Source: Octopus sinensis
Taxonomy: Eukaryota
Assembly: GCF_006345805.1 (NCBI RefSeq)
Contig: NC_043002.1
Coordinates: 13,888,001-13,952,000 of the forward strand
Reading direction: 5' to 3'
Length of the DNA stretch: 64,000 nt
Part shown: positions 1 to 64,000 of the stretch, piece after piece
How positions within the stretch are numbered: position 1 is the stretch's first letter
Layout of the letters: every line of letters begins with the position of its first letter
Translations under genes and position numbers: made by a program
The notes under the pieces: model-generated
What the model saw: the letters and a program-made list of their open reading frames with translations, nothing else
What the model was told of the DNA's origin: nothing
Database searches by the model: none

Positions 1-744
1 GTATATGTGTGTGTGTGAGAGAGAAAGAGAGACTACGTGAGTGTGTGAGAAACAGAGGTAAAAAGCAGCAGAGCAAAATAAAAAGAGTAACACAGCATAT
101 GACAAAGACCAGGCCACAATCATTTGGGACAAGCTTATTTAGACTGACAAGACGTGCAAGTCCATCTAGGTAATAATTTTAAAGGGTTACAACAAAAATG
201 TTTGTATTCTAATAACTATCTTGATCCATTCTGTCTATAACCTTGCACATAATAACGTAGAGAAGCTGCCATGTTAAATGTTTTTTGAAACTAAAATAAC
301 CTGGATGAGGGTGGAAATATCCAATTAGCTATGCTCTAGGTATGATTATAATTGAGCGCAAAAGTATATAACGAAATTCAAAAAAAGGTTCTTGTAGGTT
401 TCGAAAGATAGCCTACTTGTTTCAGCCTACATTTTACGCAAAACGAATTTAATGCAAAAGAGCTACAGAAACAGTCGTCTTATAATAACATACTTGTACT
501 GTTATTACACAATTGATATCTGATTCTATTATACATCTGGTCAAGCTACTGGTAGTCGAGATATTTTATTCTCACTTTATATATGTAACAACATATTTCA
601 TTCGTAACGAACGTATGGCTGCGAGAGAGATAACGCAAATAACACAGTGTATACAAATTACAAGAGGATCTTAACAAGATAACACAGCTCCCATTGTACA
701 AAGTGCACCCTCTAGAAGAATTATGAAAATAACACTAGAAAGAT

Positions 745-1135
745 GCAGATGTAAGAACTTTACTTCCCAACGCATGGTTTCAGATTCAGTCCCACTTCGT
801 GGCAACCTGACCAAATGTCTTCGTATATATACTCTGGCCGACCAAAGCCATGTGGGTTGATTTGACAGAGGAAAACTGAAGGAAGCCCGTCACGTGTATA
901 ATATATGTATATGTGTGTTAATATATAGGAATATATATATATCTTTGTGTCTGGGCGAACCCGTTGGTGTGCTTACGTCCCTATAATTTAGAAGTTTATT
1001 AAGAGACCGATATAATAAGTAGTAAGATTTTAAAAAACATAAGTACTGGGCGCGATTCATTTGACTGAAATATCTTCAAAGCGAAGTTCCAGCATGGCCG
1101 CAATCTAAGGACTGAAGCAAATCAAGTGTAAAAGA
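745..1135 (+). mobile_element. Degenerate tRNA-headed SINE, family A
   Basis: Diverged matches to the family-A body (gaccaaagcc...gaaaactgaaggaagcccgtc) and tail (cagcatggccgca...gactgaa) seen in intact copies at 30015 and 53144. Confidence 0.65.
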
Positions 1136-1602
1136 TAAAAGATAATGATGTGGAAGCCATTTCATCATTATCAATCTGTAGATGTTATAGTCTTTGGTTC
1201 TAGGGCTCATAGAGCTAGTTACCCTGTTTCCATGACGCATAAGTGACCCCAAATCATAACGTTTTCGTAGACGCTAAGCTAGTATATTGCAAATTACTCA
1301 TTTATAGTTGCGTGAGCTGGAGTAATATGAAAGGAAGCGTTGTGCTCAAAAACATATGCACATACAGTCCGCAAGAACCGAAATCACAATCTTGTGATCA
1401 TGAGGAACCGGGATTGACATGAGGGATGATTACACTCCAGGAACGGCTCTGTTAGGGACACCGTGGCTTTCGAGTTTGGTACTTGGATGTTAAGTATCGC
1501 GTAAAGAAACCCTGTGAGATCCTTGGCAACAGACTGTTGTTCCTTCTTACAGAATTGGCCGGAACGAGTGAAACCAAGAATTCTGAGGAGTGAGATGGAA
1601 AT

Positions 1603-1719
1603 AACAACAACAGCACCGACAACGACAACGACACAATAATAATAACAACAACAACAACAACAGCAACAACAACAGCAGCAACAACAACAATAATAATAAT
1701 AATAACAATAATAATAATA

Positions 1720-1751
<32 letters not shown>

Positions 1752-1770
1752 AAAAATAATAATAATAATA

Positions 1771-1828
<58 letters not shown>

Positions 1829-1855
1829 TATAATAATAAAATAAAAAAATAATAG
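1603..1855. repeat. Compound trinucleotide microsatellite (AAC/AGC)n-(AAT)n-(GAT)n-(AAT)n
   Basis: Directly visible; explains the poly-Y/I/V/L ORFs at 1452-1898. Confidence 0.95.
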
Positions 1856-4116
1856 CAACGTTAATTATTGTTACTAGTTTTGCAGATTGTGCTGTCATTA
1901 GTGATTGCAGCTTTTCACAAACAACAAATTTGAAAATTAATCAATATGTACAGATATTATCTGATTAATGTGATATACAACCGATTCATTATATAATACA
2001 TTTTAGTGATGGACAAGAGAATAGAGTCATGTTAAGCTGTTACTAGGCTCTTATGCATTGCCTATTGCCTATATCTTAATTATGATCAATTTTAACACGA
2101 TGATAGTTTGTGATATTTGCCGAAGCGTTTCGTTCAAAGGCTTTACACTCTGTTGCATTTTCTGAGGGAGCAGTGTTCTAACTGTCAACAGTTAGTTAAC
2201 TTTGAACAAATTGAAAGATTGTATCTGAATAAGAAATATTTATTTTGGTATTTTTTGAAATTTTTATTTTAAAACTAACATAATTCATGCTTCAGTATTA
2301 TAGAGAGAAATAATCACTGCTTTTATTGAAAAATTTGTTGCCTACAAAATGAAGTAATTAATTCAATGCGCAAATGCCAATCACAGAACAAAATTCCATA
2401 AAATATAAACTGCTACATTTCTGTGTAATTTTTGCCATCTCTACGGGTTTTCTAAACACATCATTATTAATGCGATCAAGTTTAATTATGCAGCAATTTT
2501 ACCGTCATATTTTTAATTAATGGTGCCTCTGCGAAAACAATTTCCCAAAACAAGAAAAAAAATAATAATGTAATTAGTTTGTAATTTTAGCATAGCTTGA
2601 AGCATAGCTTTTAGCTATAATATTGTTAATGATGGCTATGCTTTTAATATGACAAAATTCATGTACACACGGAAAGTTTTCTGATATTATCTTAGTATCG
2701 GGGAAAGAAATATCGTATTTAAAAGCCGAGAAAATGGCTTTAGGCAAACTGGTGCTCTGCTGACCCTCTAGATATTTGCTGAATTACAAATGGGTATTTC
2801 GATTTTTTTTTTGTTTGATTGAACAGATAGCAAATGTTTCAAACAGATATTGCAGAGAACATTAAATTCTGTTAAAATGGTGGACGTTACACAAGTAATG
2901 CAGCTTTGTTATTTAACCCATCTTCACTCGTTGAAGTGAGCACTAAACTTATAATTAGTTTTGAGCAATATGGCAGATGGAAAGTGCCTCAAGGGAGCGC
3001 TCTGCATACTAAAAACGAATCTGGTTTGGATTTCATTAATAATATAGCGAGTTGAACAGCCTCAATCAATACAGATTTTCCAAGTCATTAGTTGAAAATA
3101 CATCCCTTGAGCATGTTTAAAATTTAAAAAACTACCAGGAATGTTCACTGCAAGAAGACTAGTCAAAGTAAATTGTTGCAGAATATTGAAAATACAGATT
3201 GAAAGTGGGCTGATATTTAAAGAGAGATCTTGCAAAGAAATACAATAGACACATTTCCGTCTGACTAACCCTCCTCAGTAAAGCCTTTGGCAACGTTTCA
3301 GTTGTCAATCTAAGAAGTGATCAGAATATATATAAATAGAGAGAACGTAATGACGCTGTTTTCGAACCATTGCAATCTGAGCGAGGTAAAATACTGAAAA
3401 GCACTGACTGTATAGTGAATATACATACGGTAGGGTCTCTCCCTAATAAGTAATACTGTGGACTAAAAAAAACTACAAACATCTAAGATGACGTAAGAAA
3501 TAGATAGAGAAACAGATCTCGTCCCTGTAGTTGTTTAAATTGTAAAAATACACTTGCGAGTGGAGTAACTTAGTTGATAGATACTTGTGACAAAACGACA
3601 ATGCAGATCCTACACTTTACATATTTTTCAAAAACAGCGATCAACTAAGTTTGTGGGAGATATCCTGCTTCTGCCTTTTCGTTTTTTAACTGTTATAAAA
3701 TGTGTGTAAATTAAAAAAGCAAAATGCTTACTCTCTCTCTTTTACTTTTTTCAGTCATTTGACTGCGGCCATGCTGGGGCACCGCCTTTTAGTCGAGCAA
3801 ATCAACCCCGGGACTTATTCTTTGTAAGCCCAGTACTTATTCTATCGGTCTCTTTTGCCGAACCGCTAAGTGACGGGGACGTAAACACACCAGTATCGGT
3901 TGTCAAGCAATGCTAGGGGGACAAACACAGACACACAAACACACACACACACACATACATTTATATACATATATACGACAGGCTTCTTTCAGTTTCCGTC
4001 TACCAAATCCATTCACAAGGCTTTGGTCGGCCCGGGGCTATAGCAGAAGACACTTGCCCAAGATGCCACTCAGTGGGACTGAACCCGGAACCATGTGGTT
4101 GGTTAGCAAGCTACTT

Positions 4117-6435
4117 TATTTCATAACATTTGCCATTAAGGCAGTACATAGAGTAAGTTAGCTTTGCGGGCTGGACGAGGACATTAATGAAGTGAATGAT
4201 AATGAAAGAAAGATGATGGGGATGGGAGAAGACAAAAAGCGCCCGCCGACTTCTGCTTCTCTAAAACATTGTTCTTTTAAAAACTAACACAAAACGAGGT
4301 ATTAAACCTCTTACAACTTTTTCAATGTTTGGACTTAGCAGTCCATTACTAATAACAACATAGTTCAATAATTACATATATAAATACAATATACGAAGCC
4401 CCTCCTCCCAGACCTCGCTTATACTTCCCTTAGGAATGCGCCAGCTCTAGGTCGGGGCCCCTCAAGTCGTATCACAATTTGACTCGTCCTCGAAATAACT
4501 TGTGTCCACACCCTCCACCATCAACCACGCCTCCCTCAGAACGTAATCGAGTTCCGAGTTAGCGTCGCCCGGGACCAAGCTATAATCCTCATTGAACTCC
4601 TTCAGCCCAAGCGTCACGGCTTCCACATCTACCTGCGGAGGCCATTCGGGGTCCTGTGTGAAGGCTAAAGGTGCTCCCTTGTGGTGCTTTTCCATCACCT
4701 TTTCAATCTCCCCGCCTCTATAGAAGAGGATCAATACCTCGTTTTTGTTCGGGTGCGGGATATTCAATTCTTTCGTTGGCGGCACAGTTCCCGCCAACGG
4801 TATTTCTTCTTCTGTCGGTGGCACAACCCCAACCGACGTAGTTCCGGGACATTCCGGTGCTATGTCACCGACAGCCGGTAATGTCCCGTTTCTCTTCCTC
4901 TTTCTCTTTTTTTTCTTTTCAACTGAGGGAGGGTGCGTCTCCTCCGTGGCCGGAAGATTCGCCTTTCCCTCCTCATCCCTAGTATCCTTTGGTGAGCACC
5001 CATTGTTGCTCACCTTCCTCTTTCGGCTTCTGTTTGAGGAGTCCTCTGCTTCCTCGGCCGTTATCATTCCCTCTTCTACAGGGGTTTCACTTAACTGTTC
5101 CGGGATCCTATTTTGTTCCCGGGGACAGTTCTTCTTTATATGGCCGGACTCCAAACACCGATGACACTTAGCGGGGCGACCCTCAAGCATCACCGGGTAC
5201 CTGCACCCGGCCATTTTCAAAAAATCTGGAAGAACCAGATTGGCTGATTGGGTCCAAAGGTTCAAAATTGCTTTTGACCCAACCCAAGCAGCCGCAGGAA
5301 GAACTTTTACATTAAGGAGCTTAGTTTCGCTGCTACCCAGACCCCGGCGGATAGTCTCCTCTATCCACTCGGGTTCTATCCCGGGTGGCAGCCCGCAAAT
5401 CCAAGCTTTCGCCAGTCTCTTTTTTTGGTACGTGGGCAGGAATAAAATTTCCTTACCCACCAGGGATTTGCTAGCAAATTTTCAAGCCTCTTCAGGGGTG
5501 TCAAATAGCAACCACACCGTTGCATATTTGACACCCCTGGAAATGAATTTAATTGTTGGCAAATATTCTGCCAACTCCTTTTCAATTGCCGTCTTTTCGA
5601 ATAGGGCGATGGTGTCGAGTGCCTTGGAGTAGGTTCTCAACACCACCGTCCTATCTTCACGATCTTTTAACCACTTTTTAGGCGGTATGATTTCCCATTC
5701 CAAAATTTTGTCATTTTTCATAGCCATGTTTTTTTTTTTTTTTTTTGTATTTATATTCAAATTAAACTTAAAAAGCGAGAAGAAAAAAGTTCAAAAGTCC
5801 AAATAAAATTTGATAGATTTTTGAAAAAACAAAAAGGAGAAAGCACAACAGAAGGGAAGAAATCAACGGAAAGTCGCAACAAACAAAAAAAAACAAAAGG
5901 GGGAGTTAAATGAAGTTCAAAAGAAAGTTAATAAACAGAAAAAAACACAGCAAAAATCTTCTGGCCTTACGGTACTCCCGGCCTTATTTGAACCTGGAAC
6001 GCCGCAACTGTAACACAACCTCCACGAAAATGGGTCCGAAAGGTAATCCAAAAGTGGCTTATTTTTATAATTTTCTTGCGAAGTACTCTGACAAGGGAAT
6101 AAATTCAACAAACCCAAACACAGCACTGGCTACCGCCAACGGTAATTTTAACAGTAACTGTATTGGGTTCCGAGGATACGCCCCTCCGCTGTTTTTTTTT
6201 TCCAATAAACACAAAAACAAAGCAGCCGCCGAGAGCAGGCGAAATTGTCTCAGAGTTGGACACAACTTACTGAAATAATAATTAGCACGCAATAAATTGT
6301 GCCCAACTCACAATAAACAAAATCACTCACCTCGACAACTCTCTGTTTTTGGTCTTTATTCTATAATTGGACGGAGCTGGTTGACTCACATCCACTCTGG
6401 CTCAACAGGAAGCAACTGACTAACTGCGCATGTGT
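4117..6435 (-). mobile_element. ORF1-only non-autonomous non-LTR retroelement (half-LINE-like), apparently full length, element 1
   Basis: Perfect 15 bp TSD gttagcaagctactt (4102-4116, 6436-6450); ~700 bp 5' UTR; single ORF with CX2CX4HX4C; ~345 bp 3' UTR ending at AATAAA across the junction; no RT or endonuclease sequence. Confidence 0.85.
4462..5727 (-). pseudogene. LINE ORF1/gag-like nucleic-acid-binding protein, ~421 codons with one in-frame TGA at 5482-5484
   Basis: Listed ORFs 5482..5760 and 4462..5460 are in the same frame (FDTPEEA*KFASKSLVGKEILF). Zinc knuckle CHRCLESGHIKKNC, basic tract KKKKRKRKR, ATG at 5727. Confidence 0.85.
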
Positions 6436-6572
6436 GTTAGCAAGCTACTTACCACACAGCCACTCCTGCGCCTATGCTTAGTAGCATTTCTTTACCAACC
6501 GTGTACCTACCTAATATTCATATTCGGCGTGGTTATAGATATATGTTCTCTTTGTTGATATATATTAACTGT

Positions 6573-6790
6573 AAGGCGGTGTGCTGGCAGAATCGCTAGC
6601 ACACTAGAGAAAATGCTTAGCGGTACTTCGTCCACCTTTACGTTTCTGAATTCAAATTCCACCGACGCTGACTTTGCGTTTCCTTCTTTCGGGATAATAA
6701 ATAAATACCAGTTGAGTAGTGGAGCAGTGGAGTCGATATAATTGACTGAACCCCCTCCCCTAAGCCAGATGACCTTGTACCAAATTTTGA
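6573..6790 (+). mobile_element. Degenerate tRNA-headed SINE, family B head and body
   Basis: aaggcggtgtgctggcagaatcgctagc...ctgaattcaaattccaccgacgctgactttgc matches the family-B copies at 24551 and 27092. Confidence 0.7.
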
Positions 6791-7037
6791 AACCAATATA
6801 TTATAAACCATATTTATTCGGGAGGAATGAATGAAATATATTTCGCTGAGGAAGTTTCCAAATGACAAACATAAAGTTGCTTTAAATACTGACTTCAAAC
6901 GAAAATACTTGCTTCAATTTACACTGTTTGTATTTTTCTAATATACGAAAAAGAGACATTAAATGTAGCTTTGGTTTTACAGATGCCATGTTGGTGAAAT
7001 TTATTAGGCAGAAAGCTCAGTCCGTCACTTATATACT

Positions 7038-7434
7038 ACTAGCAGTATCGCCCGGCGTTGCTCGGGTTTGTAAGGGAAATAACTATATAAGCATTTTTAG
7101 AGATGTAAAGTATAATAGCCATCTCAATATGGCTAACCACAAAGGGGGGTGTGTTACTGTAGCTTTTTACGTTCTGAGATTTAATAATACATTTTTAGAG
7201 AGTTACTTCCCTTATATATGCCAAAAATGCATTAAAAATGGGAAAAATTGATGGTAATTTTTAAAAAATCGTAGACTCATCGTAGACGCGCGCTAATACC
7301 CAGAAGGGCTCGATATGAATCACGACTATAAGATACCCGGTTTTGGTTAAACTGCACCGCGAAATGTGGGAGTAGTTAGGAATCTAAATCGTAGGAGACA
7401 GACAGCACACAACCTCACTTTTATATATAAAGAT
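7038..7434 (+). mobile_element. Helitron-like non-autonomous element, copy 1
   Basis: 5' ACTAGC followed by the cccggcgttgctcggg hairpin; 3' acagacag...ttttatatataaagat; second copy at 22755. Terminal pattern resembles Lep1/HINE-type non-autonomous Helitrons, so the class is inferred. Confidence 0.6.
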
Positions 7435-7964
7435 ATCTAAGTTTCCTTCTACACGTACGCGTGTATGTTTACACGGTGTTTCATAAATTGTTATTCACTC
7501 TATTGTGTTCCATCATGCTACGTTGATTAGATGCTAGATAAATTGTGATTAAAAAACAAAAGTTTTAGTTCTAGGACTTTTAAGGCCGTTTTTCTGGTTT
7601 CCATAGTAGTATAAGCGATGGAGATCCCATTTTCTTTGAACTGGACAAGACCATCATTTTATGAGGAGAGGGAACTAATCAACTAAACTAATCTCAATAC
7701 TTGACTGGTACCGTAAATTATGTGCCCATAAAGGATGTAAATCAAAAATCCTGCTGAAGTGAATTTTTCTTGACCTCGGCCGGATTTGAACTCACAATGT
7801 AAAGAGCCGGTAGAAATGCTGCTATATATTGTGTCTAAAGTGTTAATGATTCTGCAACGTGGTCGCCATAAATAAGATAACCAACTGGTTCAAATTAATA
7901 TCGAAGTGGATACGACCGACCGTATCTTTCAAACAATACCTTGGCTTGGCTGCATTTGAACACT

Positions 7965-8356
7965 GGATGGATGGAAGCACTCCGTCGGTTACGATGACGA
8001 GGGTTCCGGTTGATCCGATCAACGGAACAGACTGCTCGTGAAATTAACGTGTAAGTGGCTGAGCACTCCACAGACACGTGTACCCTTAACGTAGTTCTCG
8101 GGGATATTCAGCGTGACACAGAGAGTGACAAGGCCGGCCCTTTGAAATACAGGTACAACAGAAACAGGAAGTAAGAGTGAGAGAAAGTTGTGGTGAAAGA
8201 GTACAGCAGGGATCACCACCATACCTGCCGGAACCTCGTGGAGCTTTAGGTGTTTTCGCTCAATAAACACTCACAACGCCCAGTCTGGGAATCGAAACCG
8301 CGATCCTACGACCGCGAGTCCGCTGCCCTAACCACTGGGCCATTGCGCCTCCACTG
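7965..8356 (-). mobile_element. tRNA-headed SINE, family D with its own tail and (TCCA)n end
   Basis: A-box (tggcccagtggtta) and B-box-like (ggtttcgattccc) head; 10 bp TSD tttgaacact at 7955-7964 and 8357-8366. Confidence 0.85.
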
Positions 8357-9505
8357 TTTGAACACTATTCAGTAGAAAATAAATGGAGAAGTAAAATTAA
8401 GAAATACGTTCTTACTTATAATATTGTTTGTTTTTAATTTTTACTTCTGAAAGTTTAATGCTTCGAAGTAAACTTCTCTTTCATATTCTTCATTTTCATC
8501 AATCTTGTACTTTAAACATGTCCGCATGTTATACGAGAATATTATTTACATTTGTTTTGTCAGTATTACTACGCTGCATATACGTTTATGTCATCTATGG
8601 CATGTGAACGAGTGCTTTAGGTGTTACGGTTCCGTTGCCAAGCGGCGTGTTCCAAACACCACAACACTAGATTTGTGCTGAGTAACCATGTGACAGACTA
8701 CTGTCCTGTTCAGAGACGATACTGTCACCTTGGTCACGTATACGCCATGGAAAACGGGGAATAGCCTTTTGTGTCCAATGTCTAACTACAGTAATGTTCA
8801 GTATTTGATTATGATGATGGTAATAGTATATCAATGATCAAATATAGATATGATTAAAGTTCCCTATATATCACTAAAATTCCTGTTCCAAGCATAAGAT
8901 AACATATTTAAATTCATGAATTTCATAAATTCTGCAAATGCCATTCACATTTAGCGACATATTCATTTTATTATTTATCAGGAGTTTTGCACTGCAGATA
9001 TGCTGTGGCACTCTTTTCATGAATTTAGTGATGACATCCAATCCAGTATATGTTTTCAGTCCCTAACTCAATTTATGCACTCTGTCCAACGGCTAAGTCG
9101 CAAGGCAACAGCCGTTTCATCTTGTGCGCATACATAGATGCATACACCTGCCCACTTATATATGAATGTATGCATGTATGTATGGAAGTATATATATATA
9201 TATAATTTTGTAAGGTACCGCATGAGTGAAAATATATATGATAGAAGGTTTGAAAATGCAAAGGACTTTTAGAGATGTTTATTGACTTGACCGGTTTCCC
9301 TTTTTTACAAAATGATTGTCAAAATTAATATGTAAAGCTTTGTATAAGCTTTGTACTGGTTATCACAAAAGTATTAAAATGCAGTTATACATTCTTTGAT
9401 AATGAAAATAAAAATGTTAAAAACATTTTACAAGAATTCAAGAAAGTATTCAAGAACGGGACTACAATAAGTATTTGAGTTCAATAAAAATAATGTTTGT
9501 TTGGT

Positions 9506-9594
<89 letters not shown>

Positions 9595-9829
9595 TAATAA
9601 ATAAAATAAACTTATGCATATATATAAACATATATGTACGTGCCTACCTCTACATGTACATATACAAGCATATATCAGTACAGGACACCAAAAAGACGTC
9701 GAACACAATGAGAAACGAAAACATAGACACAAACCAAAGGAACTGGAATTTTTTAAACAACAAAAAAATAGAGTACAGGACAATTAACACAAAGAAAAAC
9801 CCCTTCTTCAGTCGCTATGGTTTCATCTA

Positions 9830-9873
9830 CTCTACGTTTCGAAGGTGAAAGCGAGACGTATCTTCGACAAGAA
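9830..9873 (-). ncRNA. Variant hammerhead-like motif (core UUGUCGA...GAAACGUA)
   Basis: Minus strand ttc-ttgtcga-aga...tc-gaaacgta-gag; stem I ttc/gag; non-canonical C3 and A6. Confidence 0.35.
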
Positions 9874-10452
9874 ACTTTCCTTCCTGCGAAAAGCAAATCA
9901 ATTAAAATTCTGAGATCTTTTCGCAGAGGGGTAAAAAATGGTAACAAAAACAGGACAGTAACGACAGTACAAATTATAAACGGTAAAAGACAGGACAAGG
10001 AAAAACAAGATAAGGAGGGCTGTTAACGCCGAACGAAAAAAAGTATTGCGAACGCAGATTCTTTTATGAACGACGAGCGGAGCAAAAAGAATTGTCGTCC
10101 ATACCTTGAGAGGGTCAGGCCAGAAAGACAGCAGCAGAAGTCTCGTCGCGGGTAAACGACGGGAGGGGGGAGGAGGAGCAAGAGAAAGGGAGCGAAGGGG
10201 AATGGCTGCGAGGAAACCATGAAGAATGGCTGCGAGGAAACCATGAGAGAGTGAAGAATGAGAGAGAGGAAGAGACAAGTTAAGTAGAGGAAAAGGAAAT
10301 CAAAGAATGAAGGCTGAGAAAGGGATGGGACAGAAAGGTTAAGAGTGTGCATCAAAGTTAATATATATATACAGAAGGAGATATATTTAAGAATTTAGAA
10401 ACATATCTGGGAGGAATAACTGACCTGTCTGTCAGACATTTTCATATATATA

Positions 10453-10490
<38 letters not shown>

Positions 10491-10494
<4 letters not shown>

Positions 10495-11112
10495 AGTAAA
10501 ATCAGTCGCCACATCAAAGCGGCTGTTGAATGTTGCTATTAATTTAACCCCAGGCAGATTATCCGCCAGGTGTGGAAGCAAAATACTACAACACCTCGAG
10601 CAGGTAATAAAGATCGCAAGATTGACTCCGTTTCGAGCTATTTGGCCCATTCTCAGTAGCGAGCACCTGTACGCCAGAACGATAGCCAGAGTTCGCTAAC
10701 GGTAACAATATATTGCAAACAAAGTGACCATTAGTCGCTGATTTGCAACAAGCAGAGTAGCTATTTGTAAAATCTCACAAAGAGACCAGAGTAGTAACTA
10801 CACTATACAGCAAAGCCAGTCGCCACCTCGAAGTGGCTGACTGTTACAACCCTAACCCCTGATTATCCGCGAGACTCTGCACCCATTATTTATAATATAT
10901 TATTAGCAGAGTGCTCTGGCTATCGTACGATTGCTCGCGGCTGAGGATGGGCCAAGTCAGCTCGAAACTGAGTCAGTCGCGCGATCCTAGTACCTGTAAC
11001 AGGGTGGTAGGGTTTCGTACGCCCTGCTAAGCAGCTGGTGGAGAATCTGCCTGGGTTAAACTAGTAGTAACATTCAACAGCCACTTTGATATCGCGACTG
11101 GCTTTACTGTTT
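10491..11112. repeat. Inverted pair of ~210 bp diverged repeat arms with a partial third copy between them
   Basis: 10491-10699 is the reverse complement of 10903-11112 (roughly 75% identity by eye); ~10778-10840 repeats the outer end of the arm. Confidence 0.85.
10936..10981 (+). ncRNA. Hammerhead-like motif with intact core but poor stem I
   Basis: CUGAGGA 10941-10947, stem II gggc/gctc, GAAAC-UGA-GUC 10964-10974. The mirror copy at 10620-10660 (-) has CUGAGAA. Confidence 0.45.
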
Positions 11113-11119
11113 AGTATTG

Positions 11120-11181
11120 TTACTAATCTGGTCTCTTCGTTTTGCTAAATTACTAATCTGGTCTCTTCGTTTTGCTAAATT
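11120..11181. repeat. Perfect 30 bp tandem duplication
   Basis: ttactaatctggtctcttcgttttgctaaa present twice. Confidence 0.95.
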
Positions 11182-13099
11182 CAGTCAGGCGGCATGGGTC
11201 GGCCCGCGACAATAGCAGTACTCATTTGCCCATGTTACAGCATAGCACGATTGAACCATGGTGTTGCAAATCGGTTTGTTAATTGTCTATAGCTTGATAT
11301 CTGAGGTGTAAGTTCACGCTGCTCTCATAGCGCCAAGATCTGAAACAGATTCCATTTGATATCCCGAGTCTCCAGGGATATCATCACATACATCTCTGCG
11401 TGTATCTATACATTTACTTCATATAAATAATTAAACAAAATCCCCTGAAAATTAAGAAATAGTTTACAATAATTACAGGCACTTTTCTTCTCTTCAGAAC
11501 AATATTAGGAATATAGGAAAAAATATCCTTTGCTCAAAAATGCAAGAAAACTGCTGAAGATTTAAGAAATTTACGAGAAGAACAAGTTGGCCAATATTTT
11601 ATCCATAAGATCATTTCTCTGCTCCACATGAGATTTAGTGCAGATATAAACCGGAAATTGATACATTAGTTCCTATCTCTATGTCCTTTGCAGTATAAGA
11701 GAAATCAGATAGCTCCAAATAGAAATCGGTATAACGTCGTAGATAAAACTCACAGAAAAATTAATATTTATTGCATCGGAGTGTTCTGAATTCCTTTCAT
11801 AATTAATATTCGTAATGAAAAGTTTCAGGAGAATACATTTGCTATTGTATATCATGAATGAACAAGCCATTTAATCAGGCATCAGCTTACATCCCGCTGC
11901 CATGTGTCGGCCATAAAATATATAGAAGTCAAATAACGGAATTATATTCAATTGCTACAGAATTTAGCCTACAACATGAAATCTTTCGTTTCATTAAAAA
12001 CACGCTGCATCAAAACCCAGAAATCTAAAAGATCTGATAAGTGGGGCTGTTATTATACTGACACCATCGTAAGATCTTTATCGGGTTTCAGAAGCTAAAA
12101 ATTACTCTCGAATTTAGTACTTCTCATGTGTGAAGGCATTTAAGCTAGTGGGTAGAGTATTGCACTGACGAACACAACATTGTGATTTCGAACCCTGGAC
12201 CGGGCGGCGCGTTGCTTTATTGGGCACAATAATCGTTTTCCTATTCTGCAACTCAATTTAGCTCTTAACCTGTAACTTTCAGAGGGCGGCCGCGGTTGTT
12301 GTGATCTCGGTCACATTTATATCACGACAGTAAACCGGATGACCAGCCCTATAATTCCTAGTACTTGAATCAGTATTGTATAGGGGTTGATACCGATGAC
12401 GCATCTGTCATAATATGCACATAGAAAGTTCCTCTCCAGGGCAAAGATTCGATCAAGGCAGACAGGAAGTTTTACCCTTTTGTAAATCTCGGTTTTGAAA
12501 TCACAACATTTTTTCAACAAAAAAGGCTAAGTTAATGGTCTATAGCTTGATATCTTAGATGTAAGTTCACGTTGACCTCATTGCGCAAAGATCTGAAACA
12601 GATGCCACTTGTTATCTCGAGTTTCCAGAAATTTCATCACTTCAGCCGCTTAACTCGGTATTTTCAAATGAATCTAAAGCAAAGATGGCCTTAGTGGGAT
12701 GCAAACTCAGATGGCAAAGAGCTTGATTTTCATCTCACTTTCTGACGTCACTTCGCTACTTACGTACTGTCGACATATATCACTGGGGAATTGCAATATA
12801 TCTAACGTTATTAAATGTAAATAAAACATAGCGAGCCGTATATCAGCTACACGGAAGTTAATTCAACAACACAATATCTACGTCTTGATCAAATTAGCAG
12901 CTCAAGCTGAAAGTCTCTCCTCACCTCAAATCATACTCCTCTGTCTCAAAACATACGTATTTAGCCAATGTGACTCTATGTCCGTATTGTAACATAAGAA
13001 ACATAGAGGTTGAATCTTGTTTGGAATTTGATCACGGCTGATCTCAGATTAAACGACAAAGCAACAACAACAACAAGAAAATAACGGAAAAAGAGTGTA

Positions 13100-13226
13100 C
13101 ATCAATCCATGCATGCATGCATACACGCATACATACATATAAATATATGATATATTATATATATATATATACATATGTATGTGTGTATATATATATATAT
13201 CAATATCAATATATATATATACATAT

Positions 13227-13315
<89 letters not shown>

Positions 13316-13462
13316 AGAGAGAGAGACAGATAGAGAACAAGAGAAAGTGAGTGAAAGAGAGACAGTGACTGATAGATAGATATACATACATACACGCACT
13401 CAGATATATACATATATATATATATTTGTGTATGTATATATATGTATGTATTTAAGTGTATG

Positions 13463-13516
<54 letters not shown>

Positions 13517-13555
13517 CATACACACACACATATATATATATATATATACATACAT

Positions 13556-13597
<42 letters not shown>

Positions 13598-13600
13598 GAT
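13100..13600. repeat. (TA)n/(GA)n/(CA)n compound microsatellite
   Basis: Directly visible. Confidence 0.95.
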
Positions 13601-14047
13601 TTAGTAGATGTGTGCACATAACAGAATGAATAAGTTGCAGTTTGCATTTACTGAATCAACGTTGTGACATTTTAATCAAATTAAGTGCCTTTTGGGGCGC
13701 AGCCAACAGAAACCACCGTTGCCTTTGGCATAATCCCCAGAATTACCATTTAAGAAAATAGTAAAAATACAAACAAGAAAATACCCCCACTCCAAAGTAC
13801 ATCATGTAATTTGACAGCTAGCCTTCATTGTCAGCTGATGGAGAAGCAATAACTACAAAGGCAACCGTAAGAATCATCCTCTACGGGATATAAAAGATGG
13901 CCGAAATAAGCGGTTCAGATTCTCCATTGAGGAATGCTTTAAGTGTTAAGCCAAATCTACAAAGATATTTCATTAAATGTAAAGAAGACTATAGAAATGT
14001 TATCCAGAAACAAAATAATACGAGATCAGGTGATTGCGTATGCGTTT

Positions 14048-14049
<2 letters not shown>

Positions 14050-14088
<39 letters not shown>

Positions 14089-14580
14089 CATGTGAGTGTA
14101 TGTATATGTACACACACACATACACACACTAACCCCTTCCACCTCACATATATTAATATACGAGAATGTGGGTGTATGTATGTTCTGTGTAGGTGAAATA
14201 GGGAGAGTGTTAGATTTGGCGTACGGAATTTTGGCCATATGTTCACACAGATACATACATATGTACGCACATACATACACACATACATACATACATACAT
14301 ACATGCATACATACATACATACATAGATACATACATACATACATACATACATACATACATACACACATACATACATACATACATACATACATAGATACAT
14401 ACATACGTACGTACACACATACACATTTATACATACATACGTACATACATACACATATATACATACATATCTTGTATGTGTGTACTGCGTGAGAGAGAGG
14501 GGCAGAGGAGAGGAGAGGAAAAGGGAATGCCCAATTGAGCGAGAGAGAAAGAGAGAGAATGGGTGAGAGAGAGAAAAAGT

Positions 14581-14658
<78 letters not shown>

Positions 14659-14680
14659 CAGACAGATAAAGAGAGAGAGA
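14050..14680. repeat. (TA)n, (CATA)n, (GA)n and (GATA)n microsatellite block
   Basis: Directly visible. Confidence 0.95.
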
Positions 14681-14913
14681 GCGAAAATTCGCTTTCATGA
14701 CACAGAACTAATGTCTTTCTAATTTCCCACTATTCGCCTGACATACTAGAATTATAAACCAAATGTCATATGATTCCCAACTTATTGTGTTAAGTAAGAG
14801 CAACTTGGATAACATGATTCCAGTTATAAATCTAAAGTAATAGTAGGTGACCAGATGAGAGATCATTCTATCTACATTACTATACATCCCCCCAAAATAT
14901 GACTGATTATACC

Positions 14914-15146
14914 TATTTTTTACTACCCACAAGGGGCTAAACACAGAGAGGACAAACAAGGACAGACAAACGGATTAAGTCGATTATATCGACCCCAGGG
15001 TGTAACTGGTACTTAATTTATCGACCCTGAAAGGATGACGGGCAAAGTCGACCTCGGCGGAATTTGAACTCAGAACGTAGCGGCAGACGAAATACCGCTA
15101 TGCATTTCGCCCGGCGTGCTAACGTTTCTGCCAGCTCGCCGCCTTC
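14914..15146 (-). mobile_element. Family-B SINE, full length
   Basis: Matches the other family-B copies; 12 bp TSD actgattatacc at 14902-14913 and 15147-15158. Confidence 0.9.
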
Positions 15147-15399
15147 ACTGATTATACCAGTTGCTATCTCCCTTAACGTGAGTTTTAATTTCAAAGCATC
15201 CGTATAGGGAAATTTCAACTAGTTTTATGGAAAACTATCGAAGATTGTCTGCGCTTTACCTTGCAGGTATTAGACACTGCCCTGAAGGAGCTATTTCTGT
15301 TTGTCATAGACATTGTCAGCCATGTCAACGTTTTTCGTGTACATCTATCAAACCACTCCGAAAATAAATTTATACTGAATCTTTCTGTATGTGCTAATG

Positions 15400-16200
15400 G
15401 TTGTTTAAAAATGCTGTCGAAATGCAAAGACAGTTTAGAAGAGAAGGTCAGATTCTTCTTACAGCTTATCATGCACGCGTTAGCGATAGATTTGAAGCAC
15501 TGGGGACTATTCAAAAACGTTCCAGAATTTGTGGACATCGGCAAGCCCCGAGTGCAACAAAAATGTACGAGAAATTCGTTTCTAGTGTTCCAGAAAATCT
15601 GTTTGTCAAATGAGACGTGAGATAGGTATTTCAAAATCAAGTAACCATTACATTTTGAATTGATGTCATTGAAAATGCTACTTTCTAAGAATGGTCCATG
15701 CATTCCATGAAGATGATCCGGGTCGAAGAGTGGACTTGGTGAGTGGCAGCTGGAGAGATGTGTCGAAGATTAACGCATTCCAGTAAAGAGTGTTTGGAAC
15801 GATGGCGACGATAAATATAAATGGCCCAAAGAATCTGAAAAACCGCTTATTACGGAAGAATTTACCAAAAATTGCAATATGGTGCAGTTCATTATAAAAA
15901 GGATTAACTGGATCCTACATTTTGAAGGGATAGTGACTAGACCCATTTAGTGACTGAGAAAATCTTTCATCCCCAGCTTTCAAGAGGAATTTGAAAAGGT
16001 AGAGTTTTTATTTAGACCTAAGTCAAACCCACACCGTCATTCTTACGTAAGGGCACATCTTTCCGAAATTTTGACAAAGTGGTGGAATGGACCTCAGAGA
16101 GGTTCAATAGAATACCTTCTGCATCCAGCGGCAGTGACACCACTAGATTTTATTCATGAGGATAAATTTTGATAAAGTTTGCAGTATAATTTCGGCAATA
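15400..16200 (+). pseudogene. Highly decayed IS630-Tc1-mariner transposase (N-terminal HTH, possibly rosa/DD41D type)
   Basis: Fragments FKNAVEMQRQFRRE...DRFEALGTIQ, HAFHEDDPGRRVD and GSIEY...TPLDF resemble the VEVQRxFRR, LxEDDxDRRVEFC and GxxEWPPRSPDLTPLDF motifs; many stops and frameshifts. Confidence 0.6.
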
Positions 16201-16421
16201 ATTGACAGGTTGATGACACATTTCATGCTGTTTGTGAGTACTTTGCTTTGCGTTATCAGTACGGATTGGGCCAGAGACGATAGTCAGAGGAGAAACGTGT
16301 TTAAAAAGAATTACACTATCTGTATATTCAATTAAACTCTGAAAATGAAACGAATTTTAATGAACACTCATCATTCAATATGTAGTATATATATATTATC
16401 ATTCAGTATGTAGTATACATT

Positions 16422-16640
16422 AGGCAGCGAACTGGTAAAAACATTAGCACGCCGGGCGAAATATGTAGAGGTATTTCGTATGTCTTTACATTCTCAGTTC
16501 AAATTCCGCCGAGGTCGACTTTGCCTTTAATCCCTGCGGGGTCGGTAAATTAAGTTGCAGTTGCGTACTGGGGTCGATCTGATCAACTAGCCCCCTTCAT
16601 AAAATTGTCGGTCCTTGTAATTAGAGTAGAAAATAATGTA
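16422..16640 (+). mobile_element. Degenerate family-B SINE
   Basis: ttcaaattccgccgaggtcgactttgcc core. Confidence 0.75.
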
Positions 16641-16978
16641 TAGTACACCCCCCCACATATATATACATATATATACATACATATACTTGAAATTTACAGA
16701 AAAACAAAACACGAAGACGGATGTATAAACAACAAGCACACACACACACACACACACACACATATGTTATGGGAATAACACATTGTCTATACATAATACC
16801 TTTATTATATGATCAAAAAATAGTGCTTGGTCGAAAGCTATAGTAGATCTACAGAAGGTGATATGTAGTGAGACCGAACCGGAAAACATACGCTTGCTAA
16901 TCAAAATCTAAGTGCCATGAGTATGTCTTCACACCCCACCACACAAAACACACACACACACACACACACACATACATA

Positions 16979-17009
<31 letters not shown>

Positions 17010-17558
17010 ATATATATATACATGTACACATACACACTTATATGTAGAAATACTTTAAATAACGAATGACTTTGAAGTAAATCAGCATATTTGAAAAAGA
17101 ATCAGTGCTGTATGTACTGCATACAATAAATGTTGCCCCAGTGTATACACGAACATGTATGCTTATTGAGATTATATACATGTATATATATTTATATATT
17201 TATATGCAATACATGTATATACAAATACATAAAGTCACATATTATCTTTCTAGCTATCTATCTGTTTGTGTATGTGTGAGTGTCTGTGTCTTTGTGCGTG
17301 TGTGTGTGCGTATTCCTGCGTGAGTGTGTGTGTGTGTGTTTATTTCAAAAAGTGAACGGAAGGTGTTCTGTTGATTTCTTTATTTTATCACGCGTGGAAC
17401 TCTAATAAAATAAGAACTGCAATTCAAAGAATTTCAAAATGCCCTTACGTAGAAAATGACATATGTGTTTTTGCATCAAGCTATCTCTCTATTTATTTAC
17501 ACACACACACACACACACGCAAACACACACACACACCGACACAGACACACACACATAC

Positions 17559-17595
<37 letters not shown>

Positions 17596-18105
17596 ACACA
17601 CGCAAACACACACGCACAAACACACACGTTTGCACGTACTTATTCAGTAGAATTCGCTTACCTCTCGGCACAGATTTGTCACATACGTACAAAGTCAGCG
17701 TAATTTTTCCCCATTGTTATATTTGCATCATTTATACCTTTTCATTTTTTTTTTTTTTTTACTCTCTCGAAAAATAAAAATTACTTTATTTTTATTTATA
17801 TCTCGTGAAAATCTCTTTGCGTAAACGGCTCACAGCTATATACATAAACCAATAAACACGCATAGATTATGTAGAAAATTTTTCAAGAAAACGGATAAAG
17901 AAGCATGTTTCTATTTTTTCAAAATCATAGAGAAAGAAGAATTGAGAAATACGTAAATTGACATTTCTTGCCTCTTTACATACACATATAAACACACAAA
18001 CATACGTACAAACATATATAGATACAAACATGCTTACATGCAAACATGCATACATATATACATGCACTCATAGATACATAGACATTTAAGATACATACAA
18101 TCCAT

Positions 18106-18184
<79 letters not shown>

Positions 18185-18226
18185 AATGGGTTTGTATGAT
18201 TGTGTATGATTGTATATATATATATG

Positions 18227-18268
<42 letters not shown>

Positions 18269-18308
18269 ATCTATCTATCTATCTATCTATCTATATATAT
18301 TATATTAT

Positions 18309-18339
<31 letters not shown>

Positions 18340-18485
18340 TATGTGAAATAGAAAGATGAATAATCTTGTTGTAGATTAATCAAAAGTTAACGATACCTAG
18401 TAGCAAAAATCACAGCAGTAAACAGCACGGTTGGAGGTACAACCATCTGGCGTTGCAACCGTGCGTTGGTGCGGATAATTGAAAT

Positions 18486-19110
18486 TAAAACATTATTGGT
18501 GAATTGAAGAATGGAGCTGACGCAGATTGAACAGAACACACACACACATAAAACATAATATATATATATTTTTTTCTTTCTGCCACCCAACGGTTATCAC
18601 GGCAGTAGCCACTGACACCGAACGATCAAACGCACACACGTACACAAAAAATGTTTTCTACCCCTACGCCAAACACACACATTATAGAACAGTATACACA
18701 CCACCACGTCTCTAAGTAGATTTTTTCTCGCCCCTTATAAAACATCCAATATTTCTTAAATAGTCAGAACTTTATTCTCGGTCACTAAGAACATCTATAC
18801 CCCTCACCCACTGATTGACCGATGCTGACCTGTAGAATTCTTCAGCCACCGTTCTCAGCATACACTGATAAACAGTTTCGCCATGGGCTCTTAGGAGCAT
18901 AGTTCGATTTGGTTTTGCTCCGCCTCTGTTCTGTTTTTGTTTCTCTAACGGATTTCCTTTTTTCTTCTGAAGAGAAAGACACAATATGGTCCCATTATTC
19001 AATCGGATTTTTGTAATTTGTGCCTTTCGAAACACGTGTAGAATGAAATAAAACGATTTCTGTTCAATCTGCGTTCAGCTCCATTTCTTCAATTCACCAA
19101 TAATGTTTTA
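18486..19110 (+). mobile_element. ~625 bp element bounded by ~50 bp inverted repeats and carrying a hammerhead motif
   Basis: 18486-18536 is the reverse complement of 19058-19110 with about 2 single-base indels; internal hammerhead core. Confidence 0.7.
18965..19043 (+). ncRNA. Type-I hammerhead motif with long stem II and weak stem I
   Basis: CUGAAGA 18967-18973; stem II gaaag/ctttc plus cacaa/ttgtg; GAA-ACACGUGU-A (palindromic stem III, GUA site); stem I only about 2 bp. Confidence 0.65.
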
Positions 19111-19113
19111 TAT

Positions 19114-19146
<33 letters not shown>

Positions 19147-19941
19147 CTATATATATATATATATACATATACACGTATGCACACACATGTATGTGTGTGT
19201 GTGTGTGTTTTGTTCTTCTCCTCAATTTCTATAACAACATTTGTGTTAAATTTTTCTGATTATTTACTGCAAAACTAATGATTTTTCTATCCACGTAATA
19301 GTTTTGACGTGGAGATTAAGTAATTGATTGACGTGCTCCGTATTATTCTTAATCCATAAGCGTCGATTAATCTATTAAGTTAACTATAAAATCCAATTAG
19401 ATTTAGAAAAAAAAAGAAATTATTAGTTTTGTAAGTTTTATTGTTGACGATGTTAAAAATGTGCTTCTAAATGAATTTGAAGCTGAGAAGCATTCTTCAT
19501 CGTATTTAAAATGTTTAAATTTCTGTACTTTAGCAGAACATCTCTGAGGCAAAGGTAAAAGCTTAAGTCTCTTGGGAATGGATTCTTAAGAGATGGAGAG
19601 CAAGAAGCTGAATTGCTAGAATCGCTGGTGCTGGTAGAGTAATGTGACAGCACCAGTATTAAATCCTCAGAAGAGTAGAGATTGGTATGAACAGCCAAAC
19701 TTGCATCAACAGCTTTAATTCGCATTATGTGAACCAAAAGAGTATGGTCGCAAATACAAGTAGCTAAAGTGTGGCATCGAGAGGTCACGGCTTTGGTACT
19801 ACAGACAAACGATAAGAACGTAACGCGTAAGAATCACAACACATAGTTTTCAAGGCCGGCCTACAGACAGAAAATGTACAATCAGACTTGTATGAGTGCA
19901 GATTTATATGTTTTATTTTAAGTATGTATTTCCAGGCATAT

Positions 19942-20443
19942 GTGGAGCCGCGTGGCTTAGTGGTTAGGGTGTCAGCATCATGATAGTAAGATTGTGGTTT
20001 CGATTCCTGGACCGGGCGATGCGTTGTGTTCTTGAGCAAAACACTTCATTTCACGTTGCTCCAGTCCACTCAGCTGGCAAAAATGAGTAACGCTGCGGTG
20101 GACTGGCGTCCCGTCCACCTGGGGAACACATACACCATAGAAACTAGGAAACCGGGCCCATGAGCCTGGCTAGGCTTCAAAAGGGCGTATTTTAGTGGAG
20201 GCGCGTGGCTTAGTGGTTAAGGTGTCAGCATCATGATCGTAAGAATGTGGTTTCGATTCCTGGACCGGGCGACACGTTGTGTTCTTGAACAAAATACTTC
20301 CTTTCACGTTGCTCCAGTTCACTCAGCTGGCAAAAATGAGTAACGCTGCGATGGACTGGCGTCCCGTACACCTGAGGAACACATACGCCATAGAAACCGG
20401 GAAACTGGGCCCATGAACCTGGTTAGGCTTTAAAAAGGGCACA
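19942..20443 (+). mobile_element. Head-to-tail dimer of family-C SINE (~250 bp units)
   Basis: gtggag(c/g)cgcgtggcttagtggtta head at 19942 and 20195; both copies end ...aaaagggc. Confidence 0.9.
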
Positions 20444-20454
20444 GTTATTTATAT

Positions 20455-20810
20455 GTGTTCCCATACATATAGTTGCATGTCTAGACATACTCATATATAC
20501 ATAAATGATAAACTTCTGGAAAGTTTCACAGAATTTTACAGTTTCAGTGATAACTTAGATTTGTAGTCTTCAAATTAGCTTTCCTTTTTCTGGTTTGGAG
20601 AAGCCTAATTTCTCAAGGTTGATATGTAGGCAGTGTGTTACATATTCCTTCATTCCAATAATTACAGGTAAAACCCTGAACTTGTAATCTGGATAGAGTA
20701 GCTATAGATTCCTCAATACTTCAGCGTAAGTATATTCTTTTTTTGCCGATCTTTAGCTTTAGGTTAACAGCTACTGGAGAGCTGATTTCCACGACTGTAC
20801 ACAGTTTCTC
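20455..20810 (-). pseudogene. 3' fragment of an RLE-type (R2/R4/NeSL-group) LINE: endonuclease C-terminus and 3' UTR
   Basis: Minus strand reads EKLCTVVEISSP...LYPDYKFRVLPVIIGMKEYVTHCLHINLEKLGFSK...VKFCETFQKFII, homologous to the fragment at 55551. Confidence 0.65.
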
Positions 20811-21004
20811 TATTATGTATGTATGCATGTGTGTATGTATGTATGTATGTATGTATGTATGTATGTATGTATGTATGTATGTATGTATGTATCTATCTAT
20901 CTAACAATCAATCGATCAATCAACCAATCAATCTATCTATCTGTATATGCTGAAATCTACACTGTTTTTCTCTCTCTCCCTTTCTTGTCATTTTCCATGT
21001 TTAC

Positions 21005-21034
21005 TTGTTTCGAGCGCAGGTTCGAAACGTAAAA
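21005..21034 (+). ncRNA. Decayed copy of the hammerhead-variant family seen at 30889 and 41757
   Basis: gagc-gcag-gttc-gaaacgta-aaa is retained; the upstream core is lost. Confidence 0.3.
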
Positions 21035-21115
21035 CAGATTTTCCGTTTTTCCTGAGAGGCAAACTAATACACCTGCTTGTTGCTCTTTCGCCTTTTGTTT
21101 TTCTGTAAACGTAAA

Positions 21116-21149
<34 letters not shown>

Positions 21150-21337
21150 AATCAAGGTGCAGATGTGATAAGTGACGTACCTGAAAAAATAACCAGCGGA
21201 GTTTATTTATTGGATTCAAATCTTCATGATGATGCCCCATTGACCAAACAGTTAAAAGATAAAAATATCGTATTTTTGATAAAATATATTTATATAGAGA
21301 AAATACAAATATAATTATTGTTCCATGTATACATATA

Positions 21338-21413
<76 letters not shown>

Positions 21414-21434
21414 CATATACATATACATATATAC

Positions 21435-21465
<31 letters not shown>

Positions 21466-21605
21466 TATACATATACATATATATATATTATATATACATA
21501 TATATATACATATACATACTATATATAATACATATACATATATAATATACATATACTATATATATACATATACATATATACATATACATATATATATACA
21601 TATAC

Positions 21606-21665
<60 letters not shown>

Positions 21666-21769
21666 AATATATATATAAAGAAGGTGATGATGAAGAAGAA
21701 CATGATGGGGATGACGATGAAGAAGATGAGGATGATAATGATGATGATGAAGTCGAAGTAGAAGAAGAC

Positions 21770-21832
<63 letters not shown>

Positions 21833-22754
21833 GAAGAAGAAGAAGCTGATGATGATGATGGTGGTTAATGTAAAGACAAATTGGAAGAAATAGAAAAGGA
21901 GGGGATGTGCCAGCTCCGCCTGCAGGACTTTAACGCAACGGATGTTGTAATTCCTGTAGACACGTTGGCTTTCCGTTCAGCTCCCGCCTACAAAACTGAC
22001 TTAGAAAGCATTGGTTGGCTTGGATTTACAGTAGAAGTTATTTACTCAATGCGCTTAACAGTGGAACTGAAATAAAAACCACGTAATTGTAAAAGAACTT
22101 TTTTAATCACATAACCACGCCTGCGATTAATTTTAGTAAAGTTGTTTAGATTATGAAGTATTGTTATTTCATTTTTTTTTTCGTGTAGTATTTCTGTCAT
22201 AATTAATCATTTAATTAAACATCACGGCTTTGTTGCAATGACGAATCTCATATTTCCCTCCGTCCCTCGCATTAATCTGTAGATTTTGATAACACTTTTA
22301 ATAATACTTTGTATCGTAGGCACCTTTTAAAAAAGGCTGAAACAGACAAAAAATTCCTTGCATCTCATAATCCGATAGAAAGAAATAAAATAAAATAACC
22401 GAAAACTCTTCCTTTTCTCTACCTTAGAGAGCCTACAAAGGTTCATAGCTTGTTTTATTCATGTTTTCTGGGCATGAAGAGAACGAGACGTAAATCTGTG
22501 TCTGCACATGACATTACAGTATTGAAGCCAGCGTTGTCCGCATGATGAAAATCAGTGTAAACACTCAAACCACTCGTAACTTCCATGATATTTCTATGGG
22601 TTACAGATGTCAGTTATGTAAACTATACCCATGGCGTAAGTCAAAACATATAGAGGGAAAGCAAAGTGTTTTTGCAAGAAAATAGTATAGTAAAAAGTTA
22701 TCATAAAAGAATATAATTGGGAAAGAACTTATTTTTGTTGAAGTTTTATAATAG

Positions 22755-23273
22755 ACTAGCAGTATCGCCCGGCGTTGCACGGGTTTGTAAGGGAAATAAC
22801 TATATAAGCATTTTTAGAGAGTTACTTCCCTTATAGATGCCAATTCGGGCTTTCTTAGCCATTTCTGTTTTGGTGTCTTCAAGCCATGAAGTCGTTGTTC
22901 TAAAAGAACTCTGGTCTCCTTGACAACGCATTACGACGTTGATTTCCTTAAATTCCCTTCCTCACAGCTTCACGAGGGAGGGAAGAAGGGGGAGAAGCAA
23001 ACACAGGTGCAGGTGTTTGAGCGTTGACGCCAACTCCGCCGCCATCGACACACGAAAAATTATGCATTAAAATGGAATAAAAAATGATGTTAAATTATTT
23101 TTAAAATCGTAGACTCATCGTAGATGCGCGCTAATAACCAGACGGGCTCGATATTAATCACGACTATAAGATACCCGAATTTGGTTAAACTGCACCGCAA
23201 AATGTGGGAGGAGTTAGGAATCTAAATCGTAGGAGACAGACACTCACACAACTACAGTTTTATATATATAGAT
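22755..23273 (+). mobile_element. Helitron-like non-autonomous element, copy 2
   Basis: Same 5' ~70 bp and 3' ~210 bp as 7038-7434 with a different internal segment. Confidence 0.65.
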
Positions 23274-23332
23274 GGATGACAAGCATATTTTAAACTAAAT
23301 GGAATGTTTTGATGTTAAAGTGATACAAAGTA

Positions 23333-23521
23333 GGCGCAGGAGTGGCTGTGTGGTAAGTAGCTTGCTTACTAACCACATGGTTCCGGGTTCACTCCTACTG
23401 CGTGGCACCTTGGCCAAGTGTCTTATACTATAGCTGCGGGTCGACCAAAGGCTTGTGAGTGGTTTGGTAGACTAAAGCGGATTTGCTCGACTAAAAGGCG
23501 ATGCTTCAGCATGGCCGCAGA
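23333..23521 (+). mobile_element. Family-A SINE, internally deleted
   Basis: Head ggcgcaggagtggctgtgtgg joined directly to the tail ctcgactaaaaggcg...catggccgcag. Confidence 0.8.
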
Positions 23522-24550
23522 ACTACTACGTAGCATTTTGTGCGATGGGATAACGATTCAATCTTCGTTGTGGTTGTTCGGCCACATCGTTAGAAAAGAC
23601 ATGGCCGTTATAACATTTCCTTTTGCGCTCTCGTCAAAAATACGAATATTTTAAAATTAGAATTGCGATTCAAAGTCACACTGATAAAAATGAGATGTCA
23701 TATGTATTGGATGGCTCAGCCTGCTGTTGCTCAAATCTACGTGGATGAAAATAACCAACTAGTTCATCAGATGCCATGTACAGTGAGGAGAAAATGATGT
23801 TTAAGTGATAAAAATGTGGTGAGTCCAGGTGCTGCATCTGCATGTTTATATGAGTATCTGTGTCCGTTGATGCGCTTGTGTGTACGCACTTATAATTTAA
23901 TTGGACGATATTATTCCCATATTTGTATTTGCTCTCTTTCTTTACATCTCATGGTTAAAATGAATTTGAATCTACAGAGTAAGAATATAATTCAAAAACA
24001 TTAAAATAGGAATTATATACAAACAATATACCTTTGTGCATAGAAAACTGAATGCGTGTATCCAACACTAACCCTCATGACAAGATAAGAAAAACAGGAA
24101 ATGGATAATAAAAGTAAAGATATGCGGTGCAACTGTGATACGTAGCTATATTGTAAAAGACAAAACTATGGAACTTGGAGATGATAAACGCCTGTCGGCG
24201 TCAGGAATTTCTGCAACATCAGTAGAAATTAATGTAAGTTAAATAAGAATGAAAGACAGACCCATCAGTTCTATAAGGACTTGCTGAAAATTAACTTTCA
24301 AGTAGATACTGTGGAGCGTTATTGGCAAGGTCGCAGTGGTGCAACGAAAATTGTGATGCTTCAAGAAACATATGGAAAGTGAATATTGAAGACTTTGCGT
24401 GTATCTTAAATAGCTGGAAATGTTTCTTCGATGTTGTAATTCCTTCATACGGTCTGAGATTATGCTACTTGCTAGAAAAATACAGCCCCGAAATACACGC
24501 ATATGTATAGTCAGGTATACACACAAACAAATATAGGTATATGTGTGTAT

Positions 24551-24783
24551 GAAGGCGGCGAGCTGGCAGAACCGTTAGAACGCGAGGTGATATGCGCAGC
24601 CGTATTTCGTCTGCCATTACGCTCTGAGTTCAAATTCCGCCGAGGTCGACTTTGCCTTTCATCCTTTCGGGATCGATAAATTAAGTACCGGTTACGCACT
24701 GGGGTCGATGTAAGCGACTTAATCCGTTTGTCTGTCCTTGTTTGTCCTCTCTGTGTTTTGCCCCTTGTGGGTAATAAAGAAAC
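24551..24783 (+). mobile_element. Family-B SINE, full length
   Basis: 16 bp TSD aggtatatgtgtgtat at 24535-24550 and 24784-24799; ends ...ccttgtgggtaataaagaaac. Confidence 0.92.
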
Positions 24784-26507
24784 AGGTATATGTGTGTATC
24801 TATTTATAAATGTGTAGATGTGTATATGTTAGTTTGTTACTATTTTTATATATTTCTGCCTGTGTGTATATTTACATGTAGTCATATTTGTATGAGAGAG
24901 TTTGTGTGTGCATGTATAAGTATGCGTGTGTACATATCCGCGTAAAGCCGCCATAACCAAGAGTATCTTTTCATTTACTGGAGCAGGAATTCCACTTTTT
25001 CTTCACCTATTATTTATGCGTTGCATTGATTATCAACAATATGCAGCATTGTCGGTGGTGTTATGTTTCAATAACTTTGTCGAAAGTTTGTTTGTGAAAA
25101 AAGCTCTTTGTTTAATTGTACGGTTTAGTGTCCTACAGGAAATAAATTAATAATTTATTTAAGATAATAGATTGCAAAATAACCAACATAGACAAACTAT
25201 GTTGATGAGACATCATACATAAAGAAAAAAAAATATGAAAATGTTATTGAAAGAAAAATCCCTCCAAGACAAACGCACCAAAGTAAGTAAAACAATATAT
25301 TAAAACATACGGTAAATATACATATTAGAAATCAAAAAAAAGAAGACTTCTTGTTTTGGAATGTCAGGTGCTTACAATTTGAATGAAATATTCGATCACA
25401 CTTTGATGTGTGAAAAAACACCCTGAAGTATACTTAAATATTAATTTCTGAAAATGAGATTTAAATTGCCAAAGATGTTTTCTCTAAAAGAAGCGATTAT
25501 TTATTCATTTATCAGCGTATTTCTTTATCTGTTTCTTTATTCATTTCTTACTCTTAAATGAGAAAGCAATATTTAATCATTTGTGATTCTATCCTGAATG
25601 CTAATTGTTGTAAGAAAAATATAAGGAACATTGTCTTTTATTTATATAATTTGTTACAAAAAATGAATTACTATAATGAAATATTTTAAAGAACACATCT
25701 CTTTTACATTAAGAGAAACGAAAACAACAGAGAGGGATTAACCGTATTAATGTCTAAACCATTTAGACATAATTTGATGATTTATATTCCACCGAAAAAT
25801 TAAGCAATTATATGCCGGATTTATATTACAGACACCGCAAATTCTATCATCGTAGTATAATTTAATAGTAGCTTCTCATCACGAGGTACAAAAAGATAAA
25901 CAATCCTTAAATTAATCATTTACACTTTATCTAGTTTTATTCCATTCTCATTACAATTAAATCTTAACACTGTGTTTATCTTCAGTGATTAGAATCCTTG
26001 AAAATATTCTAAAAATGCCACTTAAACATTTCGTAAAATTCAACGTGAGATAGTTTCATTTTGATTTGTTTTTGAGCTGCAAATGTTATATCAGCCATCT
26101 CATTTGCCTGCTATAATTTACAACGTTTCTCGCTATATTAGATCTGTTCTTATTCTGCTTTAAATGCTATATTTCTTACATCTAAATTTATTTTCTCGTC
26201 ATATAGGACTGTATTTCTTTGGCTTTAGATACTTAAGAATTGAGATGAACCGATAGCGTGTCGTTCATTCAACCATTGTTTATTAATGATGTGCATTAAT
26301 TGCGAATCTGAATACGTGAAATGAGGGATCGATTCGCATGAAATTACAAACACTAAGAAATGAAGGGAACCATAAATGTAATGTGTAAATGTTTAAGGCA
26401 TATTTCAGTAATCTTGCTCGTTAAATCTCAGTAATTTTCATACGTAAACACACACACACCACATACACACATACATACACACACACCCACACACACACAT
26501 ACATGCA

Positions 26508-26543
<36 letters not shown>

Positions 26544-26793
26544 TATATCTACATGACATATATATTATAATATTATATATATTATGTATTGGCCCACACG
26601 CACACACGCACAATAAATGTTTTCTATATCTAAAAGATAATAACGAACAGCGAAAATCTAACGAAGACAAATGAATGAACGCAATCATAGACACACGCAT
26701 AGATGCATGTATGCTTATGTACACACACACACACATATATATATATAGATAACACACACCAACACACACAGACACCCACGCGCGCGCGCAAAT

Positions 26794-26824
<31 letters not shown>

Positions 26825-26978
26825 CACACACGCACACACACACTCGCGCGCGCAAATACACACACACACACATATATATACACACACACGCACACACACA
26901 CGCGCGCGCGCAAATACACACACACCATATATATATACACACACGCGCGCGCAAACACACACACACACACACGCGCGC

Positions 26979-27016
<38 letters not shown>

Positions 27017-27091
27017 GCACTCAAGATTATCGAAGCTCTCGATATTGATATTATTTCTATTTTTTTCTAATCCGTAAAACTCTAAATACTA

Positions 27092-27322
27092 TTTCTTCAC
27101 TACCCACAAGGGGCTAAACATAGAGGGGACAAACAAGGACAGACAAACGGAGTAAGTCGATTATACCGACTCCAGTGCGTAACTGGTACTTATTTAATCG
27201 ACCCCGAAAGGATGAAAGGCAAATTCGGCCTCGGCGGAATTTGAACTCAGAACGTAGCGGCAGACGAAATACCGCAAAGCATTTCGCTAGGTGTGCTAAC
27301 GTTTCTGCCAGCTCGCCGTCTT
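27092..27322 (-). mobile_element. Family-B SINE, full length
   Basis: 13 bp TSD actctaaatacta at 27079-27091 and 27323-27335. Confidence 0.92.
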
Positions 27323-28299
27323 ACTCTAAATACTAGACTTTAAATACTAGACACCAAATTCTGATTTATTCAGTCAACCCACACGAACAACAGAGAGTGT
27401 ATAACACAAATCTATTGTGTATGTCTGCAAAAGCTTTTGCTTCACATCTTTACAGTATCTCAATCAGAAGCCGAAATGTTAACGAGTTACTATATTTATC
27501 CGTTACAATGAAACCAGCAGTAAGACTTCGTTTACAAGAGAAAAAAGATGGATATAGAGGGGTTATGACAGGTTGAATAGTAGAAAGCAAGATGGACCTG
27601 GTAAAATGCAATTTTTGCTTAATGTACAAGGAGATTCAATTACAAACTTTCCAGTGTAACCTCGTGTCTGACATGAAAATGTGTCCCTTTCTATATCAGA
27701 AGCCCCTGTATCCAATACTTCTGTTTCTTTTTAAAACAGGATGCTCTGATTTGAAAGAGGTTTCTAGTATATTTATAGATTTTAAGGGGATGTTATAGAA
27801 TGATACCGAAATGTAAAGACATATGTCTCTTGATATAAACACTTGATACAAAATATACGGAAATGTATCTCCATTTAGAATATCGAATTGATAGCTTCTT
27901 ACCGTGTAAAAAAAAAAAACATTATAAAAAGTTTCCATAAATAAAACTTCTTGTAAGTCTCGACAAGTGCCATAACTACTAAACACTTCAGCGTTTTCGT
28001 CATTAGGATTCGCATCTCTCTCATAGGTACTGCGAAGATATTTGAAAGATGCAACGATTTTCGAAGTTTAATCACAAACCGTTATTTATATTTCCAAACA
28101 ATAACCCACTCAACCGCTTCTATATACTAGATCCAAATTGATTTATATATCCCTACATTATATGTGCACTCAGAAGAGATGTAGTTAATGTACGTCGCTG
28201 TGTAAAATTGCTATATATACCCGTTTGCTATCGAGTATGTCCCAGCTCAGTGGTTTAATCGCTTCAAGCTGAACTTTACTATGACTTATTTCCGATAAT

Positions 28300-29035
28300 A
28301 TATATTATATCTATATTGGTTTTTGTTATAGTAACATATGCCTTATTAAATTAAAGTGGCATTTGGAACAAGCTTTTGGAGATCGAAGGGTAAAGATCCA
28401 CATTGGCAAATGGAATAAATTTACATTTGGGTTTATCTTCTATTTTCATAAACCATTCAATAGTTGCTCAACTGCATATTAATTGGGTAAGATTTAAGTA
28501 TGCTCTGATATGTTTTACGATCTTATCTAATATGGATTTATTAATTCCTACTTCACTTTTTGTAGAATTTATTAATCTAGAGCTGAACTTTTCAGTGAAA
28601 TTATCTTTATGGTCATTCAGGATTATATACAAGTTTCGTGGAGTAACCTTCTATTGTAAACCTTGTGACTAATTTTTTTGGCATTTTTGTTAACTGAATT
28701 ATATGTGGCGGGGTTTGTTTTCATGCATATTTTAGTTATAATGCCGGTTACTACCTTGTTATGTGTGTGGTTGATTACGTCACAAATATTTGTTTGTTTT
28801 GCCTGATTTAATAAACATGTTTGTTGATGATTGAAAGTTTCCAGTATTTTTGCAATGTGTCTTGGAATGTGTTAGGATTTTTGTTAAATTTTACTTTTCT
28901 AATTAATTTTATAAGGACCTTTTCAAACTTTTCTAGGAATGTAATATGTGGTGGGTTTTTATAAATTTTGAAACCATAATTGTCCTCTGAATGAGAAGTG
29001 TACGTAACTTTGTCAAAACATAGGCCTTCCATTTC
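28300..29035 (-). pseudogene. Penelope-like element reverse transcriptase relic (N-terminal region through RT motif 3)
   Basis: NYGFKIYKNPPHITFLEKFEKVLIKLIRKVKF...FIKSGKTNKY...LNDHKDNFTEKFSSRLINSTKSEVG...IEWFMKIEDKPKCKFIPFANVDLYPSISK matches the PLE pattern LKDHKxNF..CRLINP.KSE.G..WF....FxQFDIxxFYPSI. Confidence 0.8.
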
Positions 29036-29058
29036 ATTCCTCTCTTGATATTTTCTGT

Positions 29059-29459
29059 TTACTCTCTTTTACTCTTTACTCTTTTACATGTTTCAGTCAT
29101 TTGACTGCGGACAGGCTGGAGCACCGCCCTTAGTCGAGCAAATCGACCCCGGGACTTATTCTTTGTAAGCCCAGTACTTATTCTATCAATCTCTTTTGCC
29201 GAACCGCTAAGTGACGGGGACGTAAACACACCAGCATCGGTTGTCAAGCAATGCTAGGATGACAAACACAGACACACACATATATATACATATATACGAC
29301 AGGCTTCTTTCAGTTTCCGTCTACCAAATCCACTCACAAGGCATTGGTCGGCCCGGGGCTATAGCAGAAGACACTTGCCCAAGATGCCACGCAGTGGGAC
29401 TGAACCCGTAAGCATGTGGTTGGTTAACAAGCTACTTACCACACAGCCACTCCTGCGCC
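29059..29459 (-). mobile_element. Family-A SINE, full length
   Basis: Complete head, body and (TTTTACTC)n tail. Confidence 0.9.
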
Positions 29460-29546
29460 TGTTTGGTCATTTCTTTGGAATATATATATAGGAATATATT
29501 TCTGTGATGATTTGGTAAACGGTGTCGCTTTTTACAATGCTGTAAG

Positions 29547-29605
<59 letters not shown>

Positions 29606-29767
29606 TTAATGGATTCGAGTCCCATCCGTACGAAAACCCCATATTTTTCGTCTAGGGCTTATATGCCCTATTATATGACTGTTTTCATTCGTCACTACAC
29701 GGTAATCACTTCTAAGCTTTAACCCTATACAATATATACCGTACGATATAATATATATATATATATA

Positions 29768-29855
<88 letters not shown>

Positions 29856-30014
29856 TATTGTGCGCGTGCGTTTAAGTATATACATTCACATATGTATATT
29901 TATATATGTATATGTGTCTGTATGCAAGTATATATATGTAAGTTGCATGATAACAAACGAAGAGCAATTTATGCAATGAACTGCAAGTTTATATCGGAAA
30001 GCTTATACATATAT

Positions 30015-30427
30015 GGCGCAGGAGTGGCTGTGTGGTAAGTAGCTTGTTTACCAACCACATGGTTCCGGGTTCTGTCCCACTGCGTGGCACCTTGGGCAAA
30101 TGTCTTCTACTATAGCCTCGGGCTGACCAATGCCTTGTGAGTGGATTTGGTAGACGGAAACTGAAAGAAGCCCGTCGTATGTATGTATATATATATATGT
30201 GTGTGTGTGTTTGTGTGTCTGTGTTTGTCCCCCTAGCATTGCTTGACAACCGATGCTGGTGTGTTTATGTCCCCGTTACTTAGCGGTTCGGCAAAAGAGA
30301 CCGATAGAATAAGTACTGGGCTTACAAAGAATAAGTCCCGGGGTCGAGTTGCTCGATTAAAGGCGGTGCTCCAACATGGCCGCAGTCAAATGACTGAAAC
30401 AAATAAAAGAGTAAAAGAGTAAAGAGT
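30015..30427 (+). mobile_element. Family-A SINE, full length
   Basis: Complete head, internal (TA)(TG) tract and (GTAAAAGA)n tail. Confidence 0.9.
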
Positions 30428-30888
30428 ATGGAATGATTACCTTCAAAAATTATTAAAATGCCTAAGAAATTAAGTATAGAGTTTGAAGGATAAAAGCGAC
30501 TCACAGAAATAGGTGGATTTAGAAAATACTGTGTGTGGGGCGTATACAAAGGCACAAGGCACATGATGAAGCTCTACAAAATATTCTGAAACATATATTG
30601 TGTTCTGATATCAAACTATTTGTATCTCTCTGCCTAGTTGAAAACTGACTAAGCCCGCGCACAGAAACGCACACACAAACACACACATTATATGTGTGTA
30701 TGTTATAGATATTCGTATACATAAATGTATAAATATTTGAACGTTCATGTTATATTTATACCGATAGCGATATTAGTCTGCATGTATACATATGTATATA
30801 GAGTTTACAATAAAAACAAACAAAAGACGAAGACGGCTGTGTAAACAACAAACAGATGTATTAGTTTAACGCTCGGGAAGTGAGAAAC

Positions 30889-30926
30889 TCCTTTACGTTT
30901 CGAGCCTACGCTCTTCGACAGAATGG
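30889..30926 (-). ncRNA. Hammerhead-like motif with A6U core variant (CUGUCGA)
   Basis: Minus strand tt-ctgtcga-a-gagc-gtag-gctc-gaaacgta-aagga; perfect 4 bp stem II; ACGU palindromic stem III. Confidence 0.5.
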
Positions 30927-31034
30927 AACAGAGAAATAAACAGGGAGAATATATATATATATATATTATATATATATATATATATCCTTACATTTATCTA
31001 TCCAATTATTTGTCTCTCTATATGCTATATGTAT

Positions 31035-31081
<47 letters not shown>

Positions 31082-31366
31082 GCAGATGAGTGACAACCTG
31101 GCCACTGGTAGTGGTGTAACACACCATACTAATCATATCTGTCGGGCATGTAAAAGAGTGTAATTCGGCAGGAGGACTTAAACGACATGCACAGGTACAT
31201 GAAGCTCAGTTCAAAACACAAGCCGGCCATTACCGGTAAAGGTTTTAGTGTCCAATCTGTACAAGACATTGTAGATCTTTAGCTGGGCTAAAAAGTCACA
31301 TTTGATCACAGCACAGTAACAGTTAAGTTTCATGCAATGCCCATACTCGATAACGAGGGGACAGCC

Positions 31367-31406
<40 letters not shown>

Positions 31407-31417
31407 AACATACATAT

Positions 31418-31464
<47 letters not shown>

Positions 31465-31649
31465 TATATATATATACATAGATATATATATATAACATAC
31501 ATATATATATATATACATACATATATATATATACATACATATATATATATTTACATATATATATATATAAACATACTATATATATATATATACATCTATA
31601 TATTATAATACATACATATATATATATACATACATATATATATAACATA

Positions 31650-31701
<52 letters not shown>

Positions 31702-31950
31702 CAAATATATATATATATATATATATCCAATTATATATATAATATATATATATATATTACATTATACATATAATAAGTTTGTGTGTGTGTGTGTGTGTGT
31801 TGTTTTCGTGGACATTTTATTTACTGTTCAGTTTTGTCAAGTAAACAAATGGACTATATTTTTTCCTTTCCGTGTGTGTTTTTTGGCTCCACTTACTCCC
31901 TTCATAGTAAGTCATGTATATATATATGGAGCAAGGAAACACACGGAAAG

Positions 31951-31995
31951 TGTCGCTGAAGAGGTCACAGATGCGTGACGAAAGATTTACGGACA
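31951..31995 (+). ncRNA. Minimal type-I hammerhead motif
   Basis: tgtcg-CUGAAGA-g-gtcac/gtgac-GAA-AGAUUU-A-cg(g)aca; stem I 5 bp with one bulge; UUA site. Confidence 0.65.
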
Positions 31996-32249
31996 ATGGA
32001 CAGGCGTTAAAATAATAAAATTACAGTAATAAACGAGTGAACATAAAAAAAAGCATAGTGCCCGTGTTTACGTGGCAAAAATAAATAAATAAATAAATAA
32101 GTAAATAGATAAAGTGTCCATTCCGAAAAAAAACAACAATATCTGTTTTAATACACGATTTCACATCAGGAATCTTTCAAAACGATTGATAAACCACACC
32201 TATACGCGCCATATATATACATATACAATATACATATCATACATAACAT

Positions 32250-32338
<89 letters not shown>

Positions 32339-33307
32339 TATGCATACACATACACACATACATACATCGGAGTATGTAGAATTTGAGGTGCTGTGTTAAG
32401 TGAAAATATGATACTTTCCTTCGCATGCTAGATTTGGCAGGTCGCTATTCTGGACCTGGGGTTCAGCTGTTCGACCAGGTTGTAAACTGAATATATTCGT
32501 AATTGGAATGTGTTTGAGAGTTTTAATAATAAAAACCTTTTTGCATAAAACTAAGGAAAAAAAGGATTTCTCCTCAGTTCAAAACATTGACAGGCAAGGT
32601 CACAACTGTAAGGTTTTTCTATGTTAAGCTTCACACATACTGTGACACATATGTTTTCACCTACCATTCATATATTATCATTTTATATATTTATGCGTTA
32701 TGTCCTCTGCTGTTTTTACACAAAAATGTATTTTGACAGTTTAGAAGAATTATCTTTATTATACTAAAGCAAAAAAGTGTGTTAAATATCTCATTCTTAT
32801 ACTTAAACGAAAAATGTTTCCTGAATCAGATTTACAAAGATTGATGCATTTTGTCCTCTTTTTATTGCTAGCTACTACATCATATTTTTACCACCCATCT
32901 ACTTCTGCAGACATTCATTGTTAATATGATAGTGAGTTTTCCTTCTGCAGTTATATTTCTTATATTTGCTCTGAGATGATTATCCAGTATTGCTATTTGA
33001 AACCTTAACCCTCTGTAACTAAAACGTAAATAACAATAGATGCAGTAGAGTGACTCGTTCGAAATAAGTACGACTAAGATTTTGAAAGCAAATGATTAAA
33101 GTTCAAGTGAATTATGTTTCTGATTTTGAATCACTTATATGTGCGCTCTATGGTCTTGGTTTTGGTTTTAACGCATGCTCTCGGATCAAATCATTTGCCT
33201 GTAACAATCTACCATTAATAGAAAAGTAACAAATAACTCATGAATTAATCGATACAGATTCCAACTAGGTTTGTCTATCTCTCTGTCTGTCTGTTTCCCT
33301 CTACTAT

Positions 33308-33716
33308 TTACTCTACTCTTTTACTCTTTTAATTGTTTCAGTCATTTGACTGCGGCCATGCTGGAGTACCACCTTTTAGTCGAGCAAATCGACCCCAGGA
33401 CTTATTTTTGGAAACCTAGTACTTATCCTATCGGTCTCCTTTGCCGAACCGCTAAGTTACGGGGCCGTAAACACACCACCATCGGTTGTCAAACACAGAC
33501 ATACAAACATATATATACACACACACACACATACATGTATATATACATATATACAACGGGCTTCTTTCAGTTTCCGTCTACCAGATCCACTCATAAGGCT
33601 TTGGTCGGCCGGAGGCTATAGTAGAAGACACTTGACCAAGTTACCACGCAGTAGGACTGAACCCGGAACCATGTGGCTGGTAAGCAAGCTACTTACCACA
33701 CAGCCACTCCTACGCC
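33308..33716 (-). mobile_element. Family-A SINE
   Basis: Head, body and tail all present. Confidence 0.88.
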
Positions 33717-33782
33717 TGAAGGGACGACAGCGTTAATATACAACTATCCAAAATTCAGTCTCCCTCCTTATATATATATCTA

Positions 33783-33814
<32 letters not shown>

Positions 33815-33859
33815 CATACATACATACATACATACTACATACATACATACATACATACA

Positions 33860-33895
<36 letters not shown>

Positions 33896-33899
33896 TATA

Positions 33900-35055
33900 T
33901 TAGGTTGTTTCGCATGAATTATCGCAATGTTAATTACTTGTTATTTCACTCACTTAAAAACTCAATTATGTGCCTCTTGCATTTAGCGTTGACTCTTTTT
34001 CTTTCCCAACAATATTGGTATCCAACAAAATTCGTACACACAGACCTTATACAAATGATAATCAAACTGTATTGAGTGATTTTCTTGTATGAGTATAAAC
34101 TGGGTCACTCTGCCGCAGAAGCTCTACGAAATATCAAGCGGGCCATTCGTAATGGTTTTGTTGACATCAAAACTGATCAGAGATGGTTCCAAAGCTCTCG
34201 TTCATGAGATGACAGCCTTGAAAATATTCCAAGGGTTAGGCCAAAATCAATTATTCAACATGATGGATTAAATGCTTTGGTTGAACCAAATTCCGAGAAC
34301 AATGGTTCGAAAACTTTCATCAGAACTCCAAACATCTCGCATAACTGTTTTTGGACACCTGTTAAAAATTGGAAAAGTCAAGAAAACAGATGGGTTTGTT
34401 CCACATCAACTGAATAAGATTTAAAAACACAAAAATAAAACAAACAAAACAGACGGCTCGAAGTGTGCTCCTTATTGCTTTCTGGAATGGAAAACGACTA
34501 TTTTTACATAAAATTATTACTTGTGATGAGAAATGGATATTCTTTGACAGCAGCAGAACAGGGATTAGAAATAGGTAAGTCACCTAAACACTACCGAAAC
34601 CCACCATTGCACCCTAAAAAGTCACTGTATGGTGGTCTGCGAAGGTAGTTATTTATTATTTATTTTTAAAACAAAGAAAAACGGTAACATCCACATCGTA
34701 TCACCAGGAAATTGGTTGTATGCATGAGAATTTGAAAAAGAAACAACCCAGACTAGTGAAGAGAGATGGCCCAATTTTGTTCCACGACAATGCACATCCT
34801 CACACTCCTCAAGCTACGGTCCAAAAGATGCAGAGCCTGAATTATGAGATTTTGCAGCATCCTCCTTATTCCTCTGATATCTCTCCTACTGATCATCACT
34901 TATTTAAGCATTTTGAACTTTTCATAAGCAACAAAACATTCTTAAATAGAGAAGAGGTGATAGGAGCATTCGGACAGTTTATCACAGCGAAAGAAGAATC
35001 TTTTTTAAAGATGGAATATATGGCATAGAGAGACGTTGGGTAAACGTCATAAAAT
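33900..35055 (+). pseudogene. Decayed mariner transposon (Hsmar1/cecropia-like transposase relic)
   Basis: Left TIR-like TTAGGTTGTTTCGCATGAATT after TA; IFLYEYKLGHSAAE, GKVKKTDGFVPHQL, FLHKIITCDEKWIFF, HDNAHPH and HPPYSSDISPTDHHLF; frameshifts; no right TIR seen. Confidence 0.9.
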
Positions 35056-35754
35056 ATATGCATGCACACATACGCATACACACACACACACACACACATA
35101 CACATACACACACGCACACACGCACACATATAATTTCCAAAAAACACTTTTTTAGCCTTTTGTCTTTGTCCATCTTCGTTTTCCCTTTCTTGTCTTCTCT
35201 TTTTTCTCTTTTTGTGTCTCCATTTACTTACTTTATATTTCCCATTGTAGCATATCGCAACAAAGGGTCTCCTTAACTTTTCGTCATGGTTAATCAACCA
35301 GTTGCATTACGAAGAACAAATGCAGAAATTCCAGTAGCCACAAGGTTGAAACATGCATAGAGACTGAATGATTGAAACTGCTGACTATTATAATATGCCG
35401 AACATTCTGTTTATCATAGCCAGTGATACAACTAAATATAATAGCAACCTTGGCACTATACTGGATGCAGTCTGCATGGCGATACTCTACATGAAGCTCT
35501 AAAATTGACATGGTATTTTTCACTTTTGCGTAGTACGATGAACAGTGCATTCATCTAAAATAAGTATCTTTACCCTTGCTTTTATTAAAATGTGAGTTTT
35601 TACCATTACACTTTTTACATCTAACTTTAAAAAGGATTAGGGTAGTGACACGCTTTGGTCATGAATGATCTTGGCATTGCACATAGAAAGTCATTATGCT
35701 CCGAGGTACGAGTTCGGACAAGTTTTTTTTTTTATATCACCTATGGATAGCGAC

Positions 35755-35955
35755 ATTCCCTTTGCATGCCACTGATGTTATCCAAGAGAAAGGCAAAGGC
35801 CGATACAGCTTGGCACCAGTGACATTCGCAACTTATTTCTGCAGATGAGTGAACTTCAAGAACGTAAAATAGAGTGTCTGGTTCAAGAACACAACATACA
35901 GAACAGCCCGGGAATCGAATTCACTGACTCATGATTCTTAGCCCGATGATTCTCA
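35755..35955 (-). mobile_element. Degenerate SINE with a family-C-like head/body and a different tail
   Basis: Reverse complement gives gttgtgttcttgaaccagacactctattttacgttcttgaagttcactcatctg, similar to the family-C body; the tail differs. Confidence 0.55.
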
Positions 35956-36390
35956 GACGGACACAGAAACACATACACACGCACACACACACACACACAT
36001 ACACACACACACACGCACATATGCACACACACTCAAACACACGCTTATGTGGTAGGTCTTACATTATATGTTATTACTGTCTTTCTGAACTTTTCAACTA
36101 TGCTTACCGAGAATAGGCCAAGACAAAACCAATGTAGGTGGAATATATTTGCATAATAAATCACTCATAATGCGCCAATATTGCATTATTGAAATTACTA
36201 TAATTTTAAGATGTGCATAAAATAATTTTTTTTCGATATTCAAAGACAAACATGCATGCCTATATATATGTATGCATACATATGTGCATGAATATGTGTA
36301 TGGACATGCGTGTATGTATATATATATATATATGCATACATACACACAAACATCTACACATATGACTATGTATATATATATATATATATA

Positions 36391-36923
36391 TATAACAATT
36401 TAGGAGTGACCCTTAACAGGCCATTCGTCCACCAGAAAGAGCAGCCATAACTCACACCGCCAAGTAGTAGTAATTCAGAAATTAGGTGAAAATTTAAAAA
36501 CATTTACCCTAATTCAACTTTTAGACGATGCATCGTTTCTGTGTTATTAATGATTAAATTAGCTTAATTAAATTAAATTAAGCTAATCTACCATAGGTCA
36601 CACTTCATCAGTAAAAAACCTGGGAGAGACAAATATACACGAGCGTCTGTATCGATGCCTCCGGAATATCTGTCTTAAAATTTTCAAGACCGACGTATTC
36701 GCGCCAAACTTATCAGCAGTAAATATACTGCCGATTCAATCTCAGAATTATTCAGAAAATTATCAATTAGTCAATTTAGGGTACAAAAAATTCAATAGAA
36801 ATTTATCGCTACCAGCGGCCTAGTGGAAAAGAGAAAATAGTCAAGACTAAATATATAAATATAACAATTTAGGAGTGACCCTTAACAGCCATTCGTCCAC
36901 CAGAAAGAGCAGCCATAACTCAC
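36391..36923 (-). mobile_element. 469 bp hammerhead-bearing unit with ~64 bp terminal redundancy
   Basis: 36391-36455 is repeated at 36860-36923 (one indel); internal hammerhead on the minus strand. Confidence 0.75.
36519..36616 (-). ncRNA. Type-I hammerhead motif with extended stem II
   Basis: tttta-CUGAUGA-a-gtgt...acac-a-GAA-ACGAUGCAUCGU-C-taaaa; 5 bp stem I; 12 nt palindromic stem III; GUC site; 12 bp internal hairpin attagcttaatt/aattaagctaat. Confidence 0.8.
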
Positions 36924-37747
36924 GACTAAAGGCGGTGCTCCAGCATAGCACCAGTCAAATGACTGAAACGAATAAAAGAGTACAGAATATGTATATGTGT
37001 CTGGGTGTGTGGGAGTGTGTGTTGAAAGGGATATATATATATAATATATATATAATATATATATAATATAATAATAATAAATATTAGGGAATAAATTCAA
37101 ATTTACAGGGAAAATCAGATTTAGGATTGAATCTAATTTTATAGTAAAATATTATATAATATTAATTAGAGACAAAACCACTATTTTGCAAATCAAACAA
37201 AGAAAGACTTAATCCAATACAATGTGTGGTTGTCATGCAGAGTGAGTGTGTTTATGAATGAGGGTTGTATGTGTGTGTGTGGGAGTACGAATAAGTAATG
37301 TGTTTAAGTATACGGCTACTTTATTAATTTATCATTGCCTAGATGTTTATGTGTATGTATAGAGATATATATACGGGTGTGTGAGTTAGTGTATGTATTT
37401 AGATATGTTTATATATATACTTAGTTATATGTTTATGAGCATGTGTGTTTATACATTTTTTTTATTTTATTTAAACAAATTTTTTTTTTAATTTTTGTTT
37501 TTTGAAATTAGATTATTCATCTTTAAATATGAGAACTTAAATACTAGGTTTCTTTATATTCAATTGTTTATAGAGGTTAATTTAGTTCTTGATTATATAT
37601 AGATTATATATAGATTATATATAGATTCTATATATATATATATATATTATATATATATATATGTAGGTCCCGGGTTGAGTCGGGGTTAACCACAGTAAAT
37701 AAGGTACTCAATACATAGCAGAGTAAATTAATTTATTATATAGAAGG

Positions 37748-37798
37748 AGCTTCTACAGGACTAGAACTGTTTCATTCAAAAGAAATCATCAGGAAGCT
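37748..37798 (-). ncRNA. Type-I hammerhead motif (mirror copy in the palindrome)
   Basis: Exact reverse complement of 37795-37845. Confidence 0.75.
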
Positions 37799-37845
37799 TC
37801 CTGATGATTTCTTTTGAATGAAACAGTTCTAGTCCTGTAGAAGCT
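37795..37845 (+). ncRNA. Type-I hammerhead motif, monomer-competent fold
   Basis: agcttc-CUGAUGA-t-ttc-tttt-gaa-t-GAA-ACAG-ttctagtc-CUGU-A-gaagct: 6 bp stem I, 3 bp stem II, 4 bp stem III, GUA site. Confidence 0.8.
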
Positions 37846-38084
37846 CCTTCTATATAATAAATATATATATATATATATATAATATATATATATATATTAT
37901 ATAAAAGGGCTTAGTAAAATAAATTACTTTGCCGCATACTGAACTCATTAGAAATAGCAGCTAAAAAACATTTATAAACTATTTCTAATACTTAAAGAAA
38001 ACCTCTCTCATATAGTGTTTGCTCAATTCAACTCACGGAAGTATGGGGGGTAGAGACATTAAAAAATCAGATGCAAAGGTTATT

Positions 38085-38137
38085 TGAGAACGTACGTTTC
38101 AAGATTAGTCAAACTCGACACTTCTATCATCAGCTCA
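38085..38137 (-). ncRNA. Minimal type-I hammerhead (inverted unit)
   Basis: tgag-CUGAUGA-t-aga...tct-t-GAA-ACGUACGU-U-ctca. Confidence 0.78.
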
Positions 38138-38765
38138 GAACTCCCTGGTTGGATTGAAAACACTGAAAGTGGAGCATACTCCTTCGGCCTCCTATCGCTT
38201 TTGAAGATCCGCTCGTAACTAACAGTGCCAACAACCCAAATATGCAAGCGAAGAATTTCTGCTCTCCCCTTTCCACCAGCGTGGGTTAAAATCAGCAACA
38301 CTATGCTTTTTTCGGTAAAATCCGAGGCATTTAAATAGAGACAGATGAATATAATTTCAACAATTGAGGGTAAAATTAATTAATTAATCAATTTCACCAA
38401 GTGTTCATTATGCAAAGGGACCATTTAAGGCGAATTCAAATTATTTCATTATATAAAAGGGCTTAGTAAAATAAATGGTCCCTTTGCATACTGAACACTT
38501 GGTGAAATTGATTAATTAATTAATTTTACCCTCAATTGTTGAAATTATAATTCATCTCTCTCTATTTAAATGCCTCGGATTTTACCGAAAAAAGCATAGT
38601 GTTTGCTGATTTTAACCCACGCTGGTGGAAAGGGGAGAGCAGAAATTCTTCGCTTGCATATTTGGGTTTGTTGGCACTGTTAGTTACGAGCGGATCTTCA
38701 AAAGCGATAGGAGGCTGAAGGAGTATGCTCCCACTTTCAGTGTTTTCAAATCCAACCAGGAGTTC

Positions 38766-38818
38766 TGAGCTGATGATAGAAGTGTCGAGTTTGACTAATC
38801 TTGAAACGTACGTTCTCA
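38766..38818 (+). ncRNA. Minimal type-I hammerhead (unit 1)
   Basis: Stem I tgag/ctca; CUGAUGA 38770-38776; GAAA 38803-38806; palindrome ACGUACGU; GUU site. Confidence 0.78.
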
Positions 38819-39325
38819 AATAACCTTTGCATCTGATTTTTTAATGTCTCTACCCCCCATACTTCCGTGAGTTGAATTGAGCAACACTATATGAGAGAGG
38901 TTTTCTTTAAGTATTAGAAATAGTTTTATAAATGTTTTTTTAGCTGCTATTTCTAATGAGTTCAGTATGCGGCAAAGTAATTATTTTACTAAGCCCTTTT
39001 ATATAATGTAATAATTTGAATTCGCTTAAATGGTCCCTTTGCATACTGAACACTTGGTGCAAATTGATTAATTAATTAATTTTACCCTCAATTGTTGAAA
39101 TTATAATTCATCTCTCTCTATTTAAATGCCTCGGATTTTACCGAAAAAAAAAGCATAGTGTTTGCTTATTTTAACCCACGCTGGTGGAAAGGGGAGAGCA
39201 GAAATTCTTCGCTTGCATATTTGGGTTTGTGGCACTGTTAGTTACGAGCGGATCTTCAAAAGCGATAGGAGGCCGAAGGAGTATGCTCCCACTTTCAGTG
39301 TTTTCAAATCCAAACCAGGGAGTTC

Positions 39326-39378
39326 TGAGCTGATGATAGAAGTGTCGAGTTTGACTAATCTTGAAACGTACGTTCTCA
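39326..39378 (+). ncRNA. Minimal type-I hammerhead (unit 2)
   Basis: Identical to 38766-38818. Confidence 0.78.
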
Positions 39379-39765
39379 ATAACCTTTGCATCTGATTTTT
39401 TAATGTCTCTACCCCCCATACTTCCGTGAGTTGAATTGAGCAAACACTATATGAGAGAGGTTTTCTTTAAGTATTAGAATAGTTTTATAAATGTTTTTTT
39501 AGCTGCTATTTCTAATGAGTTCAGTATGCGGCAAAGTAATTTATTTTACTAAGCCCTTTTATATAATGTAATAATTTGAATTCGCCTTAAATGGTCCCTT
39601 TGCATACTGAACACTTGGTGAAATTGATTAATTAATTAATTTTACCCTCAATTGTTGAAATTATATATATATATATATATTTTCATTGATAAATTTATAT
39701 TATTTATAGTTTTAGTCATTTTAAATTTATATCTTAAAAATATTGATTATTTTTAGATCTGAAAT

Positions 39766-39811
39766 CCACCTGATGAATGTCCTGAGAAGAGACATGAAAC
39801 AATTGTAGTGG
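39766..39811 (+). ncRNA. Compact minimal type-I hammerhead
   Basis: ccac-CUGAUGA-atgtc/gacat-GAA-ACAAUUGU-A-gtgg; all stems Watson-Crick; GUA site. Confidence 0.85.
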
Positions 39812-39905
39812 CGAATATAATTTTATTTAATTTATATTAAAATTTTTTTTGTATTGGATTAAGTCTTTCTTTGTTTGATTTGCAAAATAGTAGTTTTGTC
39901 TCTAA

Positions 39906-39990
<85 letters not shown>

Positions 39991-40600
39991 ATATATATGT
40001 ATGTATATATATATATTGGTGGGAGGAAACACGAAACAGAACCACGTACTGAATATTCGTACCACATTATACATTGTATGCCGTTTAAGTAATATTTAAG
40101 ATAGAATCTAAACTACAACCTCACGAAAAGAAAAGTTAATATTATTGTCGAAATAATTATTTCAGTACAGAAGTTAATAGCATAGAGTTCCTTCGGTAAG
40201 TTTAGGACATTCCTGCAATGTAATATGTGTTTCCTTTTTATATACGTTTTGTTCCGTTCGTTTTCTAAGGGCAAGTTTTGCTATACTTCAAAGAACCGCG
40301 ATGAGTAGATCTACTTATTGAACTTGCATATCAGAACGTTTGTTGTGAGTGTTTGATTAATAATTTGAGTTCTCTGACAGCCTGTATATGATTACGTCTG
40401 AAATATGATTACTCGTTTAGCTCACACTATATACAAATATGTTTGCGCATGAACACGCGTATACATACCTACATGCATACATACATACATACATACATAC
40501 ATACATGCATACATACGTATGCATATCCCAAGATTTATATATCTATATATATGCATAAATGTGGGTATCTCTTTTATATTCTCTCTCTCTCTCTCTGTCT

Positions 40601-40634
<34 letters not shown>

Positions 40635-40643
40635 CCCTCCCCC

Positions 40644-40703
<60 letters not shown>

Positions 40704-41524
40704 TATACATAAGTACATGTTTATATATCTATGCATTTCTATGTATACGTAAGGACAAAGTATGTTTGTTTTTTTTATGCACGCGTGTATGTGCATATAT
40801 ATATATGCCTACATGCATACACATACAGACGCAGACACACACGCACACACACACACACACATCGACTTGCCCTGTTCTCCAAAATTGCTGGCCTTGTACC
40901 AAAAATTAAATCAATATATTCCTTATATGGAATGAGGCCAGCTAGCAGAATCGTTGGCACATCGAGCAAAAATACTCTACGGTATTTCGTCAGTCTTTAC
41001 GTTCTGAGTTCAAATTCTGTCGACACCAACTTTCTCTTCACTAGGATCGATGTATTCGACTTACGAGTGCTTGATCCAAAATTTAAACCAGTGTTATACA
41101 TATATGAGGAGTTAAAGTGAAAATAATGATTAATAAAGTGGGTATCTAGACACATTTGAAGTTTTAGTTTCGCGTTCAAATTCCATCACCATCACGTTTA
41201 CTTCTAATGTTTATGAAGTCAATAGAAATGAAGTAAAGACCGATGTCCGCAGTACATTCTTCGCGTCAAATTTGCCACATTGAGACTATGCTATAAAATG
41301 AAGGGATTTTATAAAAAGGACATGCTTATTATTTGGAATTCATATTTAGGCGCAGGCGTGGTTGTGAGTGCCTAGGAAACATGCTTTGCAAGGACGTAAT
41401 TTCGGTGTCCGGGTCAAGGGTATTTTAGTATACATCAGAAACAACCAATGCCTTGTGTGTCAATTTTGAAAGCGGAAAACTGTCTGAAAGTCCATCGTAT
41501 ATATGCGTACAAATACATACATAC

Positions 41525-41574
<50 letters not shown>

Positions 41575-41756
41575 ACACACACACCACAACCACATAGACA
41601 CACACACACACACATACACACACACACACATATAAGTATATTACACACACAGACACATGTATATATAGTGAGAATTTACAAAAAAACACAAAAGACGAAG
41701 ACGGGTGTGTAAATTACAAACAAATGTATTAGTTTAACGTTCGGGAAGTGAGAAAG

Positions 41757-41796
41757 TCCTTTACGTTTCGAGCCTACGCTCTTTGACAGGAAGGAA
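41757..41796 (-). ncRNA. Second copy of the U6-variant hammerhead-like family (core CUGUCAA)
   Basis: Same element as ~30800-30945; gagc-gtag-gctc-gaaacgta-aagga conserved. Confidence 0.4.
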
Positions 41797-44308
41797 CACA
41801 GAAATAAACAGGGAGAGACAATAGAAAATGCATAGTGGCTTGCGATGCAAATTTGGATTAAAACAACTCAAGGAATATAAACAAAATTGGGCTAGCTTTT
41901 TATCCATATTTGAATTATTGTTTCTCTAGCATTAAACTCTGGGATAGCCCAGTGGATGTTTCTCACTCCATTTTGCATATAGTCAAGGAGAGCGATTTAA
42001 CTTGCATTGGGCCTCGTTTCGGAAACGTGGTATTGACATGTCACAAAAATTACGACACATCGATGCCTAGGTGAATGGAACCGTATGTTATCTCGCTTGT
42101 CTCTGTCTTCCAGGTGTTTCAACACCAGGCGCATCGACGAGAATATATTCTCCTACGTCTATGAGCGCAGCCTAACCACGAATTAACAAAGCATATACCC
42201 TCCATATGTATATTATGTGTGTGTGTCTGTGTCTTTCTGTCGCGTTATTTACCGCCGGTGTTATTTTCAAGAAACCGGTTATATAATTACCAATGTAAAA
42301 AAAAAATCCGAATAATTACTGGGGCCGATTTTTTCTACTAATCATTACAAAGCATGCCCTAGAATGGCTGCAATTCAATAATAGAAACAGATGAATTATA
42401 ACAGACAGAAATTAAAACTGTACCAGACTGGAAAAATAATCTTAGTCATATAATAATGCTATTACAGAATTCTCACTGCAGTTGGAGTCAAAGGTATTAC
42501 TAATGTCAAAGAAAGAGCCATTTGTCTAAAATTCTCGTTGGATATCTTTCCACAAATGTCAAATTAATTAATAACTGAATGCCATTTGGCTGGTTCAGTT
42601 AAGACATGTTATAAATATTTAAATGTAGTTCAGTTTTCTTTTCTATGCATAATGCATGAACAATGCCAGTGAAATTTAAATAACTCCTCTGCACACTATG
42701 TATCCAGCGGTGTGCTCTTCATATTATGATACTTCACTTGAATCCAGAACGCCTAATCTACAAAAGTTTACACTTTCAAGAAACAAACAAGTGGTAGGTG
42801 TTTTGATTATTGCTAATGTCTTAAAAGAACGAGAGAGGCAGAATAATAGAATGTCAAATTAAAGTGTTCTGGTTTCCAGTTTCACTGTGGTTATTTCATT
42901 GATGTAATAACAATGGATTTACTGACAAATCTGCCGTTATACAGACAAGCTCAATACCATTGAGGAGATATATTGTAGCCGAGCCTTTTGTTAGTATAAT
43001 TATGCATACCATGTGTTTCGTAAGTTTAAGAAGAAAGATAATTTAATCAAAAATGGATGGTATCTAATGAATATGATGTTCGACAAATTGTGGACTCATG
43101 TGGATTAATTCTAGCTAGGAAGTATTGCAGTATAATATACTTCTACGCTTAAAACCGTAACGATGATCGTGCAGCAATTTTTTACTCATGACACATAGGC
43201 AATAAGTTCAAAGAATTTCCCACTGGGCTCTGCCGGTGGCCTGCCTTTCGTAATATACACATCATTTACGTAATCTCTCATTGTATTGTCAAAGCAATTA
43301 ACATCTACTTACTGCGTTATCAAAATCGATGTTATTTTTTATGGAAACAATAATTTATAATATTGACAATTACTGAATGCTGGTAGTTAAACAGTGAGAA
43401 TAATATAACTTTGACAGAAATAAAAGTTTGCTTTGTGTGTAGACATGCTATCATTAGCATTAAATTTTTCGCACTGTTATACACATGCACATGCGCAACA
43501 TATTCAGCCAACACAAAAACACAGACACACAAATACACCCCCCCCACACACACACATACACAGGAACACACACACATGCAAGTTAAGATCCAAGGATCAA
43601 GGTGTAGGAAATTAGTAAGCTTCGAACAGTCCGTAGACGAAGGAATAGAAACAGCTTTCAGGAACAAAATGTTTTTTATACATTTTTGGGACTGCTCGAA
43701 GCTTACTATACACATACATACATACATACATACATACATACATACAACATACATACATACATACATACTACATACATACACACACACACACATACATATA
43801 TATATCCTAGGTTCACACTGCGGTAACGTTCCCACAATGTCGAAGCCCAATTACTGTTTCCAGATTTGCAATTTGGTTCCCCCTTCCTTCTCTCTTCATC
43901 TCTCTCTCTCTCACTCACACAGCTCTGTCCATATACATACATACATACAATCATACACACACACCCATACATACATACATACATACATACACACACACAT
44001 ACACGCACACACACACATACACACACACACGCACACACACACACACATATATATGCATATATTATCAAAGGTTCTTTCCCACCCATCTTCTCACGAGGCC
44101 GAAACATTCGCCACTGGAAGAGACACCGATCCATCACTGGGTTGCTAATCTTTTCCAGCTTATTGGACTGAAGCGACGCCTACAGAAATACATTACAACC
44201 TACTGCCCGGTTAGTAATTGAAACTACAATCTTACGATCACGAGTACAACACCCTAGCCACTAAACCACGTGCCTCCACGCCCACACACAAACTTATATA
44301 CTAATCCT

Positions 44309-44535
44309 GGCGAGCTGGCAGACACGTTAGCAGGCCGGGCGAAATGCGTAGCCGTATTTCGTCTGCCGTTACGTTCTGAGTTCAAATTCCACCGAGGTCG
44401 ACTTTGCCTTTCATCCTTTCGGGATCGATTACATAAGTAGCAGTTACGCACTGGGGTCGATATAATCGACTTAATCCGTTTGTCTGTCCTTGTTTGTCCT
44501 CTCTGTGTTTAGCCCCTTGTGGGTAGTAAAGAAAT
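44309..44535 (+). mobile_element. Family-B SINE
   Basis: Matches 24551-24783; no TSD seen. Confidence 0.88.
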
Positions 44536-44850
44536 ACCTGTCCCCATTTTTGAAGTGGATCAGTTGATATAATCACTGGTCGGCTAAAATTTTCAATATA
44601 TTTTAAAGTTGAATTGCTAGCATCCTCACGGGATTTTCTAATTTCTTCTCTAAAGAAATCATCTTTAATATAGCTCCTTATTAAGAAAGGGCTCAAGCTG
44701 ATAGGGAAACCAAAAGTAAAATAAAAAATCGTACCTACCAACCAATATACACTCACTGCAGAAACTAAGAGTTAGCCTCTTCATCTTATCTCATCTTTTC
44801 TTCGCAGTGCAACAACCAGAATTGCAAAAACGTTAATGACCTTGCTAGAT

Positions 44851-45046
44851 ACTCTTTTCTCTTTTACTTGTTTCAGTCATTTGACTGTGGCCTTGCTGGA
44901 GCATCATCTTTAGTCGAACAAGTCAACTAGTACTTATTCTATCAGTCTCTTTTGCCGAACAGCTAAGTTACGGGGACGTAAACACACCAGCATCGGTTGT
45001 CACGCGATGCTGGGGGGACAATCACAGACAAACAATCATACACACA

Positions 45047-45115
<69 letters not shown>

Positions 45116-45299
45116 TATATTATATATATATATATACATATATACGACGGACTTCTTTCAGTTTCCGTCTACCAAATCCACTCACAAGGATTTGGTCGGC
45201 CCGAGGCTATAGTAGAAGACACTTTCCCAAGGTGTCACGCAGTGGGACTGAACCCGGAACCATGTGGCTGGTAAGCAAGCTACTTACCACACAGCCACT
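44851..45299 (-). mobile_element. Family-A SINE with expanded internal microsatellite
   Basis: Head (5'-truncated), body and tail present. Confidence 0.88.
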
Positions 45300-45648
45300 A
45301 GGTTCATAGATGTCTCATCGGGAGGTTTGATGTGCTGATAATCTATATTTGCTGATGTAATGTGAAAACATTCATTTCAAGTATATACACCAATGGCATT
45401 CTATGTGGCATATGCAGGAGTGTAGAATACGATTTATACTGTGTTACATTCCATAAAACAATAAATAATTTATTTGTCTATGAAACTGATGCAGGGTTTT
45501 CTAACAAACTGAATGGCTCTACTTATACCGCATTAATTATGCTGGGATCAAATTTTAATTGCTTCTTGTGTGTTAAAGTTGCATAGTGATCTCTATTCTA
45601 CTGATCAATAAAGCTCAGAAAATAATTATTTCGAATGACTACAAGGAT

Positions 45649-45948
45649 GAAGGCGCAATGGATCAGTGATTAGGGATGTGGACTCGCGGTCGGAGCATCG
45701 CCGTTTCGATTCCCAGACCGGGCGTTGTGTGTGTTTATTGAGAGAAAACTCCTAAAGCTTCAGGGGTGGTGGCGACCCCTGTTGTACTCTTTGGCCCCAA
45801 CTTTCTCTCACTCTTTTTTCCTGCTTCTTGAGTAACGCTGCGATGGACTGGCGCCCCGTCCAGCAGGGAGGAACACATACACCATAGAAACCGAGAGACC
45901 GGGCCCATGAGTTTGGCTAGGCTTGAAAAGGGCGCATAAATAAATAAA
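45649..45948 (+). mobile_element. Hybrid SINE: family-D head/body with family-C tail
   Basis: Head and body as in 7965-8356; from tgagtaacgctgcgatggactgg onward as in 19942-20443. Confidence 0.82.
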
Positions 45949-46400
45949 AAATCATAAGGATAATTTAGGTAATAGTCATGCTTATATGATTGGAATGAGA
46001 CGCTAGTATTTCAAATATGATGATCTCAAAAACCGTAAACATTTATGAGTAGGGATCACAGACACACACAGACTCACACACATACACACACACAGAGGCT
46101 CACACAGTCATACGCACGCGTATGTAGATGGATTCTCCTTTCACTGATCACACGAGGGCTTGCAATTTCTTGCTGAACGGCCTGTAGTGCCGATTTGTTT
46201 CCAGGGTTGATCAAATGCTTGGGCTATACATTGGCTCACCCTTTTAATGAACCTGGCATTGCAAGTACAGCTGCACATCGCTGAGCAACATGAGATAAAG
46301 TGATTCGCTCAAAACGACACACCGGCTGGTCCGACAATCAATGCAATGGCCCCACGGTCATGAGTGCCGCACCCTTAACACAAGGAAACGTACGTTTATA

Positions 46401-46457
<57 letters not shown>

Positions 46458-46743
46458 GATTAATTAATTAATAAGGGTGAGAGAATTAGATACTAATTTA
46501 ATAGTATATCTATTCAACACCAAGTGGCCTAATGCTCCGAGAAACCTGGATTATTATAATATTTTATAATATATTATAATATTATTACAAAATAAATATA
46601 AGAGAGTGGTCACTATATGGCTCACTCTAGCACCAGTTAATCCAAAAGGTTTCAACCACAAAAATACATGTTTCCCATGAAAGTCAGTACGATGGTTAGC
46701 TCACACGGACAGGGCAAATAAAAAATAACAAAAATACAGATTA

Positions 46744-46825
46744 TTTTGGGACAATTGTTTCGCTATTAATGAATTAAATGTAATTTTACTTACAAAAAAA
46801 TCCACTTGTAGCTCGTCAGCCAAAA
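46744..46825 (-). ncRNA. Canonical-core type-I hammerhead
   Basis: ttttgg-CUGACGA-gcta...tagc-GAA-ACAAUUGU-C-ccaaaa; 6 bp stem I; G10.1-C11.1 pair; GUC site. Confidence 0.88.
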
Positions 46826-47277
46826 CTATCTGGATGAAATCCACTCAATCACACGCCAGATTTTACCATAACGATAAATACGCGTGTGGTTCAATGATTA
46901 CATCCGACGTTATAATTCAAATGCCCCAACTAACAGCGCGCCAAACTTTCACGGAAAACAAAGACTGCATTTAGAAATAAATGTAGCATAATTATAATTA
47001 ATTAATAAGGGTGAGAGAATTAGATACTAATTTAATAGTATATCTATTCAACACCAAGTGGCCTAATGCTCCGAGAAACCTGGATTATTATAATATTTTA
47101 TAATATATTATAATATTTTTACAAAATAAATATAAGAGAGTGGTCCCTATATGGCTCACTCTAGCACCAGTTAATCCAAAAGGTTTCAACCACAAAAATA
47201 CATGTTTCCCATGAAAGTCAGTACGATTGTTAGCTCACACGGACAGGGCAAATAAAAAATAACAAAAATACAGATTA

Positions 47278-47359
47278 TTGTGGGACAATTGTTTCGCTAT
47301 TAATTAATTAAATGTAATTTTACTTACAAAAAAATCCACTTGTAGCTCGTCAGCCAAAA
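47278..47359 (-). ncRNA. Type-I hammerhead, second tandem copy
   Basis: As 46744-46825 with one stem I mismatch. Confidence 0.82.
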
Positions 47360-47420
47360 CTATCTGGATGAAATCCACTCAATCACACGCCAGATTTTAC
47401 CATAACATGTATATAGATAT

Positions 47421-47491
<71 letters not shown>

Positions 47492-47600
47492 AGATATACA
47501 GAACATACGGTTTCGTGATCGAAAATTCAACAAAAAATGTACTCCATCTGGTGAGAAATAAATATTATATATTTAATGGCAAAAAAAAAAAAAAAATTAT

Positions 47601-47758
47601 AGCTCTAGTAATAGTTTCATATTTTGAGAAATTTAAACATATCCTTCAGGCGCAAACCACATATCATTACGAACTAAAAAATTCTTCTTTATGACATTTC
47701 GCTTGCGCCTGAACAATATACTTGAGTTTTCTCAACATATGAAACTATTAGTAGCGCT
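47601..47758. mobile_element. Short foldback/MITE-like element with ~55 bp imperfect inverted arms
   Basis: agctctagtaatagtttcatat...ttcaggcgcaa versus ttgcgcctgaa...atatgaaactattagtagcgct. Confidence 0.7.
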
Positions 47759-47791
47759 TTAATACATGTATTGTAACCGTAAATACATTAA

Positions 47792-47847
<56 letters not shown>

Positions 47848-48113
47848 ATAATATATAAATAATGCATTTATACGTACATATATGTACATACCCACTTATA
47901 TATGTATATATACAAGCATATGTGGTACAGGACATAAAAAAATCAACAAAATGAGAAACGAGTAGATAAAAAACAAAAACATAGAAAACGAACTTTTTTT
48001 GAACAACGAAATATACTTATAGGGAAACGAGACAGGCCACATAAAGAAATTCCCTTCATCAGTTGTCCCCTGTTTTATTTACTCCGAGTTACGAAGGTAA
48101 GGACAAGATGCGA

Positions 48114-48162
<49 letters not shown>

Positions 48163-48535
48163 GCATATGTATATATATACTCTTTGTGTGTAAGTCTTTG
48201 TGTCTTTTTGGCACCCCCAACTGCCATTACCGTTTGACAACCAGTGTTGGTGTGTACATGATCCCGTAAATTACCGGTTCAGCAAAATACCGATATAATA
48301 AGTTGTAGGTTTAAGAACTGGGGTCGATTTGTTCGAATAAAACACTTCAAGGCGGTGCTCCAGTATCACAGTAATCCACTGACTGAAACAAGTAAAGGAA
48401 TATGAAATTCTTCAATTCAGCATTTTAACAAACACATAGAGTGCTTTATACTGGTTAAGTGGTGGCGTCGATACTAGATTGAAATTACAAACACAGGAAG
48501 TTACCTAGTTTTAGCGTATCAGGTCATTGCAATAT

Positions 48536-50012
48536 CCACCAGGCTATATATAACAGTTATATACACCACCTATATCCACCACCTATATACACCACCTATA
48601 TACACCAGCTATATAAACCAGCTATATACACCAGTTAGATATACTAGCTATATACACTAGCTATATTAACTAGTTATATACACCAGCTATATACACCAGC
48701 TAGATATACCAGCTATATACTCTAGCTATATACATTAGTTATATACACAAGCTACATCCACCACCTATCTACACCAACTATATACACTACCTATATACAC
48801 CAGCAAATACACCAGCTATGTCCACCAGCTATATACACCAGCTATATACACCAGCTATGTCCACAGCTATATACACCAGCAATGCCTACCAGTTATTTAC
48901 ACCGGCTATATACACCAGCTATATACACCAGCTATATACACCAGCTATATACACCAGCTATGTCCACCAGCTATATACACCAGCTATATACACTAGCTAT
49001 GTCCTCTACCTATATACACCAGCTAGATATACCAACAGTATACACCAGCTATATACACAAGCTATGTCCACCAGCTATATACACCAGCTGTGTTTACCAG
49101 CTATATACACCAGCTAGATATACCAACAGTATACACCAGCTATATACACTAGCTATGTCCTCCACCTATATACACTAGCTATATACACTACCTATATACA
49201 CCAGCAATATACACCAGCTATATCCACCACCTATCTACACCAACTATATACACTACCTATATACACCAGCTATATACACTAGCTATATACACTAACTATG
49301 TCCTCCATCTACATACACTAGTTGTATACACCACCTATATCCACGATCTATATACACCAGCTTATCCACCTGCTATATATACCAGCTAGATACACCTGCT
49401 ATATATATCATCTTGATACACCAGTTATATGCACTAGCTATGTACATCAGCTATATACACTAGCTATGTACATCAGCTATATACACTAGCTTATGTACAT
49501 CAGCTATATACACTAGCTATATCCACCAGGTATATCCACCAGCTAGATATACCAGCTATATACACTAGCTATATACACCAGCTATATATACAAGCTATTT
49601 TCACGAGCTATATACACCAGCTATATACACCAGCTAGATAGAGCAGCAATATACACTAGCTATATACACTAACTATGTCCTCCATCTACATACACTAGTT
49701 GTATACACCACCTATATCCACCATCTATATACACCAGCTATATCCACCTGCTATATATACCAGCTAGATACACCTTCTATATATACCAGCTTGATACACC
49801 AGTTATATACACTAGCTATGTACATCAGCTATATACACTAGCTATGTACATCAGCTATATACACAGGCTATATCCACCAGGTATATCCACCAGCTATATA
49901 CACTAGCTATATACACCAGCTATATATACAAGCTATTTTATGAGCTATATACACCAGCTATATCCACCAGCTATATACACCAGCTAGTTAGAGCAGCAAT
50001 ATACACTAGCTA
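48536..50012. repeat. Degenerate 13 bp minisatellite (consensus ATATACACCAGCT), ~1.5 kb
   Basis: Directly visible; produces the YTPAIYTS ORFs. Confidence 0.95.
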
Positions 50013-51213
50013 TGTTAACCAGTAGTGTTGTAAAATTTGAAGTTATCACTTGGTAACAATTCTATGTTATGCCTGAAATTATTGATATTCATAGAGTAAA
50101 GAATTTATTTATGGTAGTATTTCGCAAAATAAGTGAAATTCTCTGAGATTCCACCAGATAAATTGTCTTTAATTACATTCAATAAAAAATGAACATTCAT
50201 AATTCTCTAAGTAATATACATGTATATTGTATCAGAAAGTGATTTGCCTAAAGCAATTTTTGTTTGAGATGTTTCATTAAAATAAGAATGTTGGTCATTG
50301 CACGTAAGGTGCGGTTTTGTAATTCTCTAAAGGATTCTGCTGTAAAACATGTTTGGGAATCACTAATTTATGGGAAAATTTGTTGGTATTCTGCGCAGAA
50401 TGGTACTAAGCTTTAGTAAAGGTCTTGATCTTCGGAAAATATGAATCGCAAAAATATAATTAGAAATACAGCAATATTTAAAGTAAATAATGAATCGAAA
50501 GAAAATTATAAAATACAGGAGTTGAAATTACACTATCATAGTATAAGCTGAATGTTTAAATATCTTAAATTCATTGTATTTCAAAACCGTGATATATAAT
50601 TCAATTTATTATAGGCGCCTTTAGGTTGAATAAAACAAACAATTACAGAAAATATAATCAAGGAAAGAAAACAAACTGAATTGAAAAGATCCTGCAATAG
50701 ATATTAAATTTGTCTTCATATTTTGAAAATTAAACTTTCATTTCTCAGCACTTCTTTTTTTCCTCCCAATAAGTCTCATAATATAAAATTTAAAATATTT
50801 GTTGAAACAAATGTGGTTGTTGATTTATATTTTAATATATTCTATTAAATATTGTGTTTTCTTCTCTTGTAATGTCGATCGTATAATTATTTTTGCTATC
50901 AGATTATTTCGAATAAATCAATAAATAACGTAGAACAAAAAAAAAAGAAAAAAATTAATGTATCAAACATATGTTGCGTTTTAAAAGGTCGTCGAAAATG
51001 TACAACGTCTGAGTCTGTCCTACATACATACATCCACACATAACTATACATATATGTGCATGTGTAGGCATGCATGTATATATATGTGTGTGTGTGTGAC
51101 AGTATACGTGCGAACGTGTGCGAGTCTGGCTTTCTAAGTGAATGTATATCTCTTTACGTATGTTTTTGATTTCATTTCAAACATATACGTATGTATGTAT
51201 GTATATATATATG

Positions 51214-51305
<92 letters not shown>

Positions 51306-51562
51306 GTTTGTGTGTGTAAATTTCCATACATCTCTAATAATATGTACAGACATATTTTTGCCTGCGTGTATATATATATTTGTGCTTGTATGCATGTATG
51401 TGTCAATGTATATATATATATATATAATATATATATATATATATTATATATATAATATGTATATATATATATATAATATATATATATATATAGATATATA
51501 TGTATATATATATGTATATATATATATGTATATAATATATATATATATTATAATATATATAT

Positions 51563-51604
<42 letters not shown>

Positions 51605-51991
51605 TATATATATGTATGCGCGTATGCATGTATACATGTATGGATGTATAGATGTGCATATGTATGTATTGTGTTATCTAAATATATTCATTTTGATACC
51701 AAAGCGCTTCAATTTTGGCGTATGTATAAATAAGCATTAATTTGAATCTGAAATAGGTTTCTTCATTTTACAATTCTTTTTTCTTTTAAAAAAGCATTCC
51801 TCACTTTTTTGCGGGGGAAAAATCAATATATTAAACAATATTACTTTAGCCCTCTGAGAGATACAAAATAATGAAGCAGTAAATTTCCAATGTCTTTTTA
51901 ACCATACAAAGAGACAGACAGACACACGCACACATGTACACACACAGACGCATTATATATATATATTATATATATGTATATATATATTATA

Positions 51992-52041
<50 letters not shown>

Positions 52042-53143
52042 ATATATAAATGGAAGTGCAGGTACTTGTCTTCATTTCTGTATCCAAAATGGAAACGAGA
52101 ACAAATATGTCCATGTGACGCGATTGAATAATTGTGCAGCTCTCAAAACATGAAACCATTGGTTGCCTTGTTACCCCCAAAATAAAGAGTATTATCCTCC
52201 AATGTAGTTCTCCACATATTGTGTATATGCGTGTATATATCTATATCTATAAATCTGTTTGTATCTCTGTCTGTCTCTTGGCGTGTCTGTCTGTATGCAT
52301 GCGTGTATTTAGATATTTTTCTGCGTGTATGGGTGAAGTAATTCTTTTTGGGGGTGGTTTTACTTCAGACACACAAATCTATAAATAGTCGCGTGTTAGC
52401 ATAGGTTTTGGCTAGGAAACATCAAAAACGCTGTGTTCAACTCGAGCTAACCTCTCCTTTAAATACTACAAGCGTGTTACAAACTTTCATTTTTTTTTTT
52501 CACAGGGGAAATTGTATTCTGTTGACGTTTTTCATGTTTACAAGAGATAGGGCTCTGCTCTTGTACTTAGATTAGAAATCAATAAATACACCTAATATCT
52601 ACGTGGTCTATGTTCTATATAATAAATATACAACATAAAAGCACACTAATTAGGTTAAATATTTCGAAAGTTTTATCAATATATCGATATTTTCCAGTCT
52701 GCTTTAGATATTGAGAGCACAAGTAAAATATATTTCCAATATTAAACCGTTATGCCACAAAATATTTTGGAAAGTAGAGGCATGCGACTCAAATGATATA
52801 ATTTCTCGGCTGTTCTCCATTTTCTCACCGACGCTTTCATATCACTAGCAACAGCCTACATATAAATATTTAAAGGCGTTTCGTTTGATACTGTAACGCG
52901 TCTACCAGTATACATAGCTGTCATCATTTAGTGGTTTCTGTCGTTGTACTACGGCCATATTTGAGTACCCGCTTGAAACGTTTAGCCGAAAGAATCGATT
53001 CACTTCTATCCGCACAAGTGGAGTCAAAGCCGGTTAGTTTGCGTTAGCATCGGGTCGGATTAGTTATAATAATGGAGTCAAACCAAATATTTTGGAATCA
53101 TTTAACATACACACATTTCAGCTTTGTGTAATATTGAACAAGA

Positions 53144-53527
53144 AGGAGTGGTTGTGCGGTAAGTAGCTTGCTAACGGAGCACATAGCTTCGGGTTCAGTC
53201 CCACTGCGTGGCACCTTGGGCAAGCGTCTTCAACTCTAGCCTCGAGCTGACCAAAGCCTCGTGAGTGGATTTGGTAGACGGAAACAGAAAGAAGCCTGTC
53301 GTATATATGTATATATATGTGTATATGTTTGTGTGTCTGTGTTTGTCCCCCTAACATCGCTTGACAACCGATGCTGGTGTGTTTACGTCCCCGTAACTTA
53401 GCGGTTAGGTAAAAGAGACAGGCAGAATAAGTACTAGGCTTCAAAGAATAAGTTCTGGGGTCGATTTGCTCGACTAAAGGCTGTGCTCCAGCATGGCCAC
53501 AGTCAAAATGACTGAAACAAGAGTAAG
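53144..53527 (+). mobile_element. Family-A SINE
   Basis: Head, body and tail present. Confidence 0.88.
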
Positions 53528-54685
53528 AAATGCATCGAATACTTAAACCTTCCTCAGTTAAATTTTTTCACATATATACACAATGGGTCTCCGGGTAGGG
53601 TGTGTTTATCAAAATCGCTAACTATACAACGATTGACCACGAAACCAAGTAGTTGGAAAATGAATTTCTACATTCCACACCTATCATAGTTGCTTGCAAC
53701 TATAATAGAATTCATTCCACTAAAAGTAAAAGAGAAGAGAAATTATATCAACTCTGAATGAATTTTACCCAATAAATCTGATTAGCATCAACTTATATTC
53801 ACTTTATGTGTGTCTATTAAATATGTATGCACGTGGAAATCATGGAAGAAATCACGGAATCCATATAGTTATAGAGAGAATCGAGCTCGTATCTATACAA
53901 TGAAAAGGTAAATATATTATTATACTATATGACTTTCGAGCAATTTGCAGTCACATTTGTAACCTTTTCATCTTACACAATTCTCATAAAACATTATATT
54001 TACAATGGCGGAGCATTGTATTGTTATGAATCTTTCGCGTTGGCTTGTACTCAGATAACCTGACGATATTTGTTCACGGCATAACAATATCATTATCTTG
54101 AAGATAATTAGATACAAGATTAATTCTTATACACAGGTACATGGAACCAAATATCTACCAATAAACTCAAACACAGGCTCTGTCACTTCCTCTCTTTCTC
54201 TCACACACGCTCACACTTGTACATGATGTATGCATACGTGTGTGTATAATTAATGTTTACTCAGAAAAAATAACGCGGTGAACGGATATACATACATTCA
54301 TATATATGCATACATGCATATATGTACACATACATATATATATACATATATTTATACACATACATAAATATATGCATACATACACAACTATATATAGAAT
54401 ATAGTATATATATATATATATATATATATACGTATGTACATTTGCATGTATATATATGTGTGTACATATATGTATTTATATGTATATGATATATATACAT
54501 ACATGCAAAATATACATATATCTATAAATATGCGTATATAAGCATAACAATATGTGACTATGCTGATATATACGCATCCAATCACACACTCATATTCTCA
54601 CACATAGACATACATATATATAACGTATATATACTGTATATATATAGATATGTGTGTGTGTGTGTGTTTGTGTACATCAATATAC

Positions 54686-54717
<32 letters not shown>

Positions 54718-54767
54718 GCACACACATATATATATATAGATATGTATATATACATATATATATGCAA

Positions 54768-54829
<62 letters not shown>

Positions 54830-55550
54830 GTATATATTTATACACATATGTATATAAATATAACACACAGAAACAAGCGAAAAAATGAGATGGAGAAAGA
54901 TAATTAAAGAGCCGTACTGACACAGGATAAAAAGATGGAATGTTGCTACTACCGTAGATGAGTAAAAAAAAAGAGCACAAACAGCTAGAATGGGGAGAAA
55001 TAAAAAACGAAGAAAAAAATATATATTAAAAATACAGAAAAACAACTGCTACGCGAACGTGAAACCGCAATTTCTTTATACGATTATCCTATGAATTTGT
55101 CGATTTAGTGATTCTGTTATTCAGCAAGGAAAGAATGAAAAACGAAATAAATGAAATATCCGAGGCTGTAATAATATTACTAATGTTCGTAAATTTTCTG
55201 TTTGTAGTGTTTTTCCTCTCGACTGCTTTCTCAATACGACAGCATATTTCTAATGAATCAGTAATGCGCTGGCAATGTTCTGAGAGTAGTAGAATTATTT
55301 TGTGTTTCTCAGTTTCTCATAACTTATTTACAGATGGAATAATGAAAAATTTCCGTTTTGCTACTACTGTAATATTTTCGACAATCCCCTTATTACAAGT
55401 CTGCTTGTATTTCACTCATTACTCTAAGTAGTGCTTGTTTTTTGTGATACAGACACTTAACACAGAACGATCGACTTTAGACTACATAGTCTCAAAAACT
55501 CTAGAAAATGCTGGCTGATGTTACACTATCATACATAGAAACTCACAAAC

Positions 55551-55800
55551 ATACATACATACCTGTAATTATTGGGACATTGGTATATGTAATACGCTGC
55601 CTAAATACCAGTCTGAAGAAATTAGGCTGCTCTAAACCAGAGGGGAGAAAGCTGATTCGAAGATTACACATCGAATCTATCTCTGGAATTGTAAAAGTCT
55701 GTAAGACTTTCCAGGCATTTATCATTTAAGTATATATGGAGCATTTCTAGATATTCAAATATATGCACGAGAAGACATACATAAAACAAAACATACGAAT
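55551..55800 (+). pseudogene. 3' fragment of an RLE-type LINE
   Basis: YIPVIIGTLVYVIRCLNTSLKKLGCSKPEGRKLIRRLHIESISGIVKVCKTFQAFII* and a 3' UTR similar to 20455-20810. Confidence 0.65.
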
Positions 55801-55960
55801 CTACACGAATACATACATAGAAAAAAATTTGTTGATGTTCTTGAAAATCTAATGAAGGAGGCTTGGATCTGGGTTAGAAATCATCTCTTTCTCTATTGGT
55901 AGGAAATCTTGAAGTAAACCTTAATAATTACATACATACATACACACATGCATGTATATA

Positions 55961-56011
<51 letters not shown>

Positions 56012-56091
56012 TATGCATGTATATATATATATATGCATGTATATATATATATATGCATGTATATATATATATATGCATGTATATATATATA

Positions 56092-56129
<38 letters not shown>

Positions 56130-56607
56130 GCATATATGTGTCTATATATATATATGTATATATATATGTGTGCATATATATATATATACATACATATATA
56201 TATATATATATGTGTGTGTGTGCATATATATATATATAATATATTATATTATTTATTGATATTTAGGTGGATTATGTATTTGTAATACTAAATTGAAGTT
56301 AATTAGGTATTATATCATTCGATATTTAGTCTATTTTGTTATAGTTTGTTACATTAAATCTATAGATACTACACATGTATATTTATTATATGGTTAGCTT
56401 ATGTAAGGAGTTCGTCTATATTTGAAACATTTCTTACTTTGATTACTATTTAATGACTTGTAATAAATTTGTGTATTTTATTTAATTTTAAGGTATTTAA
56501 TTATTTAAGTATTATTTTATTTTTCAATTATGTATATTTAGAATTTTCATATATATATATTAAAGTATATATATTAGTTAATTATTTTACTGTTCTATTA
56601 TATTTTT

Positions 56608-56694
56608 AACCTGATGAACGACTATATTTATATGCAAGTGATTTCTCTACTACTATAATCATTTCTTGAATATAGCAGCGAAACACGTGTCGTT
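56608..56694 (+). ncRNA. Type-I hammerhead motif with long stem II loop
   Basis: aac-CUGAUGA...ctatatt/aatatag...GAA-ACACGUGU-C-gtt; GUC site; base of stem II is mismatched. Confidence 0.62.
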
Positions 56695-56848
56695 TTTCTA
56701 CCTATTATACACATTATATAATTTTTTTAATTTACTGAATCTTTACTTTTTAATTGTTAGTTTAAGTTTAACTTTTCTATTATATGTAATTTTCTAGATG
56801 GTGTAATTTAATTATTCATTTTGAAATGGTAAAAGTGTTTTTTTTCTA

Positions 56849-56889
<41 letters not shown>

Positions 56890-57170
56890 ATGTGTGTGTG
56901 TGTTTGAGAGTGTGTTGTTTGGATGCATTTCCTAGACTTTGTGAGACGGTGTAAGACTATGTGTCAAGAGTTCCAGGTGAACGTACCTCGGGGCAAGAAA
57001 CGCAGACGAAGACCGCAGCACGAAAATAGCTCATTCACCAAATGTCACATAGCTTTCAAGTAACCAAAGTGTAGTAAATTAAACGGTGAGACCCAAGTAT
57101 AGCAGTAGCTATGAAGTTATATCTAGTATGGATATAAAATGGAAGTATATATATATATATATAAATATAT

Positions 57171-57492
57171 ATAACATATGGTATAATTATAAACAGCACA
57201 AATGTTAGCCATCTCCGGAGACTGAAAAAAATATACACAATCTTAATCGGTTTCCGAACCTTATTGGGTTCTCATCAGAGGTGTCCACACCATTGTGGCA
57301 ATCTGCAGAGAAAGAATCAGCCAAACTGCTTATATACTCAACAAATGCAACAGTTACTCTATGAAGGGGTCTCTAATTTGCATACCGAGAGTGTTTAGAA
57401 CTATAAATACCAGCAGTCTGTCTACGGGGATCTTAGTCCACACAGTATCAAGGTATGATATAATAAATATATAACATATAGTATAATTATAA
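57171..57492 (-). mobile_element. 300 bp unit with short terminal redundancy and a degenerate hammerhead (57239-57284)
   Basis: ataacatat(g/a)gtataattataa at 57171 and 57471; minus strand CUGAUGA-gaacc/ggttc-gGAAACCGAUUA. Confidence 0.5.
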
Positions 57493-57498
57493 TTTTAT

Positions 57499-57533
<35 letters not shown>

Positions 57534-57889
57534 TATCATTTATGCTTTAGTTCCTTCAGTCCTTACAGTGCACCCATGTTGGACCACCGTCTTGAAGAAA
57601 TTGTTTAATTGAATGAATCGAGCCCGTAAGTTTCATAAAAGCCTCGTACTTATTCTATCAGTTTATTTTGCTGAATCGCTTGGTTGCCGGAACCGAAACA
57701 CACCAACGTCGGTTGTGAAGCAGGGGACAAAGCCAGACACAAATGCACACACTTATACACGCGCGCGTGTTCGCGCACACACATATTGATATATCCGAGG
57801 GATGCTGGTAATGTAATTGTGATATTATTCCACATATTCTTCTCTGAGATTCATGCACTCGCTGCCGCTGTCTTTTAAATTTTCTAAGT

Positions 57890-58206
57890 CCTGTATAAGA
57901 GAGATTCTTCGGGGTTTGAATAATTTACCTCTGAAAACATGGGTGTTTCGTTCAATATCCTGAAACAACCCCTATTCAGGGACCTTTTGAGCGGCATGGG
58001 TTACTCGACCAGAAGAAAATTCTAAGTGGGCCCCACCTGAAAGGTCATGTGCTGTTTATCTTGATATGAGATCACCATGTCGCGCACATATGGTTGTGAT
58101 GCATGTGCCTAGTGTATCCTTATCAGACGGGTAGTCATGATGGGTATACTGGGCTCCGTATATTTTACCCAATATCACTTTGAGGGCATGCACTGCTCTC
58201 TCACTC

Positions 58207-58280
<74 letters not shown>

Positions 58281-58323
58281 TAATAATAATAATAATGACA
58301 ATAATAATAATAATAATAATGAC

Positions 58324-58367
<44 letters not shown>
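57890..58367 (+). mobile_element. Probable 5'-truncated retroelement 3' end followed by an (AAT)n tract
   Basis: GC-richer ~315 bp segment ending ...gcactgctctctcactc directly into (AAT)n; family not established. Confidence 0.4.
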
Positions 58368-58368
<1 letters not shown>

Positions 58369-58409
58369 GTCGAAAAGTATGAGAACCCAGCTTCGAAATT
58401 TTTCCAAGT

Positions 58410-58451
58410 CACCTGATGAAGGCTTGAGGGTAAATCAGCCGAAACTTAGTG
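58410..58451 (+). ncRNA. Minimal hammerhead motif, probably damaged in stem III
   Basis: cac-CUGAUGA-a-ggct(t)ga/tcagcc-GAAAC-UUA-gtg; GAAACGUA would restore the ACGU palindrome. Confidence 0.55.
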
Positions 58452-59223
58452 TTAACAACAAACAAGATGACGACAAATATCCGTCAAACGTAAATAATGT
58501 TAAATAAAATATATGAACATCTTAACCACTCTTCTTTCCTCGCACCAAGTCCATATGTAGTGAGGTTTTGCTGGTGATGCCTGATATCAATTTATACGGC
58601 ATCTATGTAAAACGAATTATGTTGATATTAAGTGTTATGATCAGAAACAGGTCGACAACATTAATATATCGATAGAGTAAAATTCTGTTCCACAATAACT
58701 TGATACTTTGTGATGAAAATATTAACTGTTTAATGGTCACTTAACCTCTGTCAGCTTAATTAACGTCTAAACGTCTCATAATTAAATTCTGCATAGTCAT
58801 TAAAAATTTCTATAATAAAATGCAAATGAAAATGTAATTAATACTCCTGCTTCAAACAGTTGGTTCATTTAACAGTGTCATGGACACTAAGTATATATTA
58901 TTTTATACATAGAAGTTTCCACCATGTGTAGTGCAAGGTGAACAGTGATATCCGGCTAGAACTATTCCCAAAGGTATTCCAGCCCTGACTACTGTGTCTT
59001 GTTGGGGCATTGTAAAACTATTGCCCGTTTGCTGTATGCCTAGGTTAGGAGAACTTAGACAAAGTCTTACTTAAACCAACAATGATGGTCAAGCGATGAG
59101 TCTAAATGAGGACAAATTCAAAGTCAGACACACAGACACATACATATACACACACAGCGAGCGTCCACTCAGTTTCAGTCTACCAAATTTACTTACAAAC
59201 TACTGGTCGGGGGTCATAGTGGA

Positions 59224-60769
59224 ACGTACGGGTGAAGCGGTGAATAACGTAATTATGAATATGTAGGTTCAAACAGGAAGTTAGACTGCGGTGACGAGCA
59301 AAGGCCTGATAGCTGAACTACAGCAAATTCGTGAACTGGAGGTGGAGGACATGGACTACAGGAAGTTTAATGCCTTGTTGAGGAAGGAAAGAGAATGCTT
59401 AAGACTGACACCTCCGAAAGATGTGACGGAGAATGCAGAAAGAGGGATTATTACCTGTAAAACGTTGAATATAGCGACAAAGAGGGTGGAGATAGCGGCT
59501 GTGGAAGCAATAGAGGAGTGCTTAAGGGAAGTAAAAGGAGTAACTGCGTTCTATACCAGTAGACGAAGGTTCGGCACAGTGGAGGTGCGCTTCGTTAATG
59601 AGAACGAAACAAGGAAATACTCCACCGTAGCCTTGAGATCGGCACAGTGGGCACTGCTACCTACTTACAGAGACAGTCGTGCGGCCAGAGTGAGGATAGG
59701 GAGACTGACACCCGAAATTGACGAGGGCTGGCTTGTGGAAGCGATCCTCTATAATACAGATGAAAAAGCAGAGATCCTGATAATGTCGAAGACCACGGAG
59801 GTCAACTGGTGGGGCTATGGCCTGGACGTAATGGTCTATATCAGCCTATCTGACCTCCATAAAATTGTGGAAGAAATCATCCTACCAGATGAAACTAGAC
59901 TGCGAATCATGGTAGAGGGAAGATCGCCAATGTTTCGAATGTGGAGTAAGGGGGCACATGAAGGCCAAGTGTCCCCAGAAATACGAACAGGAAGTGGTGG
60001 AGAAGGAATGTCAGGAAGTAGAAAATGTAATAAGAGAGAAGGAAGTAGACTTTACTGAGGTAGAGAAGAAGAGAGGAAATAGGGAATCTCCACCGAAAAA
60101 GAAAAGAAAAGCGGAGAAAAAGGAAAAATAGAAAAGAATAAATGAAGCAAGGGGAGATCGAACACAAGAACCGGAACCTTCAGTAAGTAAGGAGGATTAG
60201 GAGGGACGGGAGAAATTGGAAAGCGAGCAACAAAGAAAGATAAAGACACCAGCAATAAGGGCAGAGAGTGAAGAGATACGGCAGAGAAGGCCACATAAAG
60301 GGAAACACGAAAGAATGATGATGATGTACGAGAAGAATGTAGAAATAGACAAACGAATTGCAAAAATGGAATGGCGTGATAAGAATAAAACTGGCAGACA
60401 AAGAAGAGAATCGAAATATGAAAGCGGTGCTACGAGATGACGAGAAAGCAGCGAGACTGAAAGAGATATTTGAAAATAGGATGGATGGTACACCATTGCG
60501 GTTTCAATATGATGAATTGCCACCAGTGATAAATTTTGAAGATCTAATGGGTTTTTTTTTAAATATAAAAACGATAATACAAACTGGATTGTAAAATGGA
60601 ACTTTCTACTTTGCGGGGTAGAAAGCCATTTCATTGCCATAATTTTTCACACCTCATAATTCATTCGTTAATCGTTTTATGTACCTCACGTTTGTGTTGT
60701 CTGTACTTGTAATGTCTCTTCTATATATAAGGCTTTATACCTGTAATAAAGAGAGAATTACTATCTTTG
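59224..60769 (+). mobile_element. ORF1-only retroelement, element 2a (decayed relative of element 1)
   Basis: Protein homology to element 1; ORF followed by a ~160 bp 3' UTR ending AATAAAG; no RT. The 5' boundary is approximate and abuts a family-A SINE fragment. Confidence 0.75.
59351..60594 (+). pseudogene. ORF1/gag-like protein, ~414 codons, 2 frameshifts and 2 TAG stops
   Basis: LLPTYRDSRAARVRIGRLTPEIDEGWLVEAI aligns with FLPTYQKKRLAKAWICGLPPGIEPEWIEETI of element 1; CFECGVRGHMKAKC at 59931-59972 follows a frameshift. Confidence 0.82.
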
Positions 60770-61486
60770 CTTCGGAAATCGAACTGGCCGAAGAGGAGAT
60801 GGAGAGACTATTTAGAGTGGAGGAAGAAAAGAGAGAACAAAGTGTTCAAAATAAAGGAAAGAAAATACAAGGAGGAAATGGAGTATGGTATTACGTGAGC
60901 TACCCAAAGAATGTAGAAACAAAGAAGAAGATTGTCAAGTTTAATCAAATAGTAAAAGTGAAAGTACCATCATACACATACGCAGAGGATATGAAGGCGA
61001 TAGTGATGGAAAATGAAAATTACAAGAGACTGAAAGAAATGTGTGGAGATAGCATTTACTCACCAGGATTGAGGGTGGAATTCAAAGAATTGCCACCAGT
61101 TGTGGATCTAATGGAAATTGAACAATTGATGAAGTAATGCTAAAAAGAAAATAAGTATGTTAAATTGACAGGAAAAAAGAAAAGGAAAATAAAAAAAAAG
61201 AAAAAGTAAAGTGTTTTATGTTATGTTTTAAAAAATTATTGCAAAATAGAACAATTGTAGATAATGTATATAACGGTTCAAATAATTGCAATGGTATGTA
61301 ACATGATAATTAATTGTTACGTAACTACATGATAATGGACTGTAGTAAAACAAATTAATGGTACTGCATGTGATGAGGGGCGCATGCAGCCATTCATAAC
61401 CTCATTGTTATATAATCTTCTCATTCGTATTCGTTTTATGTATTCTCCCCTGTGTGGTGCCCTGTCCTTGTGGCTAATAAAGAAAC
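60770..61486 (+). mobile_element. 5'-truncated related element 2b (ORF C-terminus and 3' UTR)
   Basis: The open frame to 61137 is homologous to the 2a C-terminus; flanked by agaa(t/g)tactatctttg at 60754-60769 and 61487-61502. Confidence 0.72.
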
Positions 61487-61503
61487 AGAAGTACTATCTT
61501 TGA

Positions 61504-61544
61504 GGACCACCAGGGGTCCGCGGACACTAGGTTGAGAACTATTG
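61504..61544. mobile_element. Possible right end of a hAT-type MITE
   Basis: ggggtccgcggacactaggttgagaactattg resembles the ggttgagaaccactg termini of hAT MITEs; no left end found. Confidence 0.35.
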
Positions 61545-61550
61545 AGTGAC

Positions 61551-61630
<80 letters not shown>

Positions 61631-62484
61631 GTCTTAATATCAATAGCAACAACGATAATAATAATAATCGTTTCTACTAAAGGAAGAAAGCCTTAAATCT
61701 CATGGGAAAGCACTAGTCGGTTACATCAACTCCAGTGTTTCACAGGTACTTAATTTGTCAACTTTGAAAGGATGAAATGCAAAGCCGACCTCGGCGGAAT
61801 TTGAAATCAGAACGTAAGGACGGACGAAATGCTGTCTACATTTTGCATTTTGTAGCCTTCCACTATATTTGGGTTTGCGTTTATATTCAAATGCCTACAT
61901 GCCTTTGTTCACCTGGAGCCCGTGTTGTTGCATTTACTCTTGCAAGGTCGTGGTTTCAATTCCTGGCCCAGCCGGGGTGTCGTCTTTTTAATCAAAATAT
62001 TTTATTTCACGTTGACCTGCGAACACTTCAATATTTGACATACAGCACACCGTGCTCCTTTATAGGCAATGTTGATTTGATGGTGGGACTAAGATACTAT
62101 ACAGCACAGGCATTTGACCTGTGTATGTTGCGCAGCAAGAATCTGGAGAACCCTCGTCTATCAATTACGACTAGGGAGTCCACCAAAGCTCTTCTCTAAC
62201 ACCATTTCTTATTACTCCCTTTGTCTGGTTGCTTTACAGTCGTCAGTGCGTACTTGTTACATAAAAAAGCCATGCGCTTCTGGCAATCTCAGTGCAGCTA
62301 CTGGACAAATTTCTTTTCCTTCTGATGTATTTGTGTTTTGTAAACACAGTAACCATAAGAGATATTATCACCGAAAGAAAGAAAGAAGACAGCAGTTAAT
62401 TTGCTTTTTCACAATGTATTTGCATAAGTATGATACACAGATGGCTCTGCTATTTTAATCTAATACTGCCTCCAATACACATAA

Positions 62485-62531
<47 letters not shown>

Positions 62532-63393
62532 GGGGAAAAAGATATTTGATTTTGTGCATGCAACTACAATATACATATCGAAATCAAGTGCGAAGTCATA
62601 TGTACTGCCTTTATACTAAGCATGAAAGGAAAACAAATTCAATTTGTTGTAGCTAATAACAAACATTGCAGTGGGTATTGTTATAGGAAGACAAAACGAA
62701 TATATTGGCAAAAATCGGTACAAAGTAAATAGCAAGTGTAATAAATATGTATAAATTTCTATATAGTGCATAGACAAAGCATATATCTCGTTAATATTTG
62801 TCCTGAACGAAGAACTGGAAAAATGCATCTATTTTAATGGAAACTTGTGTTTTTTCATTGAATAGAATTGGCGACATGTACAGTAGGGTAAGATAAATAA
62901 AAGTAAAACATGATCAATGTGTATATAATCATCCTCTCAATATGCAAAGAAATGATCGTTTTGAGGTTTGGCTAAAGGAAGTTCCTGCATGTCTGACATC
63001 GCTTTCTTACTTTTGACAGCATTCTTAAAGCTTGGTGTTATTACTTCCACGTGTATATTCACTGGTTTCCCTTTTGGTGGCTTATAGTTTTTGAAATTTG
63101 TGTTGTTGTGTACATACGAATATTGTGTTTGTCGAGGGGTAGGTTTTAATTAACTTTTTATTGGTATTTTCTTGTAACTAAGTAGGGTCATATAACAAAA
63201 AATAAACAAGAATTCTACCATTTCACTTCTTTATTTGTTTATCTGGCAATTGGTTAATCCTTAAATCAATTACCTAATCGGTTGTCTGATTAATCGTACC
63301 GTACGGTTAATCAAACAAACTGCATGGTATTTCAAAGCTCCGCCGTCGATAATCGCGAACTCAAAATATCTATTCATATAAAAACAATAAGCG

Positions 63394-63690
63394 TCGCCCT
63401 TTTCAAGCCTAGCCAGGCTCATGGGCCCAGTTTCCCAGTTTCTGTGGCGTATGTGTTCTCTCCAGCTGGACAGGACGCCAGTCCAGCGTTACTCAAGAAA
63501 CAGGAAGAAAGAGTGAGAGAAAGTTGTGGCAAAAGAGTACAACAGGGGTCATTACCGCCCTCTGCCGGAGCCTCGTGGTGCTTTTATGTGTTTTCGCGCA
63601 ATAAACACACAACGCCCGGTGTGGGAATCGAAACAGCGATCCTCCAATCGCGGGTCCGCTGCCCTAACCACTGAGCCTTTGAGCCTCCAC
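63394..63690 (-). mobile_element. Hybrid SINE: family-D head/body with family-C tail
   Basis: Reverse complement matches 45649-45948. Confidence 0.8.
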
Positions 63691-64000
63691 TATCTATTCA
63701 TAAAGACTTACATAATTATCTCCAACACAATTTTGAAATGATATTCATAGCACGAATTTTGATATACCACCAAAACAAGTAATGACGTGAAATTCAATAA
63801 AAACTTATTTTTAATAGTATACATGCACGCTTATACACACACGCGCAGGCGCACCCATACGCTGATTAGATCTGACTGTACTTAGGGTTAATTGGGCAAC
63901 AAAGAGGAGAGATATAAATGACATCAGAGAAGCTGCAGAGTAAGTTTCAAGGTGGGTTTCGATAAAGGGGTCAGATAAACCGCTTGCTGCTATTGGGTTG

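What the first reader, a model, noticed from the sequence alone, without database searches (positions are those of the whole stretch)
4102..6450. Complete ORF1-only retroelement with a 15 bp TSD and no reverse transcriptase
Seen: a perfect 15 bp TSD bounds a 2319 bp insert that splits a SINE head. The insert has a 5' UTR, one ~421-codon ORF (RRM-like N-terminus, CCHC knuckle, basic tract, C-terminal domain), a 3' UTR and AATAAA, and nothing else. Known: 10-20 bp TSDs mark target-primed retrotransposition by APE-type LINEs, and ORF1-only HAL1 elements exist in vertebrates. Inference: this unit moved as is, using another LINE's ORF2 in trans, which would make it a cephalopod half-LINE family that keeps its RNA chaperone gene.
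Basis: partly seen in the sequence, partly recalled or inferred. Interest (0 to 1): 0.85.

Follow-up and report, generated by a model that had tools for sequence, protein, structure and literature searches.

The report
ORF1-only LINE copy inside an octopus SINE
A 2.3 kb retrotransposon copy that carries only the RNA-binding first gene of an L1/Tx1-type LINE, and no reverse transcriptase, sits inside an octopus SINE between a perfect 15 bp duplication; it is a cephalopod counterpart of the known "half-LINE" parasites, and its gene is already broken by a stop codon.

Summary
The insertion is real. Window 4117-6435 (2319 bp, sense on the minus strand) splits a SINE, and intact SINE copies read through the exact 15 bp duplication once. 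The insert is 708 nt of 5' UTR, a 421-codon frame and 345 nt of 3' UTR, with no poly(A) tail and no trace of an endonuclease or RT. The frame is not intact: codon 82 is TGA.

The protein is two RRMs plus one CCHC knuckle ("Type I" ORF1p). Distant homologues in four octopod loci and two metagenome contigs are followed directly by an APE+RT ORF2 that resembles human L1 ORF2p, so this is a LINE ORF1 of the L1/Tx1 group. The C-terminal "domain" matches no canonical ORF1 C-terminal domain and evolves almost neutrally.

Only two close relatives could be fetched, both from Octopus sinensis. Neither has an ORF2, and dN/dS on the RRM-CCHC part is 0.16-0.33. All three copies begin right after the same SINE-head position, which suggests target specificity or co-transcription with the SINE. 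Their 3' ends could not be matched.

Verdict: a half-LINE reading is partly supported. A multi-copy family with fixed ends remains unproven.

The parts
4102..4116 (.). Target-site duplication, copy next to the element's 3' end (GTTAGCAAGCTACTT on the + strand; SINE sense nt 30-44)
   Evidence: Exact 15/15 repeat. It is present once in intact SINE copies.
6436..6450 (.). Target-site duplication, copy next to the element's 5' end
4117..6435 (-). The whole inserted element, 2319 bp, ORF1-only LINE derivative
   Evidence: The empty-site alignment defines both ends. It is the only copy in the window.
5728..6435 (-). 5' UTR, 708 nt, ending in an A18 run directly before the ATG (T-run 5729-5746 on the + strand)
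   Evidence: Sequence read. Sense nt 403-708 align to O. sinensis L002 contiguously with the ORF, so leader and ORF belong together.
4462..5727 (-). ORF1 frame, 421 codons plus stop, with one internal stop
   Evidence: Translation. 63% aa identity to P0001 and 75% to the L002 copy.
5482..5484 (-). In-frame TGA at codon 82; L001 and L002 have CAC (His) here
5431..5649 (-). RRM 1 (aa ~27-99)
   Evidence: AlphaFold2 model of aa 1-204, pLDDT 88. Foldseek top hits are all tandem-RRM proteins with probability about 1.
5185..5418 (-). RRM 2 (aa ~104-181)
   Evidence: There is also a weak profile match to IMP3 RRM.
5125..5166 (-). CCHC zinc knuckle (C188-C201, KCHRCLESGHIKKNC)
   Evidence: Pfam zf-CCHC, E=0.009, below the cut-off. 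The family profile hits retroviral nucleocapsid knuckles at E=1e-5.
4753..5124 (-). Low-complexity acidic/basic linker, including KKKKRKRKR (4891-4917)
   Evidence: It aligns with the long disordered linkers of family members.
4465..4752 (-). C-terminal region (aa 326-421) of unknown nature
   Evidence: Conserved in L002 (54% aa) but with dN/dS 0.91. No match to the canonical ORF1 C-terminal domain HMM or to P0028.
4117..4461 (-). 3' UTR, 345 nt, no poly(A). The last ~38 nt resemble the conserved 3' terminal block of octopod L1/Tx1-type LINEs
   Evidence: Sequence. In the global-alignment test, 18 of 5000 random windows reach the observed score; a local-score test was not significant.
6436..6474 (-). 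Head (5' end, sense nt 1-44) of the host SINE, upstream of the element
3737..4116 (-). Remainder of the host SINE (sense nt 30 to the end), downstream of the element

Best explanation
The insert is a non-autonomous, ORF1-only derivative of an octopod LINE of the L1/Tx1 group, that is, a 'half-LINE'.

Shown:
- It entered a SINE through a staggered break that left a 15 bp duplication.
- It carries a LINE leader and a Type I ORF1 (RRM-RRM-CCHC, then a disordered basic linker and a divergent tail).
- It carries a short trailer whose terminus resembles the conserved LINE 3' block.
- It has no ORF2.

Inferred:
- Its RNA was reverse-transcribed at the target by the endonuclease/RT of an autonomous relative acting in trans. 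The + strand would have been nicked at 5'-...GCTACTT^ACCACA-3', with the 3' OH at window 4116 priming cDNA synthesis on the element's 3' end.
- ORF1p, while it was intact, coated and chaperoned its own RNA in cis.
- The two older Octopus sinensis relatives start immediately after the same SINE-head position. The lineage therefore probably targets this SINE site, or is co-transcribed from the SINE head and carries it along. Both behaviours are known for target-specific Tx1-type and R2-type LINEs.

This particular copy is now dead, because of the TGA at codon 82.
For: - TSD and empty site.
- No ORF2: no other long ORF, no tblastn match of six ORF2 queries to the window at E<=1e-3, and none inside the element even at E<=50 (best 0.2).
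- ORF1 identity: 78 remote homologues and 286 with the core profile. The fold is tandem RRM and the knuckle is confirmed.
- Homologous ORF1s lie directly upstream of Exo_endo_phos+RVT_1 ORF2s in L003/L004 and in octopod loci L005, L007, L008 and L009.
- That ORF2 matches human L1 ORF2p at E=1e-59 over EN+RT, against 1e-22 for R2.
- Type I ORF1p is the form reported for Tx1-like L1 elements of non-mammals (PMC5203782).
- Close relatives L001 and L002 have no ORF2 downstream.
- dN/dS on the RRM-CCHC part is 0.33, 0.16 and 0.21 in the three pairs.
- The shared 5' junction with SINE nt ~6-44 has unrelated upstream flanks in all three copies.
- The 3' terminal block resemblance is.
- A second, unrelated ORF1-only element with the canonical C-terminal domain and the LINE 3' block lies at 59.2-61.5 kb. 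ORF2 loss is therefore recurrent here.
- Tx1 target preference and co-transcription with targets: PMC4494074.
- The young age of this copy is suggested by the perfect TSD and by a single disabling change in 421 codons.
Against: - Only one copy has both ends defined.
- The 345 nt 3' UTR has no match in L001, L002 or any other locus held. The candidate 3' end of L002 is not significantly similar.
- L001 and L002 lack the downstream SINE part that a targeted insertion should leave.
- The wider family normally has ORF2 (4 loci), and no autonomous partner sharing this SINE target or a close ORF1 was found.
- The 3'-block resemblance is significant in one scoring scheme and not in another.
- The C-terminal region looks unconstrained. 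That would also fit a deletion that fused ORF1 to unrelated sequence.
- Purifying selection on ORF1 would also be seen if the masters were full-length LINEs.
Confidence: 0.55

Rival explanations
1. One-off deletion derivative. A full-length L1/Tx1-type LINE (ORF1+ORF2) lost ORF2 in this one copy, either during reverse transcription (template jump) or by a later internal deletion. No ORF1-only lineage propagates. L001 and L002 would be independently decayed fragments.
For: - In the wider family ORF1 is normally followed by ORF2 (L003, L004, L005, L007, L008, L009).
- The window and L002 sequences stop being alignable about 13 nt after the ORF1 stop.
- The 3' ends are not matched.
- The C-terminal region lacks the canonical domain and has dN/dS 0.91, as expected if a breakpoint lies in the 3' part of ORF1.
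Against: - All three copies of the close family lack ORF2.
- The unusual C-terminal region and the stop position are shared by the window copy and L002 despite about 16-23% nt divergence. The loss of the canonical C-terminus therefore predates their split.
- There is no ORF2 remnant at all.
- The perfect TSD and near-intact frame argue against much post-insertion decay.
Confidence: 0.22
2. The SINE head is part of the mobile unit. The element would be a chimeric retroposon whose RNA starts at the 5' end of a SINE (read-through or SINE-promoter transcript). The apparent 15 bp TSD in the window would arise because the head-bearing cDNA annealed to a resident SINE head, not because of true endonuclease site specificity.
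For: - All three copies begin exactly at the SINE 5' end, with unrelated flanks upstream.
- L001 and L002 have no SINE body downstream.
- Their heads share variants (GCTTGCTTCC) that are absent from the window's head.
- 5' additions of target or small-RNA sequence, and transcription from flanking sequence, are documented for Tx1-mobilised SINEU elements (PMC4494074).
Against: - In the window the head is identical to the local SINE consensus, and it continues into a full SINE body after the element with an exact 15 bp overlap. The simplest explanation is insertion into an intact SINE.
- The 3' parts of L001 and L002 are truncated or unresolved, so absence of the SINE body is weak evidence.
- GCTTGCTTC also occurs in another SINE subfamily (L005).
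Confidence: 0.15
3. Processed pseudogene (retrocopy) of a host gene that was itself domesticated from a LINE ORF1, for example a gene like LOC115225585 of O. sinensis.
For: - P0001 is annotated as a single-exon protein-coding gene in O. sinensis.
- dN/dS is below 1 on the RRM-CCHC part.
- The TSD fits LINE-mediated retrocopying.
Against: - There is no poly(A) tail.
- P0001 has lost the first Cys of its knuckle and its locus is truncated.
- L002 is frameshifted.
- The same SINE-head junction occurs in three copies.
- The 3' terminus is LINE-like.
- None of the window's ORFs is in the protein collection.
Confidence: 0.05

Closest known systems
HAL1 ('half-L1') elements of mammals
   Same: A non-autonomous L1-group derivative that keeps the 5' UTR, ORF1 and 3' end but has no ORF2, and must use ORF2p in trans. 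HAL1 arose independently several times (PMC5753468).
   Different: HAL1 ORF1p is the L1 Type II protein (coiled coil, RRM, CTD; Transposase_22), and copies end in poly(A). Here ORF1p is Type I (two RRMs plus CCHC), there is no poly(A) tail, the host is a cephalopod, and a multi-copy family is not yet shown.
HeT-A of Drosophila telomeres (own knowledge, not tested here)
   Same: A non-LTR element that encodes only a Gag-like ORF1 with CCHC knuckles. It depends on the RT of related elements (TART/TAHRE) and has a fixed kind of target.
   Different: HeT-A belongs to the Jockey clade, targets chromosome ends, and is maintained as a host-beneficial telomere component. Nothing of that kind is indicated here.
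Target-specific Tx1-clade LINEs (Tx1L, Keno, Mutsu, Kibi, Koshi) and their dependants such as SINEU
   Same: L1-group ORF2, Type I ORF1, preference for repeated targets, tandem arrays, and co-transcription with or 5' capture of target sequence (PMC4494074, PMC5203782). Octopod relatives show these traits: L005 lies between (ATT)n tracts and L008 is a 5273 bp tandem array.
   Different: Those LINEs are autonomous, whereas this element has no ORF2. Its placement in the Tx1 clade rests on ORF1 type and ORF2 similarity of distant relatives, not on an RT phylogeny. A SINE head as target has not been described, to my knowledge.
RTE-2_OV and the RTE/Dong LINEs reported as the active LINEs of Octopus (PMC9115989)
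   Same: Same host genus; LINEs with recent activity.
   Different: RTE elements have a single ORF with no ORF1 of this type. The family described here is a different LINE group and is not mentioned in that study.

Membership tests
HAL1-type half-LINE (ORF1-only L1-group derivative) | ORF1 homologous to the ORF1 of LINEs with an L1-type APE+RT ORF2 | tested here: met
   Homologous ORF1s sit directly upstream of Exo_endo_phos+RVT_1 ORF2s. That ORF2 matches human L1 ORF2p at E=1e-59.
HAL1-type half-LINE (ORF1-only L1-group derivative) | No ORF2 between ORF1 and the 3' end, inside one TSD-bounded unit | tested here: met
HAL1-type half-LINE (ORF1-only L1-group derivative) | ORF1p of L1 Type II (coiled coil-RRM-CTD, Pfam Transposase_22) | tested here: not met
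   No Transposase_22 hit. The fold is RRM-RRM-CCHC. It is therefore not a member of mammalian HAL1 proper, only the same kind of derivative.
HAL1-type half-LINE (ORF1-only L1-group derivative) | 3' poly(A) tail | tested here: not met
   The element ends ...ATGAAATA directly at the TSD.
HAL1-type half-LINE (ORF1-only L1-group derivative) | Multi-copy family with the same ends and different TSDs | tested here: inconclusive
   Three copies share the 5' end. Only the window copy has a defined 3' end and TSD, and the 3' ends are not matched. No octopus genome can be searched by DNA with these tools, and the two metagenome scans were empty.
Type I ORF1p (Khazina and Weichenrieder classes, as summarised in PMC5203782) | At least one RRM | tested here: met
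   AlphaFold2 pLDDT 88. Foldseek hits are SFPQ/NONO, raver1, IMP3 RRM12, U2AF65 and UP1, with probability about 1.
Type I ORF1p (Khazina and Weichenrieder classes, as summarised in PMC5203782) | CCHC zinc knuckle after the RRM | tested here: met
   C188-X2-C191-X4-H196-X4-C201. Pfam zf-CCHC is weak; the profile hit to nucleocapsid knuckles has E=1e-5.
Autonomous L1/Tx1-group LINE | Encodes an APE endonuclease and a reverse transcriptase | tested here: not met
   No EN or RT similarity in the element or anywhere in the window.
Autonomous L1/Tx1-group LINE | RT phylogeny places the lineage in the Tx1 clade | not tested
   No reference RT set is available, and the element has no RT of its own. 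Only PDB similarity of a distant relative's ORF2 was obtained.
Target-specific LINE lineage | Independent copies at the same position of the same target sequence | tested here: inconclusive
   3 of 3 copies abut SINE sense nt ~44, but only the window copy has the target on both sides.
Processed pseudogene of a host mRNA | Poly(A) tail at the 3' end inside the TSD | tested here: not met
Processed pseudogene of a host mRNA | Intron-containing parental gene | not testable with these tools
   No searchable octopus genome or transcriptome. The closest annotated protein, P0001, is a single-exon decayed copy.

The most novel reading that the evidence does not exclude
Octopods harbour a propagating lineage of ORF1-only half-LINEs of the Tx1/L1 group. 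The lineage keeps its RRM-RRM-CCHC chaperone under selection and borrows ORF2p from autonomous relatives. It homes specifically to one position in the head of the genome's most abundant SINE, possibly using the SINE head as its transcription start. This would be an interspersed-repeat analogue of Drosophila HeT-A and the first half-LINE described outside vertebrates and insects.
Probability: 0.3. Interest if true: 0.6.

Novelty: new member of a known kind. Interest (0 to 1): 0.38.

Why it matters
Cephalopod genomes are about half repeats, and their LINE biology is known mainly from RTE elements. A Type I ORF1 family of the L1/Tx1 group has not been described there, whether as autonomous copies, tandem arrays or ORF1-only derivatives.

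If the ORF1-only lineage really propagates, it shows that half-LINE parasitism evolves outside mammals and with a different ORF1 architecture. It would also give a natural test of whether ORF1p is needed in cis when ORF2p comes in trans.

If the SINE-head junction reflects endonuclease specificity, it would be a new target class for target-specific LINEs and a possible source of SINE inactivation.

For annotation, these ORF1 copies are currently called as 'uncharacterized protein' genes and even fused into chimeric gene models (P0002).

Tried and rejected
- AlphaFold2 on the whole 421 aa with a two-sequence alignment failed (pLDDT 32). Only the 204 aa core with 24 sequences gave a usable model.
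- The first alignment-based homologue search was swamped by low-complexity words and returned 4 hits. The trimmed core worked.
- I suspected the C-terminal region was the end of an APE endonuclease (S-x-LDYVL resemblance seen by eye). No support came from Pfam or from tblastn with six ORF2 queries, so I rejected this.
- I tested homology of the C-terminal region to the canonical ORF1 C-terminal domain (LKxxFPxDVG motif). It does not score against HMMs built without it or against P0028 (E=0.21).
- I considered a chimera of a polyadenylated RNA and an ORF1 RNA, because of the A18 run before the ATG. I rejected it because L002 aligns across the run, and A-runs upstream of the ATG also occur in L002, L005 and L008.
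- The L002 3' end against the window 3' end was not significant.
- The 3'-block similarity by local score was not significant. By global score it was: 18 of 5000 random windows reach the observed score.
- A degenerate second SINE head at the element's 5' end was not significant for the window copy (250 of 2000 random windows).
- The SINE head is not supported as tRNA-derived by ARAGORN or Rfam.
- Exact look-up of eight window ORF variants in the protein collection found none.
- Two metagenome DNA scans for family-specific words found nothing.
- P0003, the closest ORF1 outside the family, has no recorded contig.


Full report
**1. The observation**

The 15-mer GTTAGCAAGCTACTT is present exactly at 4102-4116 and 6436-6450. 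It is SINE sequence, and there are six further near-matches in the window, so the repeat count alone proves little.

The decisive test is the empty site. Five other copies of the same SINE in the window read through the 15-mer once and continue ...ACTTACCACACAGCCACTCCTGCGCCT. The two flanks joined with a single copy of the repeat align without a gap to SINE copies in Octopus sinensis (397 nt, 92%). The insert is therefore window 4117-6435 (2319 bp), and the 15 bp are a genuine target-site duplication. No other copy of the insert exists in the window.

**2. Anatomy**

The element reads on the minus strand. From its 5' end it consists of:
- a 708 nt leader (6435-5728) ending in an A18 run directly before the ATG;
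- a 421-codon frame (5727-4465, stop 4464-4462);
- a 345 nt trailer (4461-4117).

There is no poly(A) tail. The only AATAAA is formed across the junction with two target bases.

The frame has no frameshift but carries an in-frame TGA at codon 82 (5482-5484). Both relatives have CAC at that position.

**3. The protein**

- Pfam gives only a sub-threshold zf-CCHC hit.
- An exhaustive HMM search found 78 relatives. A trimmed core profile found 286.
- With a 24-sequence alignment, AlphaFold2 models residues 1-204 at pLDDT 88.
- Foldseek returns only tandem-RRM proteins (SFPQ/NONO, raver1, IMP3 RRM12, U2AF65, hnRNP A1 UP1) with probability about 1.
- The profile also hits retroviral nucleocapsid knuckles.

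The architecture is therefore RRM-RRM-CCHC, followed by a low-complexity acidic/basic linker (KKKKRKRKR at aa 271-279) and a 96-residue tail. This is the 'Type I' ORF1p, which the literature associates with Tx1-like members of the L1 group in non-mammalian animals (PMC5203782).

Relatives share a well-conserved C-terminal domain with the motif LKxxFPxDVG. The window's tail does not score against HMMs of that domain or against P0028. Its dN/dS against the only other copy that has it is 0.91. I treat it as an unverified, possibly unconstrained extension.

**4. It is a LINE ORF1**

In two long metagenome contigs the homologous ORF, including the canonical C-terminal domain, is followed directly by an ORF with Exo_endo_phos and RVT_1. 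That ORF2 matches human L1 ORF2p at E=1e-59 across EN and RT, against 1e-22 for R2.

In octopods the same arrangement is found four times:
- O. sinensis (L005: ORF1 9947-11809, degenerate ORF2 to 15110);
- Argonauta hians (L007);
- O. vulgaris (L008, a head-to-tail array with a 5273 bp period at 99.4% identity);
- O. bimaculoides (L009).

These LINEs end in a conserved block, CTCTGTGT..CCCCTTGTGG(G/C)TA(A/G)TAAAGAAA. L005 lies between (ATT)n tracts. Tandem arrays and repeat-associated insertion are typical of target-specific Tx1-type elements (PMC4494074). No RT phylogeny was done, so 'L1/Tx1 group' is as precise as the evidence allows.

**5. No ORF2 here**

Six ORF2 queries find nothing in the window at E<=1e-3 and nothing in the element even at E<=50 (best 0.2).

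The last ~38 nt of the element resemble the conserved LINE 3' block. In a global alignment test 18 of 5000 random windows reach the observed score. A local-score test was not significant, so this is suggestive only.

**6. Relatives of the close family**

Only two could be reached, both in O. sinensis:
- L001 (P0001, annotated LOC115225585): 63% aa identity, first knuckle Cys lost, truncated at element nt ~1603.
- L002: 77% nt identity over element nt 403-1963, with several frameshifts. It contributes an exon to the chimeric gene model P0002.

Neither has EN or RT downstream.

dN/dS on the RRM-CCHC module is 0.33 (window vs L002), 0.16 (window vs L001) and 0.21 (L001 vs L002). Most of the divergence therefore accumulated in lineages whose ORF1 was under selection.

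The window copy and L002 share the unusual C-terminal region, the stop position and about 13 nt beyond it. After that they cannot be aligned, and the candidate L002 terminus is not significantly similar. The ORF2-less state is thus common to all three copies, but a shared deletion junction and shared 3' ends are not demonstrated.

**7. An unexpected regularity**

In all three copies the element starts immediately after a SINE head that runs from the SINE's 5' end to sense nt ~44. The flanks upstream of the head are unrelated.

In the window the head is identical to the local SINE consensus, and the SINE body (nt 30 onward) follows the element. The simplest reading is an insertion into an intact SINE. 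In L001 and L002 no SINE body follows, but their 3' parts are truncated or unresolved.

Two readings remain:
- the lineage, through the partner's endonuclease, targets this SINE position;
- transcripts start in the upstream SINE head and carry it to new sites, as discussed for Tx1-dependent SINEU elements and for R2 (PMC4494074).

The two are compatible, because co-transcription with the target can reinforce targeted integration. Other lineages of the superfamily show no SINE head at their 5' ends.

**8. A second ORF1-only element in the same window**

At about 59.2-61.5 kb (+) lies a distantly related ORF1 (23% identity to the first, 31-34% to P0005, P0003 and P0028). It has a decayed knuckle, a linker and the canonical C-terminal domain (HMM E=1e-20). 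About 370 nt further on it ends in the conserved LINE 3' block, with no ORF2. A 5'-truncated second unit in tandem follows (60265-60769 aligns to 60814-61502). Loss of ORF2 with retention of ORF1 and the LINE terminus has therefore happened more than once in this genome.

**9. Interpretation**

The best-supported account is a half-LINE: a non-autonomous ORF1-only derivative of an octopod L1/Tx1-type LINE.
- It would have been mobilised by target-primed reverse transcription using ORF2p in trans. The first nick is on the + strand at ...GCTACTT^ACCACA, and the second lies 15 bp away.
- It was probably inserted recently, given the perfect TSD and a single disabling mutation.
- It is now inactive.

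What is shown: the insertion, the anatomy, the fold, the family relationship and the absence of ORF2. What is inferred: trans-mobilisation, the existence of a propagating ORF1-only family, and target specificity.

Rivals are a one-off deletion, a SINE-head chimera without true site specificity, and a retrocopy of a domesticated gene. They are weighed in the fields above.

**10. Comparison and novelty**

Functionally this is the same kind of element as mammalian HAL1 (PMC5753468) and, from my own knowledge, Drosophila HeT-A. It is not a member of HAL1 proper, because the ORF1 type differs and there is no poly(A) tail.

The octopus LINE literature I could search describes RTE and Dong elements, not this family (PMC9115989). 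I rate it a new member of a known kind, of moderate interest. The SINE-head junction is the feature most worth following up.

Noticed in passing
window 59230-61510 (+): A second, distantly related ORF1-only LINE derivative. It has an RRM-RRM core with a decayed knuckle (59291-60058), a linker, the canonical ORF1 C-terminal domain (60643-61134) and a 3' UTR ending in the conserved LINE block (61466-61510). There is no ORF2. Region 60265-60769 is an earlier, shorter tandem copy of the C-terminal domain plus 3' UTR unit.
   Followed up: partly
window 24763-24778 (+), 44515-44530 (+), 14919-14934 (-); L002 32246 (+), 40377 (-): Solo copies of the conserved LINE 3' terminal block CTCTGTGTTT.GCCCCTTGTGGGTA(A/G)TAAAGAAA. 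They are probably 5'-truncated LINE tails or SINEs that borrow this tail. What lies upstream of them was not examined.
   Followed up: no
L008 2438-17026 (Octopus vulgaris OX597840.1): A head-to-tail tandem array of at least three full-length ORF1+ORF2 LINEs, period 5273 bp, 99.4% identical, with an A30 run about 35 nt upstream of the ORF1 ATG. It looks like a very young or gene-converted array of a possibly active autonomous LINE.
   Followed up: partly
L005 9716-9778 and 15346-15380 (Octopus sinensis CM016872.1): A full-length, frameshifted LINE of the same superfamily is bounded on both sides by (ATT)n. This suggests microsatellite-targeted insertion, as in the Tx1-clade elements Kibi and Koshi.
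   Followed up: no
window 5729-5746: An A18 run (sense strand) directly before the ORF1 start codon. Shorter or longer A-runs sit upstream of the ATG in L002 (A9), L005 (A7) and L008 (A30), but not in L001, L006, L007, L009 or L010. Its function is unknown.
   Followed up: partly
window 6270-6330 (-): The 5' UTR contains a consensus-looking splice donor (GAG|GTGAGT) and, 61 nt later, an acceptor (TTATTATTTCAG|T). This may be chance. It was not tested and is not conserved in the L001/L002 alignment.
   Followed up: no
L002 10001-36638 (Octopus sinensis, protein P0002 'K02A2.6-like'): The annotated gene model joins an exon taken from the decayed ORF1 copy (aa 83-128 match the first 46 aa of the window's ORF1) to an rve integrase fragment about 20 kb away. 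This is most likely an annotation chimera of two transposon relics.
   Followed up: partly
window 6386-6435 (-); L001 9487-9536; L002 15738-15787: The first ~30 nt of the element weakly resemble a second, internally deleted SINE head (GCGCAG...TTAGTCAGTTGCTTCC). The resemblance is marginal for L001 (58 of 2000 random windows) and not significant for the window copy (250 of 2000). It could be a relic of an earlier round of 5' capture.
   Followed up: partly
window 3737-4116 with 6436-6474, and SINE copies located by their 15-mer matches at 23355, 29423, 30037, 33680, 45271 and 53161: At least seven copies of one ~400 bp SINE with an internal (TG)n/(TA)n tract lie in 64 kb. Its head has A/B-box-like sequence by eye, but ARAGORN and Rfam do not call it a tRNA.
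   Followed up: partly
L003, L004 (ENA sample ERZ21867824): One metagenome assembly holds most of the listed, mostly intact, ORF1 homologues on contigs up to 900 kb, with adjacent intact EN/RT ORF2. This is an apparently active L1/Tx1-type family in an unidentified eukaryote present in that sample.
   Followed up: no
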